NCBI RefSeq assembly: GCF_018977255.1 | Contig: NW_024704743.1 | Span: forward strand, 4,156,001 to 4,220,000 | Direction of reading: 5' to 3' | Length of the DNA: 64,000 nt | From: Callorhinchus milii | Lineage: Eukaryota | Part shown: positions 1-64,000 of the stretch, in pieces | How positions within the stretch are numbered: the first letter of the stretch is position 1 | Layout: each line of letters opens with the position of its first letter | Program-made: the position numbers and the translations under genes | The notes under the pieces: model-generated | Told to the model about the DNA's origin: nothing | Databases searched by the model: none | The model's input: only the letters and a program-made list of their open reading frames with translations

Positions 1-3000
1 AGTGTTTATTATTATTATTTATGAAATGGCTGCCTCGTTTTCCTACAAAAACAGTCACTACGCTTGACAATAATTACACGTAAAGAGACGGTTGGAGGTG
101 TCTGATGCATAACCAGCTCAAACCGCACAGGTTGCCCTTGATGTCACCGCCTGGAAGCTCTCCCCGCTACTTAATTAGCAAGAACAACCCAGCTGTTAAG
201 GCTTCGGCTTGCAGGGTTAACAGGAGCTGAGCGGGAAGAATCTCTACCCGCAATCTGCGCCTCGAAGCCCTAGAGATGATCCAAGGTCACCAGCGGTGTC
301 CTGGAGCACCGCAGACGCCGCCCGGCTCAGGAACCAGATGACCGAGACTGCCACATTCTGTTGCCAAAGCAAGTCACCTTGGAGGCCGTTCAACCCCAAA
401 GGAGATCCCACTAACCTTCTGCTCCCCCTCTCCCCATGGGAATAATTCTCCTGTTAAATGAACTAAGTTAATAAAAATCCTAGCGTTTGACCCAGTGCCT
501 TTCATTTCGGGAGGAGGACACCTCAAAACCACTTTAAAGGATATATTGTTAAGTGTAGTGACTGTGTATTTTGTGGCGCGCTACCAAGATATTTGTCTTG
601 GAACTGAACAGATTCGAGGTAAGTCTCTACTTTCGCTCAATGCAGTTATGATATTCCTTTATGTTTTGTTCTTTTCTTAGCCGAGTTTAGCCAATTCATT
701 TGTTAAATAAATGTTGCGTGATGCGAGACATCAAATGAAATTAATATTGTGCAGTCTCTTTGAATCAGAGGTATCCTTTAATGTAAATTGAATTGTTTTA
801 AAAGTTCAAACATTAAATAAACCATCTAAAAGGCATCAGCTTTCGCATCATTATGAAGGATAATGAAGCTCTATAGCTAAGCGACTCACAGCAGAGACTT
901 ATTTTAAAGAAAGAACTTTGCAGTAAATCCTGTGAAGCGCTTTGAGATGTCGTCCTGGCATGAAAGGGGCTATATCAGATGTGAGAATTATTATTATTCA
1001 CTTGCATTTTTTTTAACGGCTTACCATTTGCCATTTTTAGAATGCCTTTTATAACGCCTTATCACTTCGAAACTTCTCACGGCACTTCACAGGCAAAGCA
1101 CTTCAAGAATTTTTACAGCGTTGCCAAATTGTTTTAACACCTCAGACTACTCACCGCCACCTTCGCTCACCTGGCTCAGGTCTTCTGTACGTTCCTCGTG
1201 CCCTCCGCTCCACTATTGTCGGTCGTGCTTTCAGCCACGGTGCCCCAAATCCCTGGAACTCTGTGCTTCAATCCCTTCACCTTCCCCTCTCTTTGCCTGT
1301 CATCAAATCACACCTGAAGACTTTCCCCTTCGACTGTACCTCGTATCACCTCCCCTCTCTTTCCAGCTCGGCGTCAAACCAGACCACTGATCAGTGCTCT
1401 GTGACGCCATGCAAGTTGTTGCTGTTAAAGAGCTTCACAGCTCATCACTGCAAAGTGTAGTGACTGGTTTTGGAGCAGCCGTTTACACGGGGGAGATCCC
1501 ACAGACAGCCACGGGGAGAAGAGCCTATTCATCTGGGGGACGGTTGGCCAGGACACTAAGGAGAAAACCTGTTTTTTTTTTTTGAACAGTGTTTTTAAAG
1601 CATTCATTTGAAAAGCAAGCAGGAAAAACTTGTCACGTAGGAACCACAATTTTTGCTTAAGATTAGGAGGTCTGTTCCGCACGGTGCTCTCTCGAAGCAG
1701 CAAAAATCTATTCTGTTGTGCTTCTAAGCGCGTGTGTCGCAATTTGATATGTACAATTTAATTTTACATTTCGAATGTAATGTTCCGATTTAAATTGCAT
1801 TGCTCATTTATAATGGAGCTATGGAAAAGTATAACACAGCAAGAGGTCGTCAGCCCATTTTTTTTTCATGTCGGAGTTCGTTCCTCCAAGAAGCCGTCCA
1901 TTTCATCCCAATTCCCAGCTCTTTCCCTGTACCCTCATAAAGTCGATACAACAATTGTTCCTCGTCTCCCCGTCGTCCTCGTGAACCTACATTGTCCCTT
2001 CTGAGCTGTCCCCCTCTCCGTAGCTCTCCGCGTCCTATCTGTAATTGTTAGTCGATCAGTGGATCGCTTTTTGGGGGATAATAATTCCTTCCAAAAATAA
2101 AAAAATAAATGAATAATAATAATAATTGGTCACTCAATCCGACGGCGTTTGTGGGACGCCGCTGTGCGCGATTGGCTGCCGCGTTTCGCCCACAAAATGC
2201 GCAGTCAATTCACTTTACGGTCTATTCTGTGAAGCGCTTTGAGACGTCTCAACAGCGTGATGAGGCGCTACATCGAATGCAAGGATTGTTATTATTATCT
2301 CAACCACACTTCACAGTTCTGGACCCGAGCTACGGGTGAGACGAAAACCCTTTCTTCTGCAATTGTTAGTTCAATTCTCCTATAAATGTCTCAATCCAGT
2401 CTGGTCTAACAACCGGCGCAAGCAAACCATTCGATAGTCCAACAACTCTTTGGGAGTTCTTCTGAACCTCTGCTTTTGCAATCTCTCCCAAGTTCCTCAG
2501 TCACAACCTTGACTTCACACCCTCTTGTCCCTTTAGTAGCAGAAAGAGCTCCTGATGATTAATTCTTTCAAACTCTTTCGTTAAGCTTAACAACAACGTG
2601 CATTTATACAGCGCCCCCTCATGTAGGGTAGCGGCCCAGGGCTTGAACACCTGCCTGTTCCAATGGGGACCTCAACCTTCTCTGCTCCAATGCAAAGAGT
2701 CCTATCTCCTGGTTCCTCGTCCCTGTCATCCTACATTGTCCTTTCTGAGCTGTCCCCCTCTCCGTAGCTCTCCGCTTCCTATCTGTAATGTGGCGCCCAT
2801 AACTGCGCACAATATTCCAGGTGTAGCCCATAACGACGACAACAAGTTGCATTTATATCGCGCCCTTCACGCGGGTTAGGGTTTCGGAAACGTTTACCAA
2901 CGTCTTTCATGGATTCATGTGACACGGCAGGAAATGCACTAAACTTACCGAACGTGGCAGATTAGAGCTTCCGCAACAATTAAACAAATCCGTTAGCGTT

Positions 3001-3074
3001 CTGTGCCACCGTTTTTGTCAGCGTTAGGTACAGGTGGGCGAGAGGCAAGGTTAAACTGGTTAAGTTGGTTAAAC

Positions 3075-4170
3075 AACAACAACAACAACAACAACTTACA
3101 TTTGTGACACGCTTCATGTCAGGAAGATGTCCCAAGGTATTGGACAGTCAGGGATCTGCACCCGAGCTGGTGGTTGGGATCAGGAGGGGTGGAGGGTGGG
3201 GCGGAGTAAGGGTAGGAGGGTGATCGAAGGCGCGGGCGAAGATGTCGGGTCGTGAAGGAGGCGAGGGAGGGGGTGAGGGCGGAGGGACTGTGGGATGGAG
3301 TTCCAGAGGGTGAGGGCAGAGAGGCTGAATGCCCGCCTACCAATGGGGACGTGAAGCAGGCCGGAGCTAGCTGAGCCGAGTGAGTGGACAGGTTGGTAAG
3401 GTGTTAGGAGGTCACAGAGGTAGGGAGAAGCAAGGCCGTGAAGGGCTTTGAGGGTGAGGACCAGGATCTTGAACTGTATCCTCTTGTGTGATGGGAAGCC
3501 AATGGAGTTGGGTGAGGATGAGGGTGATAGGGTTGCTGAGCCTGGTGTGGGAGAGGATTCGGGCTACTAATCTGCACCCTACGAAGGGAGGAGTTGCGGA
3601 GGTCAACAAGCAGGGAGTTTGCGTAGTCGAGCCTGAATGTGATGAATGAGTGTATGAGGGTCTCGGCGGCCTACAGTGTAAGACAGTGGTGGAACCAGAC
3701 AATGTTGCAGAGGTGGGGAAAGGGGGAGCAGGACGTGGCACAGATGTGGTGGATGAAGGACAGTTGAGGGTCGAACAGGACGCCGAGGTTCCATATTGGC
3801 TCCGTGAGGTGTAGAGTGCAACCATGAAGGGTGATATTGTCAGCGCCCGAGGTGTGGAGGCGCTGATGGGAGCCGAGCAGGAGAGCCTCGGTCTTGTTGA
3901 CGTTCAACTGGAGAAAGTTTGCTCTCATCCAGGACTTGATGTCCGACAGGCAGTCCGTGAGGACAGCAGTGGAGGGTGGAGTCGAGGGTGGAGGCGGAGA
4001 GATAGAGCTGTACATGTGGAAGTTGACCCCGTGCTTACGGACACTGTGACCAAGAGCGAGCATGTTAATGTTGAAAAGGAGGGGACCAAGAACAGAGCCC
4101 TGAGGGACGCCACGTGTGAGCAGGGAGGGGAAGCCGTAGGTGGAGACAAAGTGGAGATGGCAAGGCCAGG
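3075..4170 (-). mobile_element. L2-clade LINE, 5'-truncated 3' fragment (RT C-terminus + (GTT)n tail), degenerate
   Basis: Minus-strand translations HGVNFHMY..CLSDIKSWMRANFLQLNVNKTEALL and LHWLPITQ; (caa)n tail near 3075-3095. Confidence 0.9.
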
Positions 4171-4300
4171 TTAGGGAAGGGTGAGCTGAGAGGACTCCAG
4201 CAAGTACCCGAACGACTGGAGGTCAGCAGGCAGGCGCCAGTGTGGATTAAGATAAGCCAAAAGCCATCGCATAACCATGAAATGTCACTGTGTCTTTCAG

Positions 4301-4415
4301 GAGTTTGCTGATGCAGTTTTCCGGCTGGTCACAGAGAAATTCAGAGATCTGACAGACAATTTCACCTCCTCACACGCGCGGCATAAAGTACTGGCAGGAA
4401 TTGTAATGACCAGAG
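4301..4415 (+). CDS. ADARB2: ADARB2 coding exon (115 nt): [38 protein letters not shown](G)
   Basis: Acceptor tgtctttcag|GAG, donor AGAG|gtaaga; matches the start of the ADAR deaminase domain. Confidence 0.95.
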
Positions 4416-5440
4416 GTAAGACGGGTTCGAACCTTGAAAAGGGGGCTGTTATCTTCCTCGGTTACCAAGGTATTCACAGCCATTCAGGATGTGCATTTTC
4501 CTCCATTTGTCTTTTCACCTGCCCAATGGAACAAAAAAAAAAGCCCGACTGCACATTCACGGCCCTGGGTGTTCTGAGTGAGTATTCATACATGCTTCGG
4601 ATGAGACGTTAAACCGAGGCTCCCGTCTGACTGTTCAGGTCGACGTTAATGATCCCGCGGCACTATTCGAAAAGAGAAAAGGGAGTTTCTCTCTCTTCCG
4701 CTGTCCCGGCCAACAATATCTCCGAATAAAATCGGTCACTTTACTCCATGGCTGTTTGTGAACAGGTGGACAGGGCCTCAGTTTCATGTCTCATCCAAAA
4801 GGATGGATTATACTTCCATAGATACACAGACATAGAAGCGGGAGTAGGATATTCAGGCCCTCGAACGTGTTTGGCCATTTTATAAGATCACGGCCGATCT
4901 ACACCTCAAGTCCAATAACCCGGCCTTTTACCCCAAATCTCTTAATACCCTGACCCAGCAAATATTTTTACGGCTGGGGAGCAGAGGGCTTGGTTGGACT
5001 GACTGAAGGATCTTTTCTCTGTTCAGTGATTTCCCACAAAATCAATCAGTTGCTATGGGACGTGTGGTTCTTTTGCTCCATTCAGTAACTTCCACAAAAT
5101 CTGTCTTGTGTGCTTTTAAATCACTGCCGTGCAATAGCAACGTAAATCAAATTACTTAGCAAATTATAAGTTTAAATCTTCATTACAGTCAATTTTCCCC
5201 GCTGACAGTGTCAGACCTGAAAAAATTGTACCGCTGCGAAACCAGAATAATGCACGCGCACAAAAAAAAGTTGAGTTTACACCTAAAGATAATCTCTCTC
5301 CCCTCCCCCTCCCCGGATCAGGCCTTTTCTCACTCTCTGGAACTCCAACCCGCAGTCCCTTCGACCCATCTCCTCCCTCATCTCATTCAAGTTCTGTCTC
5401 AAGACCTACCTCTTTGATCGTGTTTCGGTTACTTTTATCA

Positions 5441-5795
5441 TAATAATAATAATCCTTGGTTTGATACAGCGCCTTATCACGTCTTCGAGGCGTCTCAATG
5501 CGCTTCACAGGGTACACCGCAGAGTGAATTTGACTGTATGTTTTGCGGGTGAAACGCGGCAGCCAATTGCGCACAGCAGCGTCCCGCACAAACAGCGGTG
5601 GATTGCAGTGAACAATTTATTATTATTAATTTTTTGAAGGAATTATTACCCCCGGAAAAGCGAGCCGCCAATAGACTAACAACCGGGTTCCTACTTATTA
5701 CACAGAGGCGTGTGGAGTGAAGGAAACTTGCCCAACATTTCGCTCTGCCCGGGAATCGAACCCAGGTATCTCGCTTGCGAGGCGAGTGCTCTAAT
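5441..5795 (-). mobile_element. tRNA-headed SINE (long variant)
   Basis: B-box ggttcgattccc, shared body gctgtgcgcaattggctgccgcgtttc, tail caaggat(tat)n. Confidence 0.88.
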
Positions 5796-6584
5796 CTTCC
5801 GTCTGGAGTTGGCATTGGCGTGAACAGATATGGCACATTATTTATGTAATATTTAATTATTTAATTCCCTCCCTCCCTCCCTACCTCCTTATTGTTCTCG
5901 TTTGAGAAATCTTGACTGGTTTAATTCTATGCAATTATTTTTTTTTTAAAAAAAATCTCAGCAAGAGGAAATAAAATCTCTCTGCGAGTCCATCTTCATC
6001 TCGGGCCGTGGGTTTTGGCTTCCTTGTGAATCTGTCGCAGTCTGACTCCGTTTCCTCAGGTCCCTTTGTGAAAGTGACAATCACGTCCACTGTGAAAGCG
6101 GACGGACGGATCGATGCTACTATTCTGCAGCGCAGCAGGATAAAGGAGCTGTCCTTTGATTGTACCGCTCCGTACAAGCAATTTCATCACTTCCCTGCAA
6201 AAGGGGGTGAGATGAGAGACATCGCTTTGACAACGCGCAAACGGGTCATGAAAGACGTGCAAAAACCGGAGCTTGCACGCAGAACAGCGCCTGGGTTGTT
6301 TTTTATTCTTGGTCGGTCGAGCGAGTGTCGGCCGACGTGTGCGGAAGGAACCACCACCACCACAACAAAATGACATTTGTACAGCCCTTTCACGTCGGGG
6401 ACTGTCCCAAGGCGCTGGTGTGTGCGATTGAGCTGCCGCGTTTCGCCCACAAGATATACAATCAATTCGCCTCGCAGTATATTCTGTCAGGCGCTTTGAG
6501 ACGTCCCGAAGACGTGATCAGGCGCTGTGTCAAAATGCAAGGAGTATTACTATTTTGGTAGCTTATCAAACATTTTATAATTTG

Positions 6585-6930
6585 CAGTTGAACAAGACTG
6601 CACGTAGCCTCGGTGTTGACTGAGCCAAGAGAGTGGCCGGGTGGGTAGGATTGAAGTAGGTCGTGGAGGAAGTAAGGAAGGGTGAGACCACGGAACAAGG
6701 ATCTTGAATTAAAAAAAATCTGCTGGGAGATGGGGAGCTAATGGAGCCAAGCGAGGATGGAGATGATAGACTTGCGGAGAGAGACTGGTGCGGGAGAGGA
6801 CACAGGGAGTAGAGTTCTGGGTAGTATGGGTTAGGGAAGCGAGGCATTAGCATTGTCAAGCCTGGACAGAATGTGCGATGAAAGCGTGGATGAGGAAAAG
6901 GATAGTGGCGGGGGTAGGCAATGCGGGTGG
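6585..6930 (-). mobile_element. Old L2 fragment
   Basis: Similar to the other L2 copies (ggatcttgaa..gatggggagc.aatggagc). Confidence 0.6.
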
Positions 6931-7014
6931 GGCCAGAAGTTCTTCGAAACTCTTCATTTTAATCCTTTAAAGCCTTGCATTTGGGATAGCGCCCTAGCAC
7001 GTTGTTGAGATAAC

Positions 7015-7470
7015 AATAATAAACCCTTTGCATCTCGTATAGCGCCTTATCACGCCTTCGGGGTCGCCTCAAAGAGCTTCACAGGATATGCTCCAAAGTG
7101 GATTGACGATATTTCGGTGGCAAAATGCGGGAGTGAGCTGCGTACAGCAGCGTCCCACAAACAGTCGTGCAGTGAAGTGGCCGACATTTTTTAAATAACA
7201 TTTTTGTGGCCACTGTAGACCGGGACACCATGAGGAAACTCCCTTCCCTTCCAAATGTGCCACGGCAAACTTTACTATCCACCCGAACAGGCAGGTGGGT
7301 CCTCAGGTTAATGTCTCATCCGAAGGACGGTGCCACAGATACAATGCAATACGCCCCCAGCACTGCGTTGGAAAGTCATCTTAGACGATGTCACTCTAAG
7401 TCCCGACGTGGGGCTTGAACCCGCAACCTTCTGACTCGGAGGTGAGAGCGCTAACCCACCGAGCCAGGCT
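7015..7470 (-). mobile_element. Older Deu-type SINE (resembles shark SacSINE1/AmnSINE1 group)
   Basis: ctct.acctc.gagtcagaaggttgcgggttcaagcccc head; ccgtccttcggatgagacattaa core; same 3' body as the younger SINE. Confidence 0.75.
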
Positions 7471-7956
7471 GCTAGCGAACCTGGGCTCAAGCTTTCAGAG
7501 GGACCGAGTGCAGCCCTGTCGGCTCAATCGCGTGCGGTTAACGTGTCTGCTGAGGGCTGGGAGTGGTGGGGGAAGACTTGAGTCGGGTCAAATGCAGCGC
7601 GAGTTAACGGAACCAAATCCGTGACAACCCGTCACCTCGTTTAAGTGAGGTGTGCGTGACAGCGCTGGTAACCAACTGAAATCTCAATGAATTGCTCAGC
7701 AGCACTTAAAACTGCAGGGCTATGACTTCTAATGCAGTTGGGCTACAGAGGGCCTGATACAAACGATGCAATTTCACCCTCTGTGAACTCGAGGGGTACT
7801 GTCTCGTCTGAGATTATATAAAAAGAAACAACCGTGCGCAATTACGATGGATTTTTTTTCGGGTGGGGGGGGGGGGGGGGAATTCTCGTCACCCGGAAAG
7901 GTTCTGGCAAAAAAGGGAGCAAATTATTTTTAAAGAATTAATTTTTCCTGCCCAAT

Positions 7957-7996
<40 letters not shown>

Positions 7997-8419
7997 GCTC
8001 TCTGTCTATCTCTGTGAACGTGTGACCTTCGTATAATTGAGTAGAAATTAGGGTGAAAGATGACTGAAAGGGCCGGCGGAGGGATAGGTTCTTGGGTCGA
8101 CCTGCCTCGGTGGGTTCGCACTCTCACCTCTGAGTCAGGGGGACGTGAAACGACGAAATGAACAGAAATCGGGGGTGAATTTGGACTCGGTGGGGCTGTA
8201 AAGCACTCCCGTACTTATCCCACAAAATATGCGGTCAGTTCACTTTACAGTATATCCTGGGAAGCGCTTTGAGACGTCTCGAAGGCGTGATCAGGCGCTG
8301 TATCAAATGCGAGGATTATTATTATTATCTTCAAGACACTACCCCATTCTGAGTTACTGGGTTCTGAAGGACCTTGATGGAAGTTAAGGGTCTTTTGAAG
8401 CTCACCGTTTATGAGGAGT

Positions 8420-8700
8420 ATTAAAAAAGGATAATTAAAAGAGGCAGAGAGCATAAAAGTAGGGAAGTCGTATTAAAATGATATGAAACCCTGGTTAGGC
8501 CACGTTTCGAGTGCTGCGTGCGGTTCTGGTGACCGTATTGTAAATGGGACATTGAAGCGTTGGAGGGAATAGATTTACAAGAATGATTGACGAGGATTTG
8601 AGTGGTCGCAGCTACCAAGGAAGATTGGACAAGTTGGAGCTTTTTCTCCGGAGAGCTGAGACAATTGAGAGGAGACCTGATAAGAGTGTTCGCAAAAGCC
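8420..8700 (+). mobile_element. CR1-clade LINE fragment
   Basis: ctggttaggccacg..gagtgctgcgtgcggttctgg (LVRP..C.RFW) and ttgagaggagacctgataagagt (LRGDLI). Confidence 0.75.
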
Positions 8701-9289
8701 AGAGGACCCCGGTTCGGTTCTCGGGAGGGGCAAAGCCTTAGGCAAGTTTCCTTACTCCGCACTCCTCTGTTTACCAAGCAGTGAGTAGGAACCCGGTATC
8801 ATTCACCTCGTAGTTGTTCGTGGGACACTGCTGTGCGTAGGGTGGATGTCGTGTTTGTCCACAAATACAGCAGCTTTGCTGTGAAACGCTTTTGAGGCAC
8901 TGTTAGCCACTCGATCCACGACTGTTTGTGGGGACGCTGCTGTGCGCAATTGGCTGCCACGAAATACACAGTCAACCCACTTTACTATTTATTCCGTGAA
9001 GCGCTTTGAGACGTTTCAACGACGTGATAAAGCACGATATCAAATGCAAAGATTATTATTATTATTATTATTATTTTTATTATTTGTTGACGAATTTAAA
9101 ACGAGGCGGGAGGGTGGGGGGTGGGGGGGCAGGAATATTAGTAAATGGGAGATCCGCTAATGTTTCTGAGGATAAGAGCGGTTTTAGGAGGTACATTATG
9201 CAGAGGGTGGTGAGAATGTGGAGCTCGCTGTGGGAAGCTGTGGTCGAAGCAAAACAAAAAGCATCAGAGTATTTAGGACGAAGCTTGAC

Positions 9290-9780
9290 ACAACAACAAC
9301 AACTTGCCTTTATACAGCGCCTCTCACACAGGGTAGCGTCCCAGAGCGCTTCACACGACTCCAACCCGGGGGGAGGAAGAGGGGAAGGTGACCGTAGGCA
9401 CGGTCAAATAGGAAGGTCTTCAAACGCGACCTGAAAATGGGGAAGGAAGGGGCGAGGCGGAGGGATCGAGGAAGAGCGTTCCAGAGTTTCGGGGCTTAGC
9501 GGCTGAAATGGCAGCCGCCTGTGGTGGAACAGAAGTCACGGGGGACACGCAGAAGGCCACAGCCAGGCGAGCGGAGGCAGTGGGTTGTGGGTTTGTGTGG
9601 GGGGTGGGGGGGGGGGGGGTAAGCAGGTGGGAGAGGGAAGGAGGTTCCAGGGCACAAACGGGTTTGAAAACGAGTGTGAGGCTCTTGAAATGGACCCGTT
9701 CGGTGATGGGGAGTCAGCAGGGCCTGGTTAGAACTGGCGTGATGGGGGTACGGAGTTTAGTACGGGTGAGTAGGGAGGGA
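9290..9780 (-). mobile_element. L2 3' fragment, second subfamily (tail ..ctaccctgtgtg.gaggcgctgtataa..aagttgttg)
   Basis: Matches the copies at 32275-32745 (+) and 45935-46305 (-). Confidence 0.75.
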
Positions 9781-10288
9781 GAAGGGAATAGAAGAGGTAT
9801 AGGCTCCGGTGTTTCGAGGCACTACCCAAGGCGAAGGGCGCTGTATAAATGTGCGTCGTCGTTGTTGTATAGGAAAGGGCAATGGGAGGGGTGGAGAATT
9901 TGGTGTGGGGTATAAACACTTGCATGGACTTGTTGATTGAAATAAATGGCTTTTGCAAAAAAATATATAAAACCGTAAAAAAACCTGATGGCTCAAATAC
10001 TCCGTGGAAAAACTCACTCACCCTTCGGGGAAGCGAGTTCGTCCTGTGTGGATGCTCTCACCGACTCACTCGGCTCAGATTAGAAACAGCGCTCTCTGAT
10101 TACGATAAATGATGATATGATAGCTGTTATTATGCGGGCGGGAGAATAGTCCTGGAGGAGAAGGCAGAAGCTGGTATACAACAACAATAACTTGCATTAC
10201 TTGTGGAGTCCTGTAGTGTTAGTGCGTTCACCTCGCAAGCGAGAGGACTCGGGTTCAGTGTCTCCACTTCCTTTTTAAATGTCATTTT

Positions 10289-10605
10289 GGAGTCCTGTAG
10301 CTCAGTGGTTAGAGCACTCGCTTTGCAAGTGAGAGACCTGAGTTCAATTCCAGGCAGAGGGCGAAACCTTGGGCAAGTTTCCTTACTCCACACGTCTAAT
10401 AATAATCCCTCCCAAACCAAAACAATAATAAATTGGTCATTTTCAATCTACGACTGTTTGTGGGACATTGCTGTGCGCAATTGGCTGCCGCGTTCGCCCA
10501 CTCACTTTACAGTGTGTTCTGTGAAGCGCTTTGGGACGTCCTCCCGACGTGAAAAGCGCTATATCAAATGCAAGGATTATTATTATTATTATTATTATTA
10601 TTATT
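10289..10605 (+). mobile_element. tRNA-headed SINE (short variant), full length
   Basis: ggagtcctgtagctcagtggttagagc (A box), B box, body and (TTA)n tail. Confidence 0.92.
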
Positions 10606-10962
10606 TCATAAAATGCAGCGGAGTCCTGTCGAGTATTGGTTCGGTGCACTCGCCTCGCAAGCGAGAGGACCCGGGTTCCATTCCCGGACCGGGCAGATCA
10701 CGTTCTGGGGGTAATAATCCCTTAAAATAATAATAATAATAATAATAATAATTTGGTCACTCAATCCACGGCTGTTTGTTGGTCACTGCGGTGTGCAATC
10801 GGCTGCCGCGCTTCACCCACAATATACAGAGTCAATTCGCATCACAGAATGCGCTGCGAAGCCTTCTGAGACGTCGCGACGACTTGATAAGGCGCTAAAT
10901 CAAATGCCAGGATCGTTTATTTGTTAACATTAAAATCTCTTTTCTCCCGTTTCTTCTCTCAG

Positions 10963-11131
10963 GTCCAAACGTAAAGGAAGCCCAGGTGGTGGCGCTATCG
11001 ACGGGGACAAAGTGTTTGAGCGGAGAGCACATTAGTGACCAGGGGCTGACGCTCAACGATTGCCACGCGGAAGTGGTGACGCGGAGATCTTTCCTGCGGT
11101 TCCTCTACTCTCAGCTGGAGCTCCATCTAAG
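10963..11131 (+). CDS. ADARB2: ADARB2 coding exon (169 nt) with catalytic CHAE motif: [56 protein letters not shown](S)
   Basis: Polypyrimidine tract + ag at 10961-10962, donor AG|gtaagc; CHAE codons at 11061-11072; GTKC motif. Confidence 0.96.
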
Positions 11132-11315
11132 GTAAGCCGGGTACCCATAAGTCGTCCTCGCTCAGGAACGTTGTCTTGTCTCTGCCCGATAGCCTCATCA
11201 GGAGATCAGCCTGGCTCGTTCGCCTGCGAGTCGGAGGATGTGGTTTCCAAGCTCCAGTGCAGTGCTGGGGTTGTTCGTTGCCTTTGTGAAGGTCCTACCC
11301 TTCAGATGAGATGTT

Positions 11316-11638
11316 ATAATAATAATAATAATCCTTGCATTTGATATAGAGCTTTTCACGTCTTCTCGACGTCTCAAAGCGCTTCACAGAATATACTGTA
11401 AAGTGAATTGACTGTATATTTGTGGGCGAACGCGGCAGCCAATTGCGCACAGCAGTGTCCCACAAACAGTCGTGGATTGAAAATGACCAATTTATTATTG
11501 TTTTTGGTTTTGGAGGGATTATTATTAGGCTCTGTGTGGAGTAAGGAAACTTGCCCAAGGTTTCGCCCTCTGCCGGGAATTGAACTCAGGTCTCTCACTT
11601 GCAAAGCGAGTGGTCTAACCACTGAGCTACAGGACTCC
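11316..11638 (-). mobile_element. tRNA-headed SINE (short variant), full length, nested inside an older Deu-type SINE (~11215-11900, +)
   Basis: Reverse complement nearly identical to 10289-10605; the flanks continue an older SINE (cagatgagatgtt | aggtctcgtctgtctgttc). Confidence 0.92.
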
Positions 11639-12520
11639 ACCTGTAGCTCCAAGGTCTCGTCTGTCTGTTCAAGTAAAGGCTAAGGATTCCTTGGCACTGT
11701 TCAAAAAAAAGAGAAGCATGTTTCTCGCAGTATTCTGGCCAACGTTCCCCCCACCCACCACCTCTAAAATGACCTTTCACTTCATGGACATCGCTCTGCG
11801 CAGATTGGCTTTTGTGTTTGTCTACAAATACACAGAAGTACGCTGTAAATTGCTTTGAGACATCTCGAAGACATCATAAGGTCAAACGCAAGGATTATTA
11901 TTTGTTTAACCTTAGGCAGCAGACCAAAAATGAGCAGATGTCTTCAAAGATCGTGGCTATAGAGCGTTCTTCATAGTATCCCTCCAAATGTCACTGATAT
12001 TTTGGGGGGAGAAATTCCACCCGGCTCTAGATTTAATCCACGTATGTGGCGTTTTGGAGAGTCGAGAATTTGGGCAAATTTTTGAATGCATCCTTAATAT
12101 TGAAGCCAAATTTTGATGTGATCAATCTAGTCTACCTCAGATAAACTTGGTCATTCACTTCATGGATGTTTCTGTGACACTGATACGCACAATTTGGCTA
12201 CCACATTCACCTACGAAATACACTGTCGGTACCCTTTACAATACATCCAGTGAAACTTGTTGAGACATCCTTCTGATGTGAATGGCGCTGCATCAAATGC
12301 AAGGATTATCATTATTATTGCCCATCCAATTTAAAAGATTTCCTCAAAACAGCCATACTATCATCTAAGAACTCTGAATCCTTTTGACTTCCAAAAACAC
12401 GTTATCTGGTTCCTTCCTTGAAACGGTTTAGACTATTTCCACAGATCAGCACAGAGTTGGCAGTGAGAGGGCATAAATTAAAGATAATCACAATTATAAC
12501 AAGGACCACTTCTGTTTATA

Positions 12521-12889
12521 CAATAATAATCCTTGCATTTGATATAGCGCCTCATCGCATCATCGAGACGCCTCAAAGCGCTTCACGGAATATACTGTAA
12601 CGTGAATTGACTGTATATTTTGTGGGCGAAACGCGGCAGACGATTGCGCACAGCAGCGTCCCCACAAACAGCGGTGGATTGATTGACCAAATTATTATTT
12701 TTTGAAGGGATTATTACCCCCGGAAAAGCGATCCCGCCAATTGACTAACAACCGGGTTCCTACTTACTGCTCGGGAAACAGGCGTGTGGAGTAAGGAAAC
12801 TTGCCCTAACGTTTCACCCTCCCCAGGAATCTAACTCAGGTCATTTCACTTGCGAGGCGGGTGCTCTAACCACTGAGCTGCAGGACTCC
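12521..12889 (-). mobile_element. tRNA-headed SINE (long variant), full length
   Basis: Head, middle segment (agtaagtaggaacccggttgttagtc), body, tail. Confidence 0.9.
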
Positions 12890-14544
12890 ATAAATATAGC
12901 GCCCTACGTGGGGGGACGGGTAGATAAAAGGGAGGGTTAGAGAAGAATTCTTTGCACAGAGGGTGGTTGGAATGTGGGATTACCTACTGCACCTTGGGTC
13001 TCGATCCCTTACGTGGTGAGCTCCCGATCTTAAGTCAAGCCCCTCGCACAGAGGCACTGAACGAAGGCCAGCTCTGTAGCATTGGTACAGGTCACCTCGA
13101 GCGATCTCCAGGGCCGAATGAATGTTGCGTTAGGTTAGTGGATGTTACGGTGGTGGGGGTGGGAGGTGGGGCGGGGGCGGGATTTGAGCTTACGCTGTGG
13201 GTGGTTAACATCTCGGACGGGCTCCCGGAAAGATTGCTAAAGCCTGAAAAAGCAAGAGTGGTCACTCTACCCACGACTGTTTGCGGGGACGCTGCTGTGC
13301 GCAATTGGCTGCCGCGTTTCGCCCACAAAACACACAAGTCGATCCACTTTACAGTATATTCTGATACGTTCTCAACGACGTGATAAGGCGCCATATCAAA
13401 TGCAAGGATTAGTATTCATTTTGTTATGACTCAATGATGGCCCAAAAATCGAAGCATCTATATTGTTACCCACACGTCATGAATTTTTATGGGTTAATTA
13501 TTATTATTATTATTATTATTATTATTTATGCTGATGTTGGACTCATTAGGGAGGGAGGGAGGGGTTTATTGTACTGAGTGAAGTTTAATGTGCACCAAGA
13601 CCAGTTGCCGAGGCAACCTTTCCAGCTGCGTTGTCCGAGGGCAGAGATAACCCTCCATATTATTTCACCGTCAGGATCAAAGGCATCTTTTGGGTAAACA
13701 ATTGCCGTTGAATAAAACCGGCGTTGAATCCCCAAAACTCCCGAAACTCACCACCTCCGACCGCTCGCCGCTGAGAACAGAGAAAAACGTTAACCCAGAC
13801 AGATGCACTGGCGTGCGGTAAAGTGAGATTAATGTACAAAATCATCGTATCGAACAGCCTGTAAACACCACATTCCGTCCTTAACTGCTTTGTCAATAGC
13901 GAGTGCACTTTCCAAACGGATTGCTGCTTAATCCAATGATCCATAACAGAAGGAGAGAGACAAGAAAAAGTTGTTTGTCGCCGCAAACAAATATTGGACA
14001 GAGAAATAATTTACAAACCGTGTTACTGTTTCCCGGGCGTGACAAACGAAAGCGTCGCGCAGTCTGGATAAAGGCATCCGAACGCTGTCGGTAATTGTTA
14101 AGTGCTTTGAGAAGCCGGGAAGGTAACGGTGATTGAAGCAACGTATTCAAGAGGAACTTGACACTTTATTTGAGAGAGAAGGGAATAGTGGGGTCCATGG
14201 GAAAGGGAGAACAAGGGGGCAGTGGGTGGGGTAAAGCTTGTGCAGAATATAAACGCCGGCGCAGACTAGTTGGGCCGAATGGCCTGTTTCCCTGCTGTGC
14301 GCACCATTTGAAATGGAGTTGATCAAGTAATCAGGACAGTGGGACAAGAGCACGTAGGTATAGAGTTGTAAAGGGCAATTTCAGGACAGATAACCGGGAA
14401 GTTTTCGTCTTTTATCAGAGGGTAATCAAAGACTGGAACGGGTTGCTAACCCCCAGCTCCGGTGCAGACCCTTACCTTCCGACATGAAAGGTGCTATTTA
14501 AATGTAAGGATTGTGAGGGCGCATATTGTATGTGGGGGTGTGGA

Positions 14545-14609
14545 GGGTTGTTGTGTGTGTGTGTGTGTGAGGGTGCGTATTGTGAGTGTTGGGTGGGGGT
14601 GGAGGGGTA

Positions 14610-14640
<31 letters not shown>

Positions 14641-14735
14641 GGGTGGGGGGCGATTGTGTGTGTGTGTGTGAGGGCGCGTATTGTGAGTGTGGTGTGCGGA
14701 GGGGTATTGTGTGTGTGCGTGTGTGTGTGTCCGTG
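14545..14735. repeat. (TG)n-rich compound microsatellite
   Basis: Several (tg)n runs with G-rich spacers. Confidence 0.95.
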
Positions 14736-16652
14736 TCACAGGTCAGTGTGCAGGATCCAAGGAACAAGCGCCCTGTGGTGAATCGGAAGCTTTTGTCTAA
14801 ACACGCCGCAACTCGCAGCAGATGGATTCAATTTACCTCGGCAGGTTTTGAATTGGCTCCACGCTGGCCCTGCAAATGGCCCAATGGGTACGTGTCCTGG
14901 GCAGAGGCTGGAAGCTCACATCTGATAAGCGTGCACGTGTGCGCAGGCGTGTGTCTGACAGACCTTATTAGTTCTCAGCGTGAACACGAGCGTGCCCATC
15001 AAAGTCAAACGGCAAAGCGTGTTCCGCTGAATTTCCCAGCGTGCTGTGGCGCAGTTCCGTGCTTGCGCTCAGCAGACGCACGGGGGCGTCCGACGCGACA
15101 TAACAAGACGCTGCGTCTGTTCAGCTCGCCTCTGAGCGGGATAGCCATAGAAGATTTGAGGTCCCTGATCCTAAGGGCACTAATCCTTACAATATGGAAT
15201 AGCGCCTTTCGCAACAGAAGGTCCCCCTTCGAAGCACTTCACTCCGAAACCCTGTCCGTCCAGCGCCTTGGGACGTCCTCCCGAACGTGCAAAGCGCTGC
15301 ACACACACACGCGTCATTCGTAGTGTGTTGTGTTGTCTTGTGTTTGGTCAAGTCTTTCTGAGATGTGACGTGCTGGTGAGAGTTTTGAGGTGCCCGGGAC
15401 GGGATATAATGCTTTTGCCCCGCGCTTTCCCACTCAGGGCGAGGGCTACCCCTGCTGGTTATTTCGAGTGGCGCAGGTTTATACGCAATGTTACCTTGAG
15501 AAACAACCTGAAGACATTTCGCACCGCAGTCACTGCCGGTCGCCCTACGCCTTCTTCGCCCGTTTGACGTAGCAGCTGTCCGGGCCAGCTTTCCCGCTGC
15601 TTGTCCAGCTAGGACCGCCTGCCCCCGCGGGGCTTTGGCTTGCGGGGTTAGCGGGAGCTGAGTGGGAGGAATTCCCTGCCCCCCCCTCCCCCCCCACCCC
15701 ACCCACCACCACCACCGGTGACTGGTCTGTCCTTCCAGGTCCTGCCGATGAGCCAGACCGAGCTGTGCTGTCATCAGCAATGGACTAGAGATGGACTAGA
15801 GACCGTCACAGAGGGCTGACGCGATTCCGACATTCCATTGCCAGGCACGTCAACCCGGAGCCAGTTCAGCTGCAAGGAGACCTCCGCTTACCTCCTCCCA
15901 CCCACCCAAGGAAGATAATCTCCTTCCCCTTAAGGAGTGACTTTGTGTATTTGTGGGAAAAACCTGGCAGCCAATTCCCCCCCCCCCTCCCCGCCCCCCC
16001 CCCCCCAGCAAAAGCCCTACGCACAGCCAAGAAGCGAACGGTTCATTATTCTGGAGGATTGTTGGTCGGGAAACCAGGAGAAACTCGTTTCACTTTCCAA
16101 ATAGTGGTGATCAGGATCTTTAACATTCACTTCAATGGGGAAAACCTGAAATACCCTTTATACTAATTAATCCTTGCGCTTGATATTGATATTAAGCGCT
16201 CTGAGACGCTATATATACCCTGCGTGGAGGGCGCTATAGGAGTGCAAATAGTTGCTGTTGTTGATGATGATACTGTGCCCATCGAAATGCCATCAAAAGC
16301 ATTTCAATGGATCTGCTGTGAAGAGCAGTGATTGTTCATTTGTAGGCGAGTTGCACGCAGCAATGTTCCACAAACAGCCGTGACGTGAATGATCATATGT
16401 ATCCAGGACAACAGGAGGAACCCTTTTAACATCGCCTGAACAGGCAGATGAGGTCTCGGTCTAACATTTCATCCAAAGGACGGTACCTCTGACAATGCAG
16501 CGTTCCCCCCCAGCGCTACACTGCAGTGTCAGCTTAGACTGTGTGAGTTCAAAGCCAAGACGGCTACCAACTGAGCCAGGAATCGTTTACTTTCAGAAAC
16601 CTGTTGCAGCGTAGGTGGAGGTGAATAGTCAAGACGACTATCATGTCCGTAT

Positions 16653-16970
16653 GGTCCTGTAGCTCAGTGGTTAGAGCGCTCGCCTCGCAAGCGAGAGACC
16701 TGGGTTCGATTCCCGGGCAGGGCGAAACGTTGGACAAGTTTCCTTGTTCCACAAACCTGATAATAATCCCTCAAGAAAAGAAAACAATAATAAATTGGTC
16801 ACTTCAATCCACGGCTGTTTGTGGGGACTCTGCTGTGTGCAATTGGCTGCCGCATTTTGCCCACAAAATATACAGTCAATTCACTTTACAGTATATCCTG
16901 TGAAGCGCTTTGAGATGTCTCTAAGACGTGATAAGCCACTATATCAAATGGAAGGATTATTATTATTATC
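16653..16970 (+). mobile_element. tRNA-headed SINE (short variant)
   Basis: Intact A/B boxes, body, (TTA)n tail. Confidence 0.9.
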
Positions 16971-17529
16971 ATCAGCAAAACAAAATAAATGTGAATCTAC
17001 CCTCATTTATTTTCTAATTACAGAGACATAATAATAACCAAACAGCTGACATGTTCACCTGCCTCCACAGGCACAATTGATTAGTTAATCTTGTAAAGCA
17101 AACAGAAGTCTTCTGCTATTCCACCCCCGAGGAGATGACGCAAGCTTCACTTCAGGTAGATTCTGGGTTTTAAGCAAGAGGGTTAATTACAATTCCCAAA
17201 ATGGGCCTAACTCTCCACGCTGGGAGTAGGGAGGCGATGGGAAGGTTTAAAAGTAATAATAATAATCCGTGTATTTGATATAGCACCGTATTGTGCCATT
17301 GAGACGTCTCAAAGCGCTTTTCACCGGATATACCGTAAAGCGACTGTGTATTTTGTGGGTGAAACGTAGCAGACACGATCCCACAAACGGTCGTGGGGTT
17401 CAAAGGCACTGTTAGAAACGCAAACCTTAAATCTCTCAAGGACGTGGAACCCGCAGCCGGGAGCTGTGGTTGAAGCAGAAGTCATCAACGTATTTAAGAG
17501 GAAATTTGATGCACAACTTGGAAGAGAAC

Positions 17530-17890
17530 AACAACATCAACAACAGCAACAAGTGACATGTGTATAGCGCCTTTCACGTCGGGAGGACGTCCCAAGGCTC
17601 TGGACAGTCAATGTTTCGGACCCGAGCTGGTTGGGGGGGTGGGGGGTGGATGCGGGATCGGGGAGAGTAGAGGGCAAGAATGGGGAAGGAGGGTGATCAA
17701 AGGCAAGGGTCAAAGAGGAGGGTCACGAGACAGGTTTTGAAGGAGGCGAGGGAAGGGAGCGAGGCGGAGGGAATGCGGGATGGAGTTCCATAGGGTAAGG
17801 GGGGCAGAGTGGTTGAAGGCTCGCCCGCCAATGGTGGGGCGGGTGAGGCTGGGGCAGGGGGTGGGGGTGGAACGTGAAGCAGGCTGAGCA
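17530..17890 (-). mobile_element. L2 3' end fragment
   Basis: (caa)n tail, ctttcacgtcgggaggacgtcccaagg, SLASFKTCL segment. Confidence 0.8.
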
Positions 17891-18329
17891 GAGGGAGAAG
17901 GGAGATACAGGAGAGGGGGAGACGGTCGGGTGGAGACTCATGTGGAATATACACACGGGCGTGAACCCTATTGGGTTAAATGGCTTGTTTCCGCGCTGTA
18001 GAGTTCTATGCGGTTCCATCAGCGGCTACAGAAACAGAGGGAAAGAGGAAGGGTGAAAGGCGTCGCACTTCAAAAGATCCTCAGTGTGTTAGCCCGTAAG
18101 TAACAATTTTTTGACTGAGTCATTTGGAATGCATAGGGTTTCTTTGCCCTTCTGTTCCATGGATTTTACCTACTGCTGAGTTCAGCTCGGAGTAAATCAC
18201 ATTTACCGTGGCCAGATTTTGCTATTCAAATCAACAGGACGTCAGAGACGGTCACAAATGCAAATCTCATGGTCTGGTAAGAGAGTGGCCATAGGAACCT
18301 AAGTCTCTGCCAGATTTCTTTGTAACGTG

Positions 18330-18785
18330 ATAACAATCCTTGCATTTGACAGAGCGCCTTTTACGTCAGGACGTCTCAATCAGGACGCATTCCTCCACAA
18401 GCCCCTCTCCCCCATCCCCTCTACCCCATCCTACCCGCGCCCCCCCCCTACCGAGGAGAGAGTGGAAAGTGGATTGACTGCAATTTGTGGGCGAAACGCG
18501 GCAGCCACTTGCGCACAGCCGTGTGCCACAAACAGTCGTGGAGATCGAGTGACCACATTTTTGCTTTGTTCTTTTGTGGGGTTTTTTTTTAGAAGGATTA
18601 TTACCCCCCAGAAAGTGATCCACCAATTGACTGACAACTACTGTGCTTGGTCTCCTACTTACTGCCAAGTAAACAGAGGTGTGTGGACTGAGGAAACCTG
18701 TCAAAGGTTTTGCTCCACCCGGGAATCGAACCCGGGTCCTCTTGCTTGCAAAGCGAACGCGCTAAGCACTGCACTACAGGACTCC
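18330..18785 (-). mobile_element. tRNA-headed SINE (long variant), interrupted near tail
   Basis: Head ggagtcctgtagtgcagtgcttagcgcgttcgc on minus strand; body motif. Confidence 0.85.
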
Positions 18786-21129
18786 TTACAAAAGAAAAGT
18801 CTTGCCTCACCGTCACCAACCGAGATGCAGAAGAGGGCCACAGTACTTTTGAAACAGTGTCGGGATGACAATAAAGTCTGGCGGGCAACTTATTTTCAAC
18901 CTCTTTGATAGTCAACAGAGTCATTCATTTTGCCACTCGGCTGGATGTGTCATTTAAGAAATAAGCTTAAATAAATAAGCTAGAGCTATTCCAATTCCTA
19001 GCATTGGCGGAAAGTGTGGAAATCTACCCAGGCTCCTATTTTAATTGAGCGCTATCCTTGCAGAAAAGAAACGGCAAGATCATATTGAGAATAACAACTG
19101 AGTGACAGGTGTGATATTTTTCCAAGCCTTTCGATCAAATTAGAACAGTCCCTTCCTCCCCGCGGATTTCTGTTCCCGCAGCGTCAGAGAAGTTTTTATA
19201 TATTTTTTTTTTTGCACAAAGGAACTTCGACAGAAGCGAAAGCTAACGCTGCTCTCCGGGAGGGTTGCAAAGGTTTGGATGTTGTGCATTGAGTAAATCC
19301 TGCAAAGCGTTTTGAAACGTTTCGACCCTTGTGTGGTGGGTATCAAACGCAAGGATGATTATTATTCCTATTATTATTATTATTACTATAATTGCCGCTT
19401 ATATATGTATATGGAGTATCAATGTGCTTGTGCAACATCTTGCACCATGTGTACGACAGCAACGACACCAACAAATTACATTCTCTGTAGCTACCTTATC
19501 GAATCCCTTTATTATATTAAAAACCTCAATCAAGATCACCCCTCAACCCTTCTGAACTCAAGTGTGCAGCTGCTTTCGTGTCAGTAGGAGGTCCTAAGGT
19601 GCTGTGTAAACCGCACGTACCCTTAATTAAATCTTTACTGTTGGTCAGCCGGGTGTCTGATGCGTGCGGAAACTCATTGCGATGCTTAAGGGGTATCCAG
19701 ACCAAGCTGAGAGTTCCACATGTTGTATGCCCTGCCTCACACGTGGAAACTTCCCCGTGTCTGGAACGGAATGTGAACGCTCTTTCTGGAGGGACGCGCT
19801 CCGCTTACATGAATTCAGGGATTATCAGAGGCAGGTTGGTGAGAGCCAAGACCTGAGGAACCCAGAATGTGCGTGGGATAACCGCTGAAGTTTAATCAGC
19901 TAAACCTGCATAGCTTAACCAGCGAGGACCATTAGGGCTTTGGCTTGTAGGGTTAACAGAAGCTGAGAAGGAAGAGTACTTGTTCCCAGTGACTTGCATG
20001 GCCTTCCGAATCCTGCTGATGAACCAGGCTGATTGATTAATCATCAGCAGTGCCTTGGAGCACTGCAGACTCGCTTGGCTCAGGAACCGGACTACCGAGA
20101 TCGATTCCAGCATTCAATTGCCAACCATCTCATCTCTGAGCCAACTCAGTAACAAGGAGACCACAGGGACATGCTGGAAAAGTTAGTCATCGTCTTACGA
20201 GTGACATATCCCGAAGCTAACTTTCTACCCATAGACAGGGAGCTGGTGAGCGGAGAGTGGAAGTGGGGAAGGGTTTGTAGGAGACCACACGCGCAGCAAG
20301 CAGCAAGGAGACAGAAAAGAAAAGGGCGGTGAATGAGGACGTAGGAAATAAATGTATGTTACTCCCGAGTAATTTTCATCTCTTTCCCCAAAGTGCTGGA
20401 AAAGGTAACCCAGGTCCCCCCGCCCAGCTTGTCATTTCACCCTAAAACCGCTGTAGGAAGTTCAAGTGGGTAGACTTTACGAGATCATCAGTAACTTGGA
20501 ATTATCATCAGTAAATTGGAATGTCCTGCGTTACGTTCAGCAACTATTCAATTCTCTGTACAGAGAGCAATAGGGCGTCTGATTGAATGCAATACGATTT
20601 ACATTTACTTATCGCCTTTCACGGCGGGAGGACATCTCGAATCACTTGACAAGGCCACCTCGGCACTGGGCTTGGGAGCAGAGTGATGTTGGTTGGGGGG
20701 GGGGGGGAGGGGGGAAGTGGGGAGTGGGGGGTGGGGGGGAGAGGAAAGACGACCTTCCAAAAGGTCAAAGAGATAAGTTTTGAGACGGGCCTTTGATAAT
20801 GGAATGGGAGGGAGGGAGGGAGGGAGGGAGTTCCAGAGATTTGCCTTTGCATTGCTGGCGAATCCCTTTTTACCTAAATAAATTGAGGAGAATACAAGAA
20901 AATAGCCCGATAAGTGAAACGTGGGCAAACCACAATATCCGATGCAGCATAAAATCCCAAGAGTTTAGCATATGGCTAATGTGCCGGTTTTAATGCCATC
21001 CAGAGGAGACACTTTATTCCGATCGATTAAAGATTGCTCTCATTTAGAGGGTTAAACTTCCGCAGGATAAAAACGAACCATCTGCTTTTTATAGACACTG
21101 TTCCGCAGATAAATGCTTTTCCAACCGCC

Positions 21130-21165
<36 letters not shown>

Positions 21166-21337
21166 ACACACACACATTGAGGGCGCAATGATATCATTTT
21201 CAAACTCCGCAAAGATTAGCAAGACGAGCAGCAAGAGACACAATTTAGAGGAATCCCGCTCGCTGAGAGCCGGGGGCAAGTTTGCTAATAGGGATTACAT
21301 TAAATTAATGGATTTGAATCCGCTGCTCTTTCCGCAG

Positions 21338-21489
21338 TAAAAGGCCGGAAGACTGGGAGCGATCGGTCTTCGCTCGTCGCAAGGACGGGGGCTACAGGCT
21401 GAAAGAGAACATCGTTTTCCACCTGTACGTCAACACACCTCCGTGCGGGGACGCCCGCCTGAACTCTCACCGCGAGGCAAGAGCTGAGC
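21338..21489 (+). CDS. ADARB2: ADARB2 coding exon (152 nt): [51 protein letters not shown](L)
   Basis: Acceptor ctctttccgcag|T, donor C|gtaagt; Zn-ligand PCGD at 21441-21452. Confidence 0.95.
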
Positions 21490-21958
21490 GTAAGTGATGC
21501 CGACTCCTTTTGGGATGTTTGAAAGGGATAGGGATCGCCTCGCACCCCCCACCCCTCCACCCCACCCGCCCTTTCCCTCCCCCACTTTTAAATCCCGCCT
21601 AAAGACCTTCCTCGTTGATGGTGCTCCCTCTCCCCCCACTGGCGCTCGGGGGTCAGGTCAGACTCCGCCACCGTCAAGCCCGGTAGGACGTCACCCCCCC
21701 CACCCGAAAGGCGCGATATAATTGCAAGTTGTTGTCGTTGTCGTGTGTGAAGCAGCGACCTCCGAGAATTAAGTGGGTTGACCCGTCAACTTCTCGTTCT
21801 GCGCGTTAGATCCTTTCCCGGCCTTTCGCGTCGCGGTTGTAATGGTCTTCGGGACAAAATGTCGGGTTTCCCGCCGCCCCCCCCCCCCACACCCACCGCC
21901 CGCCGCGCAAAGGTGGATTGAAAGAACAGGCAGTTTTTTTTTTTGTCTTCTTGAACAG

Positions 21959-22127
21959 TGCACGACGGCAAGCCAGTGAACAGGAAACCGCGCGGGCATC
22001 TGAGGACCAAGATCGAATCCGGGGAAGGAACGATTCCAATCCGCTCCCGCAATGGTGTCCAGACATGGGATGGAGTTTTACAGGGGGCCCAACTGCTCAC
22101 CATGTCCTGCACGGACAAAATTAACAG
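21959..22127 (+). CDS. ADARB2: ADARB2 coding exon (169 nt): [56 protein letters not shown](R)
   Basis: T-rich tract + cag acceptor, donor AG|gtaaaa; base-flipping loop GEG at 22021-22029; third Zn ligand Cys at 22108-22110. Confidence 0.96.
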
Positions 22128-22966
22128 GTAAAACCAGCCGGTGAGACAGAGGGCCCCGAAGCAGGCTGTTTCGCCCACGAAATATCCGGTCAATTCACTT
22201 GACGGGATGTTCTGCGAAGACGCCTCGAAGACGCGATAAGGCGCTACATCAAATGCAAGGAATATTATTATTATTATTATTATTATTATTATCACTGCTC
22301 CGCTATCCACGTGACGACACTAATTCATCCGTTGGTTATTCATTGCAACTCGTTCATTAATTAGACCGTGGGTTTGGTTTCCGCTTTTACGATTATTCCG
22401 CAAAGCGCTTTGAGACGTCTCGACGCCATGATGAGGCGCTAAACCAAACACAAGTATTATTATCAGTAGTAGTATTATTATTATTACTGTTATAATTTCG
22501 CTTGCAACAACAAATCACAAAGAACCCCCCCCCCCCCTCCCCCCTTTTACTGAGTGAAGCCTTTAACATTACTGAAGAGATGTCAATGGCATAAAGTTTC
22601 AGGGTATTTGATGAAACGCTCTGGGGCTCTGCCCTGCGTCGGGGGGGGGCGGAGGGGGGAATGCAAGTTGTTGTTAAATTACTCTCAGCTTCCGCAGCCT
22701 GGACTCTGAGAGGGGGGGGGAAGGAAGGAAGTGCCCGAGTCTGCCTTTACGATCGCGTACTATTTAAGCCATCATTTGTGTTTTTCAGTGGATCAGAGTT
22801 GCCCTGGCGTTCTGCCTTAGTGGCTTTGAGCACCTGTTGAAATCTAATTGGCCAATAGCCCCCACACCGCTCCCCCCCCCCCCCCCCCCCACTCCCCCAC
22901 CCACCCAGTGAAGTGTTTTAAGGCATCCTGTAATTTTAATTACCGTTAAATTGTAGTGTTTCAATG

Positions 22967-23338
22967 GAGTCCTGTAAGGGCATTGGTGAGAGCACTCGCC
23001 TCGCCAAGCGAGAGGAGCTGGCTTCGATTCCCGGGAAGGGCAAAACGTTGGGCAAGTTTCCTCACTCCGCACGCCTCTGTCTGCCCAGCAGTAAGTGGGG
23101 ACCTGGTTGTCAGTCGATTGCGGATCACTTTTCCGGGGAAGTAATATTCCCTTCAAAAAATATATGTTTAAATAAATAAATAACTTGATCACGCTGCCGC
23201 GGGCAATTGGCTGCCGCGTTTCGCCCACAAAGTATGCAGTCAATTCACTTTGCAGTGCAGCATATCCTGTGAAGAGTTTCGAGTTGTCTAGAAGACGTGA
23301 TAAGGCGCTATATCAAATGCAAGGATTATTATTATTAT
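22967..23338 (+). mobile_element. tRNA-headed SINE (long variant)
   Basis: Head, middle segment, body and tail; followed by an inverted 3' fragment at ~23380-23495. Confidence 0.87.
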
Positions 23339-25659
23339 GCACCCCACATGAAAGGCATTAGATCAAATGCAAGGATTACTATAATAATAATAATAATAAT
23401 CCGTAGCTTTTGATATAGCGCCTTATTAAGTCATTGAGACATCTCAAAGCACTTCACAGGACATATACAGTAAAGTGGATTGACTGTGTATCTTGTAGTA
23501 TATTAATAGTATTTATAGATCATTCCTCCTCCTCAAACCGCCATGTTTACATTGTTTTATATCCTTAGTTTTTCTACAATCTGAACCCATTGTGGGCTTG
23601 CGAAGTGCCTAGAGATATCTTGACAATGTGATAAGAAATCTATGTAAAATGCAAGGATTATTGTTAGTATTACTCTACCCTTTCAAGTGACTTCTCTTTA
23701 GATATCTTATCTAATTCCATCTTGAAAACTATTTTGGTTGGTGCCCTGACCATTTTTTCACAGCAAAACCTCTTAACAACTCGCTGCGTAAACAAAAAAC
23801 TCTCCCTTGGCTCCTTTGGTTATTGTCTTAAATTGATTTAAGGAGTCCAGACAAGAGACCTGAGCTCGGGAATATCTGGGTCTGTGTGGATAAGTGGCAT
23901 TTTGGGGGAGGAACTGTCTGTTTTTTTAACATTCGTGTTAAAAATCTGTGCACAATTGGCTGCCGAGTTTCGCCCCCAAAATACACAGTCAACTGGCTTT
24001 TACAATGTACATTCTGTGAAGCGCTTTGAGACGTCTCAATGCGGTGATATCAAACACTACATCAAACACAGGGATTATTGTTGTCGTGATTCCGACTATT
24101 AGAATTCGAGGCAGAATTATAATGCTGCGATTTGAGCTTCACGCCCCAATCTCTTTTCCTTTAAACGTTTGACTGCGGAGGTTGAATCTATCGAGCGGCA
24201 GTTCTGCTCTGAGGATACCCAGGAAGGCAGAGCTCTAAGGGTGGTTGGTTTTCAATGGATTAAAACCAGTCGGCAACTGGCAGTCAGGTGTCTGCTAACA
24301 GGATCCTGGGGATGGGTTCCCGAGCCCTCGCTCGTTCACTCGCTGGCTTTCATTACTTTCATTCATGCGGAGTGGGTTAAATCCAAGGGAAGTTTGGGTC
24401 ACACAGTATTAACAGCCACTTCCTTTAGTCCCGGGGGAGCTCTGTTCTCCGCTTGATCCAGTGCTGGCCTTAGAATGGGTGCGGACGTAACCCTTTCACC
24501 GACAAAAACGCAACAGGTTCGAACAATTTTCGGGCCCCAGAGGGGTGATTCTAAGCCTCTGCCGGTGACCTGGGATTAAGGTTCCAAACAATCTAATGTG
24601 CTAATGTGTGTTCTTATCCCTGCCCCCACACCCCACCCTCCCCCCCCAAAAAAAACCACACGCACAAATACACCGCACACCGTGCCACACTGCATTTGCT
24701 CATTTGGGGAGCATTTGTATTGAAACAATTAGTACTGTCTCGACTGACACTCGGCTGAAATTTTCAAGGCTTAGGTCGATAGATCTTTGTTAGGTAAAGG
24801 TATCAAGGGATATGGAGTTGGAGTTGAGGTCCGGATCAACCATGATCTAATAGAATGATTGATCTATACCTCAGGCTCAAGCGGCTGAATAGCTTACCCA
24901 GAGCTCATTAATCTATATCAATGCAAATTTTTGTTGTTCTCATGTTCCAGTGCAATGCTGGGTGGAACACTTCGTGGGATGAGACTTTAAACTAAGGTCC
25001 CTACTGCTTCTTCAGGCGGACGTTAAAGACCCCTTGGTACTCTTTGAAAGAAAAGGGAGTTTCTCCCGGTGTCCTGGCCAACAATAACCTCCCCTCCCCA
25101 CCCCACCACCACGAATAAATGACATGGATGTGTGTGGCACCTTGCGGCGTGCCGACAAGTACAAAGTCACTACGCTTTCCAAAGTCGTTGACAAAGTGCT
25201 CTTGAGACATTTTAGCAGACGAGCAATATTATTAGCACCGATATTTATTTGTTTGGGGAGGGAAACTAGTTCAGATGAGTTCACTGACAACACGAGGAAG
25301 GCAGAATTAGCATAAAGTCTATTGAAGTGACAAGATCGCTGATGCAGCCCAGGTTAATGGCAGTGTCAGCCCATGTTAATTGGGCTCCTTGTTCTGTTTG
25401 CTTCAATACCTCCTCTCAGCTGGTTACTCTGATAATGTCAGCGCTGTTCACTTTTGATACGTAAGCAAAGTGCATTGGAAATAGAAACAAGGGGTAGGGT
25501 TTTGATCAGAATGTTGCAAGAACCGGAGCAAGTGACTCAGCCGTTGAACCTGTTCTGCTCTTTTATGATTTCATGGTTGATATTTATCTTTTTAATTGCA
25601 TTTCCAATCATTTCCCCCTGTGTCTCTTACCCTTTAGATGTCAGTCATTGTTTCAGCCA

Positions 25660-27390
25660 GGCTCAGCCTCTCTCGCCTCTCAGTCAGACGGTTGTGGGTT
25701 CAAGCCCCACATCAGCTCACATAGCTGGCACTCCAATACAATACTGGGGTGGTGCTGGGATCATCAGAGGTGCCATCCTTCGGATTAGACATTAAACTGA
25801 GGTCCCGTCTGCCTGTAAGGGTGGACGTTAAAGATCCCATGGCACTCTTCGAAAAGAGAAGGGAATTTCGCCCAGTGTCTAGGCCAACAATCTTTGAGAT
25901 AAACTTGGGCATTCATTTCATGGCTGTTTGCGGGACATTTACTGTGTGCGAATTGACTGTTGCGTTTGCCTACAGAACGCACACAATCAGTAAATCCTGT
26001 GAAGCTCCTTTGGGTCATTTTCACAACGTGCCACACCAAGTGCAAGGATTATTAGGTGTCAGCGTCTTGTGAGAGAAGGGGAGCGAAAGGAACGATGCAC
26101 TCAACCTTCCATTGACACGGATTTTGTGTTTCTCGGCGATCACAGGTTTCCGAAACAGCGTGACGGTGTCTTGCCTGACATTCGCTTAAGTATTTCAGTT
26201 CTCGTTTTTGGAAGCCGAAGCGATGAATTATTTACAAAATCTGTCATTTCTTTCATGTTTTCACTTAATTGCGAATCCTCAGGCTCTGCCCAGAGCCTGC
26301 GTTACCCACTGAGCCGCTTCGGTAATTAACACCAGAAACACGTGAGTAAACTTTGCAGATTGTCACACCTCTCTAGCCCATCCCTACCTCCGCATTGTCT
26401 AACAAAAGGGGGAAAAAAAACACGCTTAAATATTCATGTTTGGCAGTAAATCAAACCAACTGTGAATAACACAGCGTTTGCTGGTTATTAGTATGCCTTG
26501 TTTTATCTCAATTTGATGCTTGTAAACTTCCCGAAGGCAACCCTTTGTTAAGCACATCACACGCACCTCATACAAAAGGAGCCTTCAAGTGTGTCGATCT
26601 CCAAATAGCATCGAACCTGTCTGCTCTGTGAATCGTGGGTCATTCTTGATGGCCAGCCTGACTCGGTTGGTAGCAAACTTGCCTCTGAGTCAGACGGTAG
26701 CGGGTTCAAGCCCCACGTCAGGATCTTTACATTTCAAATAGCGTCAGTAGGACATCTCAGTTGTTTCACAGTATTTACTCTAAAGTGGAGAGACTGTACT
26801 TGTGGGTGAACACGGCAGCCGATTTGCAAACAGCAATGTCCCACAAAACAGCCATAAAGTCGATGCCCAAGTTTATTCGGGAGATTGTTGGCCAAGACAC
26901 CGGAAGAAAGTCCCTTCTCTTTTTTGAGCGGTGCCATGGAATCTTTAACGTGCATCCAAACAAGCAGACCGGACTTCTTTTTAACATCTAATCCGAGGGA
27001 CGCACCTCTGGCAAAACAATATCGCCCCCAGCAGTGCTGGGGCGATCAGCCTCGACTACGTGAGTTCCAAATCCCAACGAGGAGTTTGAGTACACAATCT
27101 TCTGAGTCAGAGGCTGGAGTGCTACCAACTGAGCCAGTCTGACACACAAGATCCCGTGTATGAAAAGAGAAAGGTGGTTCTCCCAGTGTCCTGGCCAACA
27201 ATCCCCTCAATAAAATTGGTCTTTCACCTCATGGCTGTTTGGGGGACATTGCCGGGTGCAAATTGGCTGCCGCGTTCGCCTGCAAAATACCGTGCACAGT
27301 CACTACACTTTTACGGTGCATCCCTCAAAGTGCTTCTGGAGACATCCTCCTGAGGTGAAAGGCACACAATCAAAAGTAAGGATCACTGTT
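25660..27390. mobile_element. Cluster of Deu-type SINE copies in both orientations (+ ~25660-26050; + head ~26650-26720; - ~26740-27140; + ~27160-27390)
   Basis: Repeated tcggat.agacattaaactgaggtcccgtctgcctg / gttaaagatcccatggcac motifs and their reverse complements. Confidence 0.75.
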
Positions 27391-30300
27391 ATTCTTATTA
27401 TGGACGTAGATATTAGGCTGAATGTGCTGACCGCTAAAGGAAGCTAAATAACTTGTGTGGTCAGTATGGACACTGGCCCGGACAGCTTGGGCCGAACGGC
27501 CTGTTTCCATAGCCGTACGTCCTTTGTTAAATCTTTGCTGCCGCTGCCCTTTGCGAGCGGATTTAGTCACATCTGTTTGGCTACTTCCCGAGCGCCATTA
27601 GAAGTGGGCGAATTTAAAAGAAGTGGTTTTAATGCATCTTTTGCCGCTTGGAAGTCCCCACTAAGCTCCGGTGATATTTTAGTGGGGGCGGGGGGGGTCA
27701 GGGAATTTTTTTTAAAAAACAAATGATTCAGCTCACCAAAAAAAAAAGACAAGAGAAATCTACTTGTGTACTGCTTCTCAGTGAAACAAAAACTTCCCGG
27801 CTGACATCTGACAGGGTTTGAAACCTAGAGTAAGGTTAATCTTGATAACACTGGATGGCTGTGAAATGTTAACGGGTCTCTCAGGCGTTTCCAGAAGGGA
27901 ACCATAATGGGCAAGGAACGCGCTCGCAATTTACAAGAGCTGCGTAGATTTCCTGCTGGAGACCAAAAGGCTCAGCAGACGGGTTCTGAATGAATCATGT
28001 CAAGGGTTATTAGGGTTAGGAAAGTGAGTTGCGTTATGCTTTTTGTGCGCTTTCCGTTGGAACACGGCGATGGCACTTTTCTCGGACATCGCTGTGTGCA
28101 AATTGCCGTCCGTGTCCGCATTCAGTCGTACCGCTTCGCAGTGCTGTATAACGCCGTAAAATGCTTTGAGACATCGCGACAACGGGACAAGGTGTTACAC
28201 CAAAAGTTAAGTGGCGGTTCATGTGGAATATAAACATCAGCGCAGACCGTTTCGATGCCACATGGAGCTCGATGTGCCCATGACTTATGAACAGGGCAAA
28301 CAGCAAGGACCCAGAACCAACTTCGCTGTCTCCAACACTCACTGAGCTAATGGCTCAGTGTAAAGCCGCCTCCATTCATCATTCTCTGCTTGCTGATCCC
28401 AACCTAATTCAATCAGCTGAATGTATTAATAATAATAATAATAATTCTTGATATGATATAGTGCCTTACCGTGCCATTAGAGGGCCTCCCTCTAATCACA
28501 AGTTACACTGCAAATTGGTGTGATTGTGTACATTTTGTGGGCTAACACGGCATTTGCACACAGTCTTATCCCACAAAGAGTTATAGAATGAATGACCAAA
28601 ATTATCTAAGGGATTGTTGGCCAGGACATGTGGAGAAACTCCCTCTTCTTTTCCAATAATGCCACGGGATCTTTAACGTTCCCCCTGGACAGGCAGATGG
28701 GGCCTTTGGTTTAATGTCTCACGTGAAATACAGGACATCTATCAATCCAGCATTCCCCCGGCACTGCATTGGAGTGTCATCTTAGACAATATGGGTTCCA
28801 AGTCCCGACTAAAAATTGGTCACTCGTTTCGTGGCTGTCTGTGGGACATTGCTCTGCGCTATTGTCCTGCCGTGTTTGCCAGCAAATACAGTCACTCCAT
28901 TTCACGGTGAATTCCGTGAAGCGCTTTGAGATGTCCTTCCGAAGTGATGAGGCGTGATACCAAATGCAAGGATTATTATTATTATTATTATGGGATATCA
29001 TATCAGTGACTAAGCACGGAAATACTTTCTCTTTCAGCTAGCTTCTTTGTTGTAGGGGAAGTCTACTTACTAATTTGTCTGATTAACGAATGCAAATTAA
29101 CCACAATTTACATAATTCAGTCGTATTTTCCCCTGATAGCATAATGAACAAGCCCTTCAACTTCCACATAAAAAAAAAACGATGAAGGAGATTGAGATAC
29201 GGGTGGGAATGTCTGTTACCTGATTAACTTAATTTGCCCATGTATCTTAAATGTAATTAATCTACCACAATAAACGAACACGTTGCTTCTGTTTACCGTG
29301 TGCCCAGCCCACCCCAGGGCAGTGAATGTCAGAGCGCTTTAGCTGGCAAGGAACCAGCGCATGTTCTGTCCTTCGTGACAGGAAGGTAAACTGAGGCGCC
29401 CTCTGCCTGTTCGAGGAAGGGAGCTACGTAAATGCAAGTTGTTGTCGTAAAGATTCCCACGGCACTACTTGAAAAGAGAAGGGGATTTCTCTCTCCCGGT
29501 GTCCTGGCCAGCAATCCCCCCCCCCCCCCCCCCCTCCCCCCCACTCCACAATAAAAATAAATCGTCATTCGCTCCATAGCTGTTTGTGGGACATTGCCAT
29601 GCAAAAAACTGGCTGCCACATTTGCCCATAAGGTACGCAGTCACTGCACTTTAATGTATATTCTGTGAAGTACTTCGGCATGTCCTCCTGACGTGAAAGG
29701 TGCTATACCAATTATAAGGATTATTCTTTTCTGACTCAGCTCCTGTTACCCCCTGCAAGCCAAAGCCCTAATGGGCAGCGAGAGAGCTTGCCAGACAGCA
29801 ATATCGATGGCAAGCTGTGTGCGGTTTCAGCCGGTTAGACTCCAGCAGTTACCCCCAACGCACACTCTGGGGTCCCCAAGCCTTGGCTCCTGCCAACCTG
29901 CGCCTAATACTTTCCGGAATTAGAGAGAGAGAGAGAGAGAGAGAGAGAGTGCGCATTCCATTCCAATAAACATCTCTGGGATTTCCACGTGTAGGTGATG
30001 GGTTTCCGCACGTGACAGATGCCCAGCTGACCACCCCCTTCCCCCCCCCTTCCCCCCTAAAAATTATTATTATTACGATTATCATTAATGACGTGTTGCA
30101 ACGGTGTCGACTGGAAAGGGTTGAAAGCCAAGCAGGCGATGCAGTTGGAAACCAGCTTCGCCCTGGTCTGGCCTTGATTTTCTGAGAGGAAAAAGATGAG
30201 CAGATTGATTTTTACGAGCAGTGCCTCTCTCCGAGACCTGGTGCGCGAGAGCGCCAAGAGGACCGAGACAATCTGTTCGTTGATGAGGAGGTCCGGCCAG

Positions 30301-30834
30301 GTTGACTTAGCCTCTGACCTTCTAGGCCTCCCTGTGTAAAGGCAGGCATCTCTCCTCTCAGCGCCACCTCCTCAGTTCGCAGCGGCTTGTGATTAGAAAC
30401 CGGCCATCTGGCACATTAGTGCAGCAGTGAACTGCACCGTGGGCTGCTTACAGTTTCGAGGGCATCTCACGGCGGGTGATTGCTGTCCGAGCCGCTCGCT
30501 AACGCACGCAGTCCCGAGGCGAGGGGGTGTCCCTCAGGGACGGAGCTGGCTCGAGAGGACAGAGTCTCGGCGACGGCACAGAAAGCGACTTACGCGTCCT
30601 CTGCCGTTGGAAGCATCTTATGTCCTTTTCTGTCGTTCTGTGCCCACTCTCTGGAACTGCCTCCCAAAGTCACTCGCTCGTTCCTTCCCTCCTTCCCTCC
30701 CTCCCTCCCTCCCCCCCTCGCTGACACACTCACTCATTCACCCACCCACTCACTCACTCACCTTTTTCAAGGCACCTCATTGACCACCCTTCCCCACCCC
30801 AAGGTTCCACCCCCTGTTCGGGTGCCCAGTCGGC

Positions 30835-31830
30835 GCAGCAAATACAATACATAAGGGAGGGTGGAGGAGGGCGGAGAAGGTAGGAGGGTGGTCGAAGGCA
30901 CGATCAGAGAGGAAGAGGGTCTTGAGACGTGCCTTGAAGGAGACAAGTGAGGGAAAGGGTCTGTGGGATGGAGTTCCAAAGGTTGGGGGCGCAGAGGCTG
31001 AAGGCCCGAACGCCGATGGTGGGGCGGGTTGGGGGAGGACTTGGAGCAGGCCAGACCCTGCTGAGCCCAGGGAGCGGCCAGGTTGACATGGAGTTAGCAG
31101 GTGACAGAGGTAGGGAGGAGCAAGGCCATGGAGGATCTTGAAGGCGAGGACTAGAACTTTGAACTCTATCCTCTGTGTGATGGGGAGCCAGTGGAGCCGG
31201 GCGAGGGTGAGGATGATAGGGGTCACGTAGCCTGGTGAGGTAGAGGACACGAGCTGCAGAGTTTCGGATGATCTGCAACTTGTGGTGGGAAGACTTGGGG
31301 AGGCCGACAAGCAGGGAGTTGGCGTAGTCGAGCCTAGATGTGATGAACGCGTGAATGAGGGAGCCGGGCGATGTTGCGAAGATGGGGGAAGGGAGAGCGG
31401 GTCAGGGCAAGCATGTGAGGGAGAAAGGACAGTTGTGGTTCAAACAAGACACCGAGTTTCCGAACTGGCTCAGTGAGGTGGAGTGTGCGTCCATGGATGG
31501 TGATGCTATCAGCGCCTGAGGTGAGGAGGCGCTGACGAGAGCAAATCAGGAGAGCCTCGGTCTTGTTGACATTGAACTGGAGAAAGTTCGCTCTCATCCA
31601 GGACTTGATGTTCGACAGACATTCTGTCAGGACAGCAGTGGGGGTCCTGGAGTCAAGGACGGAGGCAGAGAGGTAGAGTTGGGTGTCATCCACGGACATG
31701 TGGAAGTTGACCCCATGTCTGCGGATGATGTCAGCAAGAGGGAGCGTATGGATGTGGAAGAGGAGGGGACCAAGGACGGAGCCCTGAGAAACGACGCACG
31801 AGATGGTGCGGGGGCTGGAGGAGGAGCCGA
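30835..31830 (-). mobile_element. L2-clade LINE 3' fragment
   Basis: QGSVLGPLLF..HGVNFHMSVDDTQLYLS (decayed YADD), LARLHWLPITQRIEFKVLVLAFK. Confidence 0.92.
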
Positions 31831-32274
31831 AAGGCCGGATGTAAATATATAGCGTATCGGGCAGGTTAACATTCTTCTTCGGCAATGGTTTGTGGTGAGG
31901 TATTCTACAATCCAGCCCCCTCCTCTCCGTCTAAAGCAGTATTTTCTAAGCTCCCCTTTGTCTTCCTGCGGATTGCAAAGTAAACACAGAGGAATCGAGA
32001 AAAGGCCAGTGTTTAAGCTTACAAAAGGGTTCAATAAGGTGTACGTGAATTTTATAGACTGTTTCCACTTGTTGGTGAGTCCAAAACGAGGGGTTGGGGG
32101 GAGAGGGTGGTGGGTGATGGTGGCGGAGATATAAGATGCCCACAAGCCAATCTAAAAGGGAGTTCAGATTAGGAAGCACTTTCTCACGCAGAGAATGGTG
32201 AGAGTGCGCAACTCACCGCTGGTAGCTGTGGTTGAAGCCAACAGCGTCCATTTTCAAAAGCAAAGTTGCCTCTC

Positions 32275-32745
32275 GCCAGTTCTGGCCCGGGCTGCGCTGG
32301 CTCCCCATCACCGAACGGGTCGACTTCAAGATCCTCCCCACGCGTGTTCGAATCCCTTCACTCCCTGGCACCTCCCTGACCTCTCCGACCTCCTCACTCC
32401 CCAATCCATCAACCAGCGCCTCCGCTCGACTGGCATTGGCTTCCTGCTCGTCCCTCGCAACCTCCGCCCCACCATTGGAGGCCTCTCGCTTTCAGCCACT
32501 ACGCCCCCGAAACTCTGGAACGCTCTCCCTCAATCCCTCCGCCGTGCCCACTCTGTCCCCTTTTTCAAGTCCTGCCTGAAAGCCTTCCTTTTCATCTGAG
32601 CTTACGATCATTTCCTCACCGACCCCCCGCCCCCCCATCCCTCTGGCTCGGAGTCAGGCTCCGCCACTGTTAAGCGCTCTGAGAAGCTACCCTGCGCGGA
32701 GGGCGCTATATATAAGTGCAAGTTGTTGTTGCTGTTGTTGTTGCA
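32275..32745 (+). mobile_element. L2 3' fragment, second subfamily
   Basis: LRWLPITERVDFKIL, PKLWNALPQSLR; (gtt)n tail. Confidence 0.85.
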
Positions 32746-32939
32746 GGAAACGATGGATACGTAAGTGAGTGCCTACAAATTCACCGACTCTGACGTTCAC
32801 AGCAGAATCCTGTGAAGCGCTTGGAAACGTCTCCACGATAACCTGACGAGGCGCGATATTAAAATGCAGGTGTTAGCGTATCGGGGACGGCTTCGATCTC
32901 CACAAAGTTTGCTTGAACATTCACTCTGAACACTCCGCA

Positions 32940-33255
32940 GTCCTATAGCTCAGTGGTTCGAGCGCTCGCCTCACGAGCGAGAGACCCGGGTTCGATTCCC
33001 GGGCAGGGCGAAACCTTGGGCAAGTTTCCTTAATCCAGACGCCTGATAATAGTCCCTCAAGAAAAGAAAACAATAATAAAATTGGTCACTTTAATCCACG
33101 ACTGCTTGTGGGACACTGCTGTGCGCAATTGGCTGCCGTGTTTCGCCCACAAAAATGCAGTCGATTCACTTTACAACGTATTCTGTGAAGCGCTTTGAGA
33201 CGTCGAGAAGACGTGAAACGCACTATATCAAATTCAAGGATTTTTATTATTATAA
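32940..33255 (+). mobile_element. tRNA-headed SINE (short variant)
   Basis: A/B boxes, body, tail. Confidence 0.9.
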
Positions 33256-36200
33256 TTCGTGTTCCTCAAACAGCCGCTCTGTGCAGTGACAACCAATTTT
33301 ATTTGGGAATTGTTGGCCAGGACGCCGGGAGAAACCCCCTTCTCTTTTCAACTAACATAACATTTACGATACCTTCTGAACTGTGCTTTCTATAACCATT
33401 CCACAAATCGCACACGAGACCGTTCATCAAAAAACATCTTTGCAAAATCAGACGTTTTCGGGCTGTGGGGGAAGGAGGCGGGTAAATCGGACTGAACGGA
33501 CTGTTTTTTTAAAAAAATTGCTCACTTCAATCCACGACTGTTTGTGGGACGCTGCTGTGCGCAAATTGGCTGCCGCGTTTCGCCCGCAAAATTATACAGT
33601 CGATTCACTTAACAGTGTATTCTGTGAAGCGCTTTGAGACGTCTCCGAGACCTGATAAGGCGCTATGTCAAATGCAAGGATTATTATAATTATTTTTCAA
33701 TGGGCCGAATGGACTTCTTCTCGGCTGTACATTTCGACGGGTTCCAGCACAAAACCCCCACGTTTTAATAAAAGAGAAACCTCATGATTCCTGAGCCGTT
33801 TGGCCCATCATCACCAACAGAGGGACGAGACATTCAGACGTGCAGCATCAGAAGCAGAGTAGTCTCTGTGTGTCTCTCAGACCAGGTGCGCATTACTTGA
33901 AGTGAGTGTTGTTGGGAAGGGGGTGTGGGGGGTGGAGGAGGAAGTAGGGAAGTAAAGCTGCGAGTCTGCCCGGGAATGAATTCACAGCATCTCAAAGGCT
34001 GAAAGATTTGGCGCTTTTAAATAACAGATAAGATACCTGAAACGGTGCACGCAGACAGAATGCTGATGCAGTCTCCACCAAAGTTACTCTCGCGCCTTTG
34101 TGCTACGAGACATGAACTCCCGCTGGTTGCCGGCTACATTCACTTTAGATTAAATACCACTACATCGTGGATTAAGCGCAATTATGCAAATCGTATTGAC
34201 AGAGTGCAGCAAACATTTCCTGAAGGTAGCAAAAGGGACTAATTGTTTATGTATGACTATCATCGTCGATTCGATACGGGTTTTCAGACCGGGATTTATG
34301 TAGATGAATATGGTGCTTTAATGACCTCCGTTGACAGCGATCTTCCTGCCTCGATCGCAAATGCCAGATGGTTGCTTTTCCTTGCATGATATTAAAAGAT
34401 GTGTCGAATTCGTGGGATTGATTTTTTTTTTTTTTGCGGTGAGTTGACACAGCGCAGTCAATGATTTCTGTTTTTTGGAAAATTGCAGAAGAAACTTTTG
34501 TACGTATATATTATATATAGATGTACATAAAATGGCAGTAAGTGCCACGGGCTCCCAAATCAGATTGCTCTCCTGGTACAGAACACTGCATTTAACAGTC
34601 TGTAATTATCGCAAAGTATTCTCTGTTAATTGACTGATTCAGGAAGCTAAATATAATGACTCCTTATTAATCATGAAAAGAGATGTAAGTGGCGAGGCGC
34701 TGCCAGAATTGCATCAGAGACGGGAAGCGTTAATTAATGAAAAGAACAATGATGTAAAAAATTAGGTACATAATGCTTAGCCACTGATTTAATAGGCTCT
34801 GGGAGCTCATTAGATTGCACAGCAGCTATGGCATGCTGGAGATTGTGATAGCAATCCAGAGTCACACTTCTCACACTGTGAACCTCTGACTGAGAAGTAT
34901 CACCACTGCACCTCGGTCTTTTCAAAGTGTAACGACAGTGGGATTTTTTTTTACTTCGTTAGCAGGTTCGCCTACAAAATACAGAGCTGCTGCCCTCCGC
35001 AGTAAATCCTGCCTAGGGCTTTAAGATGTCTCAAATACATGATTCTAATAATAATAATAATAATTATAATCCTTGCATTTAATACAGCACCTCATCACAT
35101 TGTTGAGAGGTCTCAAAGAGCTGCACGGAATGTATCACAAAGCAGGTGGGACGTGTATTGCATGGGCGAAAGAAACACTATTATATAAAGGTGGAAGCGA
35201 GACCTTTGTTCATAGCTCCCGGCCAATATTAATTGGCAGCGTAAGTCACAGCTCGACGTTAGCCGAGACAGACAAAGGGACAGTTTTGCAAAACAACCTG
35301 GAACTTGAGACTGTACTCGACACCAACGTGAAGTTCATTTACTCCAAGGGAAGGACTCTTTTGGGATCTTCAATCTCTCTCCACCTCACCCCCACTCTTT
35401 GCCTTTAAACCTCACCTTAAGACTGACCTTGTTGACCACGCCTTTGGTCACTTCCTCCTCCTTTGCTCCGTCACCGTGCAGTGCTCCAAGACTCTTAACT
35501 GTGGCTGTTGTTGTTTTGGACAGCTTCGTCGTTAACTGCTCGAACAGAGAAGCCTCACAACGGGAATATTTCGAAAGCAAACTGTTTTGTATTTGCAACT
35601 GAAATAACCGCTTGGGAGGTCTAACCCCTCGAGCAGTCCACATTCTCTTGGGGTGGTGGGCGGTGGACGGGAGGGGGTGGAATCATAACATTGCTATCAC
35701 TAAAACATCAGCAATAGGTTTGTTATAAGAGAGTTTCTCCAAATGTCCTGACCAACAAACCCCCAAGTAAAATTGATCATTCAAACATGATGCAATGTGC
35801 CTGCCATGTTTGCCTACAAACACACAGTCCAGTGACCGGACTTCAGAGTAAAATGTTGTGAAGCACTTTGAGACGTCCTCGTGATGTGAAAGGCTCTGCG
35901 CCAAAAGCAACGACAACTTGCAGTCGCACATGGCGGCCTTCACGCGGGTAGCATCTCGAAGCGCCCGCTTGAAAGGGATTAAGCAAGGATTATTATCATT
36001 AATCTTTCGGAAGCAGCAGGGTAGGGGGTTTCAGGGTTGCGAAGGGCAAACCGGGGTGAGATTCTGTGCTTTGGGCACTTAATAATCCTTCCATTCGCTA
36101 TAGGGCTTTTTAGGTCGGAGGATATCTCGAAGCGCTTCACAGGATATACTGTAAAGCGTGGTAACTGCATTTTGTGCATGAACGCAGCAGCCAAGTTGCG

Positions 36201-36879
36201 CACGTGAATGTGCCACAAACAGCCACGAAATAAAACACCTTTAATTAGTATTTTCTCCGATCAACCTGCACCGCAACAGTAGGAGTGGAGGTTGGGTGAG
36301 TCCCAGAGTATGACCTTTCGTGATCGGTCAATAAGAGGTAGCGGTGATCTGAGTAGGAGTGGGTGGGAAGGGGAGGCAATGGAATGGAAAGGGAAGGAGG
36401 TAACTGTCTCAAAGCCCGAGTGTGGAGCACTTGACACGCATGTGCGGCGCGGAAAATCAGACACAGCTCAGTGGCATGGTCATAGGAGGCAAAACACAGG
36501 CAGGAGTGTAGCAGTGGCAAACGTGTAAGATCAGTGACGAGTCGTTTGCTGTGCTTGCTGGAATATCCGTCAGAGGTATTAACGGCATGGAAACAAGGCA
36601 ACAGCATTTTCCTTGTAAGTGCTGATACCTAGAACTGAACAGAGTTGCGTAGCTCCGTCTGCAAATAGCTCACAAAATAACGCGGTTGCAGGAAGACGTT
36701 GTTGACAGACAGCACTGCGTTTCATTTCGAAGAGAATCAGCTCTTGCACCGCCATAAAATAGTCCGTGTGTCTGTTACAGCACCCTAGCACGTCGTCTCA
36801 AAGCACTTTGCAGGATTTTACTGTAAACTGTAGTGACTGTATTTGTAGGCAATAAGTTTACCACTCGCTCACTGAAGCA

Positions 36880-37530
36880 GTGCTTCCGCAGAATTTGTTC
36901 TGAATTTACCCCCCCCCCCCAACCCCCACTTCAATCGCAGGCCGTGTCTTCTGGTTCAACTGTTCAGTACAAGATAAAACAACTTATCGTGGTCTACGTT
37001 ATCTAGTCCTTTTAGAATCTTAAACGCTGTAATCCTATCGGCCCCTCGACCTTCTCTTCTCCGGTGTGAGCATATCCGGTTTAGCTGATTGATTCTCGTG
37101 GTTCAGTCCCTCCCGCCCCCTCAATCAGTTTGGTTGCCCTCCTCTGTAGCCTCTCAATCGCTGCAATATCCTTTTCGGAGATTGGGGCGACCAGAACTGC
37201 ACACAGTATTCCAAGTGCGGTCGCACCAATGATTCATAAAGTGGCAGGATTACCCCACCATTTCGGCTCAATATTGCTCTTTTAATACAGCCTCGCATCT
37301 GGTTTGCCTTAGTCTCTGCTACCGAGCCCTGTTGGGATAGCTTCAATCTACTGTCAATCAGGAACCCCCAGGTCCTTTCCGTTTTCCGTACGGATTATTT
37401 TCTTACCATTTAAATAATAGTCCCATCCTGGATTTTATGTGCTCACGTGAAGCACTTTGCATTTCTCTACATTGAATTTCATCTGCCATCGATCTGCCCA
37501 ATTCCCCAAAATGTGCAAGTCCTCCTGGAG
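36880..37530 (-). mobile_element. CR1-clade LINE fragment
   Basis: KANQMRGCIKR..ILPLYESLVRPHLEYCVQFWSP is a typical CR1 RT C-terminal segment. Confidence 0.88.
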
Positions 37531-38149
37531 CCTATCTTGCTCATATTATTATAGAGGTGTCTCAAAATCTAACACAAAGCACTTTGAGCCTGTGCTGCAT
37601 TGTTATATTAATCAAAACCCAAACCATAATACGAACCTGTTGTGTCCGGGTTGTGTGTGTTGAGGTGAAACTGCTGGGATTAGTGTCTGATGGGTTGCTT
37701 TACCCAGAGGGCATATTAAGATATAGCTAAATGGAAAAAAAAATTAAACAGAAAATTACAAATTAAATGCTAACATAAAAATAGCGGCTAGTCAGAGCTG
37801 TAGTCATTTGATAATAGCACATTTGTAAATGTTTCATTGCTAAGGTTTATTACAAATTAATAATGCATGTTACTTAATGTTACAACGCTTATGATTGCTT
37901 GTGCTGTAAGGAAAGCTTTAAGGAAATATGTCTATTACTTCAGTGGTGCAACAATGTTTTTATTGCACTTCGTAACGATTTATTCAACATTTTTAACACT
38001 AACATTTTATCACTATTATTAAATATAGGAGCATAGGAATACAGAAATAACCCATTGAGCCAGACAGAGCTCTCCGTGGCAAGCGATCCAGGTTTTCGCT
38101 GGTTAAACTTCAGTAGTGCTGCAGTGCGCAATCTGGGGTTCCTCCCCAA

Positions 38150-38460
38150 GTCTTGGCTCTTGCCCGCTCCATAACCCCGACCCGGCCGACCCCACCATCG
38201 GCGGTCGGCCCTTCAGCCTCTCTGGCCCCCACTCTCTGGAACTCCATCCCACATTCCCTTCACCCCTCTCCTTCCTTTGCCGCCTTCAAGGCACGCCTCA
38301 AGACCCTTCTCTTCGACCATGCCTTCGACCACCCTCTCTGCCCTCCACCTTCGCTGATCCAAACCACCCACCCCACCACTCCCCCGGTCGAGTCCTAATC
38401 CCTGACTATTCAACGCCTTGGGACGTCCTCCCGATGTGAATGGCGCTTTACAAATGTGAA
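38150..38460 (+). mobile_element. L2 3' end fragment
   Basis: APTLWNSIP..FKARLKTLLFD; 3' UTR ttgggacgtcctcccgatgtgaa. Confidence 0.8.
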
Positions 38461-38476
38461 AGCTTTACAGAGCAGA

Positions 38477-38770
38477 ACCTTAGGCAAGTCTCCTTACCTC
38501 CACACGCCTCTGTTTACCTGGGAGTAAGTAGGAACCAGTTGTCAGTCGATTGGCGGATCGTTTTCCGGAGATAATAATCCCTTCAAAAAAAATAATAATA
38601 ACAATTTGGTCACTCAATCCGTGACTGTTTGTGGGGACGCTACTGTGCGCAATTGGCTGCCGCGTTTCGCCCACAAAATATACAGTCGATTCACTTTACA
38701 GCAAATTCTGTGAAATGCTTTGAGACGTCTAAAAGACGTGATAAGGCGCTATATCAAATGCAAGGATTAA
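38477..38770 (+). mobile_element. tRNA-headed SINE, head truncated
   Basis: Middle segment, body and tail. Confidence 0.87.
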
Positions 38771-39271
38771 AATACACAGGCGTTACCTTTTATAGTGTGT
38801 CCAGGGTGCTGCATATTTTGCAGGGGAACTGCAGAATCGAGGGGTGGGGGGGGGAGGGGAGGAGTTGCTCCTGACCTGAAAAGTGCTATATTAACTGCAA
38901 GGACTATACAGTCCCTGGGCAAAGTTATCAGTTGTAAGACCTTACCAGTTTAGGGTAAGGTGAAGGATTCAGAGTAATTTTGCATAGTTTATTCAGGTTC
39001 TGTCCTCGGGCAATTCAGCTGCGAGTTCATGACAGAATAACAAATGTGTTGTAGGTTTGGGGACCGCCGTGGGGTGGGGGCTTGGGGATTTGGGGAGGGT
39101 GTGTGTCTCTGGTGCACTTTGTGCTACACTCAGGATAACAGGATGATGTTCACCACAGCTACACAACCCACCTCCTGGTCATCCACGTGGCACGAATCAG
39201 GAATGATACCGGGAATAATGGCTTGCCAGCCGAGAAGGTGAACCAGTAAACGTATTGAAGTGTTTGTGATG

Positions 39272-39655
39272 ATAATAATAATAATAATAATAATACTTGC
39301 ATTTGATATAGCGCCTTATCACGTCTTCGAGACGTCTCTAAGCGCTTCACACTGTGAAGTGAATCGACTGTATATTTTGTGGGCAAAACGCGGCAGCCAA
39401 TTGCGCGCAGCAGCGTCCCCGCAAACAGCCGTGGATTGAAGTGATCAATTTATTATTATTATTATTTTTTTGAAGGAATTATTTCCCCCGGAAAAGCGAT
39501 CCGCTAATCGACTAACAGCCGGGTTCCTACTTACTGCCGGGTAAACAGAGGCGTGTGGAGTAAGGAAACTTGCCCAACGTTTCGCCCTGCCCGGGAATCG
39601 AACCCGGGTCCTCTCGCTTGCGAGGCGAGTGCTCTAACCACTGAGCTACAGGACT
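39272..39655 (-). mobile_element. tRNA-headed SINE (long variant), full length, near consensus
   Basis: All segments present; inverted relative to 38477-38770. Confidence 0.92.
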
Positions 39656-41425
39656 TTCGTAATGAGGGGAAGTTACGAGGTAACGAGGGAACTAAGCAGG
39701 ATTTAGCACATGGCACCTCTATAAAGTTTTCCCTCAAACATGGAGAGCAACAGAGGTATTCGTCCTCGTGACTGCGTACCTGTGAGTTGCATTTCTGCGT
39801 GTGTTTGCTTTAGGCTCTGGACTCACACTCATTGTGAGCATCAGCGAGAGCATTAAAATACACACAGATTTGACTAGTTACAAGATTTGACAAGGATGAC
39901 AAGTACACTCTGTTTTCGTTTTATTAGATTTTGTATGTTGAAGATGATTTTGCAGTCTGTAATCTCTGCATATATGTGTTTCGGAGCACAAAAGCCTTTG
40001 ATGCAAGCGTTAATCTCTCACGTGTAATTGTTAACTTGCTTGTAAACCGCCACTCTCTGGTTAGGCTGTGAACCTGTGACTGTGGTTGTCGTTTCATGGT
40101 ATTGACTGACAAAACAATTTGCATTTGAAACGGCGCCTTTTGGCCCCCAATACGTACAGTCAATTCACTTGACGGTACATTCTGCGAAGCGCTTTGAGAC
40201 GCATTGACGGCGTGATAAGGCGCTGTATCGAATGCGAGGATTATTATTATTATTATTATTATTTCACGTCAAGAGGACGTCTCAAGCCACTTCACTGGGT
40301 TGCACTGCAAAGAGTAGCGACTGCATTTAAGCTCTTTTTTCGTACACAGTCACACCACCTTACGCCGTATCCTGTGAAGTGCTTCGGGACATCTCGACAG
40401 TATGTCAAACCAGCGTATCAGATGCAAGGATTATATTATTGTGTATTTATCGCATTTGTAGGCAAACGCCGAGAATTTTTAAACTACAACGGTCCAACTT
40501 TTAAATGTTCAACCCAGCACCGTTAAAAAAATAGCATTGCAAGGTTCAAATAAGACAAGGAAAATGCTCGCACAACACAAACGTGGGTGAAACATTTCCT
40601 AACAGATTCGATGCGATATTTGTCATGTTGAATCTTTTAAGAAACATCGACTGATACGGATTCTAGTCACCGCTGTAAAAACTGAGGCCCTCTGAGAACG
40701 TTTTGACGTTACAGGCACTGAACCAAATGCAAGGATCATCATGATTAATACCCCCCACAGCTCCCCACTCCCCAGCTCGGGCACTGTAACCCGTTTTAGG
40801 ATGTCCTCCTGGCTTGAAAGTCCGTCCTCCAATGAGACGTTAAATCGAGGTCCCGTCTGCCTGTTCAGACGGACGTTAAAGATCCCGCGGTGCTATCGAG
40901 AAAGAGAAGGGGGTTTCTCCCAGTGTCCTGGCCAACAATTCCCCCTCGAAATAAAAACTGTTCGCTCCCTCCGTGGCAGTTTGTGAGACGTCGCTGTGCA
41001 CGTATTAGCTGCTGCGTTCGCCCTCGCAATTCACAGCCGCGGGGTTTGGCAGTATATCCTACGAGGGGCATTCAGGCATCTCAAACCGTCACGACGAGGC
41101 TCTCTGTCAGAATGCAAGGATTATTATCGACGTCAATCTGGACTGCGATCGTAACTGGCGTGTTGTACATCGATTAACAAACGGCGTAGCTGGCTGCCGC
41201 ACGAAATCCACCGCAAGTTCACACGCACAGAGCGCGGCTGGGAGTTTCCTTTGCCCGAACCGCCCTGTCGAGCGTGGACGAAGCTTCGCGAACGGCTAAA
41301 AATAAAATAAATCTACACGCGTTTAGTTTAAAAGAAGAAAAAGTCGGCCCTTTATTTTTGTTTTGTTTTGTTTTGCTCTTTCATCGAATCACTGCCCTGT
41401 GTTTTTTTTTAAACTCTCGTTTCAG

Positions 41426-41607
41426 GTGGAACGTGCTGGGCGTGCAAGGATCGCTCCTCAGTCATTTCATCGAACCCGTCTACCTGCACAGCATCGTCCT
41501 GGGGAGCGTCCTCCACTTTGGCCACCTTTCCCGCGTGGTGTGCCAGCGGATAGAAGCTGTCGGCCGGCTCCCGCCGCCCTACAGACACAACCGGCCTCTC
41601 CTCAGCG
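41426..41607 (+). CDS. ADARB2: ADARB2 coding exon (182 nt): [61 protein letters not shown](G)
   Basis: Acceptor ctcgtttcag|G, donor G|gtgcgt; frame continuous with neighbouring exons. Confidence 0.94.
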
Positions 41608-42036
41608 GTGCGTCAGTACGAAAGCGAGCGCGCCCCCGCAATTCACGACAGCGCCCGGAGCGGCGGTAGCAAGCTTGCGCCCCTTTTCGCGTCGGAGGAC
41701 GGCCCCGAGGCACCAGGTCCAAGCTGTCGACGCCTCGCTGCGCTGTCGGTAGCTCGTACCGGATGAGATTGCGAGCCCAGGTTCCCGTCTCTCCCGTTCG
41801 GGTGGATGTTAAGGAGAAGGGAGACCCGGCCGAATTAAACCCGGCACGGCTGCTCGCAGGATGTTGGCGAGCGCAAATCGACGGCCTCTATTCGTCTCCG
41901 AGCGCGCGGTCCCCGCGTTTCGCAGTGAATCCTGTCGGGCGCTTTAAGGCGTCTTGATGGCATGATGAGGGCGCTGTATCAAATGCGAGGGTCCTTGTAT
42001 GATTAACCACTTCTGGTGGCTCTTTTTACCCTCTTC

Positions 42037-42346
42037 TAGCTCAGTGGTTAGAGCACTCGCTTCGCAAGCGAGACACCTGGGTTCGATTCCCGGCAGGGGG
42101 TGAAACCTTGGCCAAGTTTCCTTACTCCACACACACGCCCTGATAGTAATTCCCTCAAAAACGAATAATAAATTGGTCGTTTCAATCCACGGCTGTTTGC
42201 GGGGACGCTGCTGTGTGCAATCGGCTGCCGCGTTTCGCATAAAAATATGCGGTCGATTCAGTTTACAGTCTATTCTGTGAAGCGCTTTGAGGCGTCGAGA
42301 AGATCTGAAAAAGCGCTGTATCAAATGCAAGGATTATTATTATTAT
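42037..42346 (+). mobile_element. tRNA-headed SINE (short variant)
   Basis: A/B boxes, body, tail. Confidence 0.9.
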
Positions 42347-43972
42347 TCTTTAGCACCGATAGAAATAGCAGTAGCCTTACAGGGAATCTAGAAATGCGAC
42401 ACTGATCCAATTCCATGGTGAGTACTAAAACTGGTCAAAAATAATTCAACGCTAGGAATCAAATCAGCGTAAGTGGCTCTCAGTGACAGGACTTCTCCAC
42501 AGAGATATTCCCTTTAATTGCACACAGGAGAGATTGATTGCATAAAAGTCACTCCGCACCAGAATTTTGCAATTAAGAAGAAAGTTTGGGGCAGCATTTG
42601 CCATTTTATTCACTCACCCCACCACCCCACCCCAATTCTTCTGGTCTCCAAGAATGTATGACATTTTAAATGGGATTCAGAAATACCTTAGGATGCTCCG
42701 AGAATGAGTAGAACAGGAGGATATATATATGGGTTTGGAGTGGCAAAGGACAATTTCAGGACAGATATCAGGAAGTTTTTCTGAACGCAGAGAATAATTG
42801 ATGATTGGAACAACACGGTTGTCAGGAAAAAGTGGTTGAGGCGAGGACACCGGACACGTTTAGAAAGCAGCTTATTGCTGTGGTGGGAGGACGCTAGGGT
42901 GGGTGTTCTGGAGGGGTGAGATAAAATGGACCTTCTTTGTCCAAACCAATCTTGTGACCCTGGTGACACTGGGAAAAGCTCCCCAAATGAGTCGCCGGAG
43001 CTTTAAAGCCGACTTGAACAGGCAGAAGGTTTCCTGGTTGTCATCCCATCCAAAAAGACAGCACCTCTGACGCTCTAACGCTTCCCTAGTCCTGCACTGG
43101 AGTGTCAGCCTAGAATAGCAGCTCAAGTACTCAACGTGAGTTTTGAGGTCCTCCCAACTTTCTGACGCAGAGACGCGAGCGCTCCCGACTGAGGCAAGGT
43201 AACACCAACGAGATGCGCTATCATGGATGAGTTTAAAACGGACTCAACTCGCCCAGCTGGGGCAAGCGAGTGCAACACAAGGGGCTCGAACATGCAGGCT
43301 TGCATAGTTTTACACAATTTTACATGGTGTGCAGCAGGGAAACAGGCCATTCAGCCCAACACTTCCATGCCAGAGTTTATAGTCCAAATGAGTCTCCACC
43401 TTCTACTGCCTCCCATACCCTTCTCTTCCCCTCTCCCTCGGGCGAAGGTCTAGATTCCTCTTAAATGCGCCTACAAAATACACAGTCAATTCACTTTACA
43501 GTGTATTCTGTGAAGGGCTTTGAGACGTCTCGAAGACACGATAAGGCGCCATATCAAAATTCAAGGATTATTATTATTAGTAATATTAATATTATAAATG
43601 CACCTACACTATCTGCTTCAACCAGCGATTCAGGCCGCGAGTTCCACATTCTCACTACCCTCTGCGTGAAATGGTTCCTCCTAAATTTTCTTTGAGATTC
43701 CGCTGGAATCTATATTATATTTGTGTCCCCTGGTATGGTCTCCCCAACATGTGGGAACAGTCTATTTGTGCTCACCTTATTAAACTGTTGAACAATCAGG
43801 TCCCCTCTTAAACATCTCTCGTCAAAAAAGGTCAAACCTATCCGGTCTATCCTGATAGCAGTAACCTGCCAGCCCCAGCATCAACCCATGTCCTCTTGTT
43901 CAACAGTCTTGGTCATCTTGAAGAGTTTCTAGAATTACAAGCACACCTTATTTGATCCACGTTCCTACCTAT

Positions 43973-44307
43973 GGAGTCCTGGAGCTCAGTGGTTAGAGCA
44001 CTCGCCTCGCAGGCGAGAAGATCTGGGTTCAATTCCCGGGCAGGGCGAAACTTTAGGCAAGTTTGCTTACTCCACAAGCCTCTGTTAACCTAGTAGTCGA
44101 TTGGCGGAGGGTAATAATCCCTTTTTAAAAAAAATAAGAATTTGGTCACTCAATCCACGGGACACGGCCGTGCGCAATTGGCTGCCGCGTTTCGCCCACA
44201 AAATATACAGTCAATTCACCTTACAGTATCTTTTGTGAAGCGCTTTGAGACGTCGAAAAGACGTGATAAGGCGCTACATCAAATGCAAGGATTAGTATTA
44301 TTATTAT
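43973..44307 (+). mobile_element. tRNA-headed SINE
   Basis: Head ggagtcctggagctcagtggttagagc, body, tail. Confidence 0.88.
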
Positions 44308-45934
44308 CTAACACAAAGCCAAAATCCAGCCATGTGGATAATTTGCTTCAACCACTTTTAGTGTGATTGCGAACACACTGACAGATGGGCAGAAGCCTTT
44401 GCGGTAATGAATCCTTGCAGACCTCACACAAAAAAGCAAAATTAAAAACAGGCTGAACATTGGAGGCCCAGCATCGCCCCTTCAGTTTCTAACCTGCGAC
44501 ACTGTTGCTGAACATTGTAAATTATTTTTTCTATTATCTTCAAAATGTCAGTCATTAAGTGCTTAATTTAGGTTTAATTTGCATTTGAGAGATAATTGCT
44601 AACTTGGACAGCCGCCAGTTTAATGAAGCGTTGGCAGTGGGGTGGTAGTCCGCAATTTAGAAATATTAAACAGCGTGTTTTTATAGCCGCTGCGGTGAAA
44701 ACGATGGCAAAGCTCCGTTGGCTGCCGGCTGAGAAAGTTCATTTAGCAAAATAAAATTCGCTCCGAAAAATACACAGTCAGTTCGCTTCACAGTATATCC
44801 CGTGAAAGCCCTTTGAGACGTCTCGAAGACTTGATAAGGCGCTGTATCAAATGCAAGGATCGTTATCAAGGAAACAGGGAGCGGGGAGCAACCTGGTCGA
44901 GCTTTATTAACTGCAAAGTCTTTGGAATATTTTCATTCAAGCATATCCCAGTGCAAAAAATTCTCAGTCACAAGCAACGGATCACTACTTCGCAAACTGG
45001 CCAGCGCTATATAAATGCAAGTTGTTGCCCTGACTCACACTGGAGGACTTTTTCACTGGTGTTACTCTTCAAGTGAGACATTAAACCCTGTGGTGTTACA
45101 CTGTCGGCTATTTACAGGTGATCTGGTCTGGCCAGTGTAACTCACTCACCCAAATTCACCCCCAACAAGTTACGACACAAGATAAAAACAAATAAACATT
45201 GCATTCGACACAACACCCCGAAATGTAAAAGCGTCTCAAACCACAGGTAGATACTGTCACCTGTAATGCCTTTGTATCCTGTAGGGAAATTGAAAGTTCC
45301 CACAGTGAGCTTGATGCAGAATTTCAAAAAGATTTTGAGCTAAATTTGGCAATGGTGCGAAATGCTCCCACCGACGTGATAATTAACACATGCAGTGGTG
45401 TCCATGAACTGGTCTCCGGCTCTGCCAGAGGTAGGACTCGACTAACGTAACCAGACTGACTAGATGTCAGTCTGGTTAAGTTAGTAGCTCTCTCGCCTCT
45501 GAGTCAGAAGATTTTTGTGTTCAAGCCCTACGTCAGGGCTATGAACTCGCGTAGTCTAGGCTACCGCTCCAATGCAGTGCTGGGGGCGTGCTGCATTTGT
45601 TAGAGGTGCCGTCCTTCTGATGAAGCATTAAACTCGGATGGATGTTAAAGATCTCACAACACCATTTGAGAGGAGAAGGGAGTTCCTTCCCGTGTCCCAG
45701 CCGACAATCCATGCCGCCAAAAAAAAAAAATCGGTCACGCGCGGAACACTACATCAAATGCAAGGATTATTATTATCATTAATAATTAATTAGCAAATAG
45801 GTGTTACCTAAGGCAGCGCAAACAATTAGTACGTAGACTAGAAACTGATTTGATTAGAAATTGTATTGCCGACGGCTTCCGTTATATTTTTATCATCTTT
45901 GTGTTGTTGGTTTCAAGCAAAATGTCTTCCACCA

Positions 45935-46305
45935 CAACAGCTTACACTTATATAGCGCCCTCCACACAGGGTAGCGCCTCAGAGCGCTTAACAGTGGCGG
46001 AACCTGGGGTGGAGTGGAGGTGGCCGTAAGCACGGTCGAGTTGGAAGGTCTTCCGGTGGGACTTGAAAGAGGGGAGAGAGGGGGGAAGGCGGAGGGATTG
46101 AAGGAGAGTGTGGCAGAGTTTCGGGGCGTAGAGGCTGAAAGTACGACCTCCGATGGTGGGACGGAGGGTGCGAGGGACGGGCAGGAGGACGGAGCCAGTC
46201 GAGCGGGGGCGCCGGGTGGTGGATTGGAGAGTGAGGAGGCCGGAGAAGATAGGGAGGTGCCAGAGAGTGAAAGGATTTGAACACGAGTGTGAGAATCTGG
46301 AAGTC
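45935..46305 (-). mobile_element. L2 3' fragment, second subfamily
   Basis: TIGGRTFSLYAPKL..FKSHRKT; same 3' UTR as the 32275 copy. Confidence 0.8.
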
Positions 46306-47055
46306 AAAGGTCTTCCGTGGACGCGAAGATAAATTTGCTCTTAAATCTCACTGGCGGGAAGGGCTTGCAGTGTGGAGATGCCGACCCGGGATCTCGTAGC
46401 CCATTTTTCAAAACAAGTGAAAAAAAGAATGAAAATGAAAATGCCTTTCGTTCTTTTCGTTGCTTCGGTTTGTCCGCTGTCCGTTTCTGCTGCTTGCGTT
46501 TTAAAACAAATGAGCGCAGGTGGCGTCAAGGGACTTGACAGGACGAGTAACCGAGTCTGACAGTTTGACAGTACGATGGAGCTGAATTAACATCAGTAGA
46601 GGCAGTCATTAACCCAGGGTGCTGTTAAAACTCCGCACGGTTAATTCAGTTCAGTCACACTCTCGCGCTCGGTAATTTCTCGAGTGAGATTCCCCCAATG
46701 ATGTTGTTCGCCGATTATGTTTATTTATTTATTTTTCGAGAGAGAGATTTTGATAGCGAGAAGCTCTCCCTCATTCGGTGCTAAGAAATGTCTCTACATC
46801 CTGCAACGTGTACTCGGCAGCGGGTGGGTACACTGGAAGGATAGGATCGAATGGGGGCCAAAGCGCTTTGGTTTTCTGAATTTCTCTTGGGAGCTCATTC
46901 GCCTGCGAGTACACGGTAACCAGCCTTTGTGGATCGCTGTGAAGCGCTTTGAGGCATTCTCGACATTATAGGCGCTGTATCGAGTGCAAACAATTATTAT
47001 TATTTATTATTATTGTTATTATCGCAGGGGGGAATCTTATCTCAAACAGAGGGAC

Positions 47056-47109
47056 ATTACACACACACACACACATACCTTTCGCATACTTCCCTACAAC
47101 CACACATGT

Positions 47110-47140
<31 letters not shown>
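47056..47140. repeat. (CA)n microsatellite
   Basis: Direct reading. Confidence 0.95.
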
Positions 47141-47143
<3 letters not shown>

Positions 47144-47732
47144 CCTTCGCATAACCCTTCCTTCTCCATACAGACTCCACACCCACATTTCCCTCCAACA
47201 CAGAGACACCCAAAGGTTTGTATCTGTGTATCTGTGTATCTGCGGGTGGTTGAAACGGCCAGCAAAATTCAACAAAAAAAAACCCCATGCGAACGACTAG
47301 CTTTATCTGGGGATTGTTGGCCAGGACACCGGGTTAAAAACTCTCCTCTTTGCAAATAGCATTGTAGGCTCATTAATGTTCCCCCAAACAGGTAGACAAG
47401 ACGTCCACTTAACACCTTGGACAGTGAAGCCATAATGAAGCCTCAGCCTAAACTCCTGCTCACATCTCCGTCATCTATGACTCTTTTCAATTGAAAGACT
47501 TTGTCGTACCCTCCCCCCATCCCTTCCCCCCTCCCGACCACTTCCCTCGTCCCCCCCTCCTTCCCCACCGCCAGCTGTTTTCTTTACCCAAATTCTCACA
47601 ATTTTTCGGCACTTATCTTGCTAACTAATTGGGTCAAAGCAGCGACGACTTGCATTTATATAGCGCCCGTCAGGCGGGGTATAGTGAAACCCCCTCCGCG
47701 GTTTAAATCTCCTTTGTTTGACATTCCCGCAG

Positions 47733-47911
47733 GGATCACGAGTTCCGGGGCTCGTCAGCCTGGCAAGTCCCCCAGCGTCAGCATCAACTGGACGCTGGGC
47801 GACTCCGACCTGGAGGTTATCAACGCCACCACGGGAAAGGGGGCCTTGGGATGTTCGTCCAGACTCTGCAAACGCGCACTTTATAGCCGATGGGCAAAGC
47901 TTTATGGCAAG
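47733..47911 (+). CDS. ADARB2: ADARB2 coding exon (179 nt): GITSSGARQPGKSPSVSINWTLGDSDLEVINATTGKGALGCSSRLCKRALYSRWAKLYGK
   Basis: Acceptor attcccgcag|GG, donor AAG|gtaaga; ARQPGK, NW and SRLCK motifs of ADARs. Confidence 0.95.
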
Positions 47912-48161
47912 GTAAGAGCTCGCCGTCCGCTTGCACCACAGCCTCGCTGGCCAAGAGAAGGCGCAGGGGAGGGGTTTTTCTTTTCGTCGAAGTGTTCAAG
48001 CTCGTTAAGGTTTAGAGATAAACTGAACCCCATTTAACACGTCATGGAATCTAGAACGAGGGTTCACTGACCCAAGCTTTACAGTGCACTGGGATGTCTT
48101 ACATCCACGTTATACGGTGTGTTGCACACCTTCAAGTGCTGCGTTCACTACAATATAAATT

Positions 48162-48542
48162 TAATGATAATAATCCTTGCATCTGATATAGCACCTTATC
48201 GTGTCAATGAGGCGTCTCAAAGCGCTTCACAGAATACACTGTAAAGTGAATCGACTGCATATTTTGTGGGCGAAACGCGGCAGCCAATTGCGCACAGCAG
48301 CGTCCCCGCAAACAGTCGCGGATCGAGCGACCGAATTATCATTATTATTTATTTTTTGAAGGAATTATTGCCCCCGGAAAAGCGATCCGCCAATCGACTA
48401 GCAAGCGGGTTCCTACTTACTGCTAAGTAAACATAGGCGTGTGTGGAGTAAGGAAACGTGCCCAACATTTCGTCCTGCCGGGAATCGAACCCAGGTCCTC
48501 TCGCTTGCCGAGGCGAGTGCTCTAACCACTGAGCTACAGGAA
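48162..48542 (-). mobile_element. tRNA-headed SINE (long variant), full length
   Basis: All segments present on minus strand, ~250 nt downstream of exon 47733-47911. Confidence 0.9.
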
Positions 48543-49394
48543 TCAACCTAAAGGACACATTTTACCTATAAAGGGTAGAGTTGCCGTCTCTCTTTACCAG
48601 TCAATTCCTTTCATTATCCTAAACAGCTCGAAAGCCAAAGCAGCTGACGCTGTAAGGGTGGGTGCGCTGGAAGGAGGAGATTAAATGGACCGAAGACTAT
48701 CTTTATCCAAATCTCTCCTGTGATCTCTTATAAAGCTCCGGCAATTCATATCTAATTACTACCGTACGCAGTGCTGATGAATAAACGCAGTAAAACTGTC
48801 CGGGGAGGCGGTGTGACAGATTGCGTGGCAGAGAATTCCAGTTGGTAAATTTACTGACAAGTGGAAAATTTTCCCTGTGATATTTCTCTTGCACGCATGA
48901 AATTCAACAAGCTGTTTCCTAGGTTTAGAAGCATGTTAATTTCAGATTTCGTAATCCGCACTCGTCTCGCATTAGACTGGATTATTTAAACTAATATTAA
49001 ATAATCCGCACTAACCCATCTGATTCATACAAGAAAGGAGCAACAGCCGAGCAGAGGCCTCAAATTTCTCACCGTCTTATGTTTAGAGTATATGCTCTGA
49101 AGCGCTTTGAGATGTCTCGACGACCTGATGAGGCGCGATATCAAACTCAAAGATTATTATTATTATTATTATTATTATTGATTAATATCGAGCCGAAGTT
49201 TGAAAGATTCCTCAACTCGGTCTTGATCTGGAAGCCGATCGAAAAGCAACTAAAAGAAAAATACGGCTTCAAAATGAAGGCTAAACCGAGGAGCTTTCCA
49301 ATTTTCTGCGCCAAAAGGAAGGTGTTCGGTAATTAAGGGTAAAATTTAAGACTCGGATTCTAAACGGAAACCCGACTCATGACAATGAGCGTAA

Positions 49395-49720
49395 GAGTCC
49401 CGTAGTGTATTGGTTACAGAGCTCGCCTCACACGCAGGAGGGCCCTGGTTTGATTCCCCAGGCCGGGCGAAACCTTCGGCAACTTTCCTTACTCCACGCG
49501 TCTCTGTTTACCTTGTGATAAGCAGGAACCCGGTCGTTAGTCAATTGGCGGATCGCCTTCCGGGGGCATTAATCCCTCCAAAAAAGAATTGGGTTCCTCA
49601 ATCCACGACTGCTTGTGGGACGCTGCTGTTCGCAATTGGCTGCCGCGTTTCGCCCACAAAGCCGCTTTGAGACGAGTCGACGATGGGATAAGGTGCTATC
49701 TCGAACGCTAGAATTATTAT
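49395..49720 (+). mobile_element. tRNA-headed SINE with tRNA-Val-like head
   Basis: cgtagtgtattggttac..ctcgcctcacacgc head, then the family body. Confidence 0.85.
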
Positions 49721-50937
49721 CACTGTTAAAATAAGACGGGGATGGAAGGAGGGAGATTCGGACGGGTGTGGGCTCATGCGGAGGATAAACACCAGCGTGT
49801 TGGGCACTAGTTGGGCTGACTGGCCTGTTTCGGTGCTGTGGGTTCTACGTCATTTTCCCGGCATCATTTACCAGTCGATCCCTCTGTAGTCCAGCAATAA
49901 GATAACTCGTTGCGTGAGATTGGCAGAAGCGAATCAAGCGTCCTACCTCCAAACGCGGTCACCTACACAAGCACTAACTTGTACACGGCCACTGAGCCCC
50001 GTTGTGTTATTAGTCTCAAGTCTGTTCGCGTGTTACCGTTGCGTTTCCGCTGTGATGGTTAGTTCCTCGATTAATGACAAGCAGTGGAGTTGGCCCACTT
50101 TTGTGTGGATTTTTAATTGGTGTCGCGTGTGAATGCCACACATCCACTGCGTCGATCAAGAAAGAACAAAGGAATAAAGAGCGCCATAATTACGTGGGTT
50201 TGCGTATCGTACCGTTGGAATGTGGTCTCCCCCTCAAACCCCCCCCCCCCCACCCCCCGCATTCACTTGCCCCCCCAAAACGCACGGCCCATTCCATCGC
50301 CGGCGTCCTGGTTTCGAGCCGCCACCAATGTCGCCTCTCGCCCGCCCGCCACCCGTGGGTAGGTTACGGGCAGCGACTTCGGCGGCGACTTGACCACCCA
50401 CAAGTTGGCCATTTTGGGTTCCCCTGCGTCAGCCGGGGTTTGACGTCTTTCCGGAACGAAAAATAAAATAAAACGATCTTCTCGCGTTTGATTTGGCGCC
50501 TTTCGCTTTGGGAGGACGCCGCAAAGAGCCTCGAGGAATTTACTGCGAAGCGTAGTGTTTTGTAGGCCAACGCTGCAGTCGATTTGCGTGTAGGGATGTC
50601 CCACGAAACAGCCCGCGAGAGGACTGACCCGCGTTACTTCCGCGCAGCGAATGGGGGGGGCAGGCGACTGGCAAACCTTGCGATATTGCAGCTCCCGCTG
50701 TGGTTTGCGGAGCGCACAGCGAAAAGGCGTCTGTCTCTCAGGCGTGATTCGATCGGAGCTCTCACCTCACCAGAACAGAAAGGGTCAGACAGAAGCGCAG
50801 ACCGTGCCTCAGACTGCGGGGGGGGGGGACGCGGAGGCAAGAAGGAAATAGTTGCGAGCGAAAATAGTTAGCGTTCATCGGCTGTTTTGAATCCCTTACT
50901 GTACATCCATCGTTTTCGTTTGGAGGGAGGGAGAAAT

Positions 50938-50990
50938 GAAGGAAGGAAGGAAGGAAGGAAGGAAGGAAGGAAGGAAGGAAGGAAGGAAGG
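50938..50990. repeat. (GGAA)n microsatellite
   Basis: Direct reading. Confidence 0.95.
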
Positions 50991-52559
50991 AAAAGACTCT
51001 CAATGTTAAGTAAAGGGAAACACGAGAGAAATGTAAATTTGTTGCGCTTAACTGGGAGCGAAGATTCAGCTCAGTATCCAAAGGCCAAATGACGTAAGAA
51101 TCAGCAAACAGTATATATCACTCGAACATCTCAGCGATTGTCGACATGGTGTAATATCCAAATTGAAGAGATTGGGAGGGAAAGATAAGCCGAGAGATGA
51201 CAAAGAGAGAAACCGTTCAATAAAAAGCTCCTATTATCACCTCATTTCAAAATCATTTCAGCGCAGGTTATCCTATTGGTTTAATCTCCTGCATTTATCT
51301 GGATCAAAGTTACCTGCGATTAACCTAAAACAACAAATTGAACCGGGTCGAAAGATTTGCACGGCAAGTCGGATCCGAACGAGATCTACATTAAATGCCC
51401 AACAAAAAAAAAAACACTTAAGATATTACTTAAGATATAGTCTTTTTTTAAACCGGTTTAAGTAAAGGGGTCATTTATTGCAACGCTTAATGCCATAATT
51501 CTGTTTGCTGAAATCCCGAATGTGTCAGTTATTTTTGCTCCCTTTCTTCCCAATAACGGCCGCACTTACAATCAACTTACAATCAACTCACGACCTGGCG
51601 AGACAGCTCATTGCAAAACTGCACCTTTTGGGAATAAAGCTTAAGGTGTTTGAGAGATGTTGGGCTTTTCAGTACTAGATTTTAAGACGAGATAAAATAG
51701 CTCTCAGAAATTAAAAATAATTCATTTGAGGAATGCACTCTGTATTGAACCGCAGATATTGCTGGTCTGGGAGCATAATAATAATAATAATATTAATAAT
51801 AATAATAATAATCCTTGCATTTGATACAGTGCCTTATCACGTCTTCGAGACGTCTCAAAGCACTTCGCAGAACACACCGTAAAGTGAATTGACTGTATAT
51901 TTGGTGGGCGAAATGTACGCTCAATGCACTCTTCATCTGAATAAACGGTGAACTTAAGTGCAAAGAAATAGAGTTTCTAATATTTGTCCTAATGGGTGTT
52001 AAATTCCATTTCACAAAAGTCTGAAAAACCTCTTTATTTATTACAATCAGCGCAACACTTTAAAAGAAAATGCTTCTTCTTGTTGGTTTCCCGATTTCTT
52101 TCCAAGTGTTTGTTTAAGGCGAGTGCGATCTTCGAACTAACTGGTTTATTTTCCAAAGTTTGTTCCTTCGAAATGTTCGCCATCGTTGGTTTGTAGCCCA
52201 CAAAACACGGTATCCATTTATTTTTCCCTCCAAAAAATAAAATAAATAAGTACCGAAAATCTGGTCATTCAATCCACGACTGTTTTGTGAGACATTCGGT
52301 GCCACATTTGGCTCACAAAATAATCAAAATATACATATAATCTTTGTGACGCTCTTTTCGACGTCTCAATGACATGATCAGGCAAGGATTATCATTATTA
52401 ATATTATTATTATTATTGTCATTATCCAGATTCTCCAGCAAACTCAAAGAGCATAACAATAAAGTAATAATCCTTCCATTTTATTTGGCACCTTGTCACG
52501 TCGCCGAAACATCTCAAACCACATCAGTTTTCTGGGGTTGTGACTGTGTATCGTGTAAC

Positions 52560-54950
52560 TGAATCTGACCTATTTGGGCGCAGCCAATGAATGAAGTGAA
52601 CGACCGATTTTTATTTGGGGGAATCGTTGGCCAGGAAAACTGGGAGAAACTCCCCTCTCTTTTCGAAGAGTGTCGCAGGCAACGTCCACCTCAGCAGGCA
52701 GACAGGGCTTAGGTTTAAGATCTCATCCAAAGGGAAAGCACCTCCGACGATGCAGAGTTCCTCCAACACTACGTTCGGAGTTGACGGCCTCAACTAGGAG
52801 CTAAAACGTGGGGCGTAGAGTCAGAACCCACAACCTTGTGGCTCAGAGCGAGAGCGCTACCAACTGAGCCGGACTGAACCAGTGAAGATGACTTGTACGT
52901 GTTTAATATGTTGTGGGCTTGTGACATCTACCCAAACTTAGCCTGTCCTAGGAACCTCAGAACCTCCTCACCTCCCTCCTCTCCTTCTCCTAGCACCTCT
53001 ATCTTCAATCATCTCCTCATCCTTCCCGAACCCGGCTGTGTCCTCCCCGGTGGCCTCTGCTCCTACATTTAAAAGGAATCCTGTGGGCTTTGCTGTTGCC
53101 AGTGCACCTCCTCCAATTCCAGTCGAAGTTCCTGCCATTCACCAGTCACGAAGGCAAAAAGCTTATTGATACAATTGAGTCATTCACAGAGCTCTCACAT
53201 CTTACAGACTTGCATGAAATTGCTATTCACCGTTACAACTTTCTCTAATAAAATACGGTTTATTGGATTTACACATTATCAGCTACAAATATACATCCCC
53301 AAGGGGAGATATATCGGTACCTTAATAAATGTCACAGACTCGATTTCCCTGCCCTTAGCATCGTGTGATAAGAATTTTCTTCTATGAAGTCAGGGTTAGT
53401 GAAAACTATTTCTGGCAGCTAATAAGTCACACACACACACACACAGAGACACAGACACACACCAGCTTCAGTCCAACGGCATCGATATTTTTCACACAAT
53501 ATCCTGTTCGTGTCGGGAAGCATCCAAAAAAAAAAAAAAATCAGAGCCCGAAGCTTTTCAACTCAATTTAAATCATTCTGACTTTCTCCGCAGTCACATT
53601 AGGAACTCTGCTCCGTACAATTGGCTTTGCAAATTCTCTCTTAATACGGTTTTGCTGGAATTTAAAAAGCCAAGTGGCTGAACGTCTTTTTTTTTGTTAA
53701 GACGCAGCGCTGAATCATCTGCTCATGGGAAGCAGAGGTGGAGTTGTTCCCTGATTTGCTGTTTAAATTGCATTGCTGTCGTTTCGTTTTGGTTAGCGTT
53801 GTCATTACTGACGCGGCTGTTCGTTGGGACATTGCAGTGCGCAAACGTTCACCCAGAAAACACACAAGTCACTCCACCACTACACAGTAAAATCCTGGGA
53901 AATGCTCTTGACACCTACTCCCGCTTGAAAGGCACTATACGAATAATAAAGATTATTATTATCATTATTATTTGACGGATATGTTGCAAGTATGAATTTG
54001 AACATCCTCAAAATTCTCCGGGACGTTCGACTCCCGTGTTTCCATCCCAGCAGATTCCCGGAAGCAAATATAATATTTTCTTTCCTCCATAAATTATGCA
54101 TCTGTGACATTCAGACATTTTTTTTCCCGTAGATGAGGTCACATCCCTGAAAGCAGGCTGATAACTTTTTTTTTTTTCGTAGGGATTTCAAAGGATTATA
54201 GCCTTTTCAAATTTATTCTTCAGTAGTATCTGAAATAATTTTCTATAGATAGCTTTGTGGTCACGTCAACAAAAGAAGCTATCCAGGCTTCATCTCGACC
54301 GGAGTGCTTTTATTTGAAGGGCGAAATCAATTGTGTGATGAAATAATAATAATAATAATAATCCTTGCATTTTGATATGCGCTTTTCACGTCAGGAAGGA
54401 CGTCTCGAAGCCCTTCACAGGGTTTCCAGTGAGCGCAGCGACCGCCTGTCGTGATCTTTAACATCCACCCGAACAGGCAGACATCTCACCTGCAGAGGTA
54501 GCATCTCCAGCAATGCAGCACACGCCCCCCCCCCCCCCCCCCCCACCCCCAAAGATTTAGCAGATCGTGGGTTCAAGCCCCGCTTCGGAACTATAAATTC
54601 ATGTCGTCAGGCTCGACACGCCAACGCGCTGCTGGGTAGATAACTGCGCTGTTCAGAGGTGCCGTGCTTCAGCTGAGACCATTAAACTGAGGTACCATCT
54701 GTAGGACGTTAAACATCCCACATGGCGCCACTTGAAAAGGAAGGGAGCCTCTGCTGGCGTCCGGGACCAAAAATCCCCCGAATAAAATGGGTCATTCACT
54801 TCACGGCCGTTTGTTGGGACGTTGCTGTGTGCAATTGGCTGCCACATTCGCCCACAAAACACACAGTCAATAATGTTGCAATAACTCCTGCTTTTGAGAT
54901 ATTCCCTTAATGTGAAAGGCGCTGTATCCAATGTAAGGATTGTAATTATT
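52560..54950. mobile_element. Deu-type SINE copies (- ~52560-52880; + ~54555-54950)
   Basis: Same core and head motifs as other Deu-type copies. Confidence 0.7.
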
Positions 54951-55649
54951 ATACATTGGCACTGCCTGTATATCCTCAGCTCAGTGAGGTCCCAGAGTCA
55001 CAGAGGTGGGAGATAGACCATTCGTTCCTGCGCCAGATTCTTGGCACCAAGAACGTTTATGGGATATTTTCCGCATGGAGACGTGGAGCCTGATGATTTA
55101 CACGGCGCTTTTCGAAGCACCACTGAAAATCACAGCACAAACCGGATACCGGATTATTACTGTTACACCTTCCATTTAGTTTCGAGCCTTTTTTGCTTTC
55201 AGACGTCTGTATTCACAGTGGTTCGGTTTTAGAAACTCTTAAGTAAGCAGTCTCGATTTACGCCCCCAAAATACACCGTCAAATTCACTTTACAATATAT
55301 GCTGTGAAGCACTTTGAGGCGTCTCAACGAAATGACAAGGCTCTATATCAAATGTCAGGATTATTATATCACCATTATCATTATTATTGGGTTTCTGACC
55401 TCAAATGAAAGTCTTATAGCAGCTTCCAAGGGTGAAACCTGGTTAACTGCCGAGATCTAATGCGAAACCTTTGTGACTCATACGTACACAGAAGCTTAAA
55501 ACTTGTATTTTCAGACTTACAATCAATTGCAATACGAAAATAAGCACTAATTGTTACTTCAACTCTGCAAAACACAACGTAAAGAGAAGGGAGTTTTTCC
55601 CAATTTACTGGTCAACAATTCACAGATAAAACATTTTATTTGCATGGCC

Positions 55650-55852
55650 TGAAAGGGTGCTGGAAGCCGATTCGATGACAACTTTTAAGAGAGGAGTAGA
55701 TAATTATTTGGGGAGGACAAGTTTGCGGGGCTGTGGGGAGAGAGCGCGGGGGAAGTGGGATTGATTTGGATAGCTCTTTTCAAAGAGCCGGCACAGATAC
55801 GATGGGCCGAATGGCCTCCTTCTGCGCTGTATAATTCTTTGATTCCTATGAT
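55650..55852 (+). mobile_element. CR1 3' terminal fragment
   Basis: gatgggccgaatggcctccttctgcgctgta..ttc.atgattc CR1-type 3' end; similar ends near 14270, 27490, 33700, 49810. Confidence 0.7.
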
Positions 55853-55879
55853 TTACCGAGTTTGACGTACAAATAGAGA

Positions 55880-56820
55880 ACAACAACAACAACATTACAT
55901 CTGTACAGCGCCTTTCACATCGGGAGGACTTCCCAAGACACTGGACAATCCGTGTTTCGGAACCCGAGCTGGGGGTCGGGATCGGGGAGGGTGGAGGACA
56001 GGAGTGGGAGGAGAGTGACCGAAGGCACGGTCAAAGAGGAGGGGCTTGAGATGGGCCGTGAAGGAGGCGAGGGAGGTGGCAAGGCAGAGGGACTGCGGGA
56101 TTGCGTTCCAGAGGGTGGGGGCAGAGTGGTTGAAGGCCCGCCCGCCAATGGTGGGGCCGGCGAGGTGGGGGGACGTGAAGCAGGCCAGAGCCCGCTGAGC
56201 AGAGGGAGCAGGACGGTAGGGCATTAGAAGGTCACAGAGGTAGTGGGGGAGCAAGACCATGGAGGGCTTTGAAGGTGAGGACCAGGATCTTGAACTGTAT
56301 CCTCTGTGTGATGGGAAGCCAGTGGAGTCGGGCGAGGATGGGGGTGACAGGGGTCAGGGAGCCCGGTGCGGGAGAGGACACGGGCTGCAGAGTTCTGGCT
56401 GATCCGCAGCCCGTGGAGGGAGGAGTTGGGGAGGCCGACAAGCAGGGAGTTTGCGTAGTTGAGCCTGGATGGTACGAATATGTGTCTGAGGATGTCGAGG
56501 GCCTGCGGTGTGAGACCGTGTCGGAGCCGGGCGACATTGCGGAGATGGGGGAAGGGGGGAATGGGGGAAGGTCATGGCACGGATGTGAGGTTGAAAGGAC
56601 AGTTGAGGGTCAAACAAGACCCCAGGCTTCCGGACTGGCTTAGCAAAGTGGAGTGTGCTACCATGGATGGTGATGCTGTCAGCGTCCGAGGTGAGGAGGC
56701 GCTGACGGGAGTCAATCAGGAAAGCCTCGGCCTTGTTGACGTTCAACTGTAGAAAGTTCGCTCCCATCCAGGACTCGATGTCTGACAGACAGTCTGTGAG
56801 GACAGCAGTGGTCCTGGAGT
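55880..56820 (-). mobile_element. L2-clade LINE 3' fragment
   Basis: ANFLQLNVNKAEA, LARLHWLPITQRIQFKILVLTFKALHGLAP, GGRAF..APTLWN; (caa)n tail. Confidence 0.92.
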
Positions 56821-57016
56821 CGAGAACGATTCAAGGATTCCTATTATTTCTTATTAATATGGGCACATCTGTTGTCCCCCTGTCATGCGTGGAACACGAG
56901 ACTCATATCAACCAGCAGCTGTGTGAGTGAAGCAGAGATTGATCCACAGATAATTCTAGCGTTTATATGGAATTCTACTTTTACCTTCTACTTTTAGGTT
57001 TCATGGGTATCGGCCC

Positions 57017-57260
57017 ATAAGTAGGAACCCGGTTGTTAGTCGATTGGTGCTATTCCGGGGGTAATAATTCCTTAAAAAATATATAATAATAAATTTGGGC
57101 ACTCAATCCACGGGTGTTTGTGGGGGACGCTGCTGTGCGTAATTGACAGCCACGTTTCGCCCACAAAATATACACTTTACAGTCTATCCTGTGAAGCGCT
57201 TTGAGACGTCTCGAAGACGTGATAAGGCGCTATATCAAATGCAAGGATTATTATTACTAT
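57017..57260 (+). mobile_element. SINE, 5'-truncated
   Basis: Middle segment, body, tail. Confidence 0.85.
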
Positions 57261-57838
57261 ATAGTGAAAAATAACCCAACAACTTGCAGAATGACAAACA
57301 ATGTGGTTTTAGCCGGTTAGTTTCCAGCAGTTAACTTCCATCCCAACAATCTATCGCTGTGATTTCTACGTGTAAGGTGCGCGGAATTCTATATTTGACC
57401 AAGAAAACAAAATAATGATCCTTGCATTTGATATAGCTCCTTTAACATCAGGAGGACGCCTGAAAGAACGTCACGGGATTTTCACAGGAAGGCGTAGCGA
57501 CTGTGTTTTTTACAGGCGAAAAGATTTATAATGAAATCCCTCCTCTTCTCCCTCCCCTCGGTGTGTATCTCCCTCGGAATCACTTCTGTTGGCTGATTAT
57601 AATAGCCTTTGCTTTCGATGTAACATTGGAACGTCACTGAGATTCTGGATCCTTGTAGAATTTCAGTCAGTGCAACACAATATACATTTACGTGGCTCCT
57701 TACAAATTGGGAGGATGCTCCAAAGAGCCTTGACAAGCCTTGGCTGGGCGACAACACTGAGGGTGTAAGCCGAGGGGGTGCGGGGGGGGGGGGGGGGGGG
57801 GTACGATCAAAGGAGTATGATTTGAGACATGCCTTGAA

Positions 57839-58062
57839 AGGAGGGAGGGAGGGAGGGAGGGAAGGAAGGAAGGAAGGAAGGAAGGAAGGAAGGAAAGGAA
57901 GGAAGGAAGGAAGGAAGGAAAGGAAGGAAAGGAAGGAAGGAAGGAAGGAAGGAAAGAAGGAAAGAAGGAAGGAAGGAAGGAAGGAAGGGAAGAAAGGAAG
58001 GAAGGAAGGAAGGAAGGAAGGAAGGAAGGAAGGAAGGAAGGAAAGGAAGGAAGGAAGGAAGG
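57839..58062. repeat. (GGGA)n/(GGAA)n polypurine microsatellite, ~220 nt, within an antisense L2 remnant
   Basis: Direct reading; flanks match the L2 3' region. Confidence 0.95.
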
Positions 58063-58215
58063 TACTAAGTAGCTGAAAGCCTGCCTGCCGATGGTGGGGC
58101 AGTTGGAAAGAGAGAGAGAGAGAGGGAGAGCACAATGTGGAGTAGAACCAGCGTGTCAGCCGAGCGAAGGAAACGGTTGGATCGGTACGGGGCAAAGGGA
58201 GGTAACCGCTCAACT

Positions 58216-58251
<36 letters not shown>

Positions 58252-58501
58252 ACAGCAACAACAGTGGTTCTAGAAGCCTTCGAACTCTTCCCTCCTCTCA
58301 AGGGGGAAGAGTCGCCGAGGCCCGTCCGATCGACGAGACGTTCGGCAGATGAAATCGTTCGCGAGGACGAAAGCGCGGAGGGTTGTGGGGGGGGGGGCGG
58401 GGAGGGGGGGGCGCGGCGGTGGGGGGGGGGATGCGACGCAGCTGTTTTAAGAGTTTGCCGTTCGTGACGGCTGATTCGTTTTGTTTTGTTCTCCTCCGCA
58501 G

Positions 58502-58678
58502 CTGAGCACACGGCCTTCGAACCATCGGGGGATTCCGTCCTTGTATTGCGAAGCGAAACTGGCAGCGGAAAGCCACCAAGCTGTCAAACAACAGCTGTTT
58601 AAGGCATTGCAGAAAGCCGGCCTGGGCACGTGGGTGAGGAAGCCACCAGAGCAGGATTATTTCCTGTTGGCTTTGTAA
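58502..58678 (+). CDS. ADARB2: ADARB2 last coding exon (177 nt incl. TAA): [58 protein letters not shown]
   Basis: Acceptor ctcctccgcag|CTG; C-terminal W..KP.EQ ADAR motif; stop TAA at 58676-58678. Confidence 0.95.
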
Positions 58679-58691
58679 AGACGACCGCGAC

Positions 58692-58757
58692 GAGAGAGAG
58701 AGAGAGAGACGATGTTCAAAGTTAAGGCGAACTTGTGGGCGAAAGGGCAAAATGTTA

Positions 58758-58808
<51 letters not shown>

Positions 58809-58830
58809 AACAACAACAACAACAACAACA
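58692..58830. repeat. (GA)n and (CAA)n microsatellites at the start of the 3' UTR
   Basis: Direct reading; (caa)n is the tail of an antisense L2 end. Confidence 0.9.
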
Positions 58831-59632
58831 AGATTCCATTTATAAAGGGCCTTTCACGTCAGGCGGACGTCCCAAGGCGCTAAAACACCCACCCGACTTT
58901 TTTCTTCTGAAGACCTCCCCGCCACCACCCCCTCCCCACGAAGTCAACACCCAAAACCACCCACCCCACCACCCCCACCCCCCCCCCACCCACCCCCTGA
59001 CTCTCAGTTTCCAACCTTTACTCCCAGATCGACGGCGTCCGTTCAAAGACGCTCTCTACGGTGATGTAGAAGTACACAGAGAGACACAGAGAGAGAGAGA
59101 GAGAGAAACAGAGACAGAGAGAGAGAGAGTGAGAGAAAGATGATGATGCTCTTTCCCTCCTCCCCGTAAGGAAATTCCCAACGGGGGGGGGGAGAGGGGA
59201 CACGGGAAAAAAAAAACACGCCGAAAAATCAGGAGGATGCAGACCGGTAGGGGAAGAGGGTGACTAATTAGGCAGTGATTTCTAACTCAATTCCTTTACA
59301 CGGAAATCCGGGGCGACGCGTAGAGTCATCGAAATCATAGGAATTCAATGCAATGGCTCCCGAAGCAAGATTTTCGTTCAATCCCACTGCCCTGCCTTAT
59401 CCCGATACCGCTACGAACCTCTATCCCGTCTACTTCCCTCTTGAAACCCACCACATGCTCTGCCGCCACACGGCAGCCCCCTTGCCTCGAAGACGCGATG
59501 AGGCGCTATATCAAATGCAAGGATTATTAATATTATTATTAAAGATTTCTCCCAAGCTCTCCTTTCTGCGACTCTTTTCTATCCGGCACCCAGGCCCTGG
59601 GAACTCCGCTCGATCTTACTTGTTGCACCTTG

Positions 59633-59975
59633 GAGGCCCTGTCGCGTATTCGTCAGAGAGAGGACCCGGGATCGATTCCCCGGTGGTGCGAAACCTTAGG
59701 CAAGTTTCCTTACTCCACACACCTCTGGTTACCCAGCAGTAAATAGGAACCCGGTCGGTAAACGCTTTCCGCAGGTGAATAAACCCTTCAAAAAAAATAA
59801 ATCGGCCACTCCAATCCACGACTGTTTGTGGGGGACGCTCCTGTGCGCAACTGGCCCTCGCCTTTCGCCCACAAAATACACAGTCAATACACTTTACAGT
59901 ATATCCTGTGAAGCGCTTTGAGACGACTCAGTGACATATGCTATATCAAATGCAGGGATTATTATTATTATTATT
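59633..59975 (+). mobile_element. tRNA-headed SINE in putative 3' UTR
   Basis: Degenerate head, body, (TTA)n tail. Confidence 0.85.
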
Positions 59976-62007
59976 ACCTTAAATCCCGTAAATCCTGATG
60001 ACCTCCAAGTTACCGAATGGAATGACCACTGATATTCCTGACCGAGGAATCTGGTTAGAAATCACTGTACATTAGATCTCAGGAGCAGGCAGCTGGCTCG
60101 CCAAATGGTATGGCAAGCACTTTGCAGTCGAAATAAATTGCACGACCCATTTTACATCTGTCTCTCCGAACATTTGCCTCTGTTGGCGGCTGTTTAATGC
60201 ATTTTGTCTCGTGGCACAATGGGTCCCTTATTATTAATCTGTCGGTCTTCTGAAGCACAAGTTAGCAGGTCTTTGCTCTGACTGTTATTCGTTCGAAAAA
60301 TTCCATTCTGGTTGTATAAAGTCCGAGTTCAAAGTAATTAAAGCAAAGGCTGTCTCATAAAACTCAATCCCGATTTATTTGGGGGGCCATCCGAGTTATT
60401 GTTTAAGTTGAATTTGACTGTGCCATTGTCTGTGTCTCGTTGGGATGTGCTGCGTCCGAGAGAATGTGTTGGGCGATGGAATGTCAATGTCCATTCGGCC
60501 TTTATTTGGTTGTCTCAGTTCTGGCATTTGATCCGGGCAGATCCACAAGAGTCCAAAACGCAGCTATCGACAGACCAGCCAGCCCGGCTCATGGGCAGAT
60601 GACACGAGCATAAGAGTTTGCTGGACAACAGAAGACTAAGGTCCATCCAGTTTGCCTTCCAACCAGCCTGGCAGTCGCTTGAACATGTCATGACCCAACC
60701 TATATACTGTATATTATTTCCCATTAAGAACATTACTCCCCATAAAAACATGAGGCAGGTTTTGGAAGGGGCAGATCAGTCACTGGCGGGGGGCTGGGGG
60801 CGGGGGGTGGAGTGGGGGGACGCAGGGAATTTTCCCCCACTCGGTTCTTGTTTACCCTACAACCCAAAGTCCTGATGGACAGTGCTTGCTCTCAATAGCA
60901 GGCTGGTTTAGTTGGTTAAGCACTTATCCCAACCAACACTAAGTAGTCCCGAAATCTTAGCTCCTTCCAACCTGTGCCTAACACCCTCCAGAGTTAGAGT
61001 AGGAGCATTTCCACGATGTTAGTTTACCTAACAGTAAATGGGAACCCAGTCGTTAGTCGATTGACGGATTGCTTTCCGAGGGTAATAATCCCTTAAAACG
61101 AAAAACATTCGGCCACTCAATCCCCGACTGTTTGTGGGACACTGCTGTGTGCAATTTTGGCTGCCGAAAAATATACAATCAACTCTGTGAAGCCATTCGA
61201 AATGTCTCGAAGACGTGATAAGGCGCTACATCGAATGCAAGGATCGTTATTATTATTACCATTAAGGGCACCCACCTCACAGGTAGATGTTTTGCTTCAA
61301 TGTGTTGTCCGCCATTGATTTCTCCGTTAAAACAAAGAAAAAGATTGATTTTTTTTTTGCTTTGAACAGGCATTCCTTGCGGATCCAAACAGCAAATATC
61401 GGATTGATGCCAAACCTCGCGTTGTCCATGATTTTTAAAGTCCTAACAACGTGTGAGGGAGGTGAGGGGTGGGAAGGAGGGGGGTGGGAACGGACGGCTG
61501 TATTTTCATCCATTACCTTCAGTTTCTCTCTAAATATACAAAACAAAAACACACTCTGGGAAGCAAAATGAAAAGTACCATTGTCGGAGGTGCTGACAAT
61601 CTTCCCACCCACCCCCCCTACCCCCACCCCCCCCCCAATAAAATTGGTCACTCACTGTTTGTGGGATTGCTGTGTGCAACTGGGTCGCTCACAAAATACA
61701 CTTTACAGTACACCCTGTGAGGCGCTTTGAGACGTCTCGATGGCGCGAAAGGCATTGGATTCAAACGCAAAGATTGTTATCGGAATCGGGCTCAAGTCTC
61801 GGCGGATGGAGGCCGAGGTGGGGAAGTTAGGGTTAACCCACTGCGGATCGCAAAAACAGTAAGATAATAATAAAAAAATAATATTATTATTGTAACATTC
61901 GTTTATCCCACCTCGGGTTGCGATAAAACCAGCTGCCACCTCGAGTACCGTTCAGATCGGTGTCGATTCCAACGCCAGAACCAGCACTCGGTTTCCACTT
62001 CGAACAG

Positions 62008-62188
62008 TAACAAACCTTTGCATTCGGTACGGCCCCTCATCACGTCTTCGAGACGTCTCAAAGCGCTTCGCAGAATATACCGTGAAGCGAATTGACTGTA
62101 TGTTTGTGGGCGGAACAGCGGTAGCCAATTGCGCACAGCAGCGTCCCCGCAAACGGTCGCGGATTGAAGTGACCAATTTATTATTATT
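62008..62188 (-). mobile_element. SINE 3' half in putative 3' UTR, antisense
   Basis: Reverse complement of family body and tail. Confidence 0.85.
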
Positions 62189-62540
62189 TCACTTGCCAAG
62201 TAACGCTATTGCCATCTCCTATTTTATGTTGCCGCCTTGGCCAGCTGGTTGGTAGAAGGCCCGGCCAGGAGAGAGAGTGAGAGAGCGAGAGAGCGAGAGA
62301 GAGAGAAAAACATATCTGACTTGCTGGACGCTTTCTGATATTTTTACTGTCTTCATTTTGAAAATTTCATATTTAACAAACGTGAAAAAGAAAAGGAAAG
62401 GGATGACTATTACCTTGTCATGTGCCGCAGTGCGTAAGAAGATTGGGGTTCTTTTACATGGCTCTGTTAGCGTTGGATGATATGAACTGTTTTTTGGAGT
62501 GGGTGCGAGGGAGGGAGGGAGGGAGGGAGGGAGGAAAAAA

Positions 62541-62625
62541 TGTAAAAAAAAATGTAGAATGCAAGTCGAGCCGTGTATATAATAAAATATTGAACGCGCA
62601 GCCTTAAAATACTAATGTCCTGTTG
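62541..62625 (+). terminator. Candidate cleavage/polyadenylation signal for ADARB2 (would give a ~3.9 kb 3' UTR)
   Basis: AATAAA at 62581-62586 in non-repeat sequence, preceded by three TGTA (CFIm-type) motifs at 62541, 62553 and 62574, with a TGTCCTGTTG element downstream. Confidence 0.45.
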
Positions 62626-63234
62626 AAACGTACACAAACCACAACCGATGAAGCCGTTTGGTTTCCACCGGGACCTCAGTTTCCAGTTTACTCTGGAGTC
62701 TCACCAAACCGCTTTTGGTGCCGCTCGATCCACGACTGTTTGTGGGACAGCCCTGTGCGCAATCGGCTGCCTCGTTTCTCCCCGGAAAATACAAGGCCAC
62801 GCCACTCGACAGTATATTCTGCCAAGCGCTCTGAGACGTTTCAACGACGGGTGCGAAGGGGAACGGAAGGCGTAACGGCCAGGGGTGTCGTCTTGTCCTT
62901 TGTGCGGTATCTTCTTTTCTTCTCTTGTCTTCTTTCCCGGGTCTGTCACAGTAACATCGTGTGAAGCACTTTGAGGGGGTCGGGACGCGGTGATAAGGCA
63001 CTATGCCGGACGCAAGGATTATTTCGGCTTCCCAGAAACGGGGGGGGAACCATCTCAATACAGAAGTTGAAGCGTTTCGTTCAAAAAGGAGCCAGCGTAG
63101 GGGGACAGCTTCGAGGTCTCCACCGTCACACACCCTTGTTGGTGGCTGAGTCACTCCTCACCCTCCAAAACATGCTTCCCATTGGCGCACACTGTAGTGT
63201 TGTAACCACAGCCAACAGCAAGGACCAGTGTCTT

Positions 63235-63600
63235 AACAACAACAACATCAACAACACATTACATTTGCATAGGGCCTTTCACATCAGGCGGACGTCCCGA
63301 AGCCCTGGACAGCCCTCGAAGAGGAGGGACTTGAGACCGGTTTTGAAGGAGGCAAGAGAGGGGGTTGAGGCAGAGGGAGTTGAGGCGGAGGGAGTTCCAG
63401 AGGGTCAGGGGGGCAGAGAGGCTGAAGGTCCGCCCGCCAATGGTGGGGGGGCGGACGAGGAGGGGAGGACGTGAAGCAGGCCGGAGCCCATTGAATGGAG
63501 GGAGCGGGCAGGTTGGAAGGGGCTTCAGGAGGTCACAGAGGTAGGGGGGGAGCAAGGCCGTGGATGGCTTTGAAGGTGAGGACCAGGATCGTGAACTGTA
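63235..63600 (-). mobile_element. L2 3' end fragment
   Basis: (caa)n tail, TIGGRTFSLSAPLTLWNSL. Confidence 0.85.
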
Positions 63601-64000
63601 CTGAGCGTCTCGGCTGGGATCTTGCTGCAATGTTGTCGTCTGAAAGTCGTCGCGTCTGTCGTGATCACATCTGATGTGACGTCTGACGATTTCTGACGTC
63701 TCTCACGACTTCAGGCGTCGACAGGGCTGTGTGTTCCCTTGTGTGAAGTAAAGGTGCGGTACATCATAACAACAACAACATAGTCAATCAAAGAGCTTCA
63801 CAGGATTTACCGTAAGTACAGCGACTGTGTATTTTGTAGGGTTGTCTGGGCGTTAGACCGGTTCTAAAATTGTTACCAACTACACATTCGTATAACGGAT
63901 GGTGTTCGGCCATTATCTGGATGAAAATATTTTTATCAGCCAATAATATTCAATCATCCCAACCTCCTTTTTTTCAAAACGCTTTTACCAGGACCTCTCT

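Follow-up and report, generated by a model that had tools for sequence, protein, structure and literature searches.

The closest described counterparts of the locus considered here are inverted repeats that lie close together in one pre-mRNA. Such neighbouring repeats are the standard substrate of metazoan A-to-I hyper-editing, and in elephant-shark brain 81% of 200,171 hyper-edited sites fall in repeats (PMC5625713). In human genes, inverted Alus are enriched around skippable exons, the stability and editing of the pairs are tied to skipping only where the exon has a weak acceptor, and minimum free energy (MFE) differs little between skippable and constitutive exons (10.1101/2025.03.07.642063). 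As for circular RNAs, circularisation is more efficient for longer than for short exons and is poorly predicted by stability (PMC4201285). Within the ADAR family, mammalian ADAR2 edits its own transcript in a feedback that shifts splicing (PMC8304401), and ADAR3 competes for dsRNA (PMC9418441). In Callorhinchus milii, the SINEs in question would be the CmiSINEs (SINE2-1_CM and SINE2B-1_CM), which are mobilised by L2-2_CM, specific to holocephalans and reported absent from sharks and skates (PMC5499810).

Here we consider two inverted SINEs, A and B, on either side of the ADAR3 exon that encodes the CHAE motif, found in a stretch of 64,000 nucleotides of C. milii (the window). A preliminary description proposed that these near-identical copies loop out the exon as an ADAR-sensitive autoregulatory switch. 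The locus shares with inverted Alu pairs (TBXT-type skipping, circRNA) two inverted SINEs of about 300 nt, less than 500 nt from an exon, and a stable predicted stem; it differs in that the SINE is not an Alu, the host is a chimaera, the acceptor is strong and the exon is short and single. The geometry of inverted Alus is thereby exemplified outside mammals, and the locus offers a tidy natural test case for the effect of a 290-bp SINE stem on a strong exon in a cartilaginous fish. Among the papers listed on ADARB2/ADAR3 circRNA, ADAR3 evolution and elephant-shark editing, none reports the locus in its title or abstract opening.

The reading that we hold to be very probable is that A and B are two independent, recent insertions of a young SINE, predicted to pair and to be edited as bystanders, around an exon that is canonically spliced in the contigs examined. 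Both copies belong to a common subfamily, come from different sub-lineages of it and share no rare variants, and the exon's junctions are canonical. Points against this reading include the rarity of the arrangement for any single exon and an A-B duplex that is predicted to beat every competitor.

The CHAE exon of ADAR3 and its flanking repeats

The exon has 169 nt, with an AG acceptor and a GT donor, and runs from phase 1 to phase 2. It encodes STGTK and CHAE, and its translation, which ends in LELHL, is 100% identical to part of the Callorhinchus protein P0002, whose source name is editase B2 (ADARB2/ADAR3). The best matches after P0002 are ADARB2 proteins of shark, ray, teleost and coelacanth. 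P0002 has an arginine-rich N-terminal R-domain, two dsRBDs and a deaminase domain (sequence, alignment A2; PF02137). Seven of its exons lie in the window (Table 1) and the earlier ones upstream on contig C2, while a separate ADAR2-like gene (47-75% identity) is found on contig C6. With ADARB2 as the closest protein, complete identity to P0002 and a distinct ADAR2-like gene in the same genome, the original assignment to ADAR3 stands. An additional ADAR2-like dsRBD exon, outside the genes on C2 and C6, occurs on a small contig (C268:7571-8462; L063, L070) and is 56-57% identical to P0002.

Table 1. Features of the ADAR3 gene and nearby SINEs, in window positions
Feature	Positions	Strand	Remarks
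Upstream ADAR3 exon	4301-4415	+	continues into 10963 in X1-X3 contigs
SINE A, young, tRNA-Ala head, likely CmiSINE	10289-10605	+	youngest sub-lineage, (ATT)n tail
SINE C, older copy of same SINE family as A and B	10620-10925	+	possible but weaker pairing partner of B
ADAR3 (ADARB2) deaminase-domain exon with CHAE	10963-11131	+	strong pyrimidine tract, donor AAG/GTAAGC
SINE B, young subfamily, inverted relative to A	11316-11638	-	earlier-branching sub-lineage than A
SINE D, older inverted copy	12522-12889	-	second-best predicted partner for A and C
Downstream ADAR3 exon	21338-21489	+	follows directly on 11131 in X1-X3 contigs
P0002 exon	21959-22127		
P0002 exon	41426-41607		
P0002 exon	47733-47911		
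P0002 exon	58502-58678		

A and B are indeed inverted copies of one SINE with the boundaries originally given, and they flank the exon at 358 nt upstream and 185 nt downstream (about 360 and 185 had been claimed). The preliminary description lacked SINE C, which sits between A and the exon and ends about 38 nt before the acceptor. Just 5' of A, a truncated old SINE head is visible by eye at 10205-10259; it makes, together with A and C, three same-strand SINE heads in a row. ARAGORN calls a tRNA-Ala at 10292-10362 (A) and at 10623-10695 (C). It makes no call in the head of B, but that head differs from A's at only 2 of 105 nt. The tRNA-Ala-derived head contains the A and B boxes of Pol III promoters, as judged by eye against the consensus.

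The family is abundant, with 103 matches of at least 80 nt in 200 kb, in line with the 302,861 CmiSINE and 218,294 tail-sharing SacSINE1-CM copies published for this species (PMC5499810). Given species, head, size and abundance, the family is likely CmiSINE. Like CmiSINEs, A and B come from C. milii and have a tRNA-Ala head, a length of about 300 nt, a microsatellite tail and a very high copy number; the match to the published family is one of description (PMC5499810).

How unusual is it for an exon to be bracketed in this way? In 20 evenly spaced 10-kb stretches, an inverted match of at least 100 nt within 1.5 kb brackets 9.3% of 136,620 positions, and by the same weak measure 22.5% of the window is bracketed. 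A pair as strong as A-B brackets none of the 136,620 positions. No strong bracketing pair is found at the other six exons in the window, at 24 other loci from the ADAR search (2 of which have weak brackets) or at the homologous CHAE exon of ADAR2 (L071). Among young copies of the subfamily, strong neighbours in convergent orientation, no more than about 1.5 kb away, are present at 2 of 60 loci sampled by position and 4 of 58 picked by similarity (6/118), which extrapolates to about 456 strong convergent pairs genome-wide (95% interval 169-963). The genome thus contains some hundreds of strong inverted pairs of young SINEs, of which A and B form one. Coding exons number on the order of 200,000; assuming this figure and gaps of 700 nt, chance alone would bracket as many as some tens of exons. 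The A-B arrangement is therefore unusual for a given exon and expected in a genome scan, and this per-exon rarity is the main point left in favour of the preliminary description. Between the arms of eight other pairs (six strong convergent, one shorter and one divergent), a search of low sensitivity found no Pfam match in 88 frames of at least 35 aa.

The window also holds a second, fairly strong convergent SINE pair at 38468-39589 (85%, 307 nt). It lies in the intron that precedes the 41426 exon, and no mapped exon separates its arms. Across the 118 loci, close inverted young pairs are tail-to-tail in seven cases (L003, L008, L015, L034, L118, L145, L152) and head-to-head in one (L004; p = 0.07); an orientation bias is possible.

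Predicted pairing and splicing of the exon

In the MFE fold (-775 kcal/mol), A is paired with B. The ensemble of 10150-12000 has 287 expected A-B pairs versus 0.5 C-B pairs at equilibrium, with a longest stack of 79 bp, and so rejects C as the main partner of B. Predicted pairwise gains are -367 (A-B), -247 (A-D), -170 (C-D) and -150 (C-B) kcal/mol. The duplex of about 300 bp that had been proposed to loop out the exon is thus recovered on folding, at about 290 predicted A-B pairs. Equilibrium pairing of this kind is, as modelled, what any two young inverted copies would give. Masking of the splice sites by the stem is not predicted, as they lie in the loop.

Because stems of this type are a standard ADAR substrate, and hyper-editing in the brain of this species falls mostly in repeats, editing of the two arms is likely but unremarkable. 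A and B have in common with the repeats described for metazoan hyper-editing that they are neighbours, inverted and in one pre-mRNA; they differ in that their editing is only predicted (PMC5625713). In the proposed course of events, the partner LINE, an L2, would have retrotransposed A and B independently, some time in the past 10 million years or so, and the two would have landed to the left and right of the CHAE exon, one inverted relative to the other. The A-B duplex would then form in vivo in the ADAR3 pre-mRNA, and ADAR1/ADAR2 would A-to-I edit its arms as bystanders. Skipping or circles would arise in trace amounts at most, the skipped form being removed by NMD, and no selected function would be served.

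A reading that we consider unlikely, if less so than those discussed further below, accepts the accidental insertions and holds that the duplex causes substantial skipping (with NMD) or circularisation, which would lower ADAR3 output in this lineage with neither feedback nor selection. The strong and dominant predicted duplex, the splice sites in its loop, arms that both lie less than 400 nt from the exon and the enrichment of inverted Alus at skippable human exons (10.1101/2025.03.07.642063) all argue for it. Skipping would, as originally claimed, shift the frame and bring in a stop at 21400, which lies 87 nt ahead of the next junction. The skipped form is therefore predicted to undergo NMD and would in turn be hard to see. 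Against this stand the splice sites themselves. The acceptor tract has 19 pyrimidines in 20 positions, the highest among the seven window exons (by simple count, not MaxEntScan), and the donor is near-consensus; in this the exon differs from the weak-acceptor class most affected in human (10.1101/2025.03.07.642063). Short exons, moreover, circularise worse than long ones, and stability does not predict circles (PMC4201285).

The contigs examined point the same way. Four of 12 listed runs were compared over 10930-11312: X1 (study P1), X2 and X3 (study P2), and X4. Spliced contigs of X1-X3, presumed to derive from RNA, cover only the exon of this stretch and run on to the 4415 exon before it and the 21338 exon behind it; their missing intronic cover carries no weight as evidence. 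Single contigs of X1 (depth 21) pass through both junctions, and contigs of X3 pass through each junction at a depth of 91-110. The junctions of the CHAE exon in X1-X3 are canonical only, and no back-splice joint is listed in these contigs; contigs drop rare forms, and NMD would remove the skipped form, so that rare skipping or circles may have escaped notice. X4 covers the stretch as DNA.

Some smaller observations concern the exon and its surroundings. Between the exon and B, the intron in X4 carries one substitution and one single-base insertion relative to the window (11173 and 11269). Contigs of X3 break exactly around 11006, where a Gly codon has its third position; a balanced synonymous variant would produce such a break. 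A rolling-circle reading frame for a circularised exon was considered and rejected, since the longest open stretch is 80 codons.

ADAR3 catalytic residues and the question of feedback

Whether the arrangement could serve feedback depends in part on the protein that the transcript encodes. Human ADAR3 has been activated by A389V, V485I, E527Q, Q549R and Q733D, and gives no signal without Q549R (PMC6846710). At the reactivating positions of that study, P0002 keeps two of the four ADAR2-type residues in the alignment, namely Val (V351) and Asp (D695), and carries the ADAR3-type Val (I446) and Gln (R510) at the others; this Gln contributes to the inactivity of the human enzyme (PMC6846710). The ADAR3 of C. 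milii is, judging from these residues, probably a poor deaminase, and self-editing feedback of the ADAR2 kind is therefore unlikely. Feedback through the binding of ADAR3 to the duplex is conceivable (PMC9418441). The likeness to ADAR2 self-editing is that an ADAR-family transcript could be turned to unproductive splicing through RNA structure; the difference is that in ADAR2 the edit made by an active enzyme creates an acceptor, whereas here the gene is ADAR3 and the structure a recent SINE pair (PMC8304401).

On this background, we regard as very improbable the idea of a selected, ADAR-sensitive autoregulatory switch, in which editing or ADAR3 binding would open or shield the duplex and so tune inclusion of the CHAE exon. 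In its favour, the geometry is uncommon and found at an ADAR gene, ADAR2 self-editing is a precedent (PMC8304401), ADAR3 competes for dsRNA (PMC9418441) and C. milii ADAR3 has the two ADAR2-type residues just named. On the other hand, the arms are not homogenised, and a private 15-nt deletion in A near 10501 opens a bulge. The arms are also young, and sharks and skates reportedly lack their family (PMC5499810), so a switch built from them could not be shared with those groups. A Gln stands at the R510 position, where a human ADAR3 quadruple mutant lacking Q549R gave no signal (PMC6846710), and the junctions in contigs are canonical only. A regulatory switch is, in sum, unsupported. We give an equally slim chance to a newborn, transposon-built loop, in which two SINEs no more than a few million years old would supply a 290-bp stem that is opened by ADAR1/2 editing and shielded by ADAR3, so that ADAR3, which acts as a brake on editing, would limit its own output via frameshifting skips and NMD. 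Were feedback of this kind at work, an inhibitor of RNA editing would be under the control of an autoregulatory loop of transposon origin.

The residues merit a note of their own. At the positions of V351, I446, R510 and D695 (alignment A2; exons beginning at 4301, 21338, 21959 and 58502), P0002 has V, V, Q and D; proteins of shark, ray and coelacanth (P0003, P0004, P0007, P0012, P0015) have V, I, Q and D; and in the teleost proteins P0010 and P0011 the first position is G or A, followed by I and R, with D missing from the last. Since ADAR3 lineages seem to have lost different residues, the ancestral ADAR3 may have been active. We found no literature on the phylogeny of the ADAR3 deaminase in cartilaginous fish, and these lineage-specific active-site residues may deserve more attention than the SINE pair.

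Kinship of the two SINEs

The resemblance of A and B had been taken as a sign of local gene conversion or of selection for pairing. Its starting points are sound: exactly 2 positions separate the arms in their first 105 nt, and the five variants listed as shared are all missing from the window copies at 16653, 32940 and 42037. The term near-identical does not extend to the rest of the element, since the body has 15 substitutions and 3 gaps, one of them the 15-nt deletion private to A; BLAST identity is 89.5%, and 94.8% of aligned columns are identical. The 3' tails belong to different sub-lineages, each of which is shared with copies on other contigs.

More important is the comparison with the rest of the genome. 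Exact matches in the genome to a 35-nt marker that A and B both carry number 17,940 (8,950 + 8,990), compared to 0 for the reversed control. For a sample by position, we took 60 of the first 61 marker matches listed on contig C1 (two adjacent matches share L112); 57 of these 60 copies are full length and give 1,596 pairs. The five variants occur in 35, 45, 30, 50 and 53 of the 57, and in 44-55 of 58 copies picked by similarity. They define, that is, a common genome-wide subfamily, which is the first half of what the preliminary description had named as refuting it, and for this reason conversion or selection for pairing is unsupported. The accessible text of PMC5499810 makes no mention of a young subfamily of about 18,000 copies or of its sub-lineages.

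Divergence between A and B is 5.2%, against a median of 2.6% among the 1,596 random subfamily pairs, and 89% of these pairs are as close as A-B or closer. Even in the 105-nt head, 58% of random pairs have at most 2 differences. The two arms are thus less alike than most random copies. Of the 57 copies, 54 are nearer to A than B is, and 19 are nearer to B than A is; among the similarity-picked copies, the nearest ones elsewhere lie 1-2 substitutions from A and 5-6 from B. A genome search with the first 132 nt of A returned 39 other copies at 97-99%, with B not among the 40 scored; B as query yielded 39 further copies of full length at 96-98%, with A not among the matches listed. In a tree of 74 rows, A is nested in the youngest sub-lineage and B lies near the base of the subfamily, with starred branches between them. 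A clade of A and B appears in 0 of 200 bootstrap trees (the bootstrap is not fully settled, and SINE trees are star-like). The expectation that the two would be each other's nearest neighbours in a genome-wide alignment therefore fails: they are neither sisters nor reciprocal nearest. No alignment column has A and B in the same state with that state in under half of the 57 copies; gap-rich columns (about 109-113 and 141) are misaligned and were left out.

Homogenisation by local gene conversion, or birth by local inverted duplication, is accordingly rejected as barely credible, as is selected homogeneity: the 2 head differences and a mutual closeness greater than that to other window copies speak for homogenisation, but a head this similar occurs in 58% of random pairs, the tails are of different sub-lineages present on other contigs, and A and B share no rare variant and are never sisters. 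From the sequences, a conversion tract long enough to include a diagnostic site is refuted, and a very short, invisible one could have occurred.

The terminal branches of A and B are 0.004-0.005 long, compared to a median of 0.011. Taking 1-2 changes and the published rate of 1.0-1.1e-3 per site per million years (PMC5499810), the insertions would be, as a rough estimate, a few to about 10 million years old. Elsewhere in the sample, the SINE copies at L107 (C1:39057-42457) and L110 (C1:65527-68927), 26 kb apart, are identical, which suggests that a segment close to the beginning of C1 was duplicated locally.
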